Notes under the pieces: generated by a model | Told to the model about the DNA's origin: nothing | The model's database searches: none | The model's input: the letters and a program-made list of their open reading frames with translations, nothing else | Shown here: positions 1 through 64,000 of the stretch, in pieces | Numbering within the stretch: position 1 is the stretch's first letter | How the letters are laid out: each line of letters begins with the position of its first letter | Translations under genes and position numbers: made by a program | From: Parcubacteria group bacterium LiPW_30 | Lineage (GTDB): Bacteria > Patescibacteriota > Minisyncoccia > Phycocordibacterales > VMEP01 | Direction of reading: 5' to 3' | DNA: 64,000 nt | Assembly: GCA_007375595.1 (NCBI GenBank) | Contig: VMEP01000001.1 | Coordinates: 178,816 to 242,815 of the forward strand

Positions 1-1
1 T

Positions 2-898
2 CTGAGTAAACGTCCCAGAAGAAGTTTGATTTAGTTTAAGGGTTGTATTATTAAAGTAACTAGAGTTTGTCCCCCATTCGAACCAGCGGGTAGTGTTTGT
101 GCTACCATTTGGATCAACAAATCCTTGTAGAATTGCAAAAGTGTCACCATTCTGTACCGTCGAATAAGTCATCACAAAAGGTGTTTGCCCTGTATTTTGA
201 TTACAGTTGTAGTTGTTATAACCACAATTGTAATTGTAATTATTAGTTGTAAAAGACTGAGTTCCACCATAAACAACAGCACTACCTGAATTTTGTCCTA
301 CAGCTCGGTAATAATAGGTTGTATTTTGGTTTAAGGAATTATTAACTGAATAGAATGTTGTATTAACTGTACCAACATTTACTTGTGGGGTGGTGTTTCC
401 AAAGGAATTTGATGTTCCCCACTCAAACCAAACGTTTGTCATGACCCCTCCGTTTGAATTAACAGAACCCTGAAATGTTGCTGAGTTACTGGAGACATTT
501 GTTGGGGCGTTAGTTGTTATTGTTGGAGATGATTGATTTTGATTTTGCTGAGAACAAGAAAGAGTTGATGCGCTTTGGGTATTCGCATAAAAAATATTTT
601 GAGGAGTAGAAGAATCCCAGAAAACCAGCTGATACTGATAAGTAGAGTTACATGGAATATCAACTGTCTCTGAAACAATTTGTGTCCCATTAACAGCAGT
701 GCTTCTTGTTGGTGTTACGGAAGTAGAACCACCACCAATACTATATGAGAAATAGTAACCCGCAGTAGTAGCAACGCTTGACGTTATGTCACCGCGAAAA
801 GTAACACTATCTGCCAGAACAGGGCTCGCAAAAACTCCCGTTGCTAAAACAGTGACTGCGACAAAAAATGCTTTTGTTAGTGTTAGTGATTTTTTCAT
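2..898 (-). CDS. Secreted protein with FN3-like repeats (truncated at window edge)
   Basis: Not in ORF track. Hand translation gives MKKSLTLTKAFFVAVTVLATGVFASPVLA (signal peptide), then repeats such as ATFQGSVNSNG..VWFEWGTS..TTYYYRAVGQN and AILQGFVDPNG..RWFEWGTN. Runs off the left end. Confidence 0.8.
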   Translation of the reverse strand, partial: MKKSLTLTKAFFVAVTVLATGVFASPVLADSVTFRGDITSSVATTAGYYFSYSIGGGSTSVTPTRSTAVNGTQIVSETVDIPCNSTYQYQLVFWDSSTPQNIFYANTQSASTLSCSQQNQNQSSPTITTNAPTNVSSNSATFQGSVNSNGGVMTNVWFEWGTSNSFGNTTPQVNVGTVNTTFYSVNNSLNQNTTYYYRAVGQNSGSAVVYGGTQSFTTNNYNYNCGYNNYNCNQNTGQTPFVMTYSTVQNGDTFAILQGFVDPNGSTNTTRWFEWGTNSSYFNNTTLKLNQTSSGTFTQ

Positions 899-927
899 AT
901 AATTGCTTGGTTTTTTATAATATCAAT

Positions 928-956
928 AATCTATCATAAAACATACAAAAAGTCAA
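928..956 (-). promoter_or_regulatory. sigma70-type promoter
   Basis: TTGACT-17nt-TAGATT with extended -10 TG, upstream of the ATG at 898. Confidence 0.55.
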
Positions 957-1013
957 TGGGTGGAGAAATTATCTAAACTTAAAGATCCTTGTAAGAAAAA
1001 ATACATAAAAAGC

Positions 1014-1042
1014 AAAAAGGGAGGGCGTAAACGTCCTCCCTT
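1014..1042 (-). terminator. Intrinsic terminator
   Basis: AAGGGAGGGCGT/ACGTCCTCCCTT hairpin plus U-tract on the minus strand after the 1087-2067 gene. Confidence 0.6.
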
Positions 1043-1086
1043 GTTCCAAACAAAGAACTGTTTTCCTCTTGTCGACAAGGACCCTG

Positions 1087-2067
1087 TTACATGGTCCTGC
1101 CACTGAAGGAAGTTTGTGGCAAAGTTCTGCCACTGAATGACGACTGTGGCAAAGTTCTGCCACTAATCGTCGGTACAACTTGCGGAAAGGTGTTGCCACT
1201 AATCGTCGGTCCGGAAACATACGCTTGCGCCGGCTGAACAACGTACGGAGCGCCGATAACAGCACCGCTGTTCCCGATCCATCCGCTAAAGCCGACGTAG
1301 CCACCGCCGCAACCGTCGTAACAACCACTCGCGACCGCAACAGGCCTTTCCGTGATGACTTCCTTCATCACCACGATGCTCTTGCGATACCAGCCAGTTT
1401 CTGGCGCTTTGGTGGGGCCCGCCACGGCGAAAATCCGGTACTCCTTTTCCACGACCTTGTCTTCCTTGCCGGTTGGCAAGTATGCGATCTCTTTGGCGGG
1501 ATTGCCACAGTCATCGCGTGCGTAGATTTTGAGTTTTCCGTCTTTTACATCAAAACGGAACTTGTCGCCGTCTTTTTGGGCAACCCACTGCCATCCATGA
1601 ACAGTGAACATGTGAACGCAGGCATCCTTTTCAATCGGCATAACCTGACGCCCTTCCCCGTCCGCGGCCGGCAATTTTTTCGAATACTTCGCCTTCGGTA
1701 CATAGTACCGATACTCCCCGCTCTCAAGGGCAGCTAAACACTGCACCTTTTTGTCGAAAGTGTCAACCCCAACCCCTTTGGAAGGAACCGGAGAGACAAC
1801 CTTTGACACCAGCTTGTATTCCGTCTTTCTGGGCAATGCCCCCTCGTTTGAGGGAATGCATTCACCAAGGTTGTTTCCCTTGGTGTCTGCGCGACAGTCA
1901 ACAAACTTGATGCGACCAGAGACTGGGGAACGGCCCCCGTCATTCAGAGGAACTGCCAGAACCGTCTTCGTCGAAGGTTCCGTACTCCCCGTTTTGGTCT
2001 CTATCCCAGCGCAAGCCGAAAGGAAGACCGCCATGAACAATGCCAACAGATTCAATTTGCGTGTCAT
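1087..2067 (-). CDS. Hypothetical lipoprotein, GC-rich, with C-terminal SGRTLPQ repeats
   Basis: Lipobox-like FLSAC; AGGAGG SD; own promoter and terminator. Confidence 0.75.
   Translation of the reverse strand: MTRKLNLLALFMAVFLSACAGIETKTGSTEPSTKTVLAVPLNDGGRSPVSGRIKFVDCRADTKGNNLGECIPSNEGALPRKTEYKLVSKVVSPVPSKGVGVDTFDKKVQCLAALESGEYRYYVPKAKYSKKLPAADGEGRQVMPIEKDACVHMFTVHGWQWVAQKDGDKFRFDVKDGKLKIYARDDCGNPAKEIAYLPTGKEDKVVEKEYRIFAVAGPTKAPETGWYRKSIVVMKEVITERPVAVASGCYDGCGGGYVGFSGWIGNSGAVIGAPYVVQPAQAYVSGPTISGNTFPQVVPTISGRTLPQSSFSGRTLPQTSFSGRTM
1099..1210 (-). repeat. Imperfect ~30-36 bp tandem repeat encoding (T/S)(I/F)SG(R/N)T(L/F)PQ
   Basis: GCCACT.. units at ~1099, 1129, 1159, 1195; TGTGGCAAAGTTCTGCCACT occurs twice. 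Confidence 0.75.
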
Positions 2068-2125
2068 GATGACACCTCCTTTTCAATTTTCAATCGGCAA
2101 GATTGCCGAACTGATTTCTAGCGAA

Positions 2126-2154
2126 AGACTATCATAATTTTCATGTTTTGTCAA
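2126..2154 (-). promoter_or_regulatory. sigma70-type promoter
   Basis: TTGACA-17nt-TAGTCT with extended -10 TG. Confidence 0.55.
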
Positions 2155-2164
2155 CACAAAAATT

Positions 2165-2192
2165 AAAAGGGGTACGATTGCTCGTACCCCTT
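2165..2192 (-). terminator. Intrinsic terminator
   Basis: AAGGGGTACGA/TCGTACCCCTT hairpin after the 2213-2695 gene. Confidence 0.65.
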
Positions 2193-2212
2193 GTTTTGCC
2201 CACATGGACACC

Positions 2213-2695
2213 CTAGCAAAGGCTAGGGAACATCGACCAAGTGGACTGACAGCCACGCGGTTGTTGACCACGGGAAGGCTGAATTTGCCCTTGATAACCA
2301 GTGGCGCCGGTTGCGCTTGAGCTTCCTGCAACACCGCTATACGGCGCTGCCGCTTGGGCACAAGCTTCTGGCCGACCGCCATTTTCAAGACACGCGGCGA
2401 TGATTTCTGCTGCCGCCAAACGCCTGGCCGCATCAGCCCGGCCGACCGCGGCTCCGATTTCACTCGGAACCCGTGGCTTGTTGATCAACCGACCTTCGTG
2501 ATTCAGAAACATGCCGTTGCCCCCACTTGTCTTTTCGGGGGTACGACACACTTCTTTGCCGCCGACGATATGGCATTCTTGATCAATGATCACTGGCTCG
2601 TAAGACGTCGTTCGTTCAACCTGTTGCTGTTGGGTTGCACACCCGGCGAGAGCGAGTATCGCCATCACCGATAAAAACATTTTCATCTTGGACAT
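2213..2695 (-). CDS. Hypothetical lipoprotein, GC-rich
   Basis: Start reassigned to MSKMKMFLSVMAILALAGC (lipobox LAGC), preceded by a GAGGAG SD. Confidence 0.75.
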   Translation of the reverse strand: MSKMKMFLSVMAILALAGCATQQQQVERTTSYEPVIIDQECHIVGGKEVCRTPEKTSGGNGMFLNHEGRLINKPRVPSEIGAAVGRADAARRLAAAEIIAACLENGGRPEACAQAAAPYSGVAGSSSATGATGYQGQIQPSRGQQPRGCQSTWSMFPSLC

Positions 2696-2785
2696 GGCTG
2701 TCTCCTCTGCGAAATAGTTTAGAAAGAAGCTTTTAAATCTGCCTGTATTATTAGCATGATTTAAATAAAAAGTCAAGTTTTTCTT

Positions 2786-2879
2786 AATATCCGCCCCTAA
2801 AATGCGCGTATAATTTTCTGCTGAAAATTTACTATACTCGCCTCGCCAGGCTCCGTAATGCATTTTAGAGACGGATATT
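2786..2879 (-). repeat. Structured intergenic element, family A copy 1
   Basis: 18/20 bp inverted arms enclosing TAC-GGA-GCCT-GGCG-AGGC-GA-GTA and a CAGCAG-loop hairpin (minus strand). Confidence 0.75.
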
Positions 2880-2963
2880 GGTATTTAAAAGAAAAGAATC
2901 TTGTTACCCTTTAGCCTTTGGGCATCACTAATTTAAAAAATTTAGGTTTTCTAAAAAACTAGG

Positions 2964-3052
2964 ACTTTTCCTTTTTAAAAACATTACGGAGCGCTCGGCG
3001 CAAGTATAGAAAAATTCAGCAGAATTTTATCGTGTTTTTAAAAAGGAAAAGT
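2964..3052 (+). repeat. Structured intergenic element, family A copy 2
   Basis: 20 bp perfect inverted arms enclosing TAC-GGA-GCGC-TCG-GCGC-AA-GTA and AAAATTC-AGCA-GAATTTT. Confidence 0.75.
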
Positions 3053-3103
3053 AAAAAATAAACACCCTTTAGTTTAAAGACAAAATAAAGTATTATTTGA
3101 GGA

Positions 3104-4804
3104 ATGCAAGAATTTGATGATAAAAAACAAGACGACCGTTTATCTTTTTTACGAAAGAAAGAAGAGGAGGATCTTATAAAAATACTATCTGACAAATATG
3201 GGATACCTTACATAGACCTCTCTACTGTTTCAATTGAAGGCGATGCTCTTAAAATAATCTCTGAAGAAAAAGCTCGAGCAGCTGAAATTGCACCATTCCA
3301 GTTAATAAACAAAAAGGCCTTTATTGCTGTTCGCTCCCCTGATCGCAATGACACAAAAATAGCTTTGGAGGAAATTTCTTCAAAAGGATATTTCCCAACT
3401 TTATTTATCACCTCAACGGCAAGCCTAGAACGAGTTTGGGGGCGCTATAAAGAAGTTTCTTTTGCTTCTGAGTCAAAATCTGGACTTCTTGATGTTTCTG
3501 CTGAATTTCTAAACGAAGCATTTGAGAAAATAAAAACAATTCCCGACATAACCAATATGGTTAATGATGTTTTAAGCAAAACTGGTGGACACAAAATATC
3601 GGTGATGTTGGAAATTCTTCTTGCGGGATCAGTTGCTGTTGGAGCATCCGATATTCATATAGAACCAGAGGATGAAAATGTTCATATTAGGGCACGTCTT
3701 GATGGTGTTCTTGAAAACCTTCTCACTATAAACTATGAAACCTACAAACTTCTTTCTTCTAGAATTAAACTACTTTCTGGACTAAAACTAAATGTTAAAG
3801 CTTCTGCTCAAGACGGACGATTCAGTATCAAATTAAACGAAAAAGAAATTGAAATACGTTCTTCTGTTATTCCGGGAGCATATGGGGAATCTTTTGTTAT
3901 GCGTGTTTTAAACCCAGAAAATATTGCTGTCCCATTTGAAGAGTTGGGTGTGAATAAATACCTTTTTGAAATTATTGAGAAAGAACTAAAACGCCCTAAT
4001 GGAATTATCTTAACCACCGGACCAACCGGCTCCGGAAAGACAACAACCCTCTATGCTTTTTTGCGTAAAATTTATTCTCCTGGAAACAAGATGATTACCA
4101 TTGAAGATCCGATTGAGTATCACTTAGAAGGAATCACTCAAACTCAAACAAACGAAGAGAAGGGTTATACCTTCTTGGAAGGGTTGAGGTCAGCCTTGCG
4201 CCAAGATCCAGACGTAATAATGGTTGGTGAAATTCGAGACACCGAAACAGCAAAAATTGCTATTAACTCCGCACTAACAGGACACTTAGTTTTTTCAACA
4301 CTACACACAAACACCGCAGCTGGTGCTATTCCAAGACTAATAGACCTAGGGGTTGATGCTAAAATAATCAGCTCTGCTCTTAATGTCTCCCTTGCTCAAC
4401 GTTTAGCTCGCAAACTTTGTTCTTCTTGTAAAAAAGAATCTCCTGCCACAGACGACGAAAAAAGAATTTTAACTGCCGTTGTCGAGAGAATTAAGGAAGA
4501 GAAAAAGGAGTATGCATTAGAACCAATTGAGTCTCTTCTCCCTGTCACGAATCTTTTCCAACCAGTTGGTTGTGAAAAATGTAACAACACTGGGTTTAAG
4601 GGCCGTGTTGGTATTTACGAAGCAATCCTTACGGATGAAAACATAGAAAAAGCTATCACCGAAAACCCAACAGAGAGAGAATTGAAAAAAGCGAGTTTAT
4701 CGCAAAGGATTCTTGATTTACAAGAAGACGCTACTATTAAAATCATACAGGGAATAACCTCACTTTCAGAAGTTAGTCGTGTTGTCGATCTAGAGGAGGT
4801 CTAA
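3104..4804 (+). CDS. GspE/PilB-family secretion/pilus assembly ATPase
   Basis: ASDIHIEP, Walker A GPTGSGKTT, LRQDPDVIMVGEIRD, STLHTN, CxxC pairs. Confidence 0.95.
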   Translation: MQEFDDKKQDDRLSFLRKKEEEDLIKILSDKYGIPYIDLSTVSIEGDALKIISEEKARAAEIAPFQLINKKAFIAVRSPDRNDTKIALEEISSKGYFPTLFITSTASLERVWGRYKEVSFASESKSGLLDVSAEFLNEAFEKIKTIPDITNMVNDVLSKTGGHKISVMLEILLAGSVAVGASDIHIEPEDENVHIRARLDGVLENLLTINYETYKLLSSRIKLLSGLKLNVKASAQDGRFSIKLNEKEIEIRSSVIPGAYGESFVMRVLNPENIAVPFEELGVNKYLFEIIEKELKRPNGIILTTGPTGSGKTTTLYAFLRKIYSPGNKMITIEDPIEYHLEGITQTQTNEEKGYTFLEGLRSALRQDPDVIMVGEIRDTETAKIAINSALTGHLVFSTLHTNTAAGAIPRLIDLGVDAKIISSALNVSLAQRLARKLCSSCKKESPATDDEKRILTAVVERIKEEKKEYALEPIESLLPVTNLFQPVGCEKCNNTGFKGRVGIYEAILTDENIEKAITENPTERELKKASLSQRILDLQEDATIKIIQGITSLSEVSRVVDLEEV

Positions 4805-4829
4805 TTTTTTACCCAAAGTCTTGAAAAAC

Positions 4830-4858
4830 AAAAAAACACCGATAATTCGGTGTTTTTT
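4830..4858 (+). terminator. Intrinsic terminator
   Basis: AAAAAACACCGA/TCGGTGTTTTTT. Confidence 0.65.
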
Positions 4859-4872
4859 GGAGATAAGAGTAC

Positions 4873-5016
4873 AAACCTCTAAGTAATCCTTTCCGCAAAA
4901 GAGTGGAAAGGGAGAGAGTATCTGCAAGGATAGTCTCAGCAAACACGCAAGCGTGCAACCAAAAACGTCCTCCAAACCCCTCCGGCAAGACACTAGGTCT
5001 CATTACTTAGAGATTT
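4873..5016. other. Multi-hairpin structured intergenic element (candidate ncRNA)
   Basis: 14/15 bp terminal inverted repeat enclosing three hairpins. Confidence 0.4.
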
Positions 5017-5081
5017 CTGCCCTCATCTAGAAAAGTGCTATAATTAGCTACGTTTCAATAAACTATCATAGTTATTAAAAT

Positions 5082-6134
5082 ATGTCAATAGGAAAAAATC
5101 CCAACACAAAAAGTTCCCTAAAAACAGAGACGGGTAACAAGGAAGAGCGAGACGACTCATTTCTAGATCAAACCCTCCGACCTTCACGTTGGGATGAATA
5201 TATTGGCCAACAAAACATCAAAGAAAACCTAAGAATTCTTTTAACCGCAGCAAAAGAACGTAACCATCCACCAGAACATATTCTTTTTTATGGACCTCCA
5301 GGACTTGGGAAGACAACTCTTGCTTATTTAATTGCCAAAGAAACAGGGGCGCAAATTAAAGTGACTTCTGGTCCCGCGATTGAAAAAGTTGGTGACCTTG
5401 CTTCTATTCTTACCAACCTACTTCCTGGTGATATTCTTTTTATCGATGAAATTCATCGTTTAAATAAAACTATCGAAGAAGTTCTCTATCCTGCTATGGA
5501 ATCTGGCTCACTTGATATCATTATTGGCAAAGGACCTTCCGCTCGCACAATCCAACTTGAGCTCCCGGCTTTCACATTAGTCGCCGCAACCACTCGAATT
5601 GCTTTATTGTCTGCCCCACTTCGCTCTCGTTTCTCTGGAGGAACATTTCGCCTCGAGTTTTATAGCGAAGACGAGATTAAAAAAATTATTGACCGCTCGG
5701 CAAATATTTTGGGAACATCACTTGTAAAAGAAGCTTCTCAAGCAATCGCCAAAAGAAGTAGATTTACTCCGCGTATGGCAAATTATTTACTAAAACGCTG
5801 TCGCGACTTTGCCCAAGTCCACAAAAAATCACTTTCGGAAGAGATAGTTAGTGATGCCTTAAAACTTCTTGGAGTAGATGACCTCGGTCTTTCTTTTTCC
5901 GACCGCCAAATACTTAACGTAATTATTGATAAGTTTAGGGGAGGACCTGTTGGCTTAGGGACAATCGCTGCGGCAACTGGTGAGGAAGAAGCAACAATTG
6001 AAGAAGTCATCGAGCCGTATTTAATTCAACTAGGACTTCTTGAGCGTACTACGAGAGGTCGCGTGGCAACGCCCCGTGCCTACGAACATCTTGGTTTTAA
6101 AATGCCATCAGATATACAAGAAAAACTCATCTAG
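5082..6134 (+). CDS. ruvB: Holliday junction branch migration ATPase RuvB
   Basis: LRPSRWDEYIGQ, GPPGLGKTT, FIDEIHRL, GGPVGL, EPYLIQ. Confidence 0.97.
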   Translation: MSIGKNPNTKSSLKTETGNKEERDDSFLDQTLRPSRWDEYIGQQNIKENLRILLTAAKERNHPPEHILFYGPPGLGKTTLAYLIAKETGAQIKVTSGPAIEKVGDLASILTNLLPGDILFIDEIHRLNKTIEEVLYPAMESGSLDIIIGKGPSARTIQLELPAFTLVAATTRIALLSAPLRSRFSGGTFRLEFYSEDEIKKIIDRSANILGTSLVKEASQAIAKRSRFTPRMANYLLKRCRDFAQVHKKSLSEEIVSDALKLLGVDDLGLSFSDRQILNVIIDKFRGGPVGLGTIAAATGEEEATIEEVIEPYLIQLGLLERTTRGRVATPRAYEHLGFKMPSDIQEKLI

Positions 6135-6369
6135 TAGCTTTTAGGTCATAGCTGTTAGCTAATTAGAAAAACCGAGCTCAACCCCAGCCATATTTTTACA
6201 AAATAATTACTGGCGGGGCGCTTCGCCGTATGAGGATTGTCCTATTCGGACACGCACCCCGCGAGACAAAAATTTACCCAGTGGTATAGTGACATTATTA
6301 CAAAATATAACAGTAAAAATATAGCGGGGTGATGATTTTAATAGTCGTTTCACTCCTTAAAAATCAATC

Positions 6370-6900
6370 ATGTCTGGTCACTCAAAATGGTCTCAAATAA
6401 AAAGACAAAAAGGTAGCGAAGACGCAAAACGTAGTAAAGTTTTTGCGAAACTTGCTCGTGCAATATCCCAAGAATCAAAAAGGGTTAAAGGAGATATTAG
6501 CTCCCCTACTCTACGTGTGATGATTGATAAGGCAAAAAAAGAAAACATGCCTAAAGACACAATAGAGCGCGCCGTTAAAAAAGGAACGAGCGCCGATATG
6601 GGAGAATTATTTGAAGTTATGTATGAAGCTTATGGTCCTGGTGGTTCAGCAATACTTATCGAAGGATTAACCGACAGTAAAAACAGAAGCGCTGCTGAAA
6701 TTAAACATTTACTTTCTTTACACGACGCATCGTTTGCCTCACAAGGAGCTGCTGCTTGGGCTTTTAAAAAAGAAGGAGAGGAGTGGGTTCCACAAACAAC
6801 TGTTCCTCTTTCAGACGAGGATGGAAATAAACTTTCTGTCTTAATTGAAGAACTGGAAGAAAGAGATGACGTTCAGGGTGTTTATACTAACGGAAACTAG
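6370..6900 (+). CDS. yebC: YebC/PmpR family protein (shortened)
   Basis: MSGHSKWSQIKRQK, YEAYGPGG, DDVQGVYTN. Confidence 0.93.
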   Translation: MSGHSKWSQIKRQKGSEDAKRSKVFAKLARAISQESKRVKGDISSPTLRVMIDKAKKENMPKDTIERAVKKGTSADMGELFEVMYEAYGPGGSAILIEGLTDSKNRSAAEIKHLLSLHDASFASQGAAAWAFKKEGEEWVPQTTVPLSDEDGNKLSVLIEELEERDDVQGVYTNGN

Positions 6901-6912
6901 TATTATCTAATT

Positions 6913-7389
6913 ATGCGTATCATCGCGATTGATCCAGGTCTTGAGAGAGTTGGTATCGCCATACTAGACAAAGAGCGGGGTGGTAAAGAAACTCTTGTTT
7001 TTTCGGAATGTTTTAAAACAAAATCTTCTTTAACACTTTCAGAAAGACTCAACTTAATTGGAGTTCATTTAAACGAGATTATTTTGGAATACAAACCAGA
7101 GGCCCTCGCAATTGAATCTCTTTTTTTCACAACCAATCAAAAGACTGCAATGGTGGTATCTCAAGCTCGTGGAGTTATTATTTACGAAGGTGCTAAAAAT
7201 AATCTTCCCATCTATGAATATACCCCCCTTCAGATAAAAGTAGCTGTCACTGGATATGGAAAGGCCACAAAAACACAAGTTGATTCAATGGTTCAAAAAC
7301 TAATAATCATCTCTAAAAAGATAAAATCGGACGACGAAATGGACGCTGTTGCCATAGGCCTAACCTGTTTTGCCTGCATAAGAAGTTAA
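6913..7389 (+). CDS. ruvC: Crossover junction endodeoxyribonuclease RuvC
   Basis: IAIDPG, AIESLFF, QARGV, YTPLQIKVAVTGYGKATK, DDEMDA. Confidence 0.95.
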   Translation: MRIIAIDPGLERVGIAILDKERGGKETLVFSECFKTKSSLTLSERLNLIGVHLNEIILEYKPEALAIESLFFTTNQKTAMVVSQARGVIIYEGAKNNLPIYEYTPLQIKVAVTGYGKATKTQVDSMVQKLIIISKKIKSDDEMDAVAIGLTCFACIRS

Positions 7390-7414
7390 ACGAGGGTGGT
7401 CAAAATCAAACACG

Positions 7415-7503
7415 TCTTTTCTTTTAAAAAACCTTACGGAGCGCGACGAGCGCGAGTAGAGAAAAACCCAGCAGGGTTCTATCGTGTTTTTTAAAAGAAA
7501 AGA
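7415..7503 (+). repeat. Structured intergenic element, family A copy 3
   Basis: 18 bp inverted arms enclosing TAC-GGA-GCGC-GACGA-GCGC-GA-GTA and AACCC-AGCA-GGGTT. Confidence 0.75.
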
Positions 7504-7514
7504 TAAAAGACGCC

Positions 7515-7523
7515 TTATCCACA
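7515..7523 (+). promoter_or_regulatory. Perfect DnaA box
   Basis: TTATCCACA. Confidence 0.5.
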
Positions 7524-7645
7524 CTTTTTAACTAAAAACATTGCGCTTTTTTTTGTTTTTGATACAACAGTGGGAGTTAGGGGTTTAAATTGAAAAATAT
7601 TGTTTAATTAAATGTGTATTTTATAAATTAAGTTTTTAACTTTAT

Positions 7646-7798
7646 ATGGATGACGAAATGAAGGAACCATTGTCCGAAGAAGCCCTAGATGGCATTTTGG
7701 GAGATGATCTCTTAGGAGATGACGGTCTACCAGATGACCTAGATGCTGATGACCTCGGCAGTGCTCCAATCAGCGAAGAAGACGAAGAAGTTTGGTAG
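7646..7798 (+). CDS. Small highly acidic protein (50 aa)
   Basis: Below ORF-track cutoff: MDDEMKEPLSEEALDGILGDDLLGDDGLPDDLDADDLGSAPISEEDEEVW, followed immediately by a terminator. Confidence 0.7.
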   Translation: MDDEMKEPLSEEALDGILGDDLLGDDGLPDDLDADDLGSAPISEEDEEVW

Positions 7799-7829
7799 AA
7801 AAAAGCGGGACAATGTGTCCCGCTTTTTT
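7799..7829. terminator. Bidirectional intrinsic terminator
   Basis: AAAAAAGCGGGACA/TGTCCCGCTTTTTT between convergent genes. Confidence 0.75.
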
Positions 7830-9026
7830 CTATTTAATACCGATCTTTATAAATCTTCTTTTACCAACTCGAAGTGTTACCGGGTTTGAAATCTTAAAAT
7901 AAGGATCTGTTATTTTTTCTTCCGTATCCATGTTTAAAACAGCTGACTCTAAGACCAATCTCTTCCATTCATTTTTTGAAGAAATAATTTTTTCTTTAAG
8001 TAACACTTCAACCAAAAGTTCTCCTTTATTAACCGCGACAGAAACTGCATCCTCTGAAACTCCACCCTTCTGGAAGGTCTTAATAAAATCATCTTCAGCT
8101 TCTTTTGCCTTTTTTGCTCCATGATAAAGAGAAACAATTTCTCTGCCGAGCCTCATTTTCGCGTCACGTGGATTTTCACCACTATCAATTGATTCCTTAA
8201 TGCTATTTATTTCCTCATCAGAAAGTCTGGTGCAAAGCGTGAAGTATTTCAAAATTAAATCATCTCGCACCGCCATAACCTTTCCATACATGTCATTTGG
8301 TTCATCTAAAAGATTTATGACGTTTCCCCAAGAAGAAGACATTTTTCTCCCATCTGTTCCCTCTAACATCTGGCAATTCATTATGTCTTGTTCTTCCTGT
8401 CCATAATGTTTTTGAATTGTGCGCCCAGCTTTTAAATTAAACAGTTGATCAAAACCACCAAGCTCAACATCGGCTTTTACAGCAACAGAGTCATATCCCT
8501 GCATCAAAGGGTAAAGAAATTCTCTTAGTGAAATTTCTTCACCTTTTTCAATACGATCAGCGAAATTCCTACGATGCGACATTTGTTGCAATGAAAAACA
8601 CTCTGCCAACTCAGCCACATCGTTAAAATTCAACTTTCTTAGCCATTTCGAATTAAAATGAAACTCTGCTTTTCTTAAATCTAAAACTTTTCCAACCTGA
8701 GCTCTATAATTTTTTAAATTATCTTTTACCTTCTTCGCAGTAAGCATTGGCCTCTTTTCCAATTTGTCTGATGGATCTCCCACTAATGCCGTAAAATCTC
8801 CAACGATAAAAACAACCTTATGCCCAAGATCTTGAAATTCTCGAAGTTTCCATAAAACAATTGCTCTCCCTATGTGTAAAAAAGGAGATGTTGGATCAAA
8901 CCCAAGTTTTACCCTAAGTTGTTTTCCAGAACGAAGCTTTTTTTCTAATGATTCCTTAACAAATACTTCCTCAACTGCATGGCTAAGTAGGTGCTTGATT
9001 TTTTCCTCATCAACGCTAACTTTCAT
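7830..9026 (-). CDS. tyrS: Tyrosine--tRNA ligase
   Basis: GFDPTSPFLHIGR (HIGH-like), YPLMQGYD, GGFDQLFN, KMSSS, C-terminal S4-like domain. Confidence 0.96.
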   Translation of the reverse strand: MKVSVDEEKIKHLLSHAVEEVFVKESLEKKLRSGKQLRVKLGFDPTSPFLHIGRAIVLWKLREFQDLGHKVVFIVGDFTALVGDPSDKLEKRPMLTAKKVKDNLKNYRAQVGKVLDLRKAEFHFNSKWLRKLNFNDVAELAECFSLQQMSHRRNFADRIEKGEEISLREFLYPLMQGYDSVAVKADVELGGFDQLFNLKAGRTIQKHYGQEEQDIMNCQMLEGTDGRKMSSSWGNVINLLDEPNDMYGKVMAVRDDLILKYFTLCTRLSDEEINSIKESIDSGENPRDAKMRLGREIVSLYHGAKKAKEAEDDFIKTFQKGGVSEDAVSVAVNKGELLVEVLLKEKIISSKNEWKRLVLESAVLNMDTEEKITDPYFKISNPVTLRVGKRRFIKIGIK

Positions 9027-9084
9027 ATCGAAAACTTTATCACAAAACCCTTTATTTGTCTTACTGTAAAGGATTTCACATGGT

Positions 9085-11619
9085 ATGCTTAATTTTATGA
9101 AAAGACTCCGTCATCTCTATAAAATAGCCCGTAAACACACAATGAGAAGTTCATTAATTGTGCTGTTTGTTATCGGCGGACTACTGTTTTTGTGGCTTTC
9201 TCAATTCCGCCTCCCAGACTTTAATTCCTTCGAAGAAAGGAAGGTCTCAAATTCAACCAAAATATATGACAGGACTGGCAAAGTTCTTCTTTACGACGTT
9301 CATCAAGGAGTTCGCAGAACGTCGGTTCCTTGGAGCGAAATTAGTGTATATGCCAAAAACGCAACCGTTGCAATTGAAGACTCCGAGTTCTACCAACACC
9401 ATGGAATTAAACCAACAGCTATTGTTAGGGCCGTTTTAGTAAATATTTTTTCTGGGAGCTATTCACAAGGGGGCTCTACGATAACCCAACAAGTTGTAAA
9501 GAACGCCATACTTACCCAAGACAAAAGCATTTCTCGTAAAATAAAAGAGTGGGTCTTATCTTTAAAATTAGAAAGGTCTATGAGCAAAGAAGGTATTCTC
9601 TCTATCTATCTAAATGAAACCCCTTACGGTGGAAATATTTACGGCATTGAAGAGGCAAGTAAATTATATTTCGGAGTAAGCGCAAAGGATTTAACACTGG
9701 CGCAAGCAACATATCTTGCCGCTCTCCCACAGGCTCCAACTTTTTATTCTCCATACGGAAACAATAGAGAAAAACTAGAGAATAGAAAAAATTATGTTTT
9801 GAAAAGAATGTTGGATTTAGGTTTTATAAACCAAGAAGAACATGACAAAGCAAAAAGTGAGGCTGTTGTTTTCCTTCCAAACACAAGCAACAACGCAAAA
9901 GCTATGCACTTTGTTTTTTTTGTTAGAGAGTATTTAGAACAAAAATACGGCCTTGATGCCCTAGAGTCTGGTGGTTTAAAAATAATCACAACGCTTGATT
10001 ATGATCTCCAAAATAAAGCTGAGGAAATTGTTAAAAAAACAGCCCTCTTAAACACGGAAAAATTTAATGCAACCAACGCAAGCTTAGTAGCAATTGACCC
10101 AAAGACAGGGCAAATTCTTGTGATGGTTGGGTCTCGTGATTATTTTGATAAACAAATAGACGGTAATTTTAATATTGCAATCGCCGAAAGACAGCCGGGT
10201 TCTTCTTTTAAACCATTCGTTTATGCAACAGCCTTTATGAAGGGGTACACACCAGATACAATGCTTTTTGATGTAAAAACGGAGTTCCAGACAACTTGTA
10301 CCGCAGAAGGCAACCCTCTTCCGGGAACAAAAGCTGAGGATTGTTATCAGCCAGAAAATTTTGATGGTAAATATTTTGGACCAATGACTATTCGAAATGC
10401 GCTAGCTCAATCAAGAAACGTACCAGCAGTCAAAGCTCTCTATCTTGCGGGAATTCAAGACTCAATTAACACGGCGAGAGTAATGGGAATAAAAAGTCTC
10501 GTTAACGACTCTAGTCGCTATGGACTTACTCTTGTTTTGGGAGGTGGTGAGGTTTCCCTACTTGATATGACAAGCGGTTATTCTGTTTTTGCAAACGGTG
10601 GTATTAGAAATCCATACCAAAGCATTCTTAAAATAGAAGATGCTCAAGGGAAAGTACTCGAGGAATTCAAAGAAAATGGAAGTACGGTAATACCAAAAGA
10701 TATCGCGCTTCAAATCTCAGACATTCTCTCTGATAATAAAGCTCGAGCTCCAGAGTTTGGAGAACACTCTGCGCTATACGTAGAAGGACACGGCGACGTG
10801 GCATCTAAAACAGGTACTACAAACGATTATCGTGACGCTTGGATACTTGGGTATACACCATCACTTGCCGTTGGAGCATGGGCTGGAAACAACGACAATA
10901 GCCCTATGCAAAAAAAGATTGCTGGTTTTATTATTGCACCGATGTGGCATGAATTTATGATGTACGCTCTTGCTTCATCAACCCCAGAACAATTTGAAAA
11001 ACCAAAACCAATTGATTCATCTCTGAAACCAACCCTGCGTGGTGTTTGGCAAGGTGGCGAAGTTTTTGTGATTGATAAAATTTCTGGAAAATTAGCTACC
11101 GAATACACACCAAACGAAACTAAAGAGGAACGAGTTGTAAAAAACCTTCATTCCATTCTTTATTGGGTTTCAAAAAATAACCCAAAAGGAGATGCTCCAG
11201 AAAACCCAGCGGATGATCCTCAGTTTAGATTATGGGAACCAGCTGTTTTAAAATGGGCCCTAAATAACCCAAATCTAGTCACTGGTTACGATAAATCATC
11301 AATTCCAAAAGACTATGACAATGTTCACACTAAAGAAAATATGCCGGTTGTTAAAATAACAGAACCAACAACCCTAAAAACCTATAAGGCCGGAGAAAAA
11401 ATAAAACCAGAAATACAAGTTTCTTCAAGATATAACATTACACGGGTAGATTATTTCTTAAATAACTCTTTCCTTGGCAGTTCTTCGGGTTTTTCAGGTT
11501 TTTCTTTTACCCCACAAGTATCTGATATGAATCCAGAAAATAACACCTTCCGAGTAACTGTTTATGATTCTGTTTACAACAAAACTTCCGCTTCTCAATC
11601 AATAATTATTGATTTTTAG
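9085..11619 (+). CDS. Class A penicillin-binding protein (PBP1A family)
   Basis: Transglycosylase EDSEFYQHHG and GGSTITQQ; transpeptidase SSFK, SRN, KTGT; C-terminal Ig-like domain. Confidence 0.95.
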   Translation: MLNFMKRLRHLYKIARKHTMRSSLIVLFVIGGLLFLWLSQFRLPDFNSFEERKVSNSTKIYDRTGKVLLYDVHQGVRRTSVPWSEISVYAKNATVAIEDSEFYQHHGIKPTAIVRAVLVNIFSGSYSQGGSTITQQVVKNAILTQDKSISRKIKEWVLSLKLERSMSKEGILSIYLNETPYGGNIYGIEEASKLYFGVSAKDLTLAQATYLAALPQAPTFYSPYGNNREKLENRKNYVLKRMLDLGFINQEEHDKAKSEAVVFLPNTSNNAKAMHFVFFVREYLEQKYGLDALESGGLKIITTLDYDLQNKAEEIVKKTALLNTEKFNATNASLVAIDPKTGQILVMVGSRDYFDKQIDGNFNIAIAERQPGSSFKPFVYATAFMKGYTPDTMLFDVKTEFQTTCTAEGNPLPGTKAEDCYQPENFDGKYFGPMTIRNALAQSRNVPAVKALYLAGIQDSINTARVMGIKSLVNDSSRYGLTLVLGGGEVSLLDMTSGYSVFANGGIRNPYQSILKIEDAQGKVLEEFKENGSTVIPKDIALQISDILSDNKARAPEFGEHSALYVEGHGDVASKTGTTNDYRDAWILGYTPSLAVGAWAGNNDNSPMQKKIAGFIIAPMWHEFMMYALASSTPEQFEKPKPIDSSLKPTLRGVWQGGEVFVIDKISGKLATEYTPNETKEERVVKNLHSILYWVSKNNPKGDAPENPADDPQFRLWEPAVLKWALNNPNLVTGYDKSSIPKDYDNVHTKENMPVVKITEPTTLKTYKAGEKIKPEIQVSSRYNITRVDYFLNNSFLGSSSGFSGFSFTPQVSDMNPENNTFRVTVYDSVYNKTSASQSIIIDF

Positions 11620-11879
11620 TTTATTTCTTTAATTAAATCTGACGTTATTTCGTCTTTAATTAATTTTAATATTCCCTCTTTTTTAATGTAAATAATACTT
11701 TTCTCCTTTGAATTACAAGAGATGGTGACTGTTTTTTTATTTATTTTTATACTTTTTTTATCTAAAACAACACCTGTTTCTTTTTTTACCACTTCAATTA
11801 TTACATCGAGAATGGCCTCTTTTTCTAAAATTGTTTTTTTTATTTTATCAAAAAGTGACCCAAGGTTATTTAAATTCAT
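11616..11879 (-). CDS. Small protein, possibly DciA/DUF721-like
   Basis: Directly downstream of dnaN; size and pattern resemble the DciA KH-like domain. Confidence 0.5.
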   Translation of the reverse strand: MNLNNLGSLFDKIKKTILEKEAILDVIIEVVKKETGVVLDKKSIKINKKTVTISCNSKEKSIIYIKKEGILKLIKDEITSDLIKEIN

Positions 11880-11880
11880 T

Positions 11881-12981
11881 TTATCTATTCATTGGCATCA
11901 CAAGGTAAAGAAAGGAACTATCTGAAACATTCTTAATAATTAAAGGTTTTGAGTTTCCATTAAACTGTAATACTAAACTGTCCTGTGTGATGGATTGAAA
12001 ACAATCAAAAATATATCTATAGTTAAAATTAACTTCCACTTCTTCCCCTGAAATAGCCGCTTCAATATTCGTATCTGTTTCACCAACATCTTGATTTTTT
12101 GTTTTTATTTTTAATTGTTTTGTTTTTGGCGATACTAAAAAAGAAACTTGGTTAAATTTATCAAGAAAAGTGTTACTTAATTTAAAAGCGTTAACGATAT
12201 CTTGTTTTAAAACAACAGCCTCTGTTTTTTGTTCCTTGGGAATTATTTGTTGGTAGTCAGGAAAAACACCGTCTATTAATCTAGATGTTATATAAACACC
12301 ATCAAAAGAAATTGATATTTGGTTTTTTGTTGTTTTAATTAAAAGTAAACCATCTGTATTTTCTGTTATTTTTACTATTTCTGTAATGTTTTTAAACGGA
12401 ATAATAACGCCATTAAAATCACTAATGGTTTTTGTTTTTATTCTCTTTTCAGCTAAACGGAATGAATCTGTTGAAACAAAAATTAATTCATTATTGTTTT
12501 GATAAATATAAACACTCGCTATTTCCGGTTTTATTTCTGTTGTGGCAGAACTATAAAAAACATATTTTACACCTTGGTTGAAAATTTTTGATTCTATTTC
12601 AAAAGACACCCCAGTTGTAATTGTTGGTATTGTTGGAAAATCATTATATGGATAACATTTTATTACTGTTTTATTATTTTTTGTTGTAACTACTATATTT
12701 TCATTTACTTCCTCTAGTAAAACATTCTTTTCATTCTGTATTCCTGATAAAAAATTATTTAAAACACTTCCTTTAATAGCTAATATTCCTTCTTTTTCTA
12801 TTTTTGCTGGGATTTCGATTTCTACACCTAAATCGAGATTTGTTGCTCTTATTTTTAAAGTCTTTCCATTTGCTATCAAAAGGACACAACTTAAAACATT
12901 TAAAGTTAAATTTTTACCAGTAATTTTCTCTGCAATAGAAATTGCATTTTTAATTTTTTCAACTAAGCATTCTACTTTCAT
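11881..12981 (-). CDS. dnaN: DNA polymerase III beta clamp
   Basis: ATNLDLGV, STDSFRLAE, SRLIDGVFPDY, YLVMPM. Confidence 0.97.
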   Translation of the reverse strand: MKVECLVEKIKNAISIAEKITGKNLTLNVLSCVLLIANGKTLKIRATNLDLGVEIEIPAKIEKEGILAIKGSVLNNFLSGIQNEKNVLLEEVNENIVVTTKNNKTVIKCYPYNDFPTIPTITTGVSFEIESKIFNQGVKYVFYSSATTEIKPEIASVYIYQNNNELIFVSTDSFRLAEKRIKTKTISDFNGVIIPFKNITEIVKITENTDGLLLIKTTKNQISISFDGVYITSRLIDGVFPDYQQIIPKEQKTEAVVLKQDIVNAFKLSNTFLDKFNQVSFLVSPKTKQLKIKTKNQDVGETDTNIEAAISGEEVEVNFNYRYIFDCFQSITQDSLVLQFNGNSKPLIIKNVSDSSFLYLVMPMNR

Positions 12982-13218
12982 AGTATTAGTATTTATTTAA
13001 AAGAATATGATTATTATAATGAGCCTGTTGATATGTGGAAAAGTTTAAAAAACCTATATTAAATAATGATGTAATATTTTTTTTAAACATACTTAATAAG
13101 TTAATAAGTGAATAATTATAAATAATAACTTCTTGGGTTTTTAATGAAATATTATTTTTTGTGTTTTTTATTAACTTCATATTATTTACTTATCAACAGT
13201 TTTTCCTTAAGTTAAAAA
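12982..13218. other. Probable replication origin oriC
   Basis: Very AT-rich dnaA-dnaN spacer with DnaA-box variants TGTTGATAT and TGTGGAAAA (13026-13042) and TTATCAACA (13190-13198). Confidence 0.7.
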
Positions 13219-14568
13219 TTAAAATAATGCTTTGATTTGTTCTAATTCTTGTAGTAAAGAATTGTCTGTTTTTATTTCTTTTTTTATTTTTTCACAAGAA
13301 TGGATAACAGTTGTGTGATCACGGCCACCCATTTTTTGTCCAATAGAAGGATAAGAAATATCAAACTCTTCTCTTAAGATGTACATAGCTACTTGTCTTG
13401 GTTTAACAACATCTTTTCTCCTGGTTTTTTCATAAACACTAGCCTCTTCAATGTTATAAAAATCAGCAATTATCTTAACAACATCTTTTACAGCCATATT
13501 TTTCTTAGGTTTTATGTTGTTTTTTAAGAGATTTTTTATTTCATACAAGGAAAGATCTTTGTTTTTTAGTTTTGTGTGGCAAATAACAAGGTTTAAAGCC
13601 CCTTCAAGCTCTCTAATGTTTCCTTGAATAAGCGAAGCAATATACTGCATTACTTCTTCTGGTGGGTAAAAATTATTTTCTTTCGCTTTTGCCGACAAAA
13701 TTGAGAGCCTAGATTCATACTCTGGTTGGCCGACATCAACTGTCATGCCAGCTCCAAAACGCGACTTCAAGCGTTCTTCTAGGTTTGGGATAAAGTTTGG
13801 GTGCACATCTGAGGAAAAAATAATTTGTTTGTTGTTGTCGTAAAAGGCGTTAAAAAGGTGGAATAATTCCTCTTGGGTTTTATCTTTGTTTGATAAAAAC
13901 TGAACATCATCAACAATAAGAACATCATATTTTCTATATCTTTCTTTAAAGGCAGGTATTTTATTTGCCTGCATTGAAGTAACAAAATCAACTGAAAATT
14001 TTTCAGATGTTGTGTAAAAAACCTTACGATTGTTATGTTTTGTTTTTAAAGTGTTCCCTACTGATTGAATAAGGTGTGTTTTTCCTAAACCAGTGCGACC
14101 ATAAATAAAAAGAGGGTTATAGGCCATTCCTGGTTTTTCAAGTACTGCTTGTGCAGCGCTGTAAGCAAGTTCATTAAAAGAACCAATAACAAAAGAATCA
14201 AAAGTGTAACGAGGGTTTAAGTTATCTTCTTTGTTTATGTATAAATCTGCCAAAGGAAGCTCGCGAAGAAGTGGAGATTTTGAAAGATCGGCAATTACAG
14301 TTTTTGGTTTTTCGCCAATATTTTTTACAACAACGTACTCGACCCCTCTAACGAATTCAGAGGTATCACGCATCTTTTGTAAAATAAATTTGTGATACTT
14401 GTTAAATATCCAATCTTTAACAAACTCGTTAGGAACCCCAACAAAGACAATACCCCCCTCTTCTTTTACAATGTCTGTGTTTTTAAACCATGTACTAAAA
14501 TTTGCTTTTGAAACATGAAGCTCTACTTCAAGAAGTGTATTTGTCCAAAGGTTTTTTAAGTCGAGCAT
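13219..14568 (-). CDS. dnaA: Chromosomal replication initiator DnaA
   Basis: LNPRYTFDSFVIG, YNPLFIYGRTGLGKTHL, DDVQF, GGRDHTTVIH. Confidence 0.98.
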   Translation of the reverse strand: MLDLKNLWTNTLLEVELHVSKANFSTWFKNTDIVKEEGGIVFVGVPNEFVKDWIFNKYHKFILQKMRDTSEFVRGVEYVVVKNIGEKPKTVIADLSKSPLLRELPLADLYINKEDNLNPRYTFDSFVIGSFNELAYSAAQAVLEKPGMAYNPLFIYGRTGLGKTHLIQSVGNTLKTKHNNRKVFYTTSEKFSVDFVTSMQANKIPAFKERYRKYDVLIVDDVQFLSNKDKTQEELFHLFNAFYDNNKQIIFSSDVHPNFIPNLEERLKSRFGAGMTVDVGQPEYESRLSILSAKAKENNFYPPEEVMQYIASLIQGNIRELEGALNLVICHTKLKNKDLSLYEIKNLLKNNIKPKKNMAVKDVVKIIADFYNIEEASVYEKTRRKDVVKPRQVAMYILREEFDISYPSIGQKMGGRDHTTVIHSCEKIKKEIKTDNSLLQELEQIKALF

Positions 14569-14722
14569 AAAAGAGATGTTTGTTTGGAGTATTATAATGG
14601 GTAAAACTAAAAATGGAACGTGACAAAAAAATGCTTTTATGTTAATAAGGTGTGAACAAGTTGGTGATTCTAAAACTAGAACACATTTGTTTTGTCTTTA
14701 GTGTTAATCTATAATCAATCTT

Positions 14723-14860
14723 ATGTCACAAACATATCAACCTAAAAAGAGAAAAAGAGCTAAAGCTCACGGTTTTTTAGCTAGAACAGCAACAAAAGGT
14801 GGAAAGAAGGTAATAAAACGAAGGGCTCAAAAAGGAAGAAAGAAACTTACTACCGTCTAA
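14723..14860 (+). CDS. rpmH: 50S ribosomal protein L34
   Basis: Hand translation [45 protein letters not shown]; canonical position. Confidence 0.96.
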
Positions 14861-14870
14861 AAACAAAAAA

Positions 14871-15218
14871 ATGCTCGCCAAAAAAAGGAGAGTAAAAACG
14901 AAAGAGTTTAATTTGGCTTTTTCTAGTGCTGGAGCAAAAAACTATACATCCCCCTTTTTTTCACTAAAGGTTGTTTCTAGTGGAGAAATAAACGACGAAA
15001 CAACGTTTTCCTCTGTGGTTTCAAAAAAGATTGCAAATACTGCTGTTTTAAGGAATAAAACAAGGCGCAGGATGTATGAAATAGTAAAAAAAATATTACC
15101 AGAAGTTAAAAATGGTTATATTTGTTTGATTTTTGTAAAGAAAGAAGCAATAAAAGCTGATTTTTCAGTACTTAAGGAAAATTTCAGCCAGTTAGTAAAA
15201 AAAGCCGGGATTGTATGA
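14871..15218 (+). CDS. rnpA: Ribonuclease P protein component
   Basis: VVSKKIANTAVLRNKTRRR; follows rpmH. Confidence 0.92.
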   Translation: MLAKKRRVKTKEFNLAFSSAGAKNYTSPFFSLKVVSSGEINDETTFSSVVSKKIANTAVLRNKTRRRMYEIVKKILPEVKNGYICLIFVKKEAIKADFSVLKENFSQLVKKAGIV

Positions 15219-15463
15219 AAAAAGCCTTTGTTTACATAATTCGTCTATATCAAAGGTATCTATCTCCCGACCAGGGGGTATTTTCTTTTTTTGTAAGACA
15301 ACCAACTTGTGTTTTTTACCCTACTTGCTCGGAGTACTGTATTTCTGCGGTAGAAAAATATGGAGTTTTATGTGGTTTTTGGCTTTTTTTGAAAAGAATA
15401 GTGCGCTGTCGCCCTGGATCCGAATTCAAAATAGACCCAGTTCCAGAGGATGTTGCTAAATAA
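15215..15463 (+). CDS. yidD: Membrane protein insertion efficiency factor YidD
   Basis: YQRYLSP, CVFYPTCSEY, RIVRCRP. Confidence 0.93.
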   Translation: MKKAFVYIIRLYQRYLSPDQGVFSFFVRQPTCVFYPTCSEYCISAVEKYGVLCGFWLFLKRIVRCRPGSEFKIDPVPEDVAK

Positions 15464-15488
15464 GACACATTGGTCGTAGAATAGGAGT

Positions 15489-16229
15489 ATGTCTTACTTG
15501 TGGGAAACTTTAATTCATCAGCCGTTATATAACGGCCTTGTTTTTTTAATCAATATTATTCCTGGTGGAAATGTTGCAGTTGCGATTATTATCCTCACAC
15601 TGGTTGTTAAACTTGCTATTTTTCCTTTAACAAAAAAATCTATTAGGACTCAAGTTTTAATGCGCAAGCTTGAACCAGAACTTGTTTTAATAAAAAATAA
15701 AGTAAAAAATAAAGAAGACCAAGCTCGCCAGACAATGGAGCTTTATAAAAAGCATAATGTTAATCCTTTTTCTAGTTGTTTGATTGCCATCATCCAGGTT
15801 TTTATAGCAATCGGTCTTTACAATGTTTTATCGGCCGGAATTGTTTTAGAACAAGATTCCCTATATTCTTTTGTTGTTTTTCCAGAAATAATAAATTCTT
15901 TATTTTTAGGAATAATTGATACCCACACACCGAGCTATCTTCTCGCCTTCTTTGCAGCTATCTCACAGTACTTCTTGGCTGCGCTTTTACCTGCTCCACA
16001 AAAAAAAGAAGGGAAAGAAGCTCCTACTTTTCAAGAAGATTTGGCTAGGAATATGCACATGCAAATGAAGTATGTTTTACCTTTTGTTATTCTCGTTATA
16101 GCGGTTACTTTTCCAGCGGCAATTTCTCTTTATTGGGTTGTGAGTAACCTCTTTTCTATCGGACAAGAAATTGTTATAAGGAAAGGATTAGAGAAGTACG
16201 ATATGAAGAACCCACAGGTTGTTTCTTAA
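15489..16229 (+). CDS. yidC: YidC/Oxa1 membrane protein insertase
   Basis: TMELYKKHNVNPFSSCL, SLYWVVSNLFSIGQ. Confidence 0.93.
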   Translation: MSYLWETLIHQPLYNGLVFLINIIPGGNVAVAIIILTLVVKLAIFPLTKKSIRTQVLMRKLEPELVLIKNKVKNKEDQARQTMELYKKHNVNPFSSCLIAIIQVFIAIGLYNVLSAGIVLEQDSLYSFVVFPEIINSLFLGIIDTHTPSYLLAFFAAISQYFLAALLPAPQKKEGKEAPTFQEDLARNMHMQMKYVLPFVILVIAVTFPAAISLYWVVSNLFSIGQEIVIRKGLEKYDMKNPQVVS

Positions 16230-16238
16230 AATACAAAA

Positions 16239-16727
16239 ATGAAACCAGAGGATGTAAAAAAAATAATAGAGGAAGTTCTCAATAAACTTACAACTTCTTT
16301 TGAGGAGATAGAAATAAATAAAATGGAAGATGGATCTTATGTTTTTTCAATTAAAACAAAAGAAACAGATTTTATTGTTGGAAAGGATGGAACTTCCCTT
16401 TTGTCGCTAAACCATCTTGTCAAAAGAATTTTTGATCAGAAATTAAATAAAACACAAACTGAAGCACCTTTCTCTTTTGTTGTTGATGTTAATGGTTATC
16501 AACAAAAAAAGATTGATGAAATAAAAAATAAAGCAAAAATGATGGTTGAAAGAGCTCGTTTTTTTAAATCAAACGTTGAGCTTGAGCCGATGTCTTCATA
16601 CGAAAGAATGATTGTTCATAATTTTTTAAAAACAATTCCAGACATAGATACTGAGTCTATTGGGACAGGAGGAGAAAGAAGGGTTGTTGTTAAGTATAAA
16701 GAGGCACCCGGTATAGCATCTCTGTAA
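16239..16727 (+). CDS. Jag/KhpB-like RNA-binding protein (KH + R3H)
   Basis: IVGKDG, LEPMSSYERMIVH, ESIGTGGERRVVV. Confidence 0.88.
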   Translation: MKPEDVKKIIEEVLNKLTTSFEEIEINKMEDGSYVFSIKTKETDFIVGKDGTSLLSLNHLVKRIFDQKLNKTQTEAPFSFVVDVNGYQQKKIDEIKNKAKMMVERARFFKSNVELEPMSSYERMIVHNFLKTIPDIDTESIGTGGERRVVVKYKEAPGIASL

Positions 16728-16744
16728 GCCATTTTTAGCTCTAT

Positions 16745-17983
16745 CTAGAGGGATAAAAGCCAGAGTGAGTTGTCTGTCTTATTCAAAAAAACCAAAGTAT
16801 CACCGTTTTGGTTTATTTGCATAAGTGTCGCATCTATTTGTTCCCTTGAGATTTCGCGTAGGTTTATAAGTTGGTCAGTGGCGCCCGATTCCGTGTCTAT
16901 TTTCCAAATAGTATCAGAGAAATTAATTAATCCTTGATACCAAGAATCAGGATAACCGTCGGCAGTTCTGGGGGTAGATTCTGGAACAGCGCAATAAACA
17001 TCAATATTGTTTGAGTACCAGACACATTTTTCAGAAAGTGTTGCTAACCCAAAGGAGTATGAAGCTTTTGTTTTTTTAATAAGAATAGACAAGGGTGATC
17101 CATATTCGGTATTCTCTGAGAAAAGAACTCTACTTCCATCCGGTGAGGTTAATGTTGTGAGTCCGTATTTTCCCCCAAGAATTTTTGTTAGAGATGAATT
17201 TTTTGTGGTTATTGAGTAATCAAAACCAAAAACAAAAGAAGAAGGTTTAGTGTTAAGTGAAATTAAGTCGGTTGTTACCCATTGAGGGAGCCATTCAGTG
17301 AAAGATGACTGGAATATTTGTGATTTTTTCGTACCATCAAATAATGAAATAGTTCCAACAGATAGTCCTCCGTAATTAGATAAAGTGAAAATTTTTAACT
17401 TATCAGGAGAAACTGCTATTTGTTCTATATCTTCATCTAAGAAAGATCCAACAAGAATCCCCTCATCTGTACTGGTTGCTTTAGGTGAAATTTTTCCAGA
17501 AAATGTTTGAATGGAATCGCTATCTTCTTTTTGGTATCTAAGCAAAACCTGTTCTCCTTTGTCCGAAAAAATAGCTTCATGTATTTGTGGAATGGTTGTA
17601 TTGCTTACCCTTTTTTTCTCAAGACTAGCTGTGTTTACTTCTTGAATGTGACCATTCCCTTTTTCTACATAACGGACAATAGTTGAACTCCCTTTTTCAA
17701 AAACAATAAACCCGGCTACAGGAGTGTCGGATATCTTTGAGAGCTTGACCTTCCTTTGTTCGTTTTGGTTTTGGTTATTTGTTGTTTGTGATGAGTCACC
17801 CGTGCCTGTTGTGTCTCCCCCTCCGCTTGTTGGCTGTTTTTCAAAAATACCAAAAGGGAAAAATCCGTCGTTGGTGCTGGTTTCTCCATTATTTGATTTT
17901 TGGGTTAGAAAAAACCAACCTGCTCCTGCAAAGGCGACCAAAATCAAGGAAAGAATTATTGCGAGTGTTGTTTTTGTGGGCAT
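16745..17983 (-). CDS. Membrane-anchored hypothetical protein, probable beta-propeller ectodomain
   Basis: N-terminal TM, low-complexity linker, SPDK/SPDG blade-like motifs; start set at the second Met. Confidence 0.7.
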   Translation of the reverse strand: MPTKTTLAIILSLILVAFAGAGWFFLTQKSNNGETSTNDGFFPFGIFEKQPTSGGGDTTGTGDSSQTTNNQNQNEQRKVKLSKISDTPVAGFIVFEKGSSTIVRYVEKGNGHIQEVNTASLEKKRVSNTTIPQIHEAIFSDKGEQVLLRYQKEDSDSIQTFSGKISPKATSTDEGILVGSFLDEDIEQIAVSPDKLKIFTLSNYGGLSVGTISLFDGTKKSQIFQSSFTEWLPQWVTTDLISLNTKPSSFVFGFDYSITTKNSSLTKILGGKYGLTTLTSPDGSRVLFSENTEYGSPLSILIKKTKASYSFGLATLSEKCVWYSNNIDVYCAVPESTPRTADGYPDSWYQGLINFSDTIWKIDTESGATDQLINLREISREQIDATLMQINQNGDTLVFLNKTDNSLWLLSL

Positions 17984-17988
17984 TTTAT

Positions 17989-18870
17989 TTAAGGTGTTCT
18001 TACGTGCCAATGAGCATCATTTTCGTTGTAGAAAGAGCCACCAAATAGAATACATGTTTCCCCTATTTTTGAACAAGTATTTGAGTTTGCTCTGGTACTA
18101 GTCTCCACCCCTTTTTTTATTATATATTCTGATATTTTTACTCCAGAACTATTTTTCCCAATATCAACAACAGGACGACCTTGTCCATGTGTTTTGTGTT
18201 TCCACCACTCGGTTCCGCCACTTATGACGATTTTGCAATCACCACCACAGGCCTTTTTTAAAGTAGAGAGAAAAGAGATTGTTGATGTTGGAAGTAATCC
18301 CACATTTGTACAATTATTTTGACCATATGATTGGCATGGAGGATTATTAATCTCAATATTAGCGGCCTTAAGTAGGGCTCTAACCCTATCCTCGTCTTTT
18401 AAAATAGCCTCTAGTTGTTCTTTGTTTTCAGCTTTAACAAAAGGAGTAGAAACAGCTCCTGTGGTGACTCCGCTTGTCGGTGCGCCAGCAGGAGGTTTAA
18501 TAATATCCAGTTTGAGACTGACGATGTCTGGATTTATTGTGTATAGAAAAACGTAAATACCGAGCGCAAGAATTAGGCCTAGTATCGCTCCTTCAATTTT
18601 TGATTTAGCGTCTCCTATTTTAAACGGAGACTCGCTTGCCATATATTGAATTCCACCAATAACAATCTGGATAACCGCAAGCCCAGCAGCCACCCCAATA
18701 CCAATTTTAAAAACAAGATTAAGATAGTCAGAAAAAGGCTTACCGCCGGTCGTATTGTATGTACCGTTATAAACGCTCGGTTCAAGTAAGGTATATTCTG
18801 TTTGAGCAAAAACAAAAGGAGGTAAAGTAAAAAAAGTTAGCAGTAGTGTGGTTAAAAAGAAATTTTTCAT
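17989..18870 (-). CDS. CPR T4SS-pilin (VirB2/TrbC-like) domain fused to putative Zn peptidase-like C-terminal domain
   Basis: IGVAAGLAVIQIVIGGIQYM..AKSKIEGAILGLILAL..LYTINPDI; C-terminal HxxHxxGxxxxD and HWH. Confidence 0.7.
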   Translation of the reverse strand: MKNFFLTTLLLTFFTLPPFVFAQTEYTLLEPSVYNGTYNTTGGKPFSDYLNLVFKIGIGVAAGLAVIQIVIGGIQYMASESPFKIGDAKSKIEGAILGLILALGIYVFLYTINPDIVSLKLDIIKPPAGAPTSGVTTGAVSTPFVKAENKEQLEAILKDEDRVRALLKAANIEINNPPCQSYGQNNCTNVGLLPTSTISFLSTLKKACGGDCKIVISGGTEWWKHKTHGQGRPVVDIGKNSSGVKISEYIIKKGVETSTRANSNTCSKIGETCILFGGSFYNENDAHWHVRTP

Positions 18871-18871
18871 T

Positions 18872-19873
18872 TTATCTTCCTTTAAAGTTTAACATAAGGT
18901 TATTAGTTGCCGAGAGCAAGATTTTAGATGGACTTGTTACTTCAAGAGAGACGTTTGCTTCTCCTCCGACTCCTGTTTGTTGTCTAACAACTAAAATATT
19001 TGGATTTTTACTGTTCGTCGCTACAGGGCTACCATTAAGAGACCAAGTATATTGTATTTTACTGCTGGTTTTGTCTCTTGGAGAAATAAAATATGGTTCT
19101 GCAACTAAAGAAAGTTCTTCGTTCGAAAGATTTATAGAATTAAATAGGGACTTATTGTATAAAACTCCCAATATTGGGTTTTTTTCGTAAAATAAAATTT
19201 TTGGATCAACAATTCTAATAATGACCCCTCCTTTCCCTATTTTTACATCAGAAGTATTTCTTGTTTCTACCCCAATCGACTCCTCTCTTTTAAGATAGTC
19301 ATTTTTAAGAGATAACGTTGAAGCCCCTCTTCCAGAAAGAGAGCCGAGTATTTCGCCGTTACGACTCCATTTGTACGAAAGCTCGCTAGTTTTATAAGCG
19401 ACACCGTTACTTTTAAAAACACTAGGGACAATCGTGACTTTTATCGAAGACTCTGAGGTCGGCAAGGCTTTTCCTTTATAAAACGGCGGGGTGTAGATGT
19501 CGGTTGCTTCCCAAAGAATATCAACCTCTGATGGGTTTATGGTTGCGGTATCGCTCAAGAAGGTGTTTCCAAGAGTTGCAGTGGCAACTACGGTTGTTTT
19601 CTCGCCAACACCCTTTGTTTTGAAGGTGATTGATTTTTGTCCAACATTGGAAGAAAACTTTTTTCCATCCAAAGACCAAGAAATGCTTGCGATATCTAAA
19701 TTAACAGAAGGGCTAGAAACAGAGGCTGTAACTTCTTCATAAGCACCAGGTATTTCAGGTGAAATCTTAATAAAGAGGACGCTGTTGGTTTGTGCTTCGG
19801 CAATAATAAAAAACGAAAACAAAAAGATAGGGATTATTGCTTTTATGAAGTTGAGAGAATAGTTATTTTTCAC
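18872..19873 (-). CDS. Secreted protein with Ig-like repeats
   Basis: Signal peptide; repeated (Y)xWSxNG/WSLDG strands. Confidence 0.7.
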   Translation of the reverse strand: MKNNYSLNFIKAIIPIFLFSFFIIAEAQTNSVLFIKISPEIPGAYEEVTASVSSPSVNLDIASISWSLDGKKFSSNVGQKSITFKTKGVGEKTTVVATATLGNTFLSDTATINPSEVDILWEATDIYTPPFYKGKALPTSESSIKVTIVPSVFKSNGVAYKTSELSYKWSRNGEILGSLSGRGASTLSLKNDYLKREESIGVETRNTSDVKIGKGGVIIRIVDPKILFYEKNPILGVLYNKSLFNSINLSNEELSLVAEPYFISPRDKTSSKIQYTWSLNGSPVATNSKNPNILVVRQQTGVGGEANVSLEVTSPSKILLSATNNLMLNFKGR

Positions 19874-19938
19874 AAAAAACGCATTAAAGCTTGTTACTTA
19901 TTATAACCAAAAATCCCTTGCTAACCAAACAAAACAGG

Positions 19939-21771
19939 TTAGTTTGCGTTAGTTTGTTCCTCGACGGTACCAAGCTCTGCTTTGGCTTTTTTAATAGCGA
20001 GCACTTGTGATGGGTCGGAGGTGATTATTTGATCTTCCGTGTAGGAAGCGACAATTTTTAAAGCCACGTGTTTTAGTCCGGCGAAAAAGATACCCTCCCC
20101 TATACCAGACTCAAGAAGAAGGTATTTTTCTTCATCTGTTAGATTGAAGGTCTTTTGAACCACGTCAATAGAAGAAGGAGACTGCTTTAAGAGAAGCTGG
20201 ATAGAAGAGTTCGTGATAATAGGAAGACCATAGGGAGATTTAAGGAAATCGCCAACGTCCTGGGTAATTGTGGCAAGTCCTAAATAGTATTTACGTCCAC
20301 GTTTTGCAATACTGAAAAGAAAAGAGGCGGTATCTTCAGACTTCATCATCCACCAAGCCTCATCAACAACCAGGAGGCGTTTTTTGAGGTTTTTACGAAC
20401 GGCGTTCCAGATATAGTGGGTGACAATATACATCGCGACAGGCTTCAATTCATCTTCCATGTCACGGACAGAAAAGACCACGAACTTTTTGTTGATATCA
20501 ACATTGGTTGGTTTGTTTATAAAACCAGACCAAGTTCCTTTGGTGTATTTTGAGAGTTTTTGAAGAAGCTCTCCGCTTCCTTCCATTCCAGCGAGCACCA
20601 TTTCAAAGTCAGAAAGTAATGGAGGCTCAATCATTGAAAAATCTGAATCAGCGGTAATATCTTTCAGTGCGTATGTTTCAGTAATTGCGCGGTCTATAAG
20701 GGAGTCTTCTCCTGGTGAAAGACCACCGAGCATAATACGAAACAAACCAACAAGATTTACGATATTTGAACGTAAAACATCAGCCGCAGACTCGTCCTCT
20801 CTTGGAATAGGAAGATCAAATGGATTTATGTGATTTTCTGAAGTTAGGGAAATATTGAAATAACGCCCACCTGTTGCCTCGGCTAGATATTCATACTCCC
20901 TTTCTGGGTCTATTACGATAACTTCCGTATCAAACATTAAAGTACGAATTATTTCTAGTTTTGTGGTATACGATTTTCCAGAACCTGATTTAGCAAAAAT
21001 AATTGAATTGTAGTTTTCAAGTGAATAGCGATCAAAAAGAACAAGACTCGAATTGTGGCGGTTTATTCCATATAAAATTCCACGATCAGAAGTGAGGTCA
21101 AAAGAAACGAAGGGGAAAAGAGAAGAAAGAGGAGAAGAATTTAATTTAGAGTGAACACCTAATTCGTCTGAGGCTATTGGAATAACGCTTTTAAAACCTT
21201 GTTCTTGTTGGAAAAGAGCTGGTTTAACATAAACAAGTTTTGATTCAAGAATAGATTTTATTTCCGTCTCTGTTTTATCAAGCTCTGCCTCGGTGGCGCC
21301 ATAGATAGTGAGATAAAGACCAACGTCGAATATTTTTTCTTGCGCTTGCTGTAAGGAGTCGCGTAAGGCTTCTAGGTCTTGATATGCAGTATCAAGCATA
21401 GGGTCACGAACCATGCCTTTTTCTTCTCTCATGTGAATTTGGCTCTGAACTTCAGCAACCTTTTTTTGAAAAGTATGAAGAATTTTTGCCGTTTCAATCG
21501 GGTGAATGAAGATGGAAACATCAAAGACCTTGTCTAGGTTTATGATTGGAGAAAACCAGTTGTCAGCGAGTACTCTTGGGTAGGAAATAACAAAAAAGGT
21601 TCGTGCTATCTTATCCCCAAGATTTAATGCCCTTGGTTCTATTTTTAAGGCGGATGGGGCGATAATGTCGCGAAGCTCAAGTGTTGCTGCTTGGTATATT
21701 TCCTGAGGAAGAATCGGAGTAATTTCCTCCTCTTTTTCCTTATCTCCAGTTATGAAATCAAATATTCCCAT
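19939..21771 (-). CDS. VirB4/TraC-like ATPase
   Basis: AKSGSGKS Walker A, IDPEREY, INPFD, VVDEAW Walker B, KRGRKY, TQD. Confidence 0.92.
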   Translation of the reverse strand: MGIFDFITGDKEKEEEITPILPQEIYQAATLELRDIIAPSALKIEPRALNLGDKIARTFFVISYPRVLADNWFSPIINLDKVFDVSIFIHPIETAKILHTFQKKVAEVQSQIHMREEKGMVRDPMLDTAYQDLEALRDSLQQAQEKIFDVGLYLTIYGATEAELDKTETEIKSILESKLVYVKPALFQQEQGFKSVIPIASDELGVHSKLNSSPLSSLFPFVSFDLTSDRGILYGINRHNSSLVLFDRYSLENYNSIIFAKSGSGKSYTTKLEIIRTLMFDTEVIVIDPEREYEYLAEATGGRYFNISLTSENHINPFDLPIPREDESAADVLRSNIVNLVGLFRIMLGGLSPGEDSLIDRAITETYALKDITADSDFSMIEPPLLSDFEMVLAGMEGSGELLQKLSKYTKGTWSGFINKPTNVDINKKFVVFSVRDMEDELKPVAMYIVTHYIWNAVRKNLKKRLLVVDEAWWMMKSEDTASFLFSIAKRGRKYYLGLATITQDVGDFLKSPYGLPIITNSSIQLLLKQSPSSIDVVQKTFNLTDEEKYLLLESGIGEGIFFAGLKHVALKIVASYTEDQIITSDPSQVLAIKKAKAELGTVEEQTNAN

Positions 21772-21776
21772 AATGA

Positions 21777-22439
21777 TTATTGATTGAGCTTTATAGCTTT
21801 TTCTGTTTCCCCTGGGTTAAAAATTTTATAAAAAACCTCAATAACCTCTTCTGTTCCAAGTTGGACGGCCCTAACCCCAAAGCGGGATAAGCCTTGTGCG
21901 ACAACAGAAACACGTTGGTCGAGCTGAGAACGACTTTCTTCAAAAAGTTCTGATTCTGCGATTCTTGATTCCGCGGTAGGTTCTTTCTTGCTATCCATCC
22001 CAGGAATAGGGGGAAGTGAAAAACCACTACTGCCTTTTCCACCAAGAGACGGTGCGCTATACGGAACAACGATAAAGAAATTTTTAGTCATAATATTTCT
22101 TGTTTCCGCTAGATTCTTTATAAAATCGATGTATTCACGAGTCTGTATTTTAAGGAGGTCTTCTAGTTGTTCTTTCATTCTATCCTCAAGCATTGTTATG
22201 TATGGCTTGATATCTAATTTTCGAGATTGAATAAATATCTGAATTGAAAAATCTAAAGAATTTAGAAATCCTTGAAATTGAAGAATTGTAGCGGTTTGTT
22301 CGTCTTCCGATTTTAAAGAGAGGTTTAAGGAAGAAGTCATAACAAGAGCTCTTAAAGAGCCATCTTTTAAAATAACAACTCCATCACGCACTTCTTTGAT
22401 GGGAACAAAATCCTGAGCTGCTTTTGATTGAATGGCCAT
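21777..22439 (-). CDS. VirB4-associated conserved protein (TraC/TrsD N-terminal-like)
   Basis: NLSLKSEDEQ..FLNSLDFSIQI; lies between PrgI and VirB4. Confidence 0.7.
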   Translation of the reverse strand: MAIQSKAAQDFVPIKEVRDGVVILKDGSLRALVMTSSLNLSLKSEDEQTATILQFQGFLNSLDFSIQIFIQSRKLDIKPYITMLEDRMKEQLEDLLKIQTREYIDFIKNLAETRNIMTKNFFIVVPYSAPSLGGKGSSGFSLPPIPGMDSKKEPTAESRIAESELFEESRSQLDQRVSVVAQGLSRFGVRAVQLGTEEVIEVFYKIFNPGETEKAIKLNQ

Positions 22440-22498
22440 TGTTTATTTTGAATCAGTATAGCAAATTTGAACCAAAACACGTGTTTACAATAATGTTT

Positions 22499-22921
22499 TT
22501 ACTCCTCTTTGCTTGTGTTTAGAACATCGAGCCCCCAAGAAAGGTCCTTTAGTTTACTGTCAGATAGTTTTGGTACTAAAGAATTTTCTGAAGATTCTTT
22601 AGTGGCCTTTTTTGTTATCTCCATTGGGCGATTTTCTTTTTTCCAAATATATAATTTTTCTCCAAAATAATAACGAAAAGCTGCCTCAACACTGTTAATA
22701 AAAGGTTTCTCGTTTATTTTGTAGAAAGCTAGAGCAAAAGCTAGAGCTATTACTGGTATCACAAAAAACAAGGTTATTACTAGAGGAAGAAAGGCATCTA
22801 AAATTTTATATACAACAAAAGCCATACCAGCTCCACCGGCTAAATAAACGAACTGTTTAAAAGTAAAAGGACCAAAAATTTTATCTTCTACTTCTATGAA
22901 TTGAGGAACACGAAATTGCAT
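22499..22921 (-). CDS. PrgI family (VirB3-like) membrane protein
   Basis: QFRVPQFIEVEDKIFGPFTFKQF plus two TM helices. Confidence 0.85.
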   Translation of the reverse strand: MQFRVPQFIEVEDKIFGPFTFKQFVYLAGGAGMAFVVYKILDAFLPLVITLFFVIPVIALAFALAFYKINEKPFINSVEAAFRYYFGEKLYIWKKENRPMEITKKATKESSENSLVPKLSDSKLKDLSWGLDVLNTSKEE

Positions 22922-22962
22922 CTTTTTATTATAACGCATTCCTCATATAGAGCGAGAGAAAA

Positions 22963-23703
22963 TTAAACCTGCTCTCTGTAGGGGTCTAGCTGATAGGTAC
23001 TCTCTTTTTTAGGGATAGCAAAGTCGTTAGTTAGTTTTTCGGCGACAATGTTTTTAACTACGGGTGTTTCTTGTATTATTTTTTCTGATCCCTCTTTTCC
23101 ACTTTCAAGCTCAACTTTTATGTCTGGTTGATTGATTTGCAAGACTTCTTTTTTAGGAGGTAAACTTCTCTCCTCTGCTTTTGTTGGAGTTTCAATGTCT
23201 TTTAAGACTGTTTCTCTATTTAGGTTTTCACCCGCTTCGGTAGCTAGTTGTTCATTGTCAACAATCTCTATTCCACTTTCCCTAAGTATTGTTTTATCAA
23301 TTGGTTCTAGGGTTATTTGTACACCACTTTCTTGTGGCAGAGAATTTTCAGAAATATTGCTATGTTTTATTTCAACCATCTCGTCTGTGTTGTGAATTTT
23401 CTTTAGTGATTCACGAATTGAGTCAAAAATCTGTTCGTTGATATCGTGAACGATTAATTCCGCTACATCTTTTGTTACATTGAGTTTTGATTGAATAATT
23501 TCAGAAAAATCATTAGGTTTTGTAAGACCAAACATAACTAAATTTGTTTCATCAACTAAGATTGAGAGCTTGTCTATATGAAGGGAATATTTTGCTCCAA
23601 TATTTCTTATTTTTGAGCCAGTATCAAACCCAAAAAGAACACCTTTAACATCCTCAGGGAGAGATTCAAGCATTTGTTCTAATTGTTGGTTGGTGTAATC
23701 CAT
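22963..23703 (-). CDS. Hypothetical protein ending in DPYRE
   Basis: Long ORF in the operon; acidic tail. Confidence 0.75.
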   Translation of the reverse strand: MDYTNQQLEQMLESLPEDVKGVLFGFDTGSKIRNIGAKYSLHIDKLSILVDETNLVMFGLTKPNDFSEIIQSKLNVTKDVAELIVHDINEQIFDSIRESLKKIHNTDEMVEIKHSNISENSLPQESGVQITLEPIDKTILRESGIEIVDNEQLATEAGENLNRETVLKDIETPTKAEERSLPPKKEVLQINQPDIKVELESGKEGSEKIIQETPVVKNIVAEKLTNDFAIPKKESTYQLDPYREQV

Positions 23704-23726
23704 AGGAAGACTTAGTTTACCTTAAT

Positions 23727-25949
23727 TTACTTCTTTTTTTCGCTACCACCGTCGTCTTTTTTCTTGCTTTCCCTGTCTCTTATTAGATCAAGTTTGTTTA
23801 TATAGTTTTGGAGTGTTCGCGCGTTTGTTTTTGCCATCTCTCTTTCAAGGATTAATTTTGCACGGGCATCTTTGTCTGCCCCCTTGCCAAGGTCTTCAAG
23901 TTCTACGCTTATAGTAGCGGCTTGTTTTGTAAAATTATCAATGGCGTCTTTTACTGAGCCATGGCTACCCATTAATTCTTTTATGGTTTCTTCTAGACCC
24001 GCAATTTCTCTATCAGCTTTGTATTTCTGGTCTATTTCTTTTTCTGCCTTTTTGGTTCCACCGGTATCTCCTATTTTAAGGCTTTGTGGAATAATCTCAC
24101 CTTTTCCAGTTTTTAGTTGGTCAAAATATTCTTTTTGTCTTTCTTGGGTTGTAGTTCTTTGTTTGTCTACCTCGGCTACCTTAAGTTTTTCTGCTCTTAG
24201 TTTATTTACTTCCTCAGAACTTTTACCTGCTTTTTCCGCATCTGTTAAGTCGATACTGTTAATTTCTTTGGTGGTTAGTTTGACCTTCTTAGCTTCAAGA
24301 AGTTTTGCCATCTCAACTCTTTCTTTTCCTAACGCTTCCTCTCCTCGTTTAAGATCTCCCCTGTAGCCATCCTTTAGATTTTCTGGTTTTTTGCCTAAGT
24401 CTAATTTAACGTCAGCAATTCCGGCGAGTTTTGATGCCATACCACCAACAAGAGGTATTTCTCCGGCGGCGCGAACATCAAAACTTGATTTAGCAACACC
24501 TTCGGTCGTCTGTAGTGCGAGGCGACCAACCTTGCTATTTGACGCCCAACCCTTGAAGTTTTCACTTCCCGCAAGTGCGGCAGCCCCTCGTCCGAGTATT
24601 TGTTTTCCAGCAAAACCACCAACACCGCCCACCACAGCCCCAGCTACTGTCATCAACCCGCTAGTTATTGTTCCACTAAGACCATCACATTTTGCGACCT
24701 TGTAAGACGCAATAAGAAAGAAACACACAAGGAAATAACTGAAAATAACAGTTACGCTAGTTGGGGATAAGTCACCGGTGGCTGTCATTCCAGAAAGGGC
24801 ATCGTTTATCCCTTTTCCAGACTTAACAACATTAACAGAAGAAAGAATTTGTAAAGAAACCCAAATGAGCAGAAAGTAGATCGGCGCAGAGAGCGAGTTG
24901 CAAATAAGCTCTTTCCACCATTTGTCAGTGTACTCTTTCAGTTTAGGTAAAATACTACCCAGAAACATAATTGGAGAAAAAGGAAGAAGAAAAATAAGAA
25001 CAGCAGTTCTTGCTATAAAAAGAAATGACGCTTGGAGAAAGATGAAAAACATAATAAAAACCATGACGGCTGTCGCCCACATTTGTGTAGTAACACCCCA
25101 TGCTGTTCCAGCGACTTCTTTTCCAGAGAACATTGTTTCTGCGTCAAATTTCTCCATAAATGCCCCACTAATGCCCACTGCCCCATTGTTTGTTATGGAA
25201 GAATAAAATTGAACAGCGACGATATTTGAGGTGTCGATAATTACTTTCGTAAAAAATAAACTAAAATTAACAAGGAGTGCCGCGAGAATAAGTGTTGGTA
25301 TGAATTTTTTTGCATCGCCTATCTGGAGAATATTTGTAATAGAAACCCAGAGCAACATAAATATAAAAAGAATATTTCCCAAATCTCGGATGGTGCTCCA
25401 GGCGATATTGATTCCATTATTAGATTGCCCAATAAGGGTACCCATTTCAAAGAGACTGAATTTTACTGCAAAATCAAATATTTGCCCGGCAAAACTAACT
25501 AGGAAGGTAAGAATTGTCAAAATAGCGTAACCAAAACCACGGGCGATACAAGCACCCCAGTTTTTAAAAAAACCATTAAGACTAGAACAAGATGCTGTTT
25601 CTTCTAGTGGATCAAAAGCAGAGGGAGGAAGTGTTTTTGCTGTTTCTGCTTGAACACAATTAAGATATTTACCAGAGTTTACGTCTTTAAGATAGGCACA
25701 GGCTTCCTCCGGGGTCATTGAAGTATTTAATGTTGCACCAGAATCCAGAGCTTTTGTTTGGTTATTTCTGTTTTCAATGTCAGTAGGAAGAATACAAGCA
25801 CCACCGTCTGGGTCATCCACAAAAGGTGCTTCGCAAGTCTGCGCACTTACAGTGTTTTCGATAAACAGTGGAAGTAAAAGAAATAGTGAAAAACTAAAGA
25901 AGAGTATTACTGAAAAATTTATTAGTTTTTTAAAAGAAAAAGATATCAT
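23727..25949 (-). CDS. VirB6/TrbL-like polytopic membrane protein
   Basis: WSTIRDLGN, LLVNFSLFFTKVIIDTSN, multiple TMs, Gly-rich then coiled-coil tail. Confidence 0.75.
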   Translation of the reverse strand: MISFSFKKLINFSVILFFSFSLFLLLPLFIENTVSAQTCEAPFVDDPDGGACILPTDIENRNNQTKALDSGATLNTSMTPEEACAYLKDVNSGKYLNCVQAETAKTLPPSAFDPLEETASCSSLNGFFKNWGACIARGFGYAILTILTFLVSFAGQIFDFAVKFSLFEMGTLIGQSNNGINIAWSTIRDLGNILFIFMLLWVSITNILQIGDAKKFIPTLILAALLVNFSLFFTKVIIDTSNIVAVQFYSSITNNGAVGISGAFMEKFDAETMFSGKEVAGTAWGVTTQMWATAVMVFIMFFIFLQASFLFIARTAVLIFLLPFSPIMFLGSILPKLKEYTDKWWKELICNSLSAPIYFLLIWVSLQILSSVNVVKSGKGINDALSGMTATGDLSPTSVTVIFSYFLVCFFLIASYKVAKCDGLSGTITSGLMTVAGAVVGGVGGFAGKQILGRGAAALAGSENFKGWASNSKVGRLALQTTEGVAKSSFDVRAAGEIPLVGGMASKLAGIADVKLDLGKKPENLKDGYRGDLKRGEEALGKERVEMAKLLEAKKVKLTTKEINSIDLTDAEKAGKSSEEVNKLRAEKLKVAEVDKQRTTTQERQKEYFDQLKTGKGEIIPQSLKIGDTGGTKKAEKEIDQKYKADREIAGLEETIKELMGSHGSVKDAIDNFTKQAATISVELEDLGKGADKDARAKLILEREMAKTNARTLQNYINKLDLIRDRESKKKDDGGSEKKK

Positions 25950-25953
25950 GCTT

Positions 25954-28119
25954 TTAGTATGTTTGTGGAAGGTTTTGTTTTTTTCTCTCTTCTTCCGCTA
26001 AAATTTCTTTATGCTCCGCTTCACAAGAGGTAATCATGCTTTTTGTTGTGTCACGAATCGTTCTTGCTTGGGACAATTGAGAGGAAGCGTTTGTCACCAC
26101 GTCAGAACTAGGGATTCTCCCTGAGGTCGAGATATTTATTAATTCGCCGGCTGCGGATTGGTAATCAACATCTTTTTTAGCAACAGCATCTTTAAGGGTA
26201 TATAGATCAATCATTGTTCTTGCTGCTGTTTCAATTTCGCTATCTAGGCTTGTTATTGCTTGGTTGTATAAAGTTGCTCTGTCGAAAAGAGAAGCTACCC
26301 CAGAGTTTGATTGATTTGCAAGGTTGCTTGGACAGTAAGTTACAGGCCCTAGTTTTATTAGAGAATCGGTTGCTACGGCTGCTTCGGAGGTAACGTTGCG
26401 GAGTTCGTCTATGATGGTGACATAAGCAATTAATGAGTTTGCTGTTTTTTCTATGCTATTAACAACATCGTTTGAAGAATTTATTTCTTGGTTTGAGATT
26501 TCTCTTGCCGTGGCGTTATTGTCGGTAGTATCCCAGAAAGACGAGTTTGAATCTGTGAGATAGTTTTGGAGTGCTAAGTCTGCCGTAGAAATTGTTTCGT
26601 TTGAGTCTGCTCCGATGTTGCCAGCGTTTCTTTCTGGGGCTGTTGCGGCAGAGCGAAGTTTTTCTTCGATAACTGATGCCGGAGTAATAACTTTATATTT
26701 TCGACAAGCCCCAGAGGTGGCGTCTACTTCCACACACTCTTCTATTGGCGAAACACCATTAACTAGTTTGTTTTTTGCCTCCTCTGATTTTTTGTCTTGA
26801 TCTTCCTGATAAATTCTTTCTGTGGCAACAAGGTACCCAAATCTGTTGTTTGATTCAATTTGGGTTAAGTTGTTCCAGCCTTTCCATCCACCAGCGGAGA
26901 AATCACCATTGCGAAATTTTGCAGCATTCGCTGAACCAATAATACTTGGGAGGCTGTCATTTAAGGCGCTTGCACTATTTGTAGTATTTTTTGCCTGTTC
27001 ACTGCTTACGATATTTTTTATTGCTTCATTTTTATAAGGAGAATTGCTCTTTGATAAGTCAGAGAGGAAAAGTTTTGTTTGGTTTTGTGTTTGCTTAAGC
27101 AAGTAATCATTCATGTTCGTGACATAAAGAGGGTTACCATTATTCCCTGTGTTTAACCAGTTGCGGATATTGTTTTCCATCTTAGCTCTTGTTATTAAAG
27201 AGCTCGTGTAAGAAAGTCTGTTTAGGCAAGTTTCTTTTGTTTTAAGAATACTCGTGTCTTGCTGAAGAGTGTTTATTTGTTTAACAATTGTTTGAGGGTC
27301 TGTTGGAACGGGGCCACTGCCTCCTATTAAAGAAAGTATTGAACCAACCCCAGGAATAGCACTAGCGCCACTAAACATAGAGCCTAATTCTCCTGCTGTA
27401 TATCCAGCAGACATTCCGCCGAGAGTATTTCCAAGACTAACCAAGCTACCAGAACCAATAGTTCCACCTAAATCTATGAGAACATTGGAAACGGCGTTTG
27501 TTGCACCAGAAAGTAGATCGCTTGATAAAGCGCTCGTTACTAATTTATCTGCTCCGCCAACAATAGCGCTTGTTCCAGATTGAATTGCACCACTAATACC
27601 ACCCGCTGAACTATCCGCTCCACTTACAGCTTGGTTAATTCCTTGGTTTATAGCGCTTGTTGCTCCGGTTACTGCGGTATTGGCGGCTTTATCTACGATA
27701 GAACCAACAGCACTTCCAACACTATTCCCTATTTGGCCACCACCGAGGGCGCCACTTATAGCACCAGAGGCGGAAGAACCAAGCCCACTTATTCCTGCCC
27801 CACTAATGAGTTGTTGTCCAAGAGAAGAAAGAGTGTTACCGATTGCTCCGCCGAGCGCGGTACACCCAGAGTTTCCCAGTGTTTCAGCCATAGATTCGTT
27901 GGAGGAGTTTAGACTTTTTCTTGTATCGAGAGCCTGGGTTTCTGAATCCCTGTTATCTATATCAGACGGAAGAATACAAGAACCTGGACTTGTTGGGTCA
28001 TCAACGAAACCGTCTGTACAGCCGTCAACTTCTTGAGCCTTGGCGTTGTTTGTATTAAAAAATGACGGCGAGAGAATAATCAGAGAAACAAGAATCACCG
28101 AAATTATTTTTTTTACCAT
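25954..28119 (-). CDS. Large secreted hypothetical protein with Gly/Ser/Ala-rich region
   Basis: Signal peptide; glycine-zipper-like stretch; start set at MVKK. Confidence 0.75.
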   Translation of the reverse strand: MVKKIISVILVSLIILSPSFFNTNNAKAQEVDGCTDGFVDDPTSPGSCILPSDIDNRDSETQALDTRKSLNSSNESMAETLGNSGCTALGGAIGNTLSSLGQQLISGAGISGLGSSASGAISGALGGGQIGNSVGSAVGSIVDKAANTAVTGATSAINQGINQAVSGADSSAGGISGAIQSGTSAIVGGADKLVTSALSSDLLSGATNAVSNVLIDLGGTIGSGSLVSLGNTLGGMSAGYTAGELGSMFSGASAIPGVGSILSLIGGSGPVPTDPQTIVKQINTLQQDTSILKTKETCLNRLSYTSSLITRAKMENNIRNWLNTGNNGNPLYVTNMNDYLLKQTQNQTKLFLSDLSKSNSPYKNEAIKNIVSSEQAKNTTNSASALNDSLPSIIGSANAAKFRNGDFSAGGWKGWNNLTQIESNNRFGYLVATERIYQEDQDKKSEEAKNKLVNGVSPIEECVEVDATSGACRKYKVITPASVIEEKLRSAATAPERNAGNIGADSNETISTADLALQNYLTDSNSSFWDTTDNNATAREISNQEINSSNDVVNSIEKTANSLIAYVTIIDELRNVTSEAAVATDSLIKLGPVTYCPSNLANQSNSGVASLFDRATLYNQAITSLDSEIETAARTMIDLYTLKDAVAKKDVDYQSAAGELINISTSGRIPSSDVVTNASSQLSQARTIRDTTKSMITSCEAEHKEILAEEERKKQNLPQTY

Positions 28120-28151
28120 ATTCCTTTTAGCAGAAAATAGAACCATAGTTT

Positions 28152-29093
28152 TTACGGCTTTGTACTGTTAAGTATAACACCACTTTTAAAATATATCTCT
28201 AGTGTTTTGGCTGTTTCTATTATTTTATTACTAAAGGAAAGGTACTGATTGATTCCTTGCATGGAAAGAAGAGGATCTTCAAAAATTTTTCCAGCTATTT
28301 TTAGAGAGTCGGCGGTTCCTTTGTAACTGTTTATTAAATCAAGGTGAATTGTGGCAATTTTATCTGGCACCGGGATCTTTAATGTCTCTTTGGTGATGTT
28401 GGTGTAGGCGTCTATATAAGGAATAAGCTTTTTAGGTAGTGTTTTGTCCCCTGTTTCAAGAGCGGTTGAAATGAGCGGAAGCTCTTGGCCAAGATTATAT
28501 TTTGAGTATTTTTGAATCACCGCCCCGAGAGTTTTCCCATACGCCAAAATTTCTGCGTCGCTAGCATTTTTTAAGACTGAAATATCGTTCATTGTATATG
28601 AGGGAGATATTTTTTCTTGTTTTACGTTTGAATATATGGTTTCTGTGGCATTTTTTATGGATTGAGCACTTAATTGTCCAGTATTTTTAAGAGCAGAAAC
28701 AGCAACGAAAAACTGTTGTCCAAATTGATCAGTTGTATTTATGTTTTCTTTAGTTGGTACCTTGCTGTCATTTTGCTTACGAACTTCAATTGAATCCGTT
28801 ATTCCATTATCGTTTGAGTCTTGTTTTTCAGGATCCGTCCCGTAAAGCGCCTCTTCCCAGTCTTTTAAACCGTCCTTATCGCTGTCTTTGTTTATTAAAT
28901 CAGCAACAGAAGAAGAATCAGCTCCCCCGTTGATTACTAAAACACTTTGTTCCTCCTCTGTCGTGTTTATAATCGGCGATTTATTGTCTTCGTATCTTGA
29001 AAAAAGCGATAAGACAATAATGCTTATACCTAAAATAGACGCCCCGACTAATTTTTTGTTCTGAAAAAAGCTACGCACTAATTGAGAATTCAT
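28152..29093 (-). CDS. Membrane-anchored protein with Ca-binding (TSP3-like) DxDxDG repeat
   Basis: DSDKDGLKDWEEALYGTDPEKQDSNDNGITD. Confidence 0.75.
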   Translation of the reverse strand: MNSQLVRSFFQNKKLVGASILGISIIVLSLFSRYEDNKSPIINTTEEEQSVLVINGGADSSSVADLINKDSDKDGLKDWEEALYGTDPEKQDSNDNGITDSIEVRKQNDSKVPTKENINTTDQFGQQFFVAVSALKNTGQLSAQSIKNATETIYSNVKQEKISPSYTMNDISVLKNASDAEILAYGKTLGAVIQKYSKYNLGQELPLISTALETGDKTLPKKLIPYIDAYTNITKETLKIPVPDKIATIHLDLINSYKGTADSLKIAGKIFEDPLLSMQGINQYLSFSNKIIETAKTLEIYFKSGVILNSTKP

Positions 29094-29231
29094 ATATTAC
29101 TTAATTATAGCAAGGAAATTATAGTTTTTTTATAAATTTATAGATTTGTGTGGATATGTTTTGCTTTTTCAAAGTTTTTTTGTTCTGAAAGAAAAAAAGA
29201 CAATAATCTTTTCGGTTGCTATAATGATTTT

Positions 29232-29570
29232 ATGAAAAAAATAGTACTCCTTTTGTTTGTCACAGGAATAATGTTTTCACTCGCTTCTCCTTTGTCGGTT
29301 AATGCCGCTTCTGTTTTTGGTGGAAAAATTAAAGCGATTATTCCATGTACTTGTTCGCCTGGAATGGGGATAATCGTTGGGCCCCCAAAACCAGCAATCC
29401 TTCTATTTGTCCCCGGCTTGTCCCGGTTATTTAGTAATGGGCGACTATTTTCAGGGTCATGGACCCTAGGAGACTACTCTTCTGGTGGTGTTTGTATGCA
29501 GATTGCTGGGAAAACCTGTGCTCCATATCCACCAATACAAGGAACAATCATTAAGATTGGAACATCCTAA
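29232..29570 (+). CDS. Small secreted Cys-containing protein
   Basis: MKKIVLLL signal peptide; FGGKI..PCTCS..GTIIKIGTS. Confidence 0.7.
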   Translation: MKKIVLLLFVTGIMFSLASPLSVNAASVFGGKIKAIIPCTCSPGMGIIVGPPKPAILLFVPGLSRLFSNGRLFSGSWTLGDYSSGGVCMQIAGKTCAPYPPIQGTIIKIGTS

Positions 29571-29583
29571 TTCTTGGTAGTTT

Positions 29584-30366
29584 TTACAAATCCTTTGCAA
29601 GAAGTAAGAAGGTCTCAGGAGAGAGATCTTCCGCTCTTGTGTTTGTGTCTAACCTTAGTTTTGTGAATGCTTTTGAAATATTTTCCTTTTTTGCCACACT
29701 GGTTAAGTTACTAGAAATTTTTTTACGCTTACTGCTAAATCCTGCTTTTAGTATTTCAAAAAATTTTCGCTCCCCGCTTTTATCTTTAAACGGGGATTTT
29801 ATATTTTCAATTGCGAGCACTGCTGAATCAACATTCGGTCTTGGAAAAAAACTTCCCGCCGAAACACGGCGCACAATTTTTGGAGTACCGTACGTTTTTA
29901 CTGAGAGAGATAAAACACTTTCTTTTTTGTCGCGCGCAATTACTCTTTCAGCAACTTCCTTTTGAACCATGAAGATGATTGTTTTTGGGCGTGGCCCTGT
30001 TTCGAGAAAAAGTCTGAATAATAGTCCTGTTAAGTTGTATGGAATGTTCGCGATTAGTTTATAATCACCCTCTTTTATTTTATGTGTAGCGAAATCAAAA
30101 TTTAAAATATCCCCAGAAATTAAAATTAATTTTCCATTTTTTATTTCATCCGCAAATTTTTCTGAAAGAAATAAAAAGAGTTCGTGGTCTTTTTCAACAG
30201 CAATAACATTTTTCGCATATTTAATTAAAAATTCGGTGAGTATTCCTTTACCAGGACCAACCTCAAGAACAACGTCTTTTTTTGAAATATCTCCCGATAG
30301 GGCAATATTCTCTGCGATTTTTTTATCGGTCAGGAAATTCTGACCAAGTGATTTTTTTGGTTTCAC
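29584..30366 (-). CDS. rsmA: 16S rRNA m6(2)A1518/1519 dimethyltransferase
   Basis: KKSLGQNFL, EVGPGKG, ANIPY, FFPRPNVDSA. Confidence 0.96.
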   Translation of the reverse strand: MKPKKSLGQNFLTDKKIAENIALSGDISKKDVVLEVGPGKGILTEFLIKYAKNVIAVEKDHELFLFLSEKFADEIKNGKLILISGDILNFDFATHKIKEGDYKLIANIPYNLTGLLFRLFLETGPRPKTIIFMVQKEVAERVIARDKKESVLSLSVKTYGTPKIVRRVSAGSFFPRPNVDSAVLAIENIKSPFKDKSGERKFFEILKAGFSSKRKKISSNLTSVAKKENISKAFTKLRLDTNTRAEDLSPETFLLLAKDL

Positions 30367-30367
30367 G

Positions 30368-32314
30368 TTAATCTAAGTATATTACTTTTCCGACTGATTC
30401 ACTCCTCTCTGTTTGTTCAAGGAGTGTTGGGTCGATATCGTAGATAAACTCAGAAGGAGTTTCGACTTGGCGAGAGCCAAAAATGGTACGAACGGTCGCA
30501 AATGTTAGAAAAACTTTTTTGCGGGCGCGAGTAATGGCCACATAAAATAAACGACGCTCCTCCTCAGAATCTTCCTCGGTTGTTGTTGGAAGATTAACTC
30601 TTGCGTGTGGGAATAATCCTTGTTCGAGGCCGACAATAAAAACATAATCAAACTCTAAGCCTTTTGAAGCATGGGCGGTCATTAAACGAACACCGTCTTT
30701 GTTTTTTTTCTGATCCATAGAATCTTGGTCGCTCGCAAGGGCAGCATCTGATAGTAATTTCTCCACTCCTTCGTCGGGCTCAAAAATATCGTATTTTGTA
30801 GCAAGAGAAGCAAGTTCCATCATGTTTTCAAGGCGCTCCAAATCTTCTTCGCCACCTTCTTCTTTGAAGAATTTTTCTAAACCAGTTTCTTTAATTACAA
30901 AGCGCACCAACTCAGAAGTTTTCATTGTCTCTGATGAATTTTTTATCTTTTCGAGAAGCGCCCAAAAAATTGAGATGCGCTCCCTCATTTTTGGTGGCAG
31001 TGAATCTTCTTTGCCAGAAAAGATTTTTGCGATAGTTGCATCCCCTACTCCACGCGGTGGAACATTAATAACACGTTTAATATCGGAAAGTCCGGCCGGG
31101 TTTCTTCCGGCACGAATATATGCGAGTACATCTTTAACTTCTTTTCTCTCAAAAAATTTCACACCCAAAACTCGATGTGGAACATTAAGAGAAAGAAACC
31201 CTTCCTCAAGAGCACGAGATTGATAATTTGCGCGGTATAAAACGGCGATTTCGTTTGATGGTACCCCTCTCTCAATTAGCTCGGCTGATTTTGAGGCAAT
31301 GAAACGAGCTTCGTCGGCTTCATCATATGCTTCGAAGACGGAAATTTTCTCACCCTCAACATTTTTTGTAAAAAGATTTTTTTCTTTACGGATTTTATTT
31401 TTCTTAATGATATCATTTGCCGCCTGGAGAATGTTTTGAGTTGAACGATAATTTTCTTCAAGGAGAACAACCTTTGCTCCGGGATAATCATGTTCAAAAT
31501 TTAAAATGTTTCGTAAGTTTGCTCCGCGCCAACCATAAATATTTTGATCACTATCACCGACAACACAAACATTCTTTTCTTTTTTTGCCAAGAGGTGTGA
31601 TAGTTCGTATTGGGCGGTGTTTGTATCTTGATACTCGTCAATATGAATATATTTCCAAGTGTCGTGATATTTTTTTAGAACATCTTGGTTTTCTCTTAAA
31701 AGAATTGTGGTTCTGGTAACAAGGTCATCAAAGTCAAAAGCATTTTCTTCTTTTAAAAGGGTTTCATATTTTCTCCAAACAGAAGAAAGTATTTTTGGAA
31801 AATAACCTTCCGCCGTTTCGGCGTATTCGTCTGCCGAAACAACATTTCCTTTGTGCCTTGAAATGGCCCAACGTAGTCGCGCCGGATCAAATTGTTTTGG
31901 ATCCAAATCTAGACTTTTGATGGCATTCCTAACAAGAGAGACGGTTTCCTGTTCATCTAATATAGAAAAGCGGGCGGTGCGACCGACGTGTGAGGCATTT
32001 TCCCGCAATATCTTTACTCCTAAGGAATGGAAGGTTGCAACAAGTGGGCCATCTTTTAGTCCGAAATCAGCAACCGAGCGTCTAGTAGAAAGAAGGGCGG
32101 AAACACGCTGCCCCATCTCCGCCGCCGCCTTGTTTGTGAAAGTAATAGCCAAAATTGAACTCGGGGTTACCCCGCTCTCTACTAAGTGAAGGATTCTGTG
32201 GGTTATGGTTTTTGTTTTCCCAGCCCCGGCCCCCGCGATAATCAAGAGAGGACCAGTCGTTTGAGCGACAGCTTCTTGTTGCTGTGGATTTAAGTCGTTT
32301 TTTGAAGAAGACAT
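30368..32314 (-). CDS. pcrA: UvrD/PcrA DNA helicase
   Basis: LNPQQ, AGAGAGKT, DEYQDTN, VGDSDQNIYGWRGA, NYRST, HASKGLEF, EERRLFYVAITRA. Confidence 0.93.
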   Translation of the reverse strand: MSSSKNDLNPQQQEAVAQTTGPLLIIAGAGAGKTKTITHRILHLVESGVTPSSILAITFTNKAAAEMGQRVSALLSTRRSVADFGLKDGPLVATFHSLGVKILRENASHVGRTARFSILDEQETVSLVRNAIKSLDLDPKQFDPARLRWAISRHKGNVVSADEYAETAEGYFPKILSSVWRKYETLLKEENAFDFDDLVTRTTILLRENQDVLKKYHDTWKYIHIDEYQDTNTAQYELSHLLAKKEKNVCVVGDSDQNIYGWRGANLRNILNFEHDYPGAKVVLLEENYRSTQNILQAANDIIKKNKIRKEKNLFTKNVEGEKISVFEAYDEADEARFIASKSAELIERGVPSNEIAVLYRANYQSRALEEGFLSLNVPHRVLGVKFFERKEVKDVLAYIRAGRNPAGLSDIKRVINVPPRGVGDATIAKIFSGKEDSLPPKMRERISIFWALLEKIKNSSETMKTSELVRFVIKETGLEKFFKEEGGEEDLERLENMMELASLATKYDIFEPDEGVEKLLSDAALASDQDSMDQKKNKDGVRLMTAHASKGLEFDYVFIVGLEQGLFPHARVNLPTTTEEDSEEERRLFYVAITRARKKVFLTFATVRTIFGSRQVETPSEFIYDIDPTLLEQTERSESVGKVIYLD

Positions 32315-32722
32315 GGATGGAACTATAACATCAAGCCATCCATTAAAGAAAAAATTGTTAAATTTCTTAAAAAATACCACTACGTGATTTTCAAAAAGGC
32401 TTTTTAGGTTGTCCCAAAGATATCCCCACCTTCATTGACTTCCTTCTCCATGAGGGATACCATTTTAAGTGAAGGGGGAATATCCCCTTCGAAATAGAAA
32501 AATGGCTCTGCTAGGCCATTTTTAGCCCTTTTAGGGCCTTAAGATAGTAAAATTGCTTGTTTTTCAACGGTTTTACCCACTCGGGTCATACAGGGAAAGG
32601 GCAATTTTTAAAATAGGCTTATCGAACATAAAGAAAAAGACCCTGGTTGTGCTAATCAGGCGAAAAACCCCTTATTTTTAGGGCTTCTCTCAAAGAGGCT
32701 TGTACTCCTATTTATAGGTGTT

Positions 32723-33715
32723 TTGTTAGTATATTCGTCACCTTCCACGGCTTCTGCGGGAGTTTTTTCTAAAATAGGAGATTTTTTCTCAAAGAACGAC
32801 TCAATACAAGAAGGAGGTAATTCCCAGAACTTGGCAATCTTAGAAGCATCATCAGGACCGTCCTGGCAAAAACTCCCTTCTGGCGGTGGGGATATTACTA
32901 TTGTTGGAGGCGTGGCCCTTCTTCCAGACGCTGGTCCTTCTGGAACACAAGTTGAGGTTAACGAAAAACCATCATCAGCTTCCGGTCAGGTTAGTACCTA
33001 TATTGTTAGACAAGGCGATACCATTTCAAGTATTGCCAAAATGTTTGATGTTAGTGCTGGCACAATTTTAAGTGCCAATGATTTAAAAAGAGGAGACACT
33101 TTGTCTGTTGGACAGAAACTCATAATCCTACCTATTTCTGGTGTTCAATACACAGTGAAAAAAGGAGACACGATTTCCTCTGTTGCTAAGAAGTATAAAG
33201 TTGATGTTGGTGAAATTGTTGGTTTCAACGGCTTCTCTTCAAGTGAAGAAGACCTCACTATTGGCGAGGTAATAATTATTCCTTTTGCCGAGGTTGAAGA
33301 AAAGAGTACGACACAAACCAAAAAAACTACCAGCAAGGCCCATGGTACGAGCGGCCCAGACTATAGCGGTTATTACATGAGACCAGTCCAATACGAACTC
33401 GGAAGAAAATCTCAAGGATTACATGGATACAATGGCGTTGATATTGCGGGAGCAGTAGGAACTCCGATTGTTGCCGCAGCTTCAGGTGAAGTTATTGTTT
33501 CAAAACAAGGTGGATGGAATGGAGGATATGGTTCATATATTGTTATTTCTCACGACAACGGAACACAGACTCTTTACGGTCACTTAAGCGGTGTTGTAGC
33601 AAAAGAAGGTTGGCATGTAAGTAAGGGGCAACTTATTGGCTACATGGGCTCAACTGGACGCTCAACTGGCTCACACTTACACTTTGAGGTTCGTGGGGCT
33701 AAAAACCCATTCTAA
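32723..33715 (+). CDS. LysM-LysM-M23 peptidoglycan endopeptidase (true start probably upstream)
   Basis: Two LysM domains (YIVRQGDTISSIA, YTVKKGDTISSVA); M23 motifs HGYNGVD, YGHL, HLHFEV. Confidence 0.93.
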   Translation: MLVYSSPSTASAGVFSKIGDFFSKNDSIQEGGNSQNLAILEASSGPSWQKLPSGGGDITIVGGVALLPDAGPSGTQVEVNEKPSSASGQVSTYIVRQGDTISSIAKMFDVSAGTILSANDLKRGDTLSVGQKLIILPISGVQYTVKKGDTISSVAKKYKVDVGEIVGFNGFSSSEEDLTIGEVIIIPFAEVEEKSTTQTKKTTSKAHGTSGPDYSGYYMRPVQYELGRKSQGLHGYNGVDIAGAVGTPIVAAASGEVIVSKQGGWNGGYGSYIVISHDNGTQTLYGHLSGVVAKEGWHVSKGQLIGYMGSTGRSTGSHLHFEVRGAKNPF

Positions 33716-33825
33716 GGGTTTCGCCCGAACGCGAAGTGTTTTAGAACTAAAAACCCATTTTAAAGGAAGGATGACGGGTAAGGAAGATTGCCCAAAAATA
33801 TAATTTGCGATCTAGATAATCGACC

Positions 33826-33863
33826 AAACAAAAAATCCGCAATTTCAGGCGGATTTTTTGTTT
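33826..33863. terminator. Bidirectional terminator
   Basis: AAACAAAAAATCCGC/GCGGATTTTTTGTTT. Confidence 0.7.
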
Positions 33864-33864
33864 A

Positions 33865-35430
33865 CTAAGTGCGAGATAAAAATGATTCCCTTGGGCGATA
33901 GTGGATAGCTTCTAGGATATGTTTATCTAAAATTTCGTCACTTTCATCTAGGTCGGCGATTGTTCGGGCAAGTTTAATTGTTTTGTGATAAGCGCGCGCT
34001 GAAAAATTAAAATGTTCTGCGCTTTGGCGTAAAATTTTTTCTGCATTATCCGTGATACGAGACATTTCTATTATGTCTTTTGCTTTCATGTCGGTGTTTA
34101 GCTTTCCTTTTTTATTGAAAATCAAAAAACGTTCTTTTTGTCGAGCACGAGCACGAGTAACACGGGCGCGGATATTTTCACTTTTCTCCCCATCACTTTC
34201 ACCGGAAAGTTTTTGGTAATCAATCGTTCCAACTTCAATCCACATGTCTACACGGTCAACAATCGGTCCTGATAACTTTCTTTCGTAGCGAGCGATGGCA
34301 GAAGCAGTGCAGGTGCATTGTTGTTTTTTATTACCACGATTGCCACAAGGACAAGGGTTTAGTGCGGCGACCAAAATAAAAGATGCTGGAAAAAGAGCAA
34401 AGCCACGAGAGCGAGAAATATTTACCACACGGTCTTCAAGTGGCTGTCGGAGCGATTCCAAAACACGAGTTTCAAATTCCGGGAATTCATCTAGAAACAA
34501 AACTCCACGATGTGCGAGGGTTGCTTCTCCTGGTTTAGGAATAGCCCCTCCTCCAATAACGGAAACGTAAGAAGCGGTGTGGTGTGGAGAGCGAAACGGC
34601 GGTGTGGTGATAATTGTTTCCTTTAATATCCCGGCTGCAGAATGGATGCCAGTGACTTCGAGCATTTCTTCTTCGCTTAAATTTGGGAGAAGCCCGCGGA
34701 ATCCTTTAGCGAGCATTGTCTTTCCGGTTCCGGGTGGTCCGTAAAGAGCAATATTGTGCCCACCAGAAGCGGCTATTTCTAAACCACGTTTTCCTGTTTC
34801 TTGTCCACGAATTTCTGAAAGATCTAAATCTACCTCAGAAAATGATTGAGAAATTTCTGTTGGTTCAGAAATTTTTATAACATTTTGCTCTTCTTGGGGA
34901 TTTTTTTCTTTGTTATAAGAAAGGTGACTTATTAACTGTTTTAATGTTTTAACTGGGAAAATTTTTATTCCTCTAATGAGAGCTGCTTCATTTGCATTTT
35001 CTTCTGGAACATAAAGTTCTTCAAAACCTTTTTGTTTTGCTTCTTCTGCAATAAGTAAAGTTCCCCGCACTGGCATGACTCTACCATCAAGAGAAAGTTC
35101 TCCGACAAATAATTTTTTATTTGTATCAAAAGAAATATCTTCTGAGGCAAGGGCGTAAGCAAGTGCAATTGGGACATCAAAAACAGGACCTTCTTTTTTC
35201 ATATCAGCAGGAGCAAGGGAAACGACTACTTTCTCGTTTTTACTTTTCGGTGGTTTGAGTCCTGAATTTTTAATCGCGGCGCTAACTCGGTCGCGAGATT
35301 CCTCGACTGCTTTATCCGGGAGTCCGACAATTGAAAACGAAAAGAGGCCACGAGAAATGTCGGCCTCTACGTTAACCACGTGTGCTTTTAGGAATTGTAT
35401 TTGAGCTCCATAAACACGCGCGAAATTCAT
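33865..35430 (-). CDS. comM: ComM/YifB Mg-chelatase-like AAA+ ATPase
   Basis: IVGLPDKAVEESRDRV, GPPGTGKT, PFRSPHH, GEATLAHRGVLFLDE, NPCPCG. Confidence 0.93.
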   Translation of the reverse strand: MNFARVYGAQIQFLKAHVVNVEADISRGLFSFSIVGLPDKAVEESRDRVSAAIKNSGLKPPKSKNEKVVVSLAPADMKKEGPVFDVPIALAYALASEDISFDTNKKLFVGELSLDGRVMPVRGTLLIAEEAKQKGFEELYVPEENANEAALIRGIKIFPVKTLKQLISHLSYNKEKNPQEEQNVIKISEPTEISQSFSEVDLDLSEIRGQETGKRGLEIAASGGHNIALYGPPGTGKTMLAKGFRGLLPNLSEEEMLEVTGIHSAAGILKETIITTPPFRSPHHTASYVSVIGGGAIPKPGEATLAHRGVLFLDEFPEFETRVLESLRQPLEDRVVNISRSRGFALFPASFILVAALNPCPCGNRGNKKQQCTCTASAIARYERKLSGPIVDRVDMWIEVGTIDYQKLSGESDGEKSENIRARVTRARARQKERFLIFNKKGKLNTDMKAKDIIEMSRITDNAEKILRQSAEHFNFSARAYHKTIKLARTIADLDESDEILDKHILEAIHYRPRESFLSRT

Positions 35431-35445
35431 AATTTTGGTGACGGA

Positions 35446-35802
35446 CTATAAGTGCTCCATGCAGGTTGTTGCTGCTGCATTTGCATCAAGTCTTTTTTCT
35501 TCTATTTCTTTTCCACAAACAGAACAAATACCGTATCCATTATTTTTTGTTCGAAGAATGGCGGCGTCGACTTCATTCAATCTTTTTTCTAGTTCTGATT
35601 GAGTGGCGGTGACCTCTTCAAAGTCTTCCATTAAATCAGCCATTTCGTTTTTATCAGAAACGCTTGCATCCATTACAGAAGGAACTGGTTCCCAGTCTTT
35701 TGGATTACTTGGGTTCTTTCTTCCGAGTGACTGCATCTCTTCTTCGAGAAGCTTTTTTTCTTCGGTTAATTTCTGTATGTATTTTTCGTAATTTTTTTCC
35801 AT
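35446..35802 (-). CDS. TraR/DksA C4-type zinc finger protein
   Basis: GYGICSVCGKEIEEKRL..ATTCMEH; coiled coil. Confidence 0.85.
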   Translation of the reverse strand: MEKNYEKYIQKLTEEKKLLEEEMQSLGRKNPSNPKDWEPVPSVMDASVSDKNEMADLMEDFEEVTATQSELEKRLNEVDAAILRTKNNGYGICSVCGKEIEEKRLDANAAATTCMEHL

Positions 35803-35810
35803 ATTTTTAT

Positions 35811-35892
35811 TACGACGAGCGAGGATCGCATGAGTGAGTATTTTCACTCATGACGTTCGAGTCGACGTCGTATCAAAAGGTTAATACCTTTT
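35811..35892 (+). repeat. Structured intergenic element, family B copy 1
   Basis: TACGACG-AGCGAGG..hairpin..TTCGAGTCGA-CGTCGTA, then CAAAAGGTTAATACCTTTT. Confidence 0.6.
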
Positions 35893-35926
35893 ATTTTATC
35901 ACAATCCTCCATTTTTTGAACACCAA

Positions 35927-36904
35927 CTATATTTGTGATTTTGGAACAGAGAGTCTAGTGATTAGCTCGCTTAAGGTCGCCTCGTTTGTTGTGACGATTA
36001 TTGTTTTCTTGTCTTTGAAGTAATAAAGAAGGAGGGGCTGATTCGCGTTATCGGTTAGCATTCGGACATCTTTGTTTTTTACAACAGCATCAACAAAGTC
36101 TTTTTCATAAAGATTGGATTTACCATTTGGGGCAATGCCAAAAAGTGGAAGAATTTCTTCTGCCATATCATTTTCCCAAGAATACATTCCTGCCACTGCA
36201 TTTTCATAGAAGTTTGTTTTAAGTATTAAGAATGGTTGGTTCCCATTAAAGGAATGAATCCCAAATAAGAAAGAAGTATCAAGGGAGCGAAGAAGAGTTG
36301 AGGGAATTCTTGATTCAAGTAAAGAAAATAGTCGTTCAGTATTTAGGATTTCAGGTTGAGATAAATAATCTTTTGTTTCTGTAAAATATATATTGACTAG
36401 TGTGTCTAGGCGAGGAGTTAAGTTTTTAACAACAGTTGTACTTTTTTTCCAGATGTTCTCGCGGTTATTTCCTGTTATATCAATAGCAACATCTTGTTCT
36501 GTTAAGATAAAAGTTTTTATACGTGGAACAGTATTTGGGTCTTCTCCCGTGGTATTCAGTGTTTTAACAAAAAAGAAGGTGGCAAGTAAAACACCGGCGA
36601 TTAGTAGAATAACGCTTAAAGAAATCAAGACGATGTTTTTTGAAGAACGGGGAGAGAGTTCTCTAAACTGGACATCACGCTTCCCTTGCTCTGCAATAAC
36701 CATCCTTACAAGAGAAGTTTTATTTTCTTGAACAGATCTTGCTGCGTCAGTTTGATAAGTTCTAATAGACGATATTTTTGGTGGAACACTGACCTTAGGT
36801 TCTTCTTTAGCCGGGGAATCATTCAGGGAAGTTTGCTGAACAGGCTCCACACCCAAGCCTATTTCTTCTTTTGGCCCTTGATTTTGTGGGGTAGTCTCAT
36901 CCAT
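35927..36904 (-). CDS. Single-TM hypothetical protein
   Basis: IRTYQTDA motif, one TM helix, NKDVR in the C-domain. Confidence 0.75.
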   Translation of the reverse strand: MDETTPQNQGPKEEIGLGVEPVQQTSLNDSPAKEEPKVSVPPKISSIRTYQTDAARSVQENKTSLVRMVIAEQGKRDVQFRELSPRSSKNIVLISLSVILLIAGVLLATFFFVKTLNTTGEDPNTVPRIKTFILTEQDVAIDITGNNRENIWKKSTTVVKNLTPRLDTLVNIYFTETKDYLSQPEILNTERLFSLLESRIPSTLLRSLDTSFLFGIHSFNGNQPFLILKTNFYENAVAGMYSWENDMAEEILPLFGIAPNGKSNLYEKDFVDAVVKNKDVRMLTDNANQPLLLYYFKDKKTIIVTTNEATLSELITRLSVPKSQI

Positions 36905-36969
36905 TAACATATTATACACGCGCGCAAGAGTTGTATGCTCTTCTTTTGTGGAGAATATTAAGTTTTCGC

Positions 36970-39120
36970 TTAAGCGCTAGTTTTCGGAATTGTTGGCTCC
37001 TCCGGCTTTATCCCTTTTCTTGTGGCAAACTCAGGATCAACATCTTTGATAGAAAGATTGATGCGGTGCTTTTCGTCAATTTCTTTGATGATGACTTCTA
37101 CCTTTTCTCCAATGGACAAAACATCTGTTACGCGATTAATGTGAAACGGAGCTATCTGTGAAACGTGGACAAGTCCATCGGTACGAGGTCCAATTTCAAC
37201 AAAAGCGCCGAAGTCCATAATACGAGCGACGGTGCCAGTAAATTTTTCTCCAACTTTATATTCCCTAGTTAGTTCTTTTATTTTTTCTAATGCTTTTTCA
37301 GCACTACCATTTTTACCAACAATCAAAACTCCACCAGTTTCGTCGATATCAATATGTTCTGCTCCCGTTGCATCTTTGATGCCATTTATTGTTTTTCCAC
37401 CAGGTCCGATAATAAGTCCAATCTGGTCTTCCTTAACTTTATGGCGCAAAACTTTTGGTGCCGAAGCTGAGAGCATTGGACGAGGTGCTGGTATGGCCTC
37501 TTTTATTTTTTCTATAATTTTTAATCGGGCATTTTTTGCGTCAACGAGAGCTTCTTTCAAAACCAAAAGAGGAATACCACCCACTTTAATATCTAGCTGA
37601 ATTGCTGTGATTCCGAGTTCAGTTCCAGCAACCTTGAAATCCATATCACCATAGTGGTCTTCTGGTCCTTGGATGTCCGTTAGAATTTTATAATTTTTTT
37701 CACCCTCCATCATTACCCCCATCGCGATTCCGGCGACAGGTCTTTTGATTGGCACACCACCATCCGTCAAAGCAAGGGTTGAACCACAAACAGAAGCCAT
37801 TGAAGTTGAGCCATTTGAAGCCATCGATTCAGAAACAATACGAATTGTATAAGGGAATTCTTCTTGGCTAGGCAAAACAGCAAGTAGGGCTTTTTCCGCA
37901 AGTGCGCCATGTCCGATTTCTCGGCGATTTATATTTCCAACTTTTTTTATTTCCCCAGATGAAAACGGTGGAAAATTATAATGATGCATGTAGCGTTTTT
38001 CCGTCTTGATTTCAATACCATCAATTGTTTGTGATTCGCCCGGTCCCGCGAGAGTTAAGGCAGAAAGAACGTGGGTTCCACCGCGATAAAAAATTCCAGT
38101 GCCATGAAGAACAGGAGAAATTCCTCCAGCTTGAGCAAAGAGTGAGCGCACCTCTTTAAAATCTCTCCCATCTGGACGCCTGTTGTTTTTTATAGCTTCT
38201 TGGTGAATAAAATCATCCATCGCCTTTTCAAAATACGAAAGAGCGAGAGAACTTTTTTCTTCTGGTAATTCTTCTTTAACAACACTCATCCAATTTTCTA
38301 GAATTCCATTGATAACTTTCCCCCCAGCTCCCCCACTTAGGATTTCGTTGAATCTACTAGAAATTTTTTCGGCAAAAATATTTTTTGCCACATCGCTGAT
38401 TTCTTCTTTCTCAATCGTATTTTTTTTCTTACCTATTTCTTTAACAATACTTTCTTGAAATTCTTGTAATTTTTTAAGTTCTGGTAAGGATTTTTCTAGC
38501 GCATCCGCAATAATGTCTTCCGGCATTTCTTCCCCGGAAGCTTCTATCATGTTTATTTTTCCATCGCGTCCACAAATAACGAGCTCAAGCTCGGCGTCAT
38601 CATGGCGACGAAAATCATAATCAGGATTTATTTCTGGGGCATCGGATTTAGAATGTTTTGTTAGACGAATTGCGGACACTGGTCCGTTCCAAGGAATGTC
38701 TGAAGTTGCAAGAGCAAGAGAGGCGGCATTAATTGCTAAAATATCAGGATCATCTTTATCAATCGCGAGGACAGTGATAATAACCTGTATTTCGTTTCTG
38801 ATATGGTCGTCAAAAAGTGGACGAATTGTGCGGTCAATAATTCTTCCAGAAAGAATTGCTTCGTCAGATGGTTTTCCTTCACGCCGAACAAACCTACTTC
38901 CCAAAATTTGGCCGGCAGCATAAAAGCGTTCTTCGTAATCAACCGTGAGTGGAAAAAAATCTATGTTGTCGCGTTTTTCTTTTGAGATTACCGCGGTCGC
39001 AAGAACAATAGTTTTTCCATAGGAGACGATAACTGAACCATTCGCTTGTTCGGTTAGGTCAGAAAAAGTTGCGGTTAGTGTTTTTCCTCCGATTTCACAC
39101 GAGAAATTTTTCTTTTGCAT
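36970..39120 (-). CDS. pnp: Polyribonucleotide nucleotidyltransferase
   Basis: FFPLTVDYEER, RREIGHGALAE, SNGSTSMASVC, GDMDFKVAGT, KH and S1 domains. Confidence 0.97.
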   Translation of the reverse strand: MQKKNFSCEIGGKTLTATFSDLTEQANGSVIVSYGKTIVLATAVISKEKRDNIDFFPLTVDYEERFYAAGQILGSRFVRREGKPSDEAILSGRIIDRTIRPLFDDHIRNEIQVIITVLAIDKDDPDILAINAASLALATSDIPWNGPVSAIRLTKHSKSDAPEINPDYDFRRHDDAELELVICGRDGKINMIEASGEEMPEDIIADALEKSLPELKKLQEFQESIVKEIGKKKNTIEKEEISDVAKNIFAEKISSRFNEILSGGAGGKVINGILENWMSVVKEELPEEKSSLALSYFEKAMDDFIHQEAIKNNRRPDGRDFKEVRSLFAQAGGISPVLHGTGIFYRGGTHVLSALTLAGPGESQTIDGIEIKTEKRYMHHYNFPPFSSGEIKKVGNINRREIGHGALAEKALLAVLPSQEEFPYTIRIVSESMASNGSTSMASVCGSTLALTDGGVPIKRPVAGIAMGVMMEGEKNYKILTDIQGPEDHYGDMDFKVAGTELGITAIQLDIKVGGIPLLVLKEALVDAKNARLKIIEKIKEAIPAPRPMLSASAPKVLRHKVKEDQIGLIIGPGGKTINGIKDATGAEHIDIDETGGVLIVGKNGSAEKALEKIKELTREYKVGEKFTGTVARIMDFGAFVEIGPRTDGLVHVSQIAPFHINRVTDVLSIGEKVEVIIKEIDEKHRINLSIKDVDPEFATRKGIKPEEPTIPKTSA

Positions 39121-39283
39121 TTTGTTTTAAACCCGCCGAATTTCAGGATTGAAAGTTTTATAAACGCTTTCAACTCTGCGTATCCGGCGACTTTTATTAA
39201 TGATAAGTTTCTTTAAGTTTCGCACGGAAACAATGTCTTTTCAATGCAAACAAAAATGAGACCAGTTTGGTCTCATTTTTGTT

Positions 39284-39826
39284 CTAATTTTTTTCTGAAT
39301 CCCCTTTTTTCCCACGCCTTGGCATTATGAGGAATTTTTTTGGATCGTTTGAAAGATCAATAAAGTCGTCGGCGACAGCACGAAGGCTACTTGAGGCTGA
39401 TTTACCAAAGGCGATAACTTCAACCTGTACTCCAACGTTTAGTTTTAGATATTCAACTAAAGGACAAAAATCGCCATCTCCAGAAACAATAACAACAGCA
39501 TCAAGCTTTGGTGCTAGCCTCATGGCATCAACCGCAAGCCCAACATCCCAATCTGCTTTTTTAGCGCCTCCCCAAAAAATTTGAAGATCTTTAACTTTTG
39601 TTTCTATTCCAACCTTCCCTAATGCTTCAAAAAAGCCTTTTTCATCATCCCCTTCTGTTTTTATGACGTATGCAATAGCTCGGACGAGTTGTCGTACCCC
39701 GACAGCTTCTTTCATTATTGCTCCAAAATTTACCTTTGCGTGATAGAGATTGCGCGCACTGTGATAAAGGTTTTGCGTATCAATAAAAACACCAACTCTT
39801 TGGTCTTTATGTTTTATGACGGACAT
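39284..39826 (-). CDS. NYN domain (LabA/DUF88) protein
   Basis: FIDTQNLY, KADWDVGLAVD, VSGDGDFCPL, ADDFIDL. Confidence 0.9.
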   Translation of the reverse strand: MSVIKHKDQRVGVFIDTQNLYHSARNLYHAKVNFGAIMKEAVGVRQLVRAIAYVIKTEGDDEKGFFEALGKVGIETKVKDLQIFWGGAKKADWDVGLAVDAMRLAPKLDAVVIVSGDGDFCPLVEYLKLNVGVQVEVIAFGKSASSSLRAVADDFIDLSNDPKKFLIMPRRGKKGDSEKN

Positions 39827-39900
39827 ATATAAAATTTAAATCTTAAAGGAACCTATTTTATTAAAAATGAAATTACCCATCTATTAAGACGGGCTATTTC

Positions 39901-40164
39901 CTACTTTAGAGCTAATTTTTTAACGATAGAATCGTATCGTTTTTTGCTTTTTTTCTCCAAATACTTTAAATGTGTTCGGCGATCAGCAACAATTTGAATA
40001 AGCCCACGGCGAGAGTGGTTATCTTTCTGGTTTTTCTTTAAATGGGTAGCCAAATCAGTGATTCTTTTGGTCAAAATGGCAATTTGGACCTCTGCAGAAC
40101 CAGTATCCTTGTCGTGAACCTGTGCCTTTGACATGATTTCAGCCTTTTTCTTCTTCGTTATCAT
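39901..40164 (-). CDS. rpsO: 30S ribosomal protein S15
   Basis: DTGSAEVQIAILT, KDNHSRRGL. Confidence 0.97.
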   Translation of the reverse strand: MITKKKKAEIMSKAQVHDKDTGSAEVQIAILTKRITDLATHLKKNQKDNHSRRGLIQIVADRRTHLKYLEKKSKKRYDSIVKKLALK

Positions 40165-40234
40165 GTCGCAAACTATAACAAAAAACCCTTATTTTTGCAA
40201 GGCCTGCACTAAAAACAACGTTTTTAAGTCTTTT

Positions 40235-40429
40235 TTAGTGGAGGTTGTTAAAAGAGGCGTCCTTTTTTAGCTTTTTTAGGGCTTCGTTGAGTTTCTTCTC
40301 CTCTTCGGCTGTTAATTCATGTGTTTCTGGGTATTGTTCAGCTTTTTTTTCAAAAAGATCCTCGCGCCCCAAAAGAGAAGCATCGCCGTGCACCTCATTG
40401 TCGTCCATTGGTAGTGATTCTAGTCCCAT
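40235..40429 (-). CDS. Small hypothetical protein
   Basis: 64-aa ORF with protein-like composition upstream of rpsO. Confidence 0.55.
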   Translation of the reverse strand: MGLESLPMDDNEVHGDASLLGREDLFEKKAEQYPETHELTAEEEKKLNEALKKLKKDASFNNLH

Positions 40430-40491
40430 ATTTGTATATTCATATAACTATATCATAAAAAAATAAATGGTATGACTATAAAATAAACTTT

Positions 40492-40656
40492 TATTGCCGA
40501 CGTAGAGCGAGTGAAGTGAGAAAGTAATCTTTCTCACTTCCGAGCCGAGGAGAGCAATACAAGGGATTAAAATACCGCGCGGCTTGCCGCGCCAAAGCGT
40601 GAGCGAAGCGAACGCGCTTTGGGTGCAGAGTTTGCCCTGCGGTATGATACCTTTTA
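40492..40656 (+). repeat. Structured intergenic element, family B copy 2, with nested GC-rich palindromic insert
   Basis: TATTGC..AGCGAG-12bp hairpin-CGAGCCGA..GCAATA; nested ATACCGC..GCGGTAT containing GCGGCTTGCCGC and GAGCGAAGCGA. Confidence 0.6.
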
Positions 40657-40731
40657 TTTAAGTTTGACTTGGAAAATCATTAAAATAGAGCGTGTTTATA
40701 TGTTTGTCATGGTAAAATATTTTACGACATC

Positions 40732-41655
40732 ATGACTCAAGATCTAAAGAGTTTAAAACAACAATTTCTTGAATATATTGAAATTGAACGTGGAAGAAGC
40801 TTAAAAACTGTTCGTAATTACGATGCTTATCTCGAGCGTTTTCTTACTCAAACAAACGCTAAATATCCAAAAGATATAACTGATGATTCCATAAGGGAAT
40901 TTCGTCTTTGGTTGAATAGACAAGAAGGTCGTCGCGAGCGTGGAATGAGTGCGGGAACGTTAAAAAAGAAAACCCAAAACTATTATTTGATTGCTTTACG
41001 TATTTTTCTTAAATATTTAATGAAAAGAGGTATCGAAGCTCTTTCCCCTGATCGTATTGAGCTTGCAAAGGTGGCAGAGAGGTCCCTTGATCTTATTTCT
41101 TTAGATGAATTAGAGCGATTACTTAAAGCTCCTGATGGCGAGGATTTAAAAAGCTTACGAGATAAGGCTATTTTAGAATTACTTTTCTCAACAGGGCTTC
41201 GTGTTTCGGAACTTTGCTCTCTTCCTCGTGATATTGATCTTCGCAAAGATGAATTTTCGGTACGAGGAAAAGGAGAAAAAGTACGGGTTGTCTTTCTTTC
41301 CGATTCAGCAAAAGAAGCAATTAAAAAATATTTAGCAAAGCGAGGAGATATGGAGGATGTTCTTTTTATTGGAACAGGAAGCGTTGGAAAAAAGAAAGGA
41401 GAAATAACACACCTAACGACCCGTTCGGTTGAAAGAATCGTTGCGCAATATGCAATTAAGGCCGGTATCTCAAAAAAAGTAACCCCACACGTTATCAGAC
41501 ACTCATTTGCCACAGACCTACTTGGTAATGGGGCAGATATTCGTTCTGTTCAAATGATGCTTGGGCATGCCAGTATTTCAACCACACAGATTTACACGCA
41601 CGTAACTGACAAGGCTCTCAGAGAAATACATAAGAAGTTCCACTCTAAAAAATAG
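40732..41655 (+). CDS. XerC/XerD-family tyrosine recombinase
   Basis: RDKAILELLFSTGLRVSEL, GKGEKVR, TPHVIRHSFAT, LGHASISTTQIY. Confidence 0.95.
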   Translation: MTQDLKSLKQQFLEYIEIERGRSLKTVRNYDAYLERFLTQTNAKYPKDITDDSIREFRLWLNRQEGRRERGMSAGTLKKKTQNYYLIALRIFLKYLMKRGIEALSPDRIELAKVAERSLDLISLDELERLLKAPDGEDLKSLRDKAILELLFSTGLRVSELCSLPRDIDLRKDEFSVRGKGEKVRVVFLSDSAKEAIKKYLAKRGDMEDVLFIGTGSVGKKKGEITHLTTRSVERIVAQYAIKAGISKKVTPHVIRHSFATDLLGNGADIRSVQMMLGHASISTTQIYTHVTDKALREIHKKFHSKK

Positions 41656-41698
41656 GAATGTTTATGCGAAAAACAGAAAAGACGCCGTTTGGCGTCTT

Positions 41699-41977
41699 TT
41701 AGTCTGGAAATCCCGCATACCACTCAACCGAACCATCAGGTTTTAGGTTGAGAGATACGAAGACTTCCTCCCTCCCGTATTCCGGGAAGTTTTTTTCCAC
41801 ATAATCGATGATGTCAATAAGGGGAACACAGAGTGATATTTTTTTGTACGCACTACCAATGAAAAGCTTTTCCCCGTTTGTACAAACTCCCCAGTTGCCA
41901 TAGTGACAACCTTCCCCATCTCTCTCCATTTTTCCGATTAAACGCCCGACACTATAAATAGAACCATTGGGAAGCAT
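41699..41977 (-). CDS. Small orphan protein
   Basis: AGGAGG SD before MLPNGSIY; terminator at 41677-41700. Confidence 0.6.
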   Translation of the reverse strand: MLPNGSIYSVGRLIGKMERDGEGCHYGNWGVCTNGEKLFIGSAYKKISLCVPLIDIIDYVEKNFPEYGREEVFVSLNLKPDGSVEWYAGFPD

Positions 41978-42033
41978 AATACTAACCTCCTTTTTTGTAA
42001 TTTCTACATCTATCATATGCTAAAATAGAAAAA

Positions 42034-42807
42034 ATGAAAATAATCTCTTGGAATGTTAATGGTTTGCGGGCCGTGCATCGCAAGGACTTGCTTCTCCCTT
42101 TTATAAAGAAAGAAAAGCCAGATATTTTGTGTTTACAGGAAACTAAAGCTGAGGAAGTGCAATTACCAGAAGAAATAAAAAATATCCCTGGTTATTTTGG
42201 TTATTTCTCTCACTCAAAAGGACGGAAAGGATATAGTGGAGTTGGTATTTATACAAAAATAGCACCAGAAAAAATTGAAGAAGGAATGGGGATTAAAAAA
42301 TTTGATGATGAAGGAAGACTTCTAATTTTACACTTTAAAAATTTTGTACTTCTAAATGTTTATTTTCCAAACGGCGGAGGTGAACCTCATCGATTGAAAT
42401 ATAAACTAGATTTCTATGAAGAATTTTTAAAACATATCGAAAAATTAAAAAAGAAAAATAAAGAAATTATTTTTTGTGGAGATGTTAATGTTGCACATGA
42501 AGCAATAGATATTGCGAGACCGAAGGAAAATGAGAACCAGATTGGGTTTTTACCAGAAGAGCGCGCATGGATTGACGAATATATTGCGCATGGATATATA
42601 GATATTTTTCGTTATTTTAATCCGGAAAAACAAAATGCTTATACTTGGTGGGACATGAAAACTCGCGCGCGCGATAGGAATGTTGGGTGGAGAATAGATT
42701 ATTTTTTCGCTTCGCGCAGTTTGTTAAAAAAAATCACAGGAACAAAAATTCTTTCAGATGTTTTAGGCTCAGATCATTGCCCGATTACACTAACGTTGAG
42801 TGATTAA
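42034..42807 (+). CDS. xth: Exodeoxyribonuclease III
   Basis: SWNVNGLRA, LCLQETK, GDVNVAH, GWRIDYF, SDHCP. Confidence 0.95.
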   Translation: MKIISWNVNGLRAVHRKDLLLPFIKKEKPDILCLQETKAEEVQLPEEIKNIPGYFGYFSHSKGRKGYSGVGIYTKIAPEKIEEGMGIKKFDDEGRLLILHFKNFVLLNVYFPNGGGEPHRLKYKLDFYEEFLKHIEKLKKKNKEIIFCGDVNVAHEAIDIARPKENENQIGFLPEERAWIDEYIAHGYIDIFRYFNPEKQNAYTWWDMKTRARDRNVGWRIDYFFASRSLLKKITGTKILSDVLGSDHCPITLTLSD

Positions 42808-42846
42808 ATAAATAAAGGACACTTATGTTAATTAGTGTCCTTTATT

Positions 42847-42927
42847 TATTTCGGCTAGCGAGGAGCGCGTGGACGAGTACTCTCGTACACAGCGTCCGAG
42901 CGAAGACGAAATACAGGTCTAATACTT
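42847..42927 (+). repeat. Structured intergenic element, family B copy 3
   Basis: TATTTCG..AGCGAGG..hairpin..TCCGAGCGAAG..CGAAATA, then CAGGTCTAATACTT. Confidence 0.6.
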
Positions 42928-42994
42928 CACCGCTTACAGTAATAAATCGCAGGCAAGGCGAGATAATACCCTGTCGGCTTGCCGTGAGAAACCT

Positions 42995-44464
42995 TTATTT
43001 TACCCAATGCTTTTTTCTTATCTCAGAGACTTCTTTTGATTCCTCCTCTTCTTTTTTAGCTTTTCCTTCCTCTCCCAACTTCTTTAGCTCTTCAATTGAG
43101 AGTTTTATCAGCTCAACTGAACGTTTTTCTAGATATTCAGTCGTATTTCTTTCTGGTTCATCAAGTACTTCCTCAAGTAGGGCATGTAAAACATAACCTA
43201 TTTTAGGGCCTGGAGTTTCATGTGTAACTTCCATAATACGTTTCCCGTCTATTTTTAACATAGCAACCGATATCGGCGCACGCATTGCTTCTTCAATCAT
43301 AGACTCATATTTTCTAAGCCGATACGGGGTCTCTTTTGGTCTTCCCATGCCGATACGGTCGCAGGCGCGAAGTTTCATTAAATCCCAAACATGTTCTGGC
43401 CCAACGTTTTTTACGATACGCCTTACTGCCGATAAGGTTATTTTGTCTACATCTGAGAAAAATAAATGGTAACGCACTAACTTTGAAACAACATCTACGA
43501 TTTCTCGTGGAAAACGCATTCTTTCAAGAATTTTTTTTGTTACACGTGAACCAACGACATCATGTCCATAGAAGGTGTAATCTTTCTTTTCGTCAGACCA
43601 ACGACGTGTTTCAGGCTTAGAAACATCATGAAATAGAGCAGAAAGTCTCACGTGTAACGGCCATTCACGATCTGCTGAGTGTTGCAACGCCCTTAGGTTA
43701 TGCTCCCAAACGTCATAGATATGGTCACCATTCTGTTTAACATTAATCCCCGCTTCTGTTTCAGGTGAAACATATTTAAGAATACCAAGCCGATTAGCTA
43801 AAACTATTCCAATCATTGGGTTTGGAGACATAATCAATTTAATGAATTCATCACGAATACGCTCCTGAGCAATTTTACCGAGGTTTTTAACGTTATTTTC
43901 CAAGGCTTTTTCGGTCTCATTGTTAATCATGAAACCTAATTCAGTAGCTAGTCTGATAGCTCTGAGGACACGAAGGGCATCTTCTGCAAATCTTTCTTCT
44001 GGATTACCAACAGCCCTGATAACTTTGTCCTTTATATCTTTTTGTCCGTTATACGGATCAACAATTTGTCCTTTAGTAATATCATAGGCGATTGCGTTTA
44101 TAGTGAAGTCTCGTCGCTTTAAATCATCTTCTAGGTTTTTACTAAAAACAACTGAATCTGGTCTGCGGTAGTCGCTATATTTTCCCTCAATTCGATATGG
44201 GGTTATTTCAACCACCTTTAAAGATTCATCTTCAGTATTTTCGTTCACAACACCAACTGTTCCATATTCATTTTCATAAAATGTTTTTGGAAAGATTTTG
44301 ATAATATCTTCCGGTCTTGCATTAGTTGTGAAATCCCAGTCTTTTGGTTTTCTTCCCGCCAACACATCACGAACACAACCTCCAACTAGATATGCTTCAA
44401 AACCAGCTTTTTCCAAAGATTCGCTTATGGCGCCTATGTTTTCTGGAATATTTTCCGGTTTCAT
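42995..44464 (-). CDS. cca: CCA tRNA nucleotidyltransferase with HD domain
   Basis: YLVGGCVRD, DWDFTT, DLKRRDFTINA, EDALRVLRA, LFHDVSK. Confidence 0.9.
   Translation of the reverse strand: MKPENIPENIGAISESLEKAGFEAYLVGGCVRDVLAGRKPKDWDFTTNARPEDIIKIFPKTFYENEYGTVGVVNENTEDESLKVVEITPYRIEGKYSDYRRPDSVVFSKNLEDDLKRRDFTINAIAYDITKGQIVDPYNGQKDIKDKVIRAVGNPEERFAEDALRVLRAIRLATELGFMINNETEKALENNVKNLGKIAQERIRDEFIKLIMSPNPMIGIVLANRLGILKYVSPETEAGINVKQNGDHIYDVWEHNLRALQHSADREWPLHVRLSALFHDVSKPETRRWSDEKKDYTFYGHDVVGSRVTKKILERMRFPREIVDVVSKLVRYHLFFSDVDKITLSAVRRIVKNVGPEHVWDLMKLRACDRIGMGRPKETPYRLRKYESMIEEAMRAPISVAMLKIDGKRIMEVTHETPGPKIGYVLHALLEEVLDEPERNTTEYLEKRSVELIKLSIEELKKLGEEGKAKKEEEESKEVSEIRKKHWVK
43538..43553. promoter_or_regulatory. 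parS-like site inside cca
   Basis: TGTTACACGTGAACCA, 15/16 match to TGTTNCACGTGAAACA. Confidence 0.6.
43757..43772. promoter_or_regulatory. parS-like site inside cca
   Basis: TGTTTCAGGTGAAACA, 15/16 match to consensus. Confidence 0.6.
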
Positions 44465-44528
44465 TGTTTAAAAATTTTACTCCAGGTTTTGATATTTTCC
44501 TAATTTTCCTTATGATGTATGGGATTAA

Positions 44529-44600
44529 GCCCCCGTAGTGAAATGGATATCACGACAGTCTTCGAAACTGTTATTCCAGGTTCGAATCCTGGCAGGGGCA
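44529..44600 (+). tRNA. tRNA-Arg(UCG), CCA not encoded
   Basis: Cloverleaf; anticodon arm ACAGT-CTTCGAA-ACTGT; T arm CCAGG-TTCGAAT-CCTGG. Confidence 0.93.
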
Positions 44601-44725
44601 TATGAATATGCCCCTGCCAGGATTCGAAAGCCGGAGCGCGACGGTGCGAGGCGGGGCTGCGCAAAAATTCAGCAGAATTTTATGCGTAGCCGAATCACTT
44701 TGTTTATAAGTCGTGACCGAATCCT
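44601..44725 (+). repeat. tRNA-3'-associated structured element (Arg copy)
   Basis: Inverted copy of the tRNA 3' end (44607-44628), conserved core, ending GTGACCGAATCCT. Confidence 0.85.
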
Positions 44726-44775
44726 TGTTTTATTTGAACTTATCTTAATCTCTGTTAAAATACGTCGATAAAAAT

Positions 44776-44846
44776 GCGGGTATGGTTTAGTGGTAGAACA
44801 CGTCCTTGCCAAGGATGAGACGGGAGTTCGATTCTCCCTACCCGCA
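44776..44846 (+). tRNA. tRNA-Gly(GCC), CCA not encoded
   Basis: GCGGGTA/TACCCGC acceptor stem; CGTCC-TTGCCAA-GGATG; GGGAG-TTCGATT-CTCCC. Confidence 0.95.
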
Positions 44847-44995
44847 CAAAATTAAAATAACCCGTCTTTAAGACGGGTTATTTTAATTTTTGCAGAGGGA
44901 GAATCGAAAGCCGGAGCGCGACGGTGCGAGGCGGGCTTAATTGCGATAAGTGAAACAATTGAGAGACGGAGGCTGACGAGCCGAGTTGGGGTCGC
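44847..44995 (+). repeat. tRNA-3'-associated structured element (Gly-GCC copy, 3'-truncated)
   Basis: Hairpin, partial inverted tRNA 3' end, and 99 bp identical to 47339-47437. Confidence 0.85.
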
Positions 44996-45204
44996 TAATA
45001 TTACGGACAATTTTTCACATAAATGAGCATATTTTGTAAAGAGTAATCTTATAAAAATAAGGCTAAAATAGGTCAAAAGTGGGGATAAGTCGGGGGACAA
45101 TGTTAATAAGAGACACTAAAATTGTCCAAGAAAAAGACCTTTAAATGCTCTAAAACGGCTTTAAATAAGGATATATTGTCTTTTTCCACAGAAACTGTTT
45201 ATAA

Positions 45205-45220
45205 AGTTTCACGTGAAACT
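45205..45220. promoter_or_regulatory. parS site
   Basis: Perfect palindrome AGTTTCACGTGAAACT with the full parS core. Confidence 0.7.
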
Positions 45221-45255
45221 AAAAAGGTGTTTATTTTGGTATATAATCATATTTG

Positions 45256-45672
45256 ATGGATTCAAAAGTATTGAAAAATAAGGAGAGGCAACAGGTTGGT
45301 AGACTTGGGGAAGATATTGCTTGTCGCTTTTTAGAAGAAAAAGGTTTCAGTGTTATTGATAGAAATTACAGAAAGTTTATTGGAGAAATAGACATTATTG
45401 CCAAAAAGGACAAAATTTTATACTTTGTTGAAGTAAAAACTGTTTCTCGTGAAAACTTCAAAGAAGGTGAAAGTGGGCCAACTTCTCAGTATAGGGCTGA
45501 GGATAATATTCATCCACAAAAGTTAAAGCGCTTAAGCAGAGCAATTAACTCCTATCTTTCAGAAAAAGTGGGAAATGTTGATTATGTTTGGCAATGCGAT
45601 GCGATTATTGTTAATTTATTCACTGCTAACAAGATTGCAAAAGTTAAATATTTAGAAAATATTTTTGCGTAA
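45256..45672 (+). CDS. YraN family endonuclease-like protein
   Basis: GRLGEDIACRFL, RNYR..GEIDII, FVEVKT. Confidence 0.92.
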   Translation: MDSKVLKNKERQQVGRLGEDIACRFLEEKGFSVIDRNYRKFIGEIDIIAKKDKILYFVEVKTVSRENFKEGESGPTSQYRAEDNIHPQKLKRLSRAINSYLSEKVGNVDYVWQCDAIIVNLFTANKIAKVKYLENIFA

Positions 45673-45729
45673 TTTTTTGTTTTTTGTGATAGGATTGATA
45701 AATTGTCGGATTGGAGGGGTTTGTTTTTA

Positions 45730-45800
45730 CGGGGTGTAGTATAGAGGTAGTACGTCTGCTTTGGGAGCAGATAGCCCGAGTTCGATTCTCGGCACCCCGA
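45730..45800 (+). tRNA. tRNA-Pro(UGG), CCA not encoded
   Basis: CGGGGTG/CACCCCG acceptor stem; TCTGC-TTTGGGA-GCAGA; CCGAG-TTCGATT-CTCGG. Confidence 0.95.
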
Positions 45801-45956
45801 ATGTAGCGAAGCATAGTGAGGGTTGAGCGAATGAACTGCTTCATTCGCGTCCGGAATCGAAAGCCGGAGCATGTCGCTCTGCGACAGCGAGGCGGGGTCG
45901 CGAGTACTTATGAGCAAAGCGAATTGGTAACTCGTGACCGATTCTCGGCACCCCGA
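45801..45956 (+). repeat. tRNA-3'-associated structured element (Pro copy) with 18 bp direct repeat
   Basis: Conserved core; CGATTCTCGGCACCCCGA at 45939-45956 duplicates 45783-45800. Confidence 0.85.
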
Positions 45957-45973
45957 CAATGTAACTAAAGTTT

Positions 45974-47128
45974 TTAATTTGTCTCACTGATCAATAAGAA
46001 CATTAGTGGGATAGATAGATTTTCACGAAAATCTTTTTGAATCAAATCCAAGTCTTGTGAAATAAATTCATTTAAGTTTTTTCCGGTTTCATTCTCTATT
46101 TTTCTATTAATATGACCAGGTGTAATAGCAAATAATTCTCTGGTGTTTGTTTCTTTTGTTTCTGTGCTTGTTGTAATAATTCCTTCAAGTTTCCCAGTTG
46201 AACGATTGACCACCGCTCCACCAGAAGATCCTTGCTGAGAAAGAATGTTTCCTTCAATTGAAATAATGTCTAGTAAAGCACCATCATGGAAGTTATATAA
46301 TTCTTTAATAACACCGATACTTGAGGTAAGAAAAAGATTTGTTTGAATTGTTACACCGCCTAAAAACCCAGCAGGGTAAGCAGAAATTAAGACAGGAAGG
46401 CCACGCAATACATTTTCTGGGTCTATGTTTGGCTCGAGATAGGGGAAGGTGAGTGGTAATTGTTTTCCGTCTGTTGTCCCAACAACACGAAGAAGGGCGA
46501 AATCGTCTTCACCTGTGCCAGTTGGCTTTTCTTGTTTGATAACTTTTGAATTTTCGGTTACCCATTTTTTTGAGACATAGATAGGTTCAATCAAAAAAGC
46601 TGGTGAAGCAGGGGAGCCTTGTCTTGCGATACAGGTTATATAATTTTTTACTCCGTAATCACGAAGTAGGAAGTATTGTCCAATGTGGGCATTTGTTAGA
46701 ATAACTCCTTTATCGCTAATAAAGACCCCACTTCCCGATAATGGCTTGAAATCGCCACCATTTTGAGTGGTACAAAGGATATTAACAATAGTACTGCGGG
46801 TTAGTGCATTCAGTGGTTCAAGAGGGAGAATTTCAAGCGTAATGGTGCGTGGGCTTGTGGAGGCGATAGCGATTGGTTCTGTTTTACTTACAGTTGTTGT
46901 TTTTAGATTTTTTGGGGTCGTTGTTGCGGTTTTTTTAAGTGAGTTTATGGTCGTTGTTCCTTTTTCTATTGATGATGTAATTTTGGGAGAATTGTTTTCG
47001 GTTTTTATTATATTAAGTGGTGTTGTTTGTATTTCTTTTTGAGTGTTGTGTATAGGGAATACCGAAAAAACCCCGGCGATGATGCCAATTATGGTGTTTT
47101 TTAAAATAATTCCTAAGGTTTCAAGCAT
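45974..47128 (-). CDS. Membrane-anchored trypsin-like serine protease
   Basis: GSGVFI, LTNAHI, DFALL, QGSSGG; Thr-rich linker. Confidence 0.88.
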   Translation of the reverse strand: MLETLGIILKNTIIGIIAGVFSVFPIHNTQKEIQTTPLNIIKTENNSPKITSSIEKGTTTINSLKKTATTTPKNLKTTTVSKTEPIAIASTSPRTITLEILPLEPLNALTRSTIVNILCTTQNGGDFKPLSGSGVFISDKGVILTNAHIGQYFLLRDYGVKNYITCIARQGSPASPAFLIEPIYVSKKWVTENSKVIKQEKPTGTGEDDFALLRVVGTTDGKQLPLTFPYLEPNIDPENVLRGLPVLISAYPAGFLGGVTIQTNLFLTSSIGVIKELYNFHDGALLDIISIEGNILSQQGSSGGAVVNRSTGKLEGIITTSTETKETNTRELFAITPGHINRKIENETGKNLNEFISQDLDLIQKDFRENLSIPLMFLLISETN

Positions 47129-47223
47129 TGATTTGTTGCTTCGTGATAAGTTTACTAAATATTACCTTATCTGATAATATGTCGGATACATAGTTTGCCA
47201 CTAAAGTGAGCATACTCGGGCAA

Positions 47224-47294
47224 GCGGGATTAGTTAAATGGTATAACTCCAGTTTTCCAAACTGGTGTCGGGAGTTCGATTCTCCCATCCCGCA
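47224..47294 (+). tRNA. tRNA-Gly(UCC), CCA not encoded
   Basis: GCGGGAT/ATCCCGC acceptor stem; CCAGT-TTTCCAA-ACTGG; GGGAG-TTCGATT-CTCCC. Confidence 0.95.
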
Positions 47295-47473
47295 CTGAAT
47301 TTTAACAAAACTAACTAAGGTTAGTTTTGTTGCGGGATGGGAGAATCGAAAGCCGGAGCGCGACGGTGCGAGGCGGGCTTAATTGCGATAAGTGAAACAA
47401 TTGAGAGACGGAGGCTGACGAGCCGAGTTGGGGTCGCCGAAGCAAATTATCCGTGACCGATTCCCATCCCGCA
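47295..47473 (+). repeat. tRNA-3'-associated structured element (Gly-UCC copy, complete)
   Basis: Hairpin, perfect 20 bp inverted tRNA 3' end (47331-47350), core, and near-perfect direct copy (47458-47473). Confidence 0.88.
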
Positions 47474-47529
47474 CAAAAAAATAAAAAACCGCATTCATGC
47501 GGTCTTTTATTTTTAGAGATGAGTGAATG

Positions 47530-47802
47530 TTACTTCACTGCGTCTTTCAAACCCTTGCCTGCGCGGAACTTAGGAACGTTCATTGCTGGTACGTTTACTG
47601 GTTCGCCAGTGCGAGGATTTCGGGCGGTTCTTGCTGCGCGTTTCTTTACAACGAATGTTCCGAAACCTGCAACAGAGACCTCATCACCTTTCTTTAGTGA
47701 TTTTACGATCGAGTCAAACACTGTCTCAACAGCTTGTTCTGCAGAAACTTTTGTTCCGCCTAACACTGCATGGACTGCGTCGACGATTGCTGCTTTATTC
47801 AT
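47530..47802 (-). CDS. hup: HU family DNA-binding protein
   Basis: MNKAAIVD, GFGTF, ARNPRTGE, PKFRAGKGLKDAV. Confidence 0.96.
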   Translation of the reverse strand: MNKAAIVDAVHAVLGGTKVSAEQAVETVFDSIVKSLKKGDEVSVAGFGTFVVKKRAARTARNPRTGEPVNVPAMNVPKFRAGKGLKDAVK

Positions 47803-48000
47803 TTTTTTAAGTAGCTACTTAAACGATTAATAATGCTCGACCGAGTTTTATTATGGTCATACACGCGTATGAACCGCCTTAAGACCACGCAAACATTATA
47901 TATCAGGCCGTTTTTTAGGCAACAGCAATAAAGCAACAAAAGGTTATTGGTTGAAAAATGGGGAAGAAAAAATTGAAAAAGGGGAACAATTGGGGTGATA

Positions 48001-48048
48001 TTCTACAACAAAAAAACTAGGAGTGCTCCTAGTTTTTTTGTTGTAGAA
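48001..48048. terminator. Long hairpin terminator after rny
   Basis: TTCTACAACAAAAAAACTAGGAG/CTCCTAGTTTTTTTGTTGTAGAA. Confidence 0.7.
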
Positions 48049-48066
48049 TATAGGTTTTTTGACTTT

Positions 48067-49596
48067 TTATCTTGCGTATTCAATAACACGAGATTCGCGG
48101 ATGACATTTATCTTTATTTCACCTGGGTATTTCAATTCTTTCTCAACACGAAGGGCAATTTCTTGCGCCATCTTCTTGGCTTCAAGGTCGCTAACTTTTT
48201 CAGGGTAAACAAAAATACGAACTTCTCTTCCAGCTTGAAGTGCGTAAGTTTTTTCAACGCCTTCAAAAGAATTTGCTATAGCCTCAAGATCACCCAATCT
48301 CTTTAGGTAGTTTTCTGCGGTATCGCGACGTGCTCCAGGGCGACCACCAGAAATTGCATCGGCCGTTTGAACAATTATTGATTCAATTGTTTCGTAAGGG
48401 TACTCATCATGATGTGATTGCATTGCTTGAATAATACGAACATCAGCGCCGTACTTCTGAAGGATGCGCCTGCCGATATCAACATGAGTTCCTTGCACTT
48501 CATGGTCGACGGCCTTACCAATATCATGCAAAAGAGCTCCGGCTTTAGCGATTGTGACGTCACCGCCCAATTCTTCTGCAAGCATTCCGGAAATATGTGC
48601 CATTTCTAGTGAGTGCTGAAGAACATTTTGTCCGTAACTTGTGCGGAAATATAATCTTCCTAAAATCGCGATGATTCGTGGGTCAACATTAAACAATCCG
48701 CATTCGTAAACAGCTTGTTCTCCTTTTTCTTTAATTATTTTATGGATTTCATTTTTTGCTTTTTCAACCATCTCTTCAATTTTTACTGGCTGAATGCGAC
48801 CATCAAGAATTAAGTTCTCGAGCGCGACTCGGGCAATTTGCCTGCGAACAGGATCGAAAGAGGAAATTATGATGTAACCAGGAGTATCGTCGACAATAAG
48901 CTCGACTCCAGCAGCGCGCTCAAATGCCCGAATATTTCTTCCTTCTTTTCCGATAATTTTCCCCTTAACTTCGTCCGATGGAATTGTGACGTTTGTCGTC
49001 ATTATTTCAGCAGCAGTTGAGGAAGCAAGGCGTTGTATTGACGTGGCTAAAATATCCTTTGCCTTACGATCAAGACGCTCGGCATTGGCTGTTTCTAGTT
49101 TTTGCATGCGGATAAGCATGTCTTCCTCGTACCTTTTTTCTAGGGTAGCAAAAAGTTCCGCCCGCGCTTCTTCTTCCGTAAGCTTTGTTACGCGCTCAAG
49201 TTCACTTTGGTGCTTTAACAAAATTTCTTCAGTTTCTTCTTTAACCTTTGCGACTTCTTCGATTTTGTTTTTTAAACTCTCTGCCTCCTTACTAATATCA
49301 ACTTGGCGTTGATCAAGAAGACTCTCTTTGTTAATGAGGCGTTCTTCTGTCTTTTTAAATTCTGCATCGTGCTTTTTCTCTTCTTCGCGGAGCTCCTCCA
49401 TTCTTGTCTCCGCCTTTTTTACCGCTTCGTTTACGATTTTACCGGCCTCTTCTTTGGCCTGGAGAGTCATCTGCTTGATTTGAAGCTCCATGGACCCCTT
49501 TTTCCCCAAAAGGACGAGCCAGCGCAAAATATAACCGATTGCGATACCCGCTACACCAGCTACGGCGACTAGCGCCAAAACTATCTTAAGACTCAT
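48067..49596 (-). CDS. rny: Ribonuclease Y
   Basis: N-terminal TM, coiled coil, KH (KGKIIGKEGRNIR), HD (LLHDIGK), YPGEIKINVIRE. Confidence 0.97.
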   Translation of the reverse strand: MSLKIVLALVAVAGVAGIAIGYILRWLVLLGKKGSMELQIKQMTLQAKEEAGKIVNEAVKKAETRMEELREEEKKHDAEFKKTEERLINKESLLDQRQVDISKEAESLKNKIEEVAKVKEETEEILLKHQSELERVTKLTEEEARAELFATLEKRYEEDMLIRMQKLETANAERLDRKAKDILATSIQRLASSTAAEIMTTNVTIPSDEVKGKIIGKEGRNIRAFERAAGVELIVDDTPGYIIISSFDPVRRQIARVALENLILDGRIQPVKIEEMVEKAKNEIHKIIKEKGEQAVYECGLFNVDPRIIAILGRLYFRTSYGQNVLQHSLEMAHISGMLAEELGGDVTIAKAGALLHDIGKAVDHEVQGTHVDIGRRILQKYGADVRIIQAMQSHHDEYPYETIESIIVQTADAISGGRPGARRDTAENYLKRLGDLEAIANSFEGVEKTYALQAGREVRIFVYPEKVSDLEAKKMAQEIALRVEKELKYPGEIKINVIRESRVIEYAR

Positions 49597-49606
49597 AAGC
49601 GATCAG

Positions 49607-49718
49607 GAATCGCTCGCAAAAACGTTGCAATTATTAGGTTTTTTGACTATTACTTAGTGTGTTTTCCAGAATGTAATTCATACAGAGGCTAAAACCGAAC
49701 GTTTGTTTCAAGTGATTC
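49607..49718 (-). ncRNA. Candidate short 6S-like RNA or rny leader structure
   Basis: Long interrupted stem (GAATCACTTG/CGAGCGATTC, AAACGTT/AACGTTT) immediately upstream of rny. Confidence 0.4.
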
Positions 49719-49760
49719 ATTTTAATTTATTAAGTGAACAAATCTATTCTATCATTGTCA

Positions 49761-49808
49761 ATAGTAAAAGTAAAAATGGCCATTTCTGGCCATTTTTACT
49801 TTTACTAT
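49761..49808 (-). terminator. Terminator after clpP
   Basis: ATAGTAAAAGTAAAAATGGCCA/TGGCCATTTTTACTTTTACTAT. Confidence 0.65.
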
Positions 49809-50398
49809 TTTCCGTTACTGATGCGAGTTTTGATAATATCGTCGATTAATCCGTATTTTTTAGCTTCTTCTGCCGACATGTAGTAGTCACGATCGACATC
49901 TTTCTCGATTTGGGAAATTGGTTGCCCTGTGTTTTTAGAGAGAATTTTATTAAGAGAGTCTTTTGTTTTTAAAATATGCTTTGCGGAGATGGCAATGTCT
50001 GATGCTTGTCCTTCTGTGCCACCCATTGGTTGGTGAATCATAACCTCGGCGTTTGGAAGTACAAAACGCTTTCCTTTTGCGCCAGCGGAGAGAAGCACTG
50101 CGCCCATTGAGGCGGCAATACCAACACAAATAGTTGAAACGTCTGGCTTGATGAAATTCATAGTGTCCAAAATAGCAAGTCCTGCTGTGACATGTCCTCC
50201 GGGAGAATTAATGTAGAGGGAAATATCTTTTTTAGGATCTTCGTTTTCAAGAAAGATTAATTGGGCAATGACTATGTTTGCTGTGTGGTCATCAATTGGT
50301 CCGCCTAAGAAAATAATACGGTCACGTAAAAGACGCGAATAGATGTCGTATGCGCGTTCCCCATATTGCGATTTCTCGATAACTGTTGGTATTAACAT
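49805..50398 (-). CDS. clpP: ATP-dependent Clp protease proteolytic subunit
   Basis: [37 protein letters not shown]. Confidence 0.97.
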
Positions 50399-50509
50399 AT
50401 AATTAAATTTATTTAGCTTACGGCCTTTAAAGTTAGATTATAGCAGAACTAAAAAACTGGCAAACTTAGCAATATTTACAAATAGGTATATTAATTTATA
50501 GTGAGCGCC

Positions 50510-51205
50510 ATGAGATTACATAGATTTTTTGTAGAACAAGAAATAGGGGACAAAAAAACCCTTGAAATAAAGGAAGAGAGGATTTTGTACCAATGGAGAA
50601 ATGTTTTACGTTTCTCTCCTCTAGATAAGGTTATTTTGTTTGATGGAAAGGGTAGTGATTTTTTGTGTGAAATTAATATTCTTACAAAAAACGAAGCAAA
50701 GCTTTCCGTATTAGAAAAAATGAAGGGGATTATCTCAGAGAGAAAGATCACACTCTTTGTTTCTTTAATTAAGCGGGAAAATTTTGAACTTGTACTTGAG
50801 AAGGCGACAGAGCTTGGTGTGTCGCATATCGTCCCTGTTGTTGCCGAGAGGAGTGAAAAGAAATCTTTTAATTACGAAAGAAGCGCTAAGATTATAGTTG
50901 AAGCAAGTGAACAGTCTGGGAGAGCTGACATTCCGGTTCTTAGCGAAGAAGTAAAACCGGAAGAAGCTGTCAATAAGTACAAAAAAGAATTAAATCTTTT
51001 TGCTTTTGATCCAACTGGTTCGGATTTGTACAAAACAATAGTTAAAAACGACAATCTCGGATTGTTTATTGGCCCTGAAGGTGGGTTCACACTAAAAGAG
51101 CTAGATTTTTTTAAGGAAAATGAAATTCCAGTCGTAAAATTATGTGAACAGATTCTTCGGGCAGAAACAGCAAGTATTGTTGCTATTTCTTTAATTACGT
51201 TTTAG
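50510..51205 (+). CDS. rsmE: 16S rRNA m3U1498 methyltransferase
   Basis: KATELGV, EASEQSGR, IGPEGGF, ILRAETA. Confidence 0.94.
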   Translation: MRLHRFFVEQEIGDKKTLEIKEERILYQWRNVLRFSPLDKVILFDGKGSDFLCEINILTKNEAKLSVLEKMKGIISERKITLFVSLIKRENFELVLEKATELGVSHIVPVVAERSEKKSFNYERSAKIIVEASEQSGRADIPVLSEEVKPEEAVNKYKKELNLFAFDPTGSDLYKTIVKNDNLGLFIGPEGGFTLKELDFFKENEIPVVKLCEQILRAETASIVAISLITF

Positions 51206-51207
51206 TT

Positions 51208-52233
51208 TTACTTTTGTGCTTCTAAAAACTCAATAACCTTTTGGTTAGACATAATTCCCTCAAGGTACACTTCTGCTCGCTCACGATCGGCGCCAATATT
51301 GTGCTCAAGTAAGTGTTTCAATTCTTTCTCAAGTTCTTCTTTGGGAACTTCTATTTTTTCCGTACGAGCGATTTCAGCGAGGATGAGTTCTGTTTTTACA
51401 CGTTTTTCAGCATCTTTAGCCCAGTCTTTTTTGATATCTTCTTCTGTTTTCTTAACGTTTTTGAGGTATTCATCGAATTTTAGCCCGAGTTTTTCGACAT
51501 CATATTGTAGACGGGTAAGCATTTTTCTCTGTTCTTCCTCAACAAGAATTATTGGAATCTCCACTTCTGTTTTTTCGGCAATAGCATCTAGAATTGCAAC
51601 TCGCATTTTCTCTTTATGGGCCTGCTCTTTTTCAAACTTAATGTTTTCTTTTAGTTTTTCCTTAAAGTCTGCAACATTTTCAAATTTACCAAGTGTTTTT
51701 ACGAACTCATCGTTTAGTTCTGGTAACAATGGTTCCACGGCTTCTTCTCCGTCTTTTAACTCAACTTTAGGGGCGCGTGCTTTCTGAATCTCTTTTATGG
51801 TGTCTTCAATTTCTTTTTCATCCACAACAACAGCCTCATCTTTTGAGAGTTCTTTTTTGGCGATTGATTTGTAATTCGCAAGCTTAACTTCTGGAAATAC
51901 AGCTGTTTTTAGTTTAAAGGAAAGGGGATTTCCTTTTGCAATTTTTGTTATAGATACTTCAGGGCGTCCAATTGGGTCAATTTTATTTTCAGTAATTATT
52001 TTTGGGTAAGCATCTCGTATGGCGAATTCAGCCATTTCTTCTAGGATAGCCATTTCCCCGAGCTTTTGAGTAAGGATTTCTTCTGAAGCCTTTCCTTTTC
52101 TAAACCCCGGTATTTCAACCTGTTCTGCTAAATGCACAACAGCTTTTTTTCTAAATGATTCAAAAACATCGGCAGTTATTTCTGCCTCAATTTCAATTTC
52201 TGAATTTTTAAGTTTATTTATTGTTGCTTTCAT
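51208..52233 (-). CDS. tig: Trigger factor (apparently lacking PPIase domain)
   Basis: IPGFRKGKA ribosome-binding motif; LPELNDEF; next to clpP. Confidence 0.9.
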   Translation of the reverse strand: MKATINKLKNSEIEIEAEITADVFESFRKKAVVHLAEQVEIPGFRKGKASEEILTQKLGEMAILEEMAEFAIRDAYPKIITENKIDPIGRPEVSITKIAKGNPLSFKLKTAVFPEVKLANYKSIAKKELSKDEAVVVDEKEIEDTIKEIQKARAPKVELKDGEEAVEPLLPELNDEFVKTLGKFENVADFKEKLKENIKFEKEQAHKEKMRVAILDAIAEKTEVEIPIILVEEEQRKMLTRLQYDVEKLGLKFDEYLKNVKKTEEDIKKDWAKDAEKRVKTELILAEIARTEKIEVPKEELEKELKHLLEHNIGADRERAEVYLEGIMSNQKVIEFLEAQK

Positions 52234-52320
52234 AGCGAGCATCCTACCCGAAAAAGGTATCTAAAGTCAAAACAAAAACCCGCTTAATGCGGGTTTTTGT
52301 GAGCTGCTCGAAGAGTCTTT

Positions 52321-52623
52321 TTATTGAAGTAACTCGCTTTCGATGTTTTTTACATCAGCATCTGTTGCTGTTGATGAGTCAACGGCCCCCAAATCGGCCT
52401 CAATCTGAGCGAGGTCGTTTGTTACTGGAACCTGCGCGGTGTTTTCCTGGGTGGTTGGCACAACATCGCTAGATTGCCAAACATAATATCCTCCAACCGC
52501 AAGAACTAACACAATAATAATAATTGCGATTACTCCACCAACTCCACCTTTTTCTTCCACCGGAGAAGGTGTCGGAGTAGAACTTACTTGATTTACTGAA
52601 TTTATGTCGTTTATTGGTTCCAT
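52321..52623 (-). CDS. Small single-TM hypothetical protein
   Basis: GGVIAIIIIVLVLAVGGYYVW; terminator at 52272-52300. Confidence 0.7.
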   Translation of the reverse strand: MEPINDINSVNQVSSTPTPSPVEEKGGVGGVIAIIIIVLVLAVGGYYVWQSSDVVPTTQENTAQVPVTNDLAQIEADLGAVDSSTATDADVKNIESELLQ

Positions 52624-52656
52624 ATTTTTCTATTTTATGTTAATAAATTTATTTTT

Positions 52657-53628
52657 TTACTGTGTTGTTGAGGTTGCTGTAGTTGTTGCAGTCACAGTGG
52701 TTGGTGTTTGTGTTGCAACTTTTTTAACTTCTGGAATCACTTTTCCGCTCAATTCTTTGCGTGCTTCTTCAATTGCGTCGCTTGCCTCGTCCGCCGATTT
52801 CTTTATTTGCTCTGTAATAGATTTAACATTTTCTTTGGTCACGGTACCAGAAAGTGATTCTACTAATGTCTTTGTCGCTGTTACTTTTTGCGTAGCTATA
52901 TCAATTTTTGCTTGAGCCAAAGAAAGGGCTACTTTTGCGCTTGAGGTATCTAGCCCTTTGTTTTCAAAGTTAATTAGAACACGCTCAATGTTTGAAACAG
53001 ATTTGTTTAGAGATTCTATTCTTGAAGTTAGGTTGTTTGCCCTTAATCCAAAATAGTTTTTACTAAGACCTATTTTTTGTTCTTTAATCTTTTCGTTAAC
53101 TTCTCTTCTTATTGATGTTGATGAAGCAATGTTTAGTTGTTCACGAAGGTTTTTGACTTGAGAAAAATCTTCCTTTGCTTGTTCGCGTGCTTTTTCAAAG
53201 GCTTCTTTCGCTTGTTCAACTGCCTTCTTCTGTGTTTCGCGTGCTTCTTCTAGGGCCTTTTTCCTATTCTCGCGGATTTTTTCCATCTCTTCCCTTAGTA
53301 ATTGAGATGAAGTTGCGTTTGTTATTGTAGGAATAAAGTTTTTTCTGGCATCTTTCGCTTCTTCGCGTGCTTTTTCCTGGATGTTCTTCATATCTTCCCT
53401 TTTCTTTTCGGCAGCATCCTTGGCTGCTTCTCTATTTTTTTCTTGTAGGTCTTTCAGCTCCTCCCTTTTTTTCTCCGCGGCCGTCTTTGCTTCCTCTCTT
53501 GCTTCTTTTATTGCCTGACTACTTTCAATAGAGGTCGTTGTGACGGGGGCCGTGGTTGTTTCTTCTGCGATTGCATTAGAGACAAAAATTAAACTGAGCA
53601 CAATTAATGGAATGATTTTTTTATTCAT
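52657..53628 (-). CDS. Secreted coiled-coil protein
   Basis: Signal peptide; E/K/A-rich ~22-aa repeats; Thr-rich ends. Confidence 0.75.
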   Translation of the reverse strand: MNKKIIPLIVLSLIFVSNAIAEETTTAPVTTTSIESSQAIKEAREEAKTAAEKKREELKDLQEKNREAAKDAAEKKREDMKNIQEKAREEAKDARKNFIPTITNATSSQLLREEMEKIRENRKKALEEARETQKKAVEQAKEAFEKAREQAKEDFSQVKNLREQLNIASSTSIRREVNEKIKEQKIGLSKNYFGLRANNLTSRIESLNKSVSNIERVLINFENKGLDTSSAKVALSLAQAKIDIATQKVTATKTLVESLSGTVTKENVKSITEQIKKSADEASDAIEEARKELSGKVIPEVKKVATQTPTTVTATTTATSTTQ

Positions 53629-53751
53629 AAAAATTTAAATATTAATAATAACCAAAACGAAATGTTTGTTTCGATATTATAGCAAAAAAAGAGCAATCTT
53701 AATGATGCTCTTTTCCTGTGGAAAACTTTAAGCGCTTAATAGTAAGGAGAT

Positions 53752-54282
53752 TTAGGAGTTTTTGTTGTATTTTTCTTGGTACAAAGCAACTGAACGTTCA
53801 AAGTCTTTCATTGCTTCTTCTTTTTCTTGCCAATCACCAACAGTAACTTTTTTATTTTGAAGTTCCTTGTAAACAGCAAAAAAATGTTTTATTTCATCAA
53901 GAAGATGAGGTTCAATATCATGAATATTGGTAGTGTTGTTAAATCGGGGATCATCTGCTGGAACCGCTAATAGTTTTGCATCGTCGTCTCCGCCATCGTT
54001 CATTGGGAGAACTCCGATTGGTCTCGATTTTACGAGACACCCTGGAATAAATGCTTCGTGGGCGAGAACTAAGACATCAAGTGGGTCTCCGTCATCCCAG
54101 AGTGTGTTAGGTACAAATCCGTAGTTTGCGGGATAATGCATTGGAGAATAAAGAACACGGTCAAACTTAATGAGACCAGTTTCTTTATCCAATTCATACT
54201 TAACACGGGAGAGTTTTGGGATTTCGATGACCACATTCATGTGTTCTTTTGTCCCAGGTTTTACGTCATGCCAAATGTTCAT
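53752..54282 (-). CDS. ppa: Inorganic pyrophosphatase
   Basis: KYELDKE, YPANYGF, DGDPLDVL, DDAKL. Confidence 0.96.
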   Translation of the reverse strand: MNIWHDVKPGTKEHMNVVIEIPKLSRVKYELDKETGLIKFDRVLYSPMHYPANYGFVPNTLWDDGDPLDVLVLAHEAFIPGCLVKSRPIGVLPMNDGGDDDAKLLAVPADDPRFNNTTNIHDIEPHLLDEIKHFFAVYKELQNKKVTVGDWQEKEEAMKDFERSVALYQEKYNKNS

Positions 54283-54304
54283 TTTTTTGTTTTTATTTAT
54301 CTAC

Positions 54305-55537
54305 CTACTCAGTAGTCTCTTTTGTTAAATTTTCACCAACCTCAATCTCTTCTGGGGCACCGAATTCAGCTTTAGCGTCTTCTGTCATTTCGATAACGTC
54401 GCCGTCTGTTTTAAGGATTTCTTCCCCTTTAGGACTGACGATGTCTATTCTCCACCCAGTTAGTTTGTTGGCGAGGCGAACATTTTGGCCACCTTTACCA
54501 ATTGCAAGAGATAATTGGTCTTCTGAAACCTCAACACGAGCCTGTCTTTCTGTTTCATCAATAAGGACACTAGTTACTCTTGCTGGAGATAGTGCATCAG
54601 CAACAAAGCGCTTTGGATCCTCTGACCACTCAATAATATCTATTTTTTCACCGGATAGTTCTTGGATAACAGTTGAGACGCGAACTCCGCGTTGTCCGAC
54701 ACAGGCTCCGATTGGGTCAACATGCTGATCTGTAGAAGAAACAGCAATCTTTGAGCGAGAACCAGCTTCGCGGGCAACGGCTTTGATCAAAACAACGCCA
54801 TTTGCGATTTCTGGTGACTCTAACTTAAAGAGTTCTTCTATAAAACGAGGATGAGTACGAGATAATTTTATGTTTATACCGCGTGGGGTTTCTTCGACAG
54901 CATACAAATATGCGCGAATACGTTCACCGCGACGATAGAATTCACCAGGGATTTGCTCCTCCATTGGCAAAATAGCTGTTGTGCGTCCGAGATCTAGAAA
55001 CGCGTTTCCACGCTCCATTCTCTGAACGATTCCAGAGATGATTGTTCCTTGTTTGTCCGAGTATTCTTCTAGAACAGAGAATTTCTCAGCCTCTCTAATG
55101 CGCTGAATGATAACTTGCTTAGCGCTTTGGGCGGCGATTCGTCCATAATCATCTTTTGTTTCAAGTGGGAAAACTATTTCTTCGCCTAAAACAGCATCCT
55201 TTTTGATTTTTTTAGCATCTGCAAGAAAGATGTGGTGCTCTGGATTATAGCGCTCGCGGATGTCTTCAGCGTCTTTTAGTCTTTCTTCTTCTGAGGCGTC
55301 TTCTGGAATAGGATCTTTAACAGTTGTTTCGTCTGCGATTATTTTTACCTGGAGAAAATCAGTTGCTCCAGTATCTAGGTCAAAACGAGCACGAACAATC
55401 TGTCCTTTTTTACCGTAGTCACGGCGATAGGCGGCAGCGAGGGCTTGTTCAATAGCATCTATTATTTTCTCTCTTGGAATCTTACGCTCCTCTTCCAGTT
55501 GTTCAAGGGCGGATTTTAAAACTTTTAGGTCCATCAT
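54305..55537 (-). CDS. nusA: Transcription termination factor NusA
   Basis: GRIAAQSAKQVI, AREAGSRSKIAV, GACVGQRG, AIGKGGQNVRLA. Confidence 0.97.
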   Translation of the reverse strand: MMDLKVLKSALEQLEEERKIPREKIIDAIEQALAAAYRRDYGKKGQIVRARFDLDTGATDFLQVKIIADETTVKDPIPEDASEEERLKDAEDIRERYNPEHHIFLADAKKIKKDAVLGEEIVFPLETKDDYGRIAAQSAKQVIIQRIREAEKFSVLEEYSDKQGTIISGIVQRMERGNAFLDLGRTTAILPMEEQIPGEFYRRGERIRAYLYAVEETPRGINIKLSRTHPRFIEELFKLESPEIANGVVLIKAVAREAGSRSKIAVSSTDQHVDPIGACVGQRGVRVSTVIQELSGEKIDIIEWSEDPKRFVADALSPARVTSVLIDETERQARVEVSEDQLSLAIGKGGQNVRLANKLTGWRIDIVSPKGEEILKTDGDVIEMTEDAKAEFGAPEEIEVGENLTKETTE

Positions 55538-55690
55538 GTTGATAATTCTTAAATTTTTTGATAAAAAAATGCCCGTTTTTGACGGACTTGTTACTTGCCC
55601 CATGATACCAGGATTTTCAAAAAAAGCAAGTAGGTTGTATAATCTGCCACAGTTTTAAGTAAGACCACTTTTTAGTTAGACGGAGGACAG

Positions 55691-56044
55691 ATGGGAAAGT
55701 TCTTTTGTTTTTTTATAGGGCTACTTGCGACAGCTTCTTCGTTTGCTTTGCCGCCCTGGACTGGTGTTGAGGGGCCAGACGGTAATGTCGGCAAAATACC
55801 GTTTTCCACTAAACCAAGCACAGCCATAGTTTCTCTTGGTGAGTGGGACTGTGTTTTAAGGAGGGACGGAGAGGGTAAAATTAGGATGTTTTGTGTCCAT
55901 GCCACAGAGGGTACGAGAGAGTTTGTTGGCAGGGAGTATTTGATTAACCGATGTCCGGATAGTCCCGCATACATAAAATGGAAGAACGGCAACACGATTG
56001 ATCCGGAATACTTCCTTTACTTGTACAAGGAAAAATGTAGGTAA
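55691..56044 (+). CDS. Small secreted orphan protein
   Basis: GGAGG SD, signal peptide, downstream hairpin. Confidence 0.6.
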   Translation: MGKFFCFFIGLLATASSFALPPWTGVEGPDGNVGKIPFSTKPSTAIVSLGEWDCVLRRDGEGKIRMFCVHATEGTREFVGREYLINRCPDSPAYIKWKNGNTIDPEYFLYLYKEKCR

Positions 56045-56191
56045 ATTGACCCCGAGATTACAATTCCTTTTGGAATTGATTCGGGGTTTATTTTTTTGGC
56101 TAACATCAAATATAAAAAGAAATTTTGTGATTTAACAATAAGACACACACATTTTTATTAAATCCTGTTATAATTTAATTAACAGACTCCA

Positions 56192-57943
56192 ATGATCCTT
56201 GATGAGACACAATTAAAAAAGTTTATTCTAGATTCAGGCCTTGTTTCGCGTGGGGACATGGAGACTATCGAGAAAAAAAATAAGAAAAAAAATCAAACAC
56301 TTAGTGAAATACTTTTGTCTGAAGGAAAAATTTCAGAAAATGATTTAAAGAGAACAGAAGCCTATCTTCTTGGAATACCATACATAAGTTTGAAGGGAGA
56401 GAAAATCGAATTTTCGGTTCTTTCTTTAATTCCAGAACCGATTGCAAGACATCACAACATTGTTTCCTATAGAAAAACAGCAACTGAACTTGAGGTTGCA
56501 ATGCTTGATGCTGACGACTTAGAGGCAATTGAATTTATTAAGAAAAAAACCGGTCTCAAGATTCTACCCCGTCTAACAGACACAGACTCTATTAAAGGAG
56601 TGCTTTTGCAATATCAAAAAAGCCTTAAGGCTGAATTTGATGACATCATCCAAAAAGAAGCAAGTTCGCTTAAGCTTGTAGCGGAAGACGGTGGAGAAGA
56701 AATATCAGAGAAGGAATTAAAAAAACTTGCCGAGGATTTACCCGTTGTGCGTATTGTGGACACGCTTTTGAACCACGCGATTATTCAAGATGCTTCAGAC
56801 ATACACATAGAACCACAAGACGGACAGCTTTTAGTTAGATATCGCGTTGATGGAATTTTACGAGACGCTATGGTTTTACCAAAAACGGCTGGCCCTGGAA
56901 TTGTTGCGCGCATAAAAGTTCTTTCAAACTTAAAGTTAGACGAAAAACGTCTTCCTCAGGATGGAAGATTTAAAATAAATTTAAGTGATCAAAATGTTTC
57001 TTTTCGTGTTTCAACTCTACCGACGTATTTTGGAGAAAAAACCGTTATGCGTCTTTTGAAAGAATCGGTTTCTGGTTTCACTCTTGAAGGATTGGGTTTT
57101 CATGGGGAAGGGCTTGAGCGAGTTCATTCATCAACAAGACAAACAGTTGGAATGATTTTGGCAACCGGCCCGACTGGTTCTGGAAAAACCACAACTCTTT
57201 ATACAATTTTGGATATTGTTAATACTCCAGATGTAAACATTTCAACAATCGAAGATCCTATTGAATACCAAATGAAACGCATTAACCAAACGCAAGTTAA
57301 GCCGGAAATTGGTCTTACTTTTGCAAACGGTTTACGCTCTCTCGTTCGTCAGGATCCAGATATTATTATGGTTGGTGAAATTCGCGATAATGAAACAGCC
57401 TCCCTTGCAATTAACGCCGCCTTAACTGGACACCTTGTACTTTCAACTCTTCATACAAACTCTGCGGCGGGGGCCATCCCACGTTTACTTGAAATGGGAG
57501 CAGAGCCGTTTCTTTTAACATCAACTCTTGATATTGTTTTGGCCCAACGCCTGGTCCGAAGACTTTGTAATCAAAAAGAAAAATATGTTCTTTCTGATTT
57601 GGAATTACGCAATTTAGGTAAGCTTGTTGATCTTGAGCGTATGCTTAAGTTTTTGCGCGAAGAAAAAATTGTTGGGCCAAAAGACGGGTGGGATAAAATT
57701 CCATTTTATAAACCAATGAAGTCGGCAGAATGTGAAGAAGGATATAAGGGTCGAATTGGAATACACGAAGTTCTTAAGGTAACACCAACAATAAAAGAAC
57801 TTATTTTAAAGGGTGCGACTTCGGATGAAGTAGAAGCTCAGGCAAAAAAAGAAGGAATGATGACGATGCTTGAAGACGGAATATTTTTTGCCGCCCAAGG
57901 CGTTACAACAATAGAGGAGGTCTTGCGTGTGGTTTCAGAATAA
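56192..57943 (+). CDS. pilB: Type IV pilus assembly ATPase PilB
   Basis: ASDIHIEP, GPTGSGKTT, RQDPDIIMVGEIRD; first gene of the pilus operon. Confidence 0.9.
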   Translation: MILDETQLKKFILDSGLVSRGDMETIEKKNKKKNQTLSEILLSEGKISENDLKRTEAYLLGIPYISLKGEKIEFSVLSLIPEPIARHHNIVSYRKTATELEVAMLDADDLEAIEFIKKKTGLKILPRLTDTDSIKGVLLQYQKSLKAEFDDIIQKEASSLKLVAEDGGEEISEKELKKLAEDLPVVRIVDTLLNHAIIQDASDIHIEPQDGQLLVRYRVDGILRDAMVLPKTAGPGIVARIKVLSNLKLDEKRLPQDGRFKINLSDQNVSFRVSTLPTYFGEKTVMRLLKESVSGFTLEGLGFHGEGLERVHSSTRQTVGMILATGPTGSGKTTTLYTILDIVNTPDVNISTIEDPIEYQMKRINQTQVKPEIGLTFANGLRSLVRQDPDIIMVGEIRDNETASLAINAALTGHLVLSTLHTNSAAGAIPRLLEMGAEPFLLTSTLDIVLAQRLVRRLCNQKEKYVLSDLELRNLGKLVDLERMLKFLREEKIVGPKDGWDKIPFYKPMKSAECEEGYKGRIGIHEVLKVTPTIKELILKGATSDEVEAQAKKEGMMTMLEDGIFFAAQGVTTIEEVLRVVSE

Positions 57944-57947
57944 CAAA

Positions 57948-59162
57948 ATGAGATTTTTTTATAAAGCAAAAACCGAAATTGGGATTATCGAGAGCGGTTA
58001 TTTGGAAGTGTCCGACCAAACTGAACTTGAAAACATTCTTCGTGAAAAAAAACAGACGCTAGTTTTTTTTAAGGAAGAAAAAAAGTTAGCATTTTTCGAC
58101 GTTACCGCGATTAACAATATGTTTGTGTGGGTAAAACTTCACGACAAAATTATTTTTACAAGAAATCTTTCAGTAATGCTTTCCGCTGGACTTCCGCTTT
58201 CTCGATCACTTAGTATTTTAGAGAAACAAACAAAAAATTTTAAATTCAAAATAGCCTTGGCTAGTTTGATTGAGGATATAAACGCCGGGATGGGATTAAG
58301 TGATGGGATGAAAAAATTTCCAGCGATTTTTTCAAACCTTTTCGTCTCAATGGTTAAGGCTGGCGAAGAGTCTGGTAGTTTGCCACAATCTTTACGCGCG
58401 GTAGGGGAGCAGCTTGAGCGTACGTATACCATAAATAGGAAAGTGAGGGGGGCGCTCACTTATCCAGCGATAATTTTGTCGGCAGTTTTTGGAATCGGTA
58501 TTTTAATGCTTATTTATGTTGTGCCAACACTAACAAAAACATTTGCCGATTTACATGTTGAGTTGCCAACAAGTACAAAATTCATAATCAATACAAGTTC
58601 TTTCCTCGTTAACCACACTGCCCTTGTTATAATTGGATTGATATTTTTTGTTTTTCTATCTTATCTTGGAATAAAAACACAAAGAGGGCAGGTATTTATT
58701 AGTTTTGTTTCGATGCATTTTCCTGTAATTAGTAAAATTGTTCAGGAATTTAATTCAGCACGCGCCACAAGAACGCTTTCCGCTCTTTTTACTGCCGGTG
58801 TTCCTGTTCAGCATGCGATTTCAATTTCCGCCGATGTTATGCAAAACGTTTACTTTAAAAAAGTTCTTATTGAGGCAGGGGAAAAAATAGAAAAAGGCTC
58901 GACACTATCTTCTGTTTTTAAAGATCATTCAGACTTATATCCCGTTATTGTCGGTGAGATGATTGAAGTTGGAGAGGAGACAGGGAAGCTTGCAGAAATG
59001 TTGATGAATATTGCCGTTTTTTACGAAGAAGAAGTTGAGGCTGCGACAAAAGACCTCTCTACTATAATTGAACCACTTCTTATGATTGTGATTGGCGCGG
59101 CGGTCGGATTTTTCGCGGTATCAATGATTTCTCCAATGTATTCTGTTATGTCGGGAATTTAA
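57948..59162 (+). CDS. pilC: Type IV pilus platform protein PilC/GspF
   Basis: GEESGSL, ALTYP, GEETGKL, IIEPLLMI. Confidence 0.92.
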   Translation: MRFFYKAKTEIGIIESGYLEVSDQTELENILREKKQTLVFFKEEKKLAFFDVTAINNMFVWVKLHDKIIFTRNLSVMLSAGLPLSRSLSILEKQTKNFKFKIALASLIEDINAGMGLSDGMKKFPAIFSNLFVSMVKAGEESGSLPQSLRAVGEQLERTYTINRKVRGALTYPAIILSAVFGIGILMLIYVVPTLTKTFADLHVELPTSTKFIINTSSFLVNHTALVIIGLIFFVFLSYLGIKTQRGQVFISFVSMHFPVISKIVQEFNSARATRTLSALFTAGVPVQHAISISADVMQNVYFKKVLIEAGEKIEKGSTLSSVFKDHSDLYPVIVGEMIEVGEETGKLAEMLMNIAVFYEEEVEAATKDLSTIIEPLLMIVIGAAVGFFAVSMISPMYSVMSGI

Positions 59163-59204
59163 AGTGTGTGGTTAAGGCAAGGGTTGTACTTTTAATTTAC
59201 CAAG

Positions 59205-59705
59205 ATGAAAATATTTACAATACAAAAAAATAAGAAGAGCATGTTGAATATAAAGCAAGGTTTTACTTTAATCGAGCTTCTTGTTGTTATCGCCATAATG
59301 GCGCTTCTTGGGAGTATTTTGTGGGGTGGTCTATCTAGTTACCGAGATGTGCAGGCACTTGAAAGCGCGACAGACGTTGTTGTTGCAACATTGGGGGAGG
59401 CGCGTTCGCGGGCTACTTCCTCTGTTGGAAATAAACAATACGGCGTGCATTTCACAGAAAATAGTGTGACTCAATTCGAAGGAACTCAATATGTGAGCTC
59501 AAGCCCAAGTAATATTGTGACAAATTTAAATGGAGCAGTTTCGCTGTCGTTTGGTGGACTTACGGCATCATCAAGTGAAATTGTTTTTGAAAAATTTTCT
59601 GGAAGAGGGAGCGCCTCTGGCCAGGTAGTAATATTTTTACGAGGAAATCCCGCAAAGAATTTCACGGTTGTTATGGAACCAACCGGTATCGCGTATCGCA
59701 AATAA
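59205..59705 (+). CDS. Prepilin (FimT/GspH-like)
   Basis: QG|FTLIELLVVIAI type III signal. Confidence 0.9.
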   Translation: MKIFTIQKNKKSMLNIKQGFTLIELLVVIAIMALLGSILWGGLSSYRDVQALESATDVVVATLGEARSRATSSVGNKQYGVHFTENSVTQFEGTQYVSSSPSNIVTNLNGAVSLSFGGLTASSSEIVFEKFSGRGSASGQVVIFLRGNPAKNFTVVMEPTGIAYRK

Positions 59706-59709
59706 TTAA

Positions 59710-60204
59710 ATGATGAAAAATTTAAAAAAAACATGTCACGACAAAAATGGCTTCGGTTTGATTGAAGTGGTGATTGGGGTCGCCATAATCTCTATATCGT
59801 TGTTTGCAATCATGTCTTCGGCGAGAGGAGCGGTTGATTTAAACCGTCGCGCCATTTCTGAAATAAAAGGAAAGTTAATTTTAGAAGAAGGAAGTGAAGT
59901 AGTCCGTTTTATGAGAGACAGTGCCTGGAGCAACGTAAGTTCTCTCTCGACATCAACAACTTATTATTTAGCAACCACAACAACTGGGTGGATAGCAACA
60001 ACGACGCAGAACAAAATCGATGGATCTTTCTTGCGCCGGATTGTAGTAAGCGATGTTTTTCGCGGAGCAGGGGATAAAATTTCTGAAAGTGGAGTTTATG
60101 ATAGCGGGACAAAAAAATTCACCATTACTGTTTTCTATGAAGGTCGTTTTGGCACTACTACCAAGCAAACAGTATTTTATTTGAGTGATATTTTTGATAA
60201 CTAA
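59710..60204 (+). CDS. Minor pilin (PilV-like)
   Basis: NG|FGLIEVVIGVAII. Confidence 0.85.
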   Translation: MMKNLKKTCHDKNGFGLIEVVIGVAIISISLFAIMSSARGAVDLNRRAISEIKGKLILEEGSEVVRFMRDSAWSNVSSLSTSTTYYLATTTTGWIATTTQNKIDGSFLRRIVVSDVFRGAGDKISESGVYDSGTKKFTITVFYEGRFGTTTKQTVFYLSDIFDN

Positions 60205-60214
60205 AATTTCTTTT

Positions 60215-60730
60215 ATGAAAAAAGAAAATAAGAATAAAAATAGTGGTTACACATTAGCAGAGATGCTTGGTTACCTTTTTGCTCTTAGTCTAATTTCAGT
60301 TTTAGTTGTAAATTCACTTCTTACCCTTTCCAAGGCTTTTATTTCAATGAAAACATCCCGTGCTGTTGGTACAAGCGCAGTCGTTTCTTTTGATCAGATG
60401 GTGAAGGAAATTAGAAGCGCAAAGAGCATTGCTCTTTCTAGTGTTTTGAAAACAAACCCCGGAAAACTTGTTTTGACGATGCCCGCAGGTTCACCGACAA
60501 CAACAGTAGAGTTTTCTTTGGGGAATTCAAATTCACTTCATAAATTTGAGAATGGGATAGATCAAGGTGTCTTAACAGCAACAGGGACAGAGGTTTCTCG
60601 CCTTGTTTTTAGAGCTGCAACAACAACAAAAAGTACGGCGGTCTCTATTGAGATGACTATAAAAGATAGTACAGGTAGGACTTCAACAGAAGAGAAGTTT
60701 TTTTCGACAGCAACGATGAGAACCTACTGA
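60215..60730 (+). CDS. Minor pilin (PilW-like)
   Basis: SG|YTLAEMLGY; ends in TGA. Confidence 0.82.
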   Translation: MKKENKNKNSGYTLAEMLGYLFALSLISVLVVNSLLTLSKAFISMKTSRAVGTSAVVSFDQMVKEIRSAKSIALSSVLKTNPGKLVLTMPAGSPTTTVEFSLGNSNSLHKFENGIDQGVLTATGTEVSRLVFRAATTTKSTAVSIEMTIKDSTGRTSTEEKFFSTATMRTY

Positions 60731-60749
60731 TTAATGGTAAAATTAAAAA

Positions 60750-62120
60750 ATGAAAAAAAGAGTTAACTTTAACGATCAGGGTGGGCAGGCAGTTCTTACG
60801 GTTGTAGTTTTTCTACTTTCAATCGGAATGTCTATTGTTTATGGAGTTGTTTCCCCAACATTAAAACAATCAGCTGTTGCTGAGAATTTTATACAATCAA
60901 GCCAGAGTTATGCGACTTCAGAATCTGGAATTGAGGATGTTATTTATAGACTAAAGAGAGGAATGCAGGTTGGAGAAACTGAAGTTCTTTCCGTTGCAAA
61001 CTCTATCGCAACAACAACAATTACCCCAGTTGGTAACAATGAAAAATCAATCACTTCTTCTGGCAACAGTTTAAATAGAGTGCGTAACACTAACGCCAAC
61101 CTTGTTACTAAAAATGGAGTTACTTTTACTTACGGAGTACAGGCTGGAAATGGAGGATTTTTTATAGAAAATAATAGTAAGGTTGTTGGAAATATTTATT
61201 CAAACGGGCCTGTTTTTGGTCAAAATCTCAATCTTGTTAAAGGTGATGTTGTTTCCGCTGGTTTTTATGGAATCATCAGTGGTGTTCACGCAACAGGTAC
61301 TGCATATGCTCATATAATTAATAATTCCACGATAGATAAAGATGCTTATTATAGCTCGTCTTTTAACGCAACAGTTCTCGGAACGAGACATCCCGGTAGT
61401 CAAGACCAACCAAGTGTATCTCTTCCGATTCCAGACACTACTATTTCTGCTTGGGAGCAGGAGGCACTTTCTGGTGGCACCATTAGTTACCCATGCCCCT
61501 ACGTTATAACAGGAAATAAAACACTTGGTCCGGTGAAAATTACTTGCAACCTTACTATTTCTGGAAGTGCGATTGTGACGCTTAACGGTCCGGTGTGGGT
61601 TTCTGGTGACATAAGAATTAGGAATAACCCAGTCATTAAGGTTTCATCAGTGCTTGGCTCTAAGAGTGTGGCGGTAATCGCTGATAATCCATATCATCGA
61701 CACCACGATGATTGGCATGACGATAGTAATTATGGAGAGAGTCAGATTTCTATTGAAAATTCGCCGACATTTCAAGGTTCAGGGAATACTGGTTCTTATA
61801 TATTAATGATTTCTCAAAATAACGACGCAGAATTAAGTTACTACAATTGGTGGTCTGATTGGTGGGGAAATGAATGGCATAGCTGGTGGAGTGCGCCAGC
61901 AATTAATGTTGCCAACAGTGCGAATGGGGCAGTTCTTTTTTATGCTGGACACGGGGAAGTGCTACTTGAAGATAACGTTAGTGTAAAAGAAGTGACAGCC
62001 TATAGAGTTCGTTTAAAAAACTCAGCTCAAGTTACTTACGAAACAGGGCTATCCTCACTTCTTTTTTCTAGTGGACCATCTGGCTCGTGGACAGTTAATG
62101 GATGGGGGGAGGCTAGGTAG
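60750..62120 (+). CDS. PilX-like minor pilin with large beta-rich C-terminal domain
   Basis: GG|QAVLTVVVFL, SYATSESGIEDVIYRL, repeated V-G-x-I-x-S-N-G strands. Confidence 0.8.
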   Translation: MKKRVNFNDQGGQAVLTVVVFLLSIGMSIVYGVVSPTLKQSAVAENFIQSSQSYATSESGIEDVIYRLKRGMQVGETEVLSVANSIATTTITPVGNNEKSITSSGNSLNRVRNTNANLVTKNGVTFTYGVQAGNGGFFIENNSKVVGNIYSNGPVFGQNLNLVKGDVVSAGFYGIISGVHATGTAYAHIINNSTIDKDAYYSSSFNATVLGTRHPGSQDQPSVSLPIPDTTISAWEQEALSGGTISYPCPYVITGNKTLGPVKITCNLTISGSAIVTLNGPVWVSGDIRIRNNPVIKVSSVLGSKSVAVIADNPYHRHHDDWHDDSNYGESQISIENSPTFQGSGNTGSYILMISQNNDAELSYYNWWSDWWGNEWHSWWSAPAINVANSANGAVLFYAGHGEVLLEDNVSVKEVTAYRVRLKNSAQVTYETGLSSLLFSSGPSGSWTVNGWGEAR

Positions 62121-62162
62121 AAATATTTTTGATGAGTAACACCGTGTGTTACAATCAAACAA

Positions 62163-62936
62163 ATGAAAAAGATTGTTATTGGTAATTGGAAGATGAATCC
62201 AGAGAAAGTTGATGAGGCAAAAAAAATTGCTAGCGGAATTGTCAAAGTTTGTAAAAATTTAAAAAAAACAGAAGTTGTTATTTGCCCACCAACACTTTTC
62301 ATCTCAGCGATAGCGGAAACACTACAAAAAACAAAAATCTCTATTGGTGCACAGGATGCTTTTTATGAACCAAAAGGCGCTTACACCGGCTCTGTATCGG
62401 TCGCTATGCTAAAGAGAATCGGGGTTAAATATATTATTTTGGGGCATTCTGAAAGAAGAGAGCTTGGAGAAACAGATGAGCTCGTCAATAAGAAGTTAAA
62501 AGTTTGCTTGAAAAATAAAGTAACACCAGTTGTTTGTGTTGGAGAGAAAGTTCGAGATGCACACGGATATTATCTAGCTTTTATAAAAAAAGAGATTGAA
62601 CATTCATTAGCTGGGGTTAAAAGAAAAGATTTGAAGGATGTGGTTATTGCCTATGAGCCAGTGTGGGCGGTTGGGAGTAAGGCGCTTAAGGCAATTGAAG
62701 CGAGCGACCTTTCGGAAATGGTGATTTATATAAAGCGCACACTTACCGATTTGTTTGGGCCTGCTGCCGCGCAATCGGTTAGAATTTTGTATGGTGGTTC
62801 GGTTAATAAAGAAAATGCCGGAGAGTTTTTTAACGGAAGTGGTTTAAGTGGTTTGCTCGTTGGTCGCGATAGTCTTGATGTAAAAAAGTTTGGGGACATA
62901 GTTTTACTTACCGAAGAAGTTGCTTCTATAAAATAA
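62163..62936 (+). CDS. tpiA: Triosephosphate isomerase
   Basis: IGNWKMN, LGHSERR, AYEPVWAVG, LYGGSV. Confidence 0.97.
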   Translation: MKKIVIGNWKMNPEKVDEAKKIASGIVKVCKNLKKTEVVICPPTLFISAIAETLQKTKISIGAQDAFYEPKGAYTGSVSVAMLKRIGVKYIILGHSERRELGETDELVNKKLKVCLKNKVTPVVCVGEKVRDAHGYYLAFIKKEIEHSLAGVKRKDLKDVVIAYEPVWAVGSKALKAIEASDLSEMVIYIKRTLTDLFGPAAAQSVRILYGGSVNKENAGEFFNGSGLSGLLVGRDSLDVKKFGDIVLLTEEVASIK

Positions 62937-62940
62937 GGAC

Positions 62941-64000
62941 ATGAAGTTATCGACAATTCCTAAAAACTTAAAGTTAAAAGGACGACGAGTTTTAATTCGC
63001 TTAGATTTGAACGAGCCAATTGAGAACGGAAAGGTTGTTAATGATTTTCGAATAAGAAGAATTATTCCAACTTTACAGTTTTTGGTTAAGAATGGCGCCA
63101 AGATTGTCGTCATTAGTCATCGTGGAGAAAAAGAAGATTCACTAAAACCAATCGCACTTTATTTAAATAAATTTATTAAAGTCGGTTTTGTTCCAGATGT
63201 TTGTGGTAGTGTTGCAAGTGATTCTATAAAAATGATGGCTGACGGAAGTATTATTATTTTAGAAAATCTAAGAAAAGAAAAAGGAGAAGAGAAAAACGGT
63301 CTTAATTTTGCAAAAAAGTTAGCTAAATTTGCTGATATTTATATAAACGAAGCATTTTCCGTTTCTCATAGAAAACACGCTTCTATTGTTTTGCTACCGA
63401 AACTTTTACCTTCATATGCGGGTTTCCTTTTTACTGAGGAAGTCACAGCTCTTTCTCGTGTGATTAAACCAAAGCAACCACTTTTGATGATTATGGGTGG
63501 CGCAAAATCGGAAACTAAATTACCACTTATAAAAAAATATTTACCAAAAGCATCAAGTATTTTTGTTGGTGGAGCGCTTGCAAACAGTTTTTTAAAGGAG
63601 GATGGTTATGAGATAGGAAAATCTCTCGCGGATAAAAATACAAAAGCATTGAGTCCTCTTTTGAAAAACAAAAAAGTATTTTTACCAGTTGATGTCGTGG
63701 TAAGAAACGGGGAAGTTAAGTGGATAGACGAAGTTTTAAAAAGTGAATGCATTGTTGATAATGGACCAGAATCGATTTTTATTTTAGAAAACATGATTGG
63801 AAAAGCAAAGACAGTTATTGTTAACGGCCCACTTGGTATTTATCAAGACGGGTTTGGGGTTGGTACTGAAAAACTTTTAAAGATACTAGCGAAATCAAAT
63901 TGTGATGTGTTTATTGGTGGCGGAGATACTGTTGCTTTAGTTTCTAAATTAAAGCTTGAGAAAAAGTTTTCATTTGTCTCAACGGGTGGTGGAGCGATGC
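62941..64000 (+). CDS. pgk: Phosphoglycerate kinase (truncated at window edge)
   Basis: Hand translation: RVLIRLDLNEP, LENLR, INEAFSVSHRKHAS, GGAK, GGGDT, STGGGAM. Confidence 0.95.
   Translation, partial: MKLSTIPKNLKLKGRRVLIRLDLNEPIENGKVVNDFRIRRIIPTLQFLVKNGAKIVVISHRGEKEDSLKPIALYLNKFIKVGFVPDVCGSVASDSIKMMADGSIIILENLRKEKGEEKNGLNFAKKLAKFADIYINEAFSVSHRKHASIVLLPKLLPSYAGFLFTEEVTALSRVIKPKQPLLMIMGGAKSETKLPLIKKYLPKASSIFVGGALANSFLKEDGYEIGKSLADKNTKALSPLLKNKKVFLPVDVVVRNGEVKWIDEVLKSECIVDNGPESIFILENMIGKAKTVIVNGPLGIYQDGFGVGTEKLLKILAKSNCDVFIGGGDTVALVSKLKLEKKFSFVSTGGGAM

Follow-up and report, generated by a model that had tools for sequence, protein, structure and literature searches.

Within a single 64,000-nucleotide stretch of the genome of Parcubacteria group bacterium LiPW_30 (hereafter the window, numbered from its first nucleotide), short inverted repeats lie between protein genes and structured cassettes lie directly behind tRNA genes. 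Are these forms of one repeat family, and how do copies come to occupy such different sites?

Intergenic elements and tRNA cassettes share one folded core

All three intergenic elements (family A) described in the initial annotation were located where it had placed them. The first (2786..2879, minus strand) consists of 20-bp arms closing two hairpins, M1, with a GGA/GA internal loop, and M2, with an AGCA loop and a bulged A. A native sigma70-like promoter (2747..2776, minus strand) is close by, its -35 box TTGACT (2771-2776) lying 9 bp past the end of the element's arm. The second element (2964..3052, plus strand) lies upstream of a type II/IV secretion ATPase gene (3104-4804), and the third (7414..7504, plus strand) follows ruvC. 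Inverted arms of 18-21 bp, the NNC-GGA-stem-GA-GNN module and C-AGCA-G hairpins occur in each, and all three fold as three-way junctions (z = -6.2, -7.5 and -7.3 against 200 dinucleotide shuffles).

The tRNA-type cassettes are built from the same hairpins. tRNA-Arg(TCG) (44529..44600, plus strand) is the target of a gene-end cassette (44601..44698, plus strand) made up of an anti arm (44609-44628), M1 (44630-44652), M2 (44656-44690) and a short tail repeat from 44691, the anti arm being the complement of the tRNA tail plus T54/T55. Behind tRNA-Gly(GCC) (44776..44847, plus strand), the cassette at 44848..45015 (plus strand) contains a spacer hairpin, an anti arm, M1, an extra hairpin and a second M1, and is truncated ahead of the tail repeat. 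The cassette of tRNA-Pro(TGG) (45730..45800, plus strand) occupies 45801..45956 on the plus strand and closes with an 18-nt tail repeat (45939-45956) that starts at T-loop C56. That of tRNA-Gly(TCC) (47224..47295, plus strand), at 47296..47474 on the plus strand, has a 20-nt anti arm, a compound core and a tail repeat at 47458-47474.

The kinship of the two forms, which had been proposed from a shared hairpin module, is borne out. A covariance model trained solely on tRNA-type cassettes recovered all three intergenic elements (E-values 5e-10 to 5e-6), and the intergenic model found the Arg cassette (E = 3.5e-6). The hairpin said to be identical in the Arg cassette and near 3010 is an exact 21-nt match at window positions 3010 and 44663, with six occurrences genome-wide. 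tRNA-type modules are also nested in the hairpin loop of intergenic copies, both in this genome and at the window's sites in sister species. Together, the cross-model matches in both directions and the nested modules support one genome-wide modular system. A genome-wide descriptor search gave 41 matches, above the 0-6 (mean 2.7) seen in 20 block-wise dinucleotide shuffles of the genome.

Stem covariation, also claimed earlier, was found in both forms. Intergenic stems are 95.9% paired with compensatory changes at 31 of 40 pairs (53 copies, three genomes), and tRNA-type stems 94.0% paired with compensatory changes at 21 of 30 (80 cores). Both sets far exceed shuffled and slid controls; the copies are related, so the counts are not independent events. 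Two small details of the hairpins needed revision: in the second, one bulged A is conserved and either C-G or T-A closes the A-N-N-A loop, and the loop of the first is mostly G-N-C-G. Mismatches within the arms are more often G.T than A.C (22 versus 5, p = 0.0015), as for one folded strand, while anti-arm mismatches carry no G.T bias (35 G.T, 42 A.C). The family has a conserved core (M1 with its GGA/GA loop, M2 with its ANNA loop and bulged A), a copy-specific closing stem and one folding strand.

Copies are gained, lost and replaced among close relatives

The family extends across Patescibacteria and is found in 75 of 121 genomes of the order. In the present genome (G000) elements occupy at least 23 of 44 tRNA and tmRNA ends and about 30 intergenic sites. 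Its presence varies between close relatives, and modules are swapped between forms. The promoter at 2747..2776 is retained in sister genomes with a different element or none; the site of the 2964..3052 element holds different copies there, one with a nested tRNA-type module. The 7414..7504 element is missing from two sister species, a third has another, compound copy in its place, and the site (7388-7505) is empty in a strain about 98% identical (run X12; the contig shows 87 differences in 4362 bases). The same promoters bear differing copies, stacked copies or none across G000, G001 and G003. The topA site is unoccupied in G001, and G000 has an insertion there together with a 62-bp duplication that runs to the stop codon; contigs aligned to this region contained no bridging joint. 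These non-coding three-way-junction repeats are gained, lost and replaced among close relatives. Viral contigs searched with three patterns, and phage and plasmid collections, gave no match to the element, and a literature search covering sources other than subscription journals found no description of this repeat family.

The gene-end form obeys a junction and pairing rule

The initial annotation had overlooked a target-complementary arm with gene-tail duplication, as well as the promoter register considered below. The gene-end form inserts at G-N-N|C in the ends of tRNA, tmRNA, topA and rplL genes, duplicating the gene tail. Its order is host G-N-N | tail, spacer, anti arm, M1, GGG, M2 ending in G-A-C | second tail copy. 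The anti arm pairs with the tail and with the two host bases before the junction, and then stops. This junction rule is new here. Targets include tRNA T-loops, tRNA 3' ends, D-loops (in mirror form), tmRNA and the final codons of two protein genes, topA and rplL; the target gene is left whole.

The two host bases match in 117 of 128 rows of the gene-end form, in a test that required C at +1 and in which 95 of the 128 rows carry the universal tRNA TT and many are related. Seven kinds of dinucleotide are matched (TT 95, CG 7, CA 5, CT 4, GG 3, TG 2, AG 1); rows with a non-TT host dinucleotide match in 22 of 33 cases. The third host base is paired in just 3 of 128. Anti arms also fit their own tRNA: they match its tail at 5.6 of 7 variable positions, compared with 3.7 after permutation (105 rows; the maximum in 5000 permutations was 4.03). 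A further count, 129 to 13 in favour of the anti arm tracking its tRNA and not the repeat, was not used as evidence, since a repeat that decays independently would yield the same outcome. Cassette strand tracks the sense of the gene, not replication, with copies behind 13 leading and 10 lagging tRNA/tmRNA genes.

The intergenic form

In this genus most intergenic copies precede a -35 box by 7-15 bp and share the orientation of the promoter. A general promoter rule was rejected, as the register holds in G000, G001 and G003 only; it is missing in 40 copies of six other genomes (p = 0.33), which show no orientation rule either. Replication-strand bias was absent among the intergenic copies of G000 (19:12). 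We found no cognate guide pairing beyond the arms in the left and right flanks, and the signal for an upstream tail copy is weak (7.0 versus 6.8, p = 0.007, among kin that are not independent). The intergenic form may be a sister family whose two arms correspond to the anti arm and the tail copy, a weaker proposition than the cleavage model set out below. Its repeated replacement just upstream of promoters in this genus may stem from access that depends on transcription, or from recruitment by RNA polymerase.

Comparison with known mobile systems

IS200/IS605 elements prefer the lagging-strand template, whereas the present elements show no lagging-strand bias (19:12 intergenic, 13:10 gene-end). 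They also differ in having a long (about 8-20 nt), target-specific guide in place of a fixed tetranucleotide, no fixed 4-5 nt target (seven dinucleotides in G-N-N|C), a three-way-junction core, a carried copy of the gene tail and no tnpA that we could find. The likeness lies in the strand-specific hairpins, in bases 5' of the hairpin foot that pair with bases before the junction, and in a reversible insertion that keeps the target whole, as described for IS608 (PMC5934647); a guide so placed is present in the gene-end form only. With REP, BIME and REPIN sequences (PMC8266576, PMC6006769) the family shares high-copy intergenic imperfect palindromes that keep a conserved bulge, a single active strand, arrays both compound and stacked, and probably an enzyme acting in trans. 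Unlike REP/RAYT systems, no aligned copy has a GTAG-type foot, the bases before M1 vary with the target, arms are copy-specific, insertion into tRNA and gene ends is exact with tail restoration, and there is neither a REPtron nor a correlation with Y1 genes. A REP/MITE-like single-stranded motif, as first suggested, describes how the element may work but not where it belongs: a link to RAYT/Y1 is lacking, and in this genome neither terminal repeats nor target duplications are fixed. The pairing resembles IS200/IS605 and REP guide pairing, but with a long and target-specific guide.

Other systems share fewer features. Ssn repeats (SRMs) are likewise oriented single-stranded DNA hairpins, and small GIY-YIG genes are common in these genomes, but SRMs are single hairpins of about 30 nt flanking the nuclease gene (Chenal et al. 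2025, PMC11893778), whereas the element is a 60-190-nt junction rarely near a GIY-YIG gene. As in tRNA/tmRNA islands of tyrosine integrases (PMC4383910), a split gene is restored and a 3' fragment displaced, here from the T-loop; the element differs in its size of 100-200 bp, the lack of an integrase, its inverted target copy and its use of D-loops, tRNA 3' ends and protein-gene ends as well. DDE-type MITEs are also short non-coding units with inverted ends, but arms in G000 differ in nearly every copy, and target duplications of fixed length were not observed. A true MITE is present in genome G038, with ends that match a 970-bp DDE insertion sequence, and family A copies are carried inside it; shared terminal inverted repeats with a fixed target duplication were found solely for this outer envelope. 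G000 yielded neither the corresponding transposase nor its ends.

No mobilising gene was found, and no mobile gene recurs among 1326 ORFs near element loci. The search for a RAYT/TnpA(Y1) gene that had been proposed revealed no link: none of 31 Y1 loci carries an element, and the sole Y1 gene of G000 has different palindromes at its flanks. An element is present at one of 59 GIY-YIG loci. Co-occurrence with Y1 or stand-alone GIY-YIG genes over 121 genomes was absent (Fisher p = 0.18-1.0; 0.45 and 0.80 for Y1), and two element-rich genomes have neither. Y1/RAYT and GIY-YIG partners, lacking both linkage and correlation, were accordingly rejected as unsupported. Queries for RT, IS110, HNH and DUF559 had no match in G000. 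The DDE transposase of G038 was discarded as a general mobiliser after a query without match in G000-G003 and G031, run without a positive-control genome. No autonomous copy with tnpA between the same ends occurred among the element loci sampled, and the cassettes, 100-200 bp without a gene, contain no integrase.

Mechanism and alternatives

We hypothesize, with a probability of roughly 0.55, that the family is a non-autonomous mobile element moved as single-stranded DNA. The mover would be an enzyme encoded elsewhere that uses the element's complementary arm as a guide to the target. Both junctions would be cleavage sites: excision would join the host to the tail copy and release a circle, and on insertion the anti arm would pair with an exposed sense-strand target before a strand swap, modelled by analogy on HUH (Y1) transposases with their 4-nt guides. 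Assembled contigs showed no circle junction. A precedent is IS608, whose cleavage sites are paired by guides lying 5' of the hairpin foot; lengthening that pairing redirects insertion to 12/17-nt sites (PMC5934647). A narrower proposal, which we advance tentatively and at less than even odds, is a natural DNA-guided, re-targetable insertion in which the junction of about 60 nt recruits a host or visiting enzyme and an interchangeable arm pairs across the insertion site. A new arm with its carried tail would then retarget the element, from tRNA loops to protein-gene ends, with genes unbroken.

The element could instead work at the RNA level: as a structured leader or 3' trailer it would undergo processing, self-cleavage or splicing, with the anti arm serving like an intron guide, and it would spread through occasional reverse transcription. 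We consider this unlikely. In its favour, it is the sense strand that folds at tRNA, tmRNA, topA and rplL sites on either replichore, the G.T wobbles and tandem G.A pairs fit RNA also, GNRA loops favour sense over antisense (28 versus 11), and in other genomes RT-like ORFs occur within 1.5 kb of two family A loci. Yet 11 of the 31 intergenic copies of G000 stand between divergent genes, upstream of the gene toward which they are oriented, and the six other genomes follow no orientation rule. G000 has no RT, and among Rfam 15 families only tRNAs scored above the gathering threshold. The loops also argue for DNA: GNA mini-hairpins are DNA-specific, c-GNA-g triloops on stems of at least 4 bp are enriched (23 sense, 4 antisense), and the cUUCGg loop occurs once in 232 regions.

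Equally unlikely in our judgement is an origin with no dedicated enzyme, by replication template switching at hairpins, with spread by natural transformation and gene conversion and a core kept by host-protein binding, for example as a promoter-upstream or chromosome-structuring site. The lack of a mobiliser and the fixed position ahead of core-gene promoters in this genus agree with it, as do left arms that are distinct in 56 of 58 copies and still form near-perfect palindromes, which needs arm-to-arm copying or strong selection. However, template switching leaves unexplained a single register at unrelated targets (G-N-N|C, two extra pairs, a sharp stop at the third), and the sites empty in close strains, together with the promoter register missing elsewhere, make a required host role unlikely.

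Less probable again is a route through an Ssn-like, single-domain GIY-YIG nuclease: the repeats would be its cognate sites, the enzyme would nick single-stranded DNA next to the hairpin, and host repair would copy the element in. SsnA does cut single-stranded DNA strand-specifically next to a hairpin repeat (PMC11893778); of the five stand-alone GIY-YIG genes in G000, three immediately precede cassette-bearing tRNA/tmRNA genes, and a GIY-YIG gene is adjacent at 2 of 123 metagenome element loci. Ssn genes, however, have nearby cognate repeats in 71% of cases (PMC11893778), and beyond the sparse linkage and absent correlation given above, relatives of the adjacent L356 protein have an element at 0 of 29 loci, no GIY-YIG gene stands at GTDB or model-found element loci, and those of G000 are flanked by other hairpins.

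We regard as very improbable a tyrosine recombinase (the host Xer-like gene at 40732-41655 of the window, or a visiting integrase) acting on the folded strand, with the tail/anti-arm hairpin presenting a double-stranded target copy as in integron attC or CTX-phage attP: the T-loop tail duplication is the usual footprint of tRNA-targeting islands (PMC4383910), the hairpin rebuilds a target-identical duplex and the Arg cassette is 2.9 kb away from a Phage_integrase gene, but the two extra guide bases complement the host side, not the element side, no copy holds an integrase gene, viral contigs, phages and plasmids gave no match, and protein-read core sites are improbable because targets share only G-N-N|C.

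If single-stranded, guided movement is correct, the family would be a natural version of the extended-guide retargeting engineered into IS608. It would represent a programmable single-stranded insertion chemistry needing only G-N-N|C and a complementary arm, and genome engineering would be a reason to seek its enzyme. The junction rule specifies exact substrates and cut positions for biochemistry. The host genomes are among the smallest known, and in the present one many of these elements lie just upstream of core-gene promoters; they turn over between strains, they shape gene ends and upstream DNA, and assemblies break at their sites.

Two forms of one element share a three-way junction fold

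The three intergenic elements reported by the initial annotation in the window (G000:C7:178816-242815) were found at 2786-2879 (minus strand), 2964-3052 and 7414-7504 (both plus strand), in the form described. A descriptor of their GGA/GA hairpin gave 41 matches in the LiPW_30 genome (G000; 781 kb, 39% GC), compared with 0-6 in 20 block shuffles. An HMM search of G000 returned 31 copies of this intergenic form (family A) with an intact right end, and a covariance model at least 35. The second, gene-end form is a cassette found behind at least 23 of the 44 tRNA/tmRNA genes of G000 by a pattern search that overlooks some known variants. Common to both forms is a three-way junction of a closing stem and two hairpins, M1 (3 bp, GGA or GCA over GA, 4 bp and a loop that is mostly GNCG) and M2 (a bulged A and an ANNA loop). 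Base pairing reaches 95.9% in the intergenic form, where 31 of the 40 pairs are compensatory (53 copies, two of the 55 references being excluded), and 94.0% in the tRNA-type core, with 21 of 30 (80 cores); kinship among copies inflates the counts in both forms. Neither form matched Rfam above the gathering score.

The proposal that intergenic elements and tRNA cassettes belong to one system was borne out, since a model trained on the tRNA type recovered all three intergenic copies and an intergenic-trained model recovered the Arg cassette (44601-44698). Furthermore, intergenic copies in G000 contain tRNA-type modules nested in their M1 loop, as do those of the sister genome G001 at the sites matching 2964 and 7414.

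The gene-end form carries an arm complementary to its target

Downstream of a tRNA, a spacer hairpin comes first, followed by an arm that is the complement of the tRNA tail; M1, GGG and M2 come next, and the tail is then repeated from C56 onwards. Called tRNA/tmRNA genes lie in front of 62 of 80 tRNA-type GTDB loci and in front of 78 of 123 metagenome loci. Arms are cognate to their own tRNA at 5.6 of 7 variable positions (3.7 when permuted), and tail copies match it at 11.2 of 16 (6.7 when permuted). In G000, rplL and topA also end in elements built this way. The topA site is empty in G001, and in G000 has a 62-bp duplication finishing at the stop codon; at rplL, two cassettes in tandem (L005:14790-15160) replace the last codons, and the displaced tail codes for a slightly different C-terminus. 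Among the metagenome loci we found further insertions at the ends of topA (L380, L427), rplL (L378) and another protein gene (L365), which on reading of the sequence appears ahcY-like. In L427 the arm fits the upstream copy of the gene and the displaced tail belongs to another allele, so this element seems to have come in carrying its own tail. A mirror form, in which the complementary arm lies 3', is present in the D-loops of Asn and Ser tRNAs.

Several other loci were noted. L001:13800-14010 is a structured, promoter-headed non-coding region kept in G001 with an M1/M2-like module at its end. In L239:1338-1429 (G078), a junction core lies within the loop of a terminator-like palindrome after a ribosomal protein gene and adjoins a GIY-YIG gene. 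ARAGORN called a TTA-anticodon tRNA at L009:12901-12974, which looks like a tRNA-Lys(TTT) with a shifted call, and a tRNA-Ile(TAT) at L012:9767-9841.

At 117 of 128 non-redundant junctions from related lineages, the two bases after the arm can pair with the host dinucleotide that precedes the duplicated tail (TT 95, CG 7, CA 5, CT 4, GG 3, TG 2, AG 1; the CT junctions are an internal module); several of the 11 mismatching rows probably reflect a wrong choice of upstream copy. Pairing ends after two bases: the third is paired in 3 of 128, and in 27 of 33 non-TT rows it is G, opposite A or G. The right end of the element before the tail copy is G-A-C, and therefore both junctions read G-N-N|C, the bar marking the junction itself. 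The search demanded C at +1, where C is nearly invariant also with a pattern that does not demand it. The two extra arm bases can pair with host sequence only, since in an excised circle A-C would face them.

Mismatches inside the arms (22 G.T against 5 A.C) indicate that one strand folds. This is the target gene's sense strand, irrespective of replichore (13 leading, 10 lagging). Across 232 regions, c-GNA-g triloops (23 sense, 4 antisense), GCGNAGC (44 and 11) and GNRA loops (28 and 11) were counted, and cUUCGg occurred once. Since GNA mini-hairpins are known for their stability in DNA and are not known to be stable as RNA, the evidence leans modestly towards folding as ssDNA rather than RNA.

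Elements turn over between close relatives

The element after ruvC has no counterpart in the sister genomes G002 and G003, and G001 has a different compound copy. In contigs from two runs, 7389-7504 is swapped for 26 other bases, an 'empty' allele that may itself be a scar; one such contig differs from the window at 87 of 4362 bases. Among the sites listed, the same promoters in G000, G001 and G003 carry different subfamilies, stacked copies in which the truncated copy is the older, or none. An element between ruvB and yebC (6135-6369) is absent from G001-G003 and from the contigs of two runs, and similar versions are present in several genomes that belong to the family but to different genera. 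Separately, a structured non-coding stretch between a pilus ATPase gene and ruvB (4870-5030), with a conserved terminal closing stem, is conserved across the genus and family and has no Rfam match; it resembles a conserved RNA gene.

When ORFs are taken from a crude set, 26 of the 31 intergenic copies in G000 point into a same-sense gene; among the other five, three have a short one 63-153 bp downstream. The best sigma70-like score in G000 was 6.9 downstream and 3.3 on the other side (p 2.6e-6); for 227 upstream windows free of elements it was 4.9 (p 2e-4). For 17 of 31 copies in G000, the distance between the M2 loop and the -35 of this best match is 38-46 bp; measured from the arm end, the -35 is 5-16 bp away in 15/26, 10/21 and 4/8 (G000, G001 and G003), a repetition of the bias at sites that are in part orthologous. 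Among the genes downstream are secG, secE, IF1, IF3, S1, S16, L31, L33, frr, gatC and dnaK. These promoters are native, since empty alleles retain them. As a general rule, promoter placement was rejected with the 29 best matches from other genomes (p 0.21) and with 40 copies from six element-rich genomes (p 0.33, gene contexts even). The motif TTATCCAC(A), which we take to be DnaA-box-like, is often located a few bases beyond the right arm, between arm and promoter (7515-7523; L285, L286, L287, L291). At L004:11036-11560, a family A copy is closely preceded by a gene for a free RNA polymerase alpha-CTD; the secG promoter behind this copy is element-free in G003.

Titles of records with exact tRNA-type core matches (80 of 89 listed) name Patescibacteria groups, including Paceibacterota, Parcubacteria and Nomurabacteria, or unnamed bacteria. 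Among 121 genomes of the order, the tRNA-type pattern occurred in 50 (a control pattern matched once), the intergenic model in 61 and either form in 75. The tRNA-type model was positive in 9 of 141 genomes sampled phylum-wide, and the viral contigs, phages and plasmids searched gave no match.

No linked mobilising enzyme was found

G000 encodes five stand-alone GIY-YIG proteins, three tyrosine recombinases and one Y1, the last on a small contig; RT, IS110, HNH and DUF559 had no match in it. An element was present at one of the 59 GIY-YIG loci and at none of the 31 Y1 loci, and a GIY-YIG neighbour at 2 of 123 metagenome element loci. Over 121 genomes the element was associated neither with Y1 nor with stand-alone GIY-YIG; both are lacking in G017 and G106, which are rich in elements. 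Clusters of 1326 ORFs near elements were mostly syntenic housekeeping genes, with ORFs that read as serine-recombinase-like in three element loci. Given this lack of linkage, association or a recurring mobile ORF cluster, we conclude that the mobiliser is not linked to the element; it is possibly a host enzyme.

Three of the five GIY-YIG genes (L004:6185-6568, L008:16311-16643, L012:5796-6077, L015:18063-18314 and L003:2598-2918) are directly upstream of tRNA/tmRNA genes and one precedes an RNA that reads as RNase P-like; in several of these loci the 5' end of the RNA gene is partly duplicated, the copies being broken by other hairpins.

In G038, near-identical family A copies are enclosed by the ends of a 970-bp insertion sequence (L524:644-1610) encoding a 266-aa DDE transposase (PF13612), and have therefore spread there as MITE cargo. 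The same ends, flanked by AT in quasi-palindromic targets, enclose many short hairpin cargos, family A included, in G038, G029, G050 and G110.

The element did not pass the tests of membership in MITEs, integrase islands, Ssn repeats (excerpts of PMC11893778) and REP and IS200/IS605-type elements. The element's way of working is like that of REP and IS200/IS605-type single-strand elements. Alongside the observed fold, strand, junction rule, target range and turnover, we propose a mechanism in which both G-N-N|C bonds would be cleaved, the element would pass through a circular intermediate and the arm would capture the target on the exposed sense strand. In the flanks of the intergenic form no guide pairing was found; mobility and the shared core are seen there. 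The nearest precedent is IS608, in which, according to excerpts of PMC5934647, each cleavage site is paired by a guide lying 5' of a hairpin foot, and lengthening that pairing by design redirects insertion to 12/17-nt sites. Excerpts on REPs describe a related foot and bulge in use (PMC8266576, PMC6006769), and those of PMC3733652 mention neither GIY-YIG nor tRNA-end elements. No description of the family was found in the literature searched, within which the element is uncatalogued; article supplements could list such repeats. No enzyme that could be tied to the element was found in the gene neighbourhoods and genomes examined. The element itself is real and mobile, with an unusual target-complementary design.

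What the first reader, a model, noticed from the sequence alone, without database searches (positions are those of the whole stretch)
44529..47473. All four tRNA genes carry a conserved structured cassette built from copies of their own 3' end
Seen: after tRNA-Arg, Gly(GCC), Pro and Gly(UCC) the same architecture occurs. It runs tRNA, variable hairpin, inverted copy of that tRNA's T-loop-to-discriminator (exact 20 nt for Arg and Gly-UCC, 13 nt for Gly-GCC, only GAATCGAA for Pro), then the core AGCCGGAGC[hairpin]GCGAGGCGGG..GG(TC/CT)GC[hairpin]GTGACC. A direct copy of the tRNA 3' end follows, starting at T-loop CGA (18 bp for Pro, 16 bp with a 2-nt deletion for Gly-UCC, 8 bp for Arg, absent for Gly-GCC). 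The core is shared but the arms are tRNA-specific; the Arg arm even copies the mispaired A67. Inner hairpins change sequence while keeping pairing (GCGC-GACG-GTGC vs TGTCGC-TCT-GCGACA). No ORF or transposase lies inside. Established: tyrosine integrases often recombine at the tRNA T-loop and duplicate the 3' end, but they do not create an inverted copy. Inference: a non-autonomous tRNA-targeting mini-element that copies its target into both flanks, perhaps by fold-back or template-switch synthesis. I do not recognise it as a described family.
Basis: partly seen in the sequence, partly recalled or inferred. Interest (0 to 1): 0.9.

Follow-up and report, generated by a model that had tools for sequence, protein, structure and literature searches.

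The report
Self-masking, retargetable tRNA T-loop cassettes
Ultra-small Patescibacteria (and some Elusimicrobia) carry gene-less 100-200 bp hairpin inserts that break in at one fixed point of tRNA genes, come and go between close relatives, and carry an antisense arm matched to whichever tRNA they sit in, which likely lets them fold as single-stranded DNA and spread into empty tRNA genes; the enzyme is not identified.

Summary
Real and much wider than the window. The cassette follows 25 of 43 tRNA/tmRNA genes of this genome (28 by eye), and the cap occurs in 57 of 301 genomes of the class and in five Elusimicrobia MAGs. Anatomy: tRNA, spacer hairpin, antisense arm ending opposite T54, two-hairpin cap, then the displaced old 3' end from C56. 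Arms track the cognate tRNA, filled and empty alleles occur at 11 tRNAs in one genus, and one spacer+cap has been retargeted between Leu and Tyr. Sense-strand DNA-type triloops, covarying stems, an 11-nt arm register and indels clustered at positions 57-61 of the downstream copy point to a selected single-strand fold. Best reading (0.5): the arm masks the upstream 3' end so that tRNA 1-55 meets the downstream copy, and a nick plus host recombination inserts it; template switching rewrites arms. Small GIY-YIG nucleases are the best enzyme lead but do not co-occur by genome; Y1, reverse transcriptase and IntI are unsupported. No Rfam match, no description in ten literature searches. The scan noted this family before on other DNA of this genome (e1-845455).

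The parts
44529..44600 (+). tRNA-Arg(UCG), target; T54 at 44581
44601..44628 (+). Arg spacer and antisense arm (44609-44628), a perfect fold-back of the tRNA 3' end to T54; a same-species allele has a different spacer with an inserted hairpin
44629..44696 (+). Arg cap (hairpin 1 with GGA/GA internal loop, hairpin 2) and first short direct copy from C56 (44691-44696)
   Evidence: longer copy in G001
44697..44725 (+). remnant right end of an older second unit with 8-bp direct copy (44718-44725)
44776..44847 (+). tRNA-Gly(GCC), target
44848..44908 (+). 21-bp palindromic spacer and 13-nt antisense arm (44896-44908)
   Evidence: I5, I20
44909..44995 (+). cap, 99 nt identical to the Gly-UCC unit; right end missing in this assembly but present in other runs
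   Evidence: (D2)
45730..45800 (+). tRNA-Pro(UGG), target
45801..45861 (+). spacer with C-GAA-G triloop, decayed acceptor-strand arm, inserted hairpin M1 (45826-45850), T-arm part of the arm (45851-45861)
45862..45938 (+). cap (two hairpins) ending GTGAC
45939..45956 (+). 18-bp direct copy of tRNA-Pro from C56
47224..47295 (+). tRNA-Gly(UCC), target; empty in G001 and G003, filled in G002
47296..47350 (+). spacer hairpin and 20-nt antisense arm (47331-47350); spacer replaced in one same-species run
47351..47457 (+). compound cap (hairpin 1 twice, extra module, hairpin 2) ending GTGAC
47458..47474 (+). direct copy from C56 with a 2-nt deletion near positions 60-62
47477..47514 (+). terminator-like hairpin after the direct copy, likely the ancestral terminator of the empty site
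   Evidence: I7; similar hairpins directly follow the tRNA in empty relatives

Best explanation
This is a family of gene-less insertion cassettes that sit at the T55|C56 bond of tRNA and tmRNA genes, are gained, lost and swapped between close relatives, and likely move as a folded single DNA strand in which the antisense arm masks the upstream tRNA 3' end so that tRNA bases 1-55 meet the downstream copy (56-73) and the insert looks like an empty tRNA gene with a branched hairpin looped out. Shown: anatomy, fixed junction, arm tracking, filled/empty alleles, module exchange, retargeting, sense-strand structure. Inferred steps: (1) a trans-acting nuclease that reads the conserved cap (best lead: the small stand-alone GIY-YIG nucleases that crowd tRNA ends in these genomes) or a replication/transformation intermediate supplies a single-strand end, with a 2-nt stagger at the junction; (2) host recombination or replication copies the looped-out cassette into an empty allele, leaving the old 3' end downstream; (3) ectopic or horizontal gene conversion between tRNA and cap anchors swaps spacers and caps; (4) quasi-palindrome template switching rewrites the arm to the new host tRNA; (5) indels at 57-61 of the downstream copy would make precise excision yield a broken tRNA and so lock the insert in.
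For: Junction: in loci not found through the cap pattern, the direct copy starts at position 56 in 33 of 40 traceable cases (333 genes examined, 90 with an arm). The arm reaches exactly 2 nt 5' of the junction in 113 of 113 T-loop cases (partly fixed by the pattern and by the invariant TT) and in 11 of 13 non-T-loop junctions with other dinucleotides (126 measurable of 237 caps). Tracking: arm identity to cognate positions 59-65 is 5.35 of 7 against 3.60 shuffled, maximum 4.01 in 2000 shuffles (n=83); arms follow T-loop variants (R57, C55). Fold: the arm pairs with the tRNA copy in 121 of 154 loci and with the downstream copy in 3 (DNA parameters). Selection on structure: hairpin-1 base pair Watson-Crick in 147 of 154 with three pair types; tandem G.A arm variant in 15 of 26 tRNAs with purine 59 and 0 of 38 with pyrimidine 59; inserted hairpin after exactly 11 arm bases in 19 of 24. 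Strand and chemistry: C-GNA-G triloops on 4-bp stems 21 sense, 1 antisense, 1.1 shuffled; no UUCG; G.T wobble in hairpin 2 in 15 of 17; cap folds -19.6 sense vs -14.7 antisense. That such triloops and sheared G.A pairs are DNA-stable is recalled knowledge. Mobility: filled and empty alleles at 11 tRNAs among four congeners, by eye; the empty site's flank follows the direct copy (Trp, Ala-UGC); same spacer+cap at three Leu genes and, with a 20/20 arm, at Tyr in G003; non-cognate arms at Leu-GAG and G003 Gly-GCC; tandem arrays of different cassettes and cargo genes (L363, L380, L400); same-species alleles differ in spacer. Downstream copy: first indel at 57-61 in 23 of 31 (p=3e-7), 8 of them a covarying mini-hairpin. 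Enzyme lead: 83 of 143 small GIY-YIG ORFs abut tRNA/tmRNA genes, 7 of the 50 lying 3' are inside a cassette, L508 with cognate arm, cap and direct copy; precedents SsnA (PMC11893778) and SegB (PMC2330249).
Against: No enzyme shown. Cap and the tRNA-linked GIY-YIG clade do not co-occur by genome (17 of 57 cap-positive vs 78 of 301, p=0.5; strict clade 4 of 21, p=1). 7 of 50 is about the background rate of right ends after any tRNA (33-40 of 333), only 2 of 241 cap loci had such a gene in the fetched flank (many flanks short), and this genome's five small GIY-YIG proteins fall outside that clade (quick tree, 87 columns). No bias to one replication orientation (13 of 27 co-directional, 12 of 16 head-on, origin guessed from GC skew). 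Arm mismatches are not wobble-biased (15 G.T, 13 A.C). The arm prefers the upstream copy equally under RNA parameters and on the antisense strand, so that test does not pick DNA or strand. 70 of 154 downstream copies are intact, so locking is optional. No circle or precise-excision joint among the joints shown (contigs only; 9 rows not shown). Related loci are not independent, so the p-values overstate.
Confidence: 0.5

Rival explanations
1. attC/CTX-like cassette: a dumbbell single-stranded circle (3' end copy, spacer, arm, cap) is recombined into the T-loop by one strand exchange of a tyrosine recombinase, such as the chromosomal XerA-like protein 2.9 kb upstream, and resolved by replication.
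For: Geometry equals an inserted integron cassette; tandem arrays and cargo genes exist; bulges and mini-hairpins at fixed distance resemble extrahelical features; PMC4792948 passages describe attC and CTX single-strand recombination, CTX using host XerCD.
Against: The window's recombinase scores as XerA/XerD-like, far below the integron-integrase cut-off (133 vs 265 bits); the arm prefers the upstream copy, not the copy it would pair with in an attC-like site; a 2-nt offset is not the usual tyrosine-recombinase overlap (recalled); no replication-orientation bias; no circle joint seen.
Confidence: 0.15
2. A host-serving RNA element: the 3' trailer of pre-tRNA refolds (arm with tRNA 3' half or with the downstream decoy) to tune processing, termination or decay.
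For: All structure is on the transcribed-sense strand; wobble pairs, AGCA/ANYA-type tetraloops (32 sense, 0 antisense) and GNRA loops (12 vs 2) fit RNA too; targets are stable RNA genes in either replication orientation.
Against: Patchy, fast turnover at single-copy essential tRNAs; duplication of the 3' end at a fixed internal bond; DNA-type triloops and no UUCG; nested relics and cargo genes.
Confidence: 0.14
3. REP/REPIN-like element moved by an HUH (Y1/RAYT) transposase, with arms added afterwards by template switching.
For: Mosaic hairpin modules, one-strand structure, one Y1 gene in this genome.
Against: Y1 present in 3 of 10 cap-positive genomes vs 114 of 251 overall; the terminal GTGAC is paired, not a free guide; target duplication of 18 or more bp is not a peel-and-paste product (recalled).
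Confidence: 0.08
4. Retro-homing: the read-through transcript is reverse-transcribed into a nicked T-loop.
For: Sense-strand structure; tRNA ends are classical primers; duplication of the 3' end.
Against: No RVT_1 match in this genome, which has 25 or more copies in turnover (18 contigs); the +2 rule also holds at non-T-loop junctions.
Confidence: 0.06
5. Chance or assembly artefact.
For: The Gly-GCC right end of this assembly is not supported by four other runs.
Against: Hundreds of independent loci with covariation; reverse-pattern control hits 6 of 301 genomes vs 57.
Confidence: 0.02

Closest known systems
Ssn nucleases with NTS/SRM repeats; CGTC-tagged REPs (PMC11893778, sections 6, 8, 10 and passages read; PMC3733652, passages read)
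   Same: One-strand DNA hairpins, mosaic clusters, small stand-alone GIY-YIG genes nearby; SsnA cuts a few bases 5' of its hairpin on one strand only.
   Different: Published SRM pattern matches none of the window's cassettes and 1 of 143 GIY-YIG flanks; SRMs have no target-derived arm, no tRNA target (the word tRNA is absent from the Ssn main text) and no 3'-end duplication; caps do not flank GIY-YIG genes on both sides.
Phage T4 SegB homing endonuclease (PMC2330249 passages; PMC13096335 abstract, sections 9-10)
   Same: GIY-YIG enzyme that recognises the T-arm motif of many tRNA genes, leaves 2-nt 3' overhangs and drives homing or amplification through recombination.
   Different: SegB cuts duplex DNA after CCA, not at 55|56, has a separate DNA-binding domain, and leaves no inverted arm or hairpin cap.
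Integron cassettes (attC/IntI) and CTX phage attP (PMC4792948 passages)
   Same: Folded single strand with imperfect inverted repeat, insertion at a fixed bond, arrays, cargo.
   Different: No IntI, no R/L boxes; the stem is made of the host target and is rewritten per tRNA.
tRNA-integrating islands with attL/attR (established knowledge, recalled)
   Same: Crossover in the T-loop, 3' end restored and old 3' end displaced.
   Different: 100-200 bp, no integrase, inverted copy of the att core, many tRNA species per genome.
Quasi-palindrome template switching (PMC5941160 passages)
   Same: Explains perfection of arms, including a copied acceptor-stem mispair.
   Different: Explains neither the cap, the fixed junction nor the duplication.

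Membership tests
Rfam RNA families | match at gathering score | tested here: not met
   only tRNA
Ssn/SRM (CGTC REP) | fits the published SRM degenerate motif | tested here: not met
   0 window cassettes, 2 unrelated hits genome-wide
Ssn/SRM (CGTC REP) | repeat flanks or co-occurs with its GIY-YIG gene | tested here: inconclusive
   7 of 50 genes inside a cassette but at background rate; no genome co-occurrence
Ssn/SRM (CGTC REP) | partner belongs to CDD cd10448 and cuts single-stranded DNA | not testable with these tools
   no CDD; Pfam GIY-YIG only, nearest solved structure UPF0213 1zg2
Integron cassette (attC) | IntI integrase in the genome | tested here: not met
   window recombinase below TIGR02249 cut-off; two other short recombinases on small contigs not scored
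Integron cassette (attC) | RYYYAAC...GTTRRRY boxes (recalled consensus) | tested here: not met
   stem ends are tRNA-derived; junction is GAC|CRA
IS200/IS605, PATE, REP-RAYT | linked or co-occurring Y1 transposase | tested here: not met
   3 of 10 vs 114 of 251
IS200/IS605, PATE, REP-RAYT | no target duplication | tested here: not met
   70 of 154 loci have a perfect 18-bp duplication
tRNA-integrating island | 3' end restored, old end displaced | tested here: met
tRNA-integrating island | integrase encoded within | tested here: not met
   no ORF inside; cargo cases L380, L400 have no Pfam family
Homing endonuclease element (SegB-like) | 2-nt 3' overhang cut in tRNA genes | tested here: inconclusive
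   +2 offset fits; position differs from SegB; no enzyme assay
Retroelement | reverse transcriptase available | tested here: not met
   own genome only

The most novel reading that the evidence does not exclude
A self-programming, DNA-guided mobile element: the cap is a fixed handle for a tiny GIY-YIG nuclease, the arm is a rewritable single-stranded DNA guide that selects any tRNA, tmRNA or other stable RNA gene and sets the cut 2 nt inside its end, template switching re-programs the guide, and scars in the downstream copy make the insert addictive. It would be a natural programmable integration system of about 150 bp plus an 80-aa protein, which also builds gene arrays behind tRNAs in minimal genomes.
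Probability: 0.25. Interest if true: 0.93.

Novelty: categorically new. Interest (0 to 1): 0.77.

Why it matters
No described repeat family carries an antisense copy of its own target that is rewritten for each of some 20 tRNA species, tmRNA and other RNAs. The cassettes occupy most tRNA genes of a 0.78-Mb genome, turn over within a species, cross a phylum boundary and can bracket cargo genes, so they may be a main route of gene gain and rearrangement in Patescibacteria. The fixed geometry gives a direct, cheap test (synthetic oligonucleotides plus an 80-aa nuclease or host recombination proteins); a positive result would add a programmable single-strand integration mechanism and a function for the many uncharacterised small GIY-YIG proteins. 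The novelty call rests on architecture and failed membership tests; the mechanism is unproven.

Tried and rejected
Rfam at gathering and E-value thresholds: nothing but tRNA. Viral contigs: full cap pattern 0 hits; the 14-mer scan returned 120 loci that I did not analyse, as that length is expected by chance. Y1, RVT_1, resolvase and tyrosine recombinase searches of the own genome: no gene linked to caps. Clustering of ORFs next to 123 metagenome caps showed only syntenic housekeeping neighbours; its motif search for GIY-YIG found none and was replaced by an HMM. Genome co-occurrence with GIY-YIG and Y1: negative. Replication-orientation bias: none. G.T vs A.C asymmetry in arms and spacer hairpins: not significant. 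A first triloop count was inflated by the search pattern and redone without it. Sequencing runs: no RNA holder listed; contigs showed no circle or precise-excision joint among rows shown. The GIY-YIG tree is the quick one; the careful search did not finish. No covariance model was built: pair counts were made directly. Resemblances to hammerhead, group I/II intron domains, K-turn and bridge RNA were considered by eye from memory and dropped: their core motifs are absent or vary. Ten literature searches found no description; most subscription papers are outside the library and no supplements were read (the Ssn paper's genome tables could list CPR repeats).
Full report
Observation. The four tRNAs and their downstream structures are in the sequence. 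Rfam has no family for it.

Extent. The window lies in a 0.78-Mb genome. An automated rule finds the cassette after 25 of 43 tRNA/tmRNA genes; by eye three more. 86 of 121 matches have a tRNA or tmRNA within 400 nt upstream. The cap is in 57 of 301 genomes of the class (reverse control 6) and 10 of 251 of the phylum with a stricter pattern, 6 of them in the class. In five 2.5-3 Mb Elusimicrobia MAGs 12 of 15 hits are complete tRNA cassettes. Other cap sequences with the same arm-and-copy layout exist, so these counts are lower bounds. No hit in viral contigs.

The arm is target-specific and under structural constraint. Over 83 loci (those of the 120 with a locatable T-loop within 130 nt) arm identity to cognate positions 59-65 was 5.35 of 7 against 3.60 for shuffled pairings (maximum 4.01 of 2000), and the downstream copy scored 24.1 against 10.5. 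A variant that puts tandem G.A pairs opposite G57-A58 occurs in 15 of 26 tRNAs with purine 59 and 0 of 38 with pyrimidine 59 (the test left out one row without an arm), the context that favours sheared pairs (recalled). An optional hairpin splits the arm after exactly 11 bases in 19 of 24 cases. Hairpin 1 covaries (147 of 154 Watson-Crick; C-G 85, G-C 35, A-T 27; only the 3' partner was constrained by the search), and so does hairpin 2 in an independent set. Folding puts the arm on the tRNA copy in 121 of 154 loci, on the downstream copy in 3. C-GNA-G triloops on 4-bp stems number 21 on the sense strand, 1 on the antisense, 1.1 in shuffles. Against a clean DNA reading: GNRA and AGCA loops are also sense-biased, arm mismatches show no wobble bias, and the arm preference holds under RNA parameters.

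The junction is fixed. In 333 RNA genes not found through the cap pattern, 90 had an arm and 40 a traceable copy, which starts at 56 in 33. The arm overshoots the junction by two bases, also at 11 of 13 measurable non-T-loop junctions at acceptor ends and at an unidentified conserved RNA-like target (several of these are related). Of 154 downstream copies 70 are perfect, 12 have substitutions, 31 indels, 34 have lost the acceptor part and 7 start otherwise; 23 of the 31 first indels fall at 57-61 and 8 are a covarying mini-hairpin.

It moves. Among four congeners, filled and empty alleles occur at Cys, Trp, fMet, Tyr, Phe, Ala-UGC, Glu-UUC, Ser-CGA, Gly-UCC, Gly-GCC and a Lys gene (read by eye because the automated labels err; the middle of that output was cut). 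At Trp and Ala-UGC the sequence that follows the tRNA in the empty allele follows the direct copy in the filled one. One spacer+cap sits at three Leu genes and at Tyr with a fully rewritten arm; Leu-GAG here and Gly-GCC in G003 still carry another tRNA's arm. Contigs from four studies show same-species alleles: at Arg, one run has this genome's tRNA and flank but the G003-type spacer with inserted hairpin, where the window has a perfect fold-back that includes the A67 mispair; at Gly-UCC one run has a different spacer. This is the pattern expected if modules arrive by recombination and arms are then perfected by template switching (PMC5941160, passages). Tandem arrays of unlike cassettes and cassettes bracketing cargo genes occur; in some loci the duplication runs on into the spacer.

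Enzyme. No reverse transcriptase in this genome; Y1 does not co-occur; the neighbouring tyrosine recombinase is XerA-like. Small GIY-YIG genes are the one positive lead: three of five here abut a tRNA or tmRNA and a fourth sits in an RNase-P-like RNA (the last not confirmed by Rfam); 83 of 143 in the class abut tRNA/tmRNA, one clade of 43 has 36 members just 3' of such a gene, and 7 lie inside a cassette, one (L508) with cognate arm, cap and direct copy. These genes carry their own hairpins and short arms, a parallel family. SsnA is a one-strand hairpin-specific GIY-YIG nuclease (PMC11893778) and SegB a T-arm-recognising one that leaves 2-nt 3' overhangs (PMC2330249). But the inside-cassette rate equals background, genome co-occurrence is nil and in L508 the nuclease unit is itself partly duplicated downstream, as a passenger would be. 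The link is a lead, not a result.

Mechanism. The simplest account of an arm that must match the tRNA, ends at T54 and prefers the upstream copy is masking: in a single strand the upstream 3' end is tied up, tRNA 1-55 abuts the downstream 56-73, and the insert is a compact branch on what looks like an empty gene. Pairing with an empty allele then copies it in; slippage across the same fold would remove it, unless the downstream copy is scarred. The conserved cap and the 11-nt register argue for a protein reader. I give this 0.5; an attC/CTX-like route 0.15; an RNA-level host function 0.14; HUH 0.08; retro-homing 0.06.

Novelty. Membership tests fail for SRM/REP, attC, IS200/605 and integrase islands, and ten searches found no description. 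Papers seen: PMC11893778 (abstract, sections 6, 8, 10, passages), PMC3733652, PMC5941160, PMC4792948, PMC2330249, PMC1564403 (passages), PMC13096335 (abstract, sections 9, 10); no supplements. Earlier notes of this scan describe the same or sister families elsewhere in this genome; they are not independent support. What this report adds is the fixed junction and +2 rule, the tandem G.A rule, the scar cluster, filled/empty and same-species alleles, retargeting, and the tested but unproven GIY-YIG lead.

Noticed in passing
G000:C7:360072-360269 (L473:1492-1743): 83-aa GIY-YIG gene inside the loop of a 12-bp stem of an RNase-P-like RNA (identified by eye from a recalled motif; no Rfam match at gathering).
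   Followed up: partly
L482:1400-1988: GIY-YIG gene inside the 5' part of a 16S rRNA gene (Rfam SSU match spans it).
   Followed up: partly
L471, L494, L496, L500, L402, L531, L640, L641: Mirror-type units: partial copy of a tRNA 5' end with a hairpin, GIY-YIG gene, then the intact tRNA; also in Elusimicrobia.
   Followed up: partly
L505-L534, L551, L558: Clade of 80-aa GIY-YIG genes directly 3' of tRNA/tmRNA with their own hairpins, short arms to the acceptor end, and in some a 13-bp duplication from position 61.
   Followed up: partly
G000:C7 about 423450-423800, minus strand (L317); L179, L194, L247, L266, L294, L367, L409, L437: The cap targets a conserved non-tRNA sequence (63-bp duplication here) with no Rfam match: possible undescribed RNA.
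   Followed up: partly
G000:C7 near 181661, 279279, 310889, 418000, 569485, 628172: Sister palindromic elements with copy-specific stems and shared hairpin modules, several just upstream of promoter-like sequences.
   Followed up: no
G000:C7:65917-66163: tRNA-Ser(GGA) followed by a second copy whose 5' part is interrupted by a hairpin insert.
   Followed up: no
G000:C7:172901-172974 and 291767-291841: ARAGORN calls 'Stop(tta)' and 'Ile(tat)' for genes whose 3' ends look like tRNA-Lys; probably miscalled anticodons.
   Followed up: no
window:44995-44996: Junction not supported by contigs of four other runs; possible collapsed repeat with the Gly-UCC unit.
   Followed up: partly
window:47998-48051: Perfect 26-bp inverted repeat with a 2-nt loop between the HU-like and RNase Y-like genes (names from the translations, not from a search).
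   Followed up: no
window:40732-41655; 42995-44464; 45253-45672; 45974-47128: XerA-like recombinase, CCA-adding/poly(A) polymerase family enzyme with HD domain, YraN, and a trypsin-like peptidase surround the tRNA cluster.
   Followed up: partly
L380:2461-3276; L400:2732-3082: Cargo genes without Pfam family between a tRNA and a distal cassette right end.
   Followed up: partly
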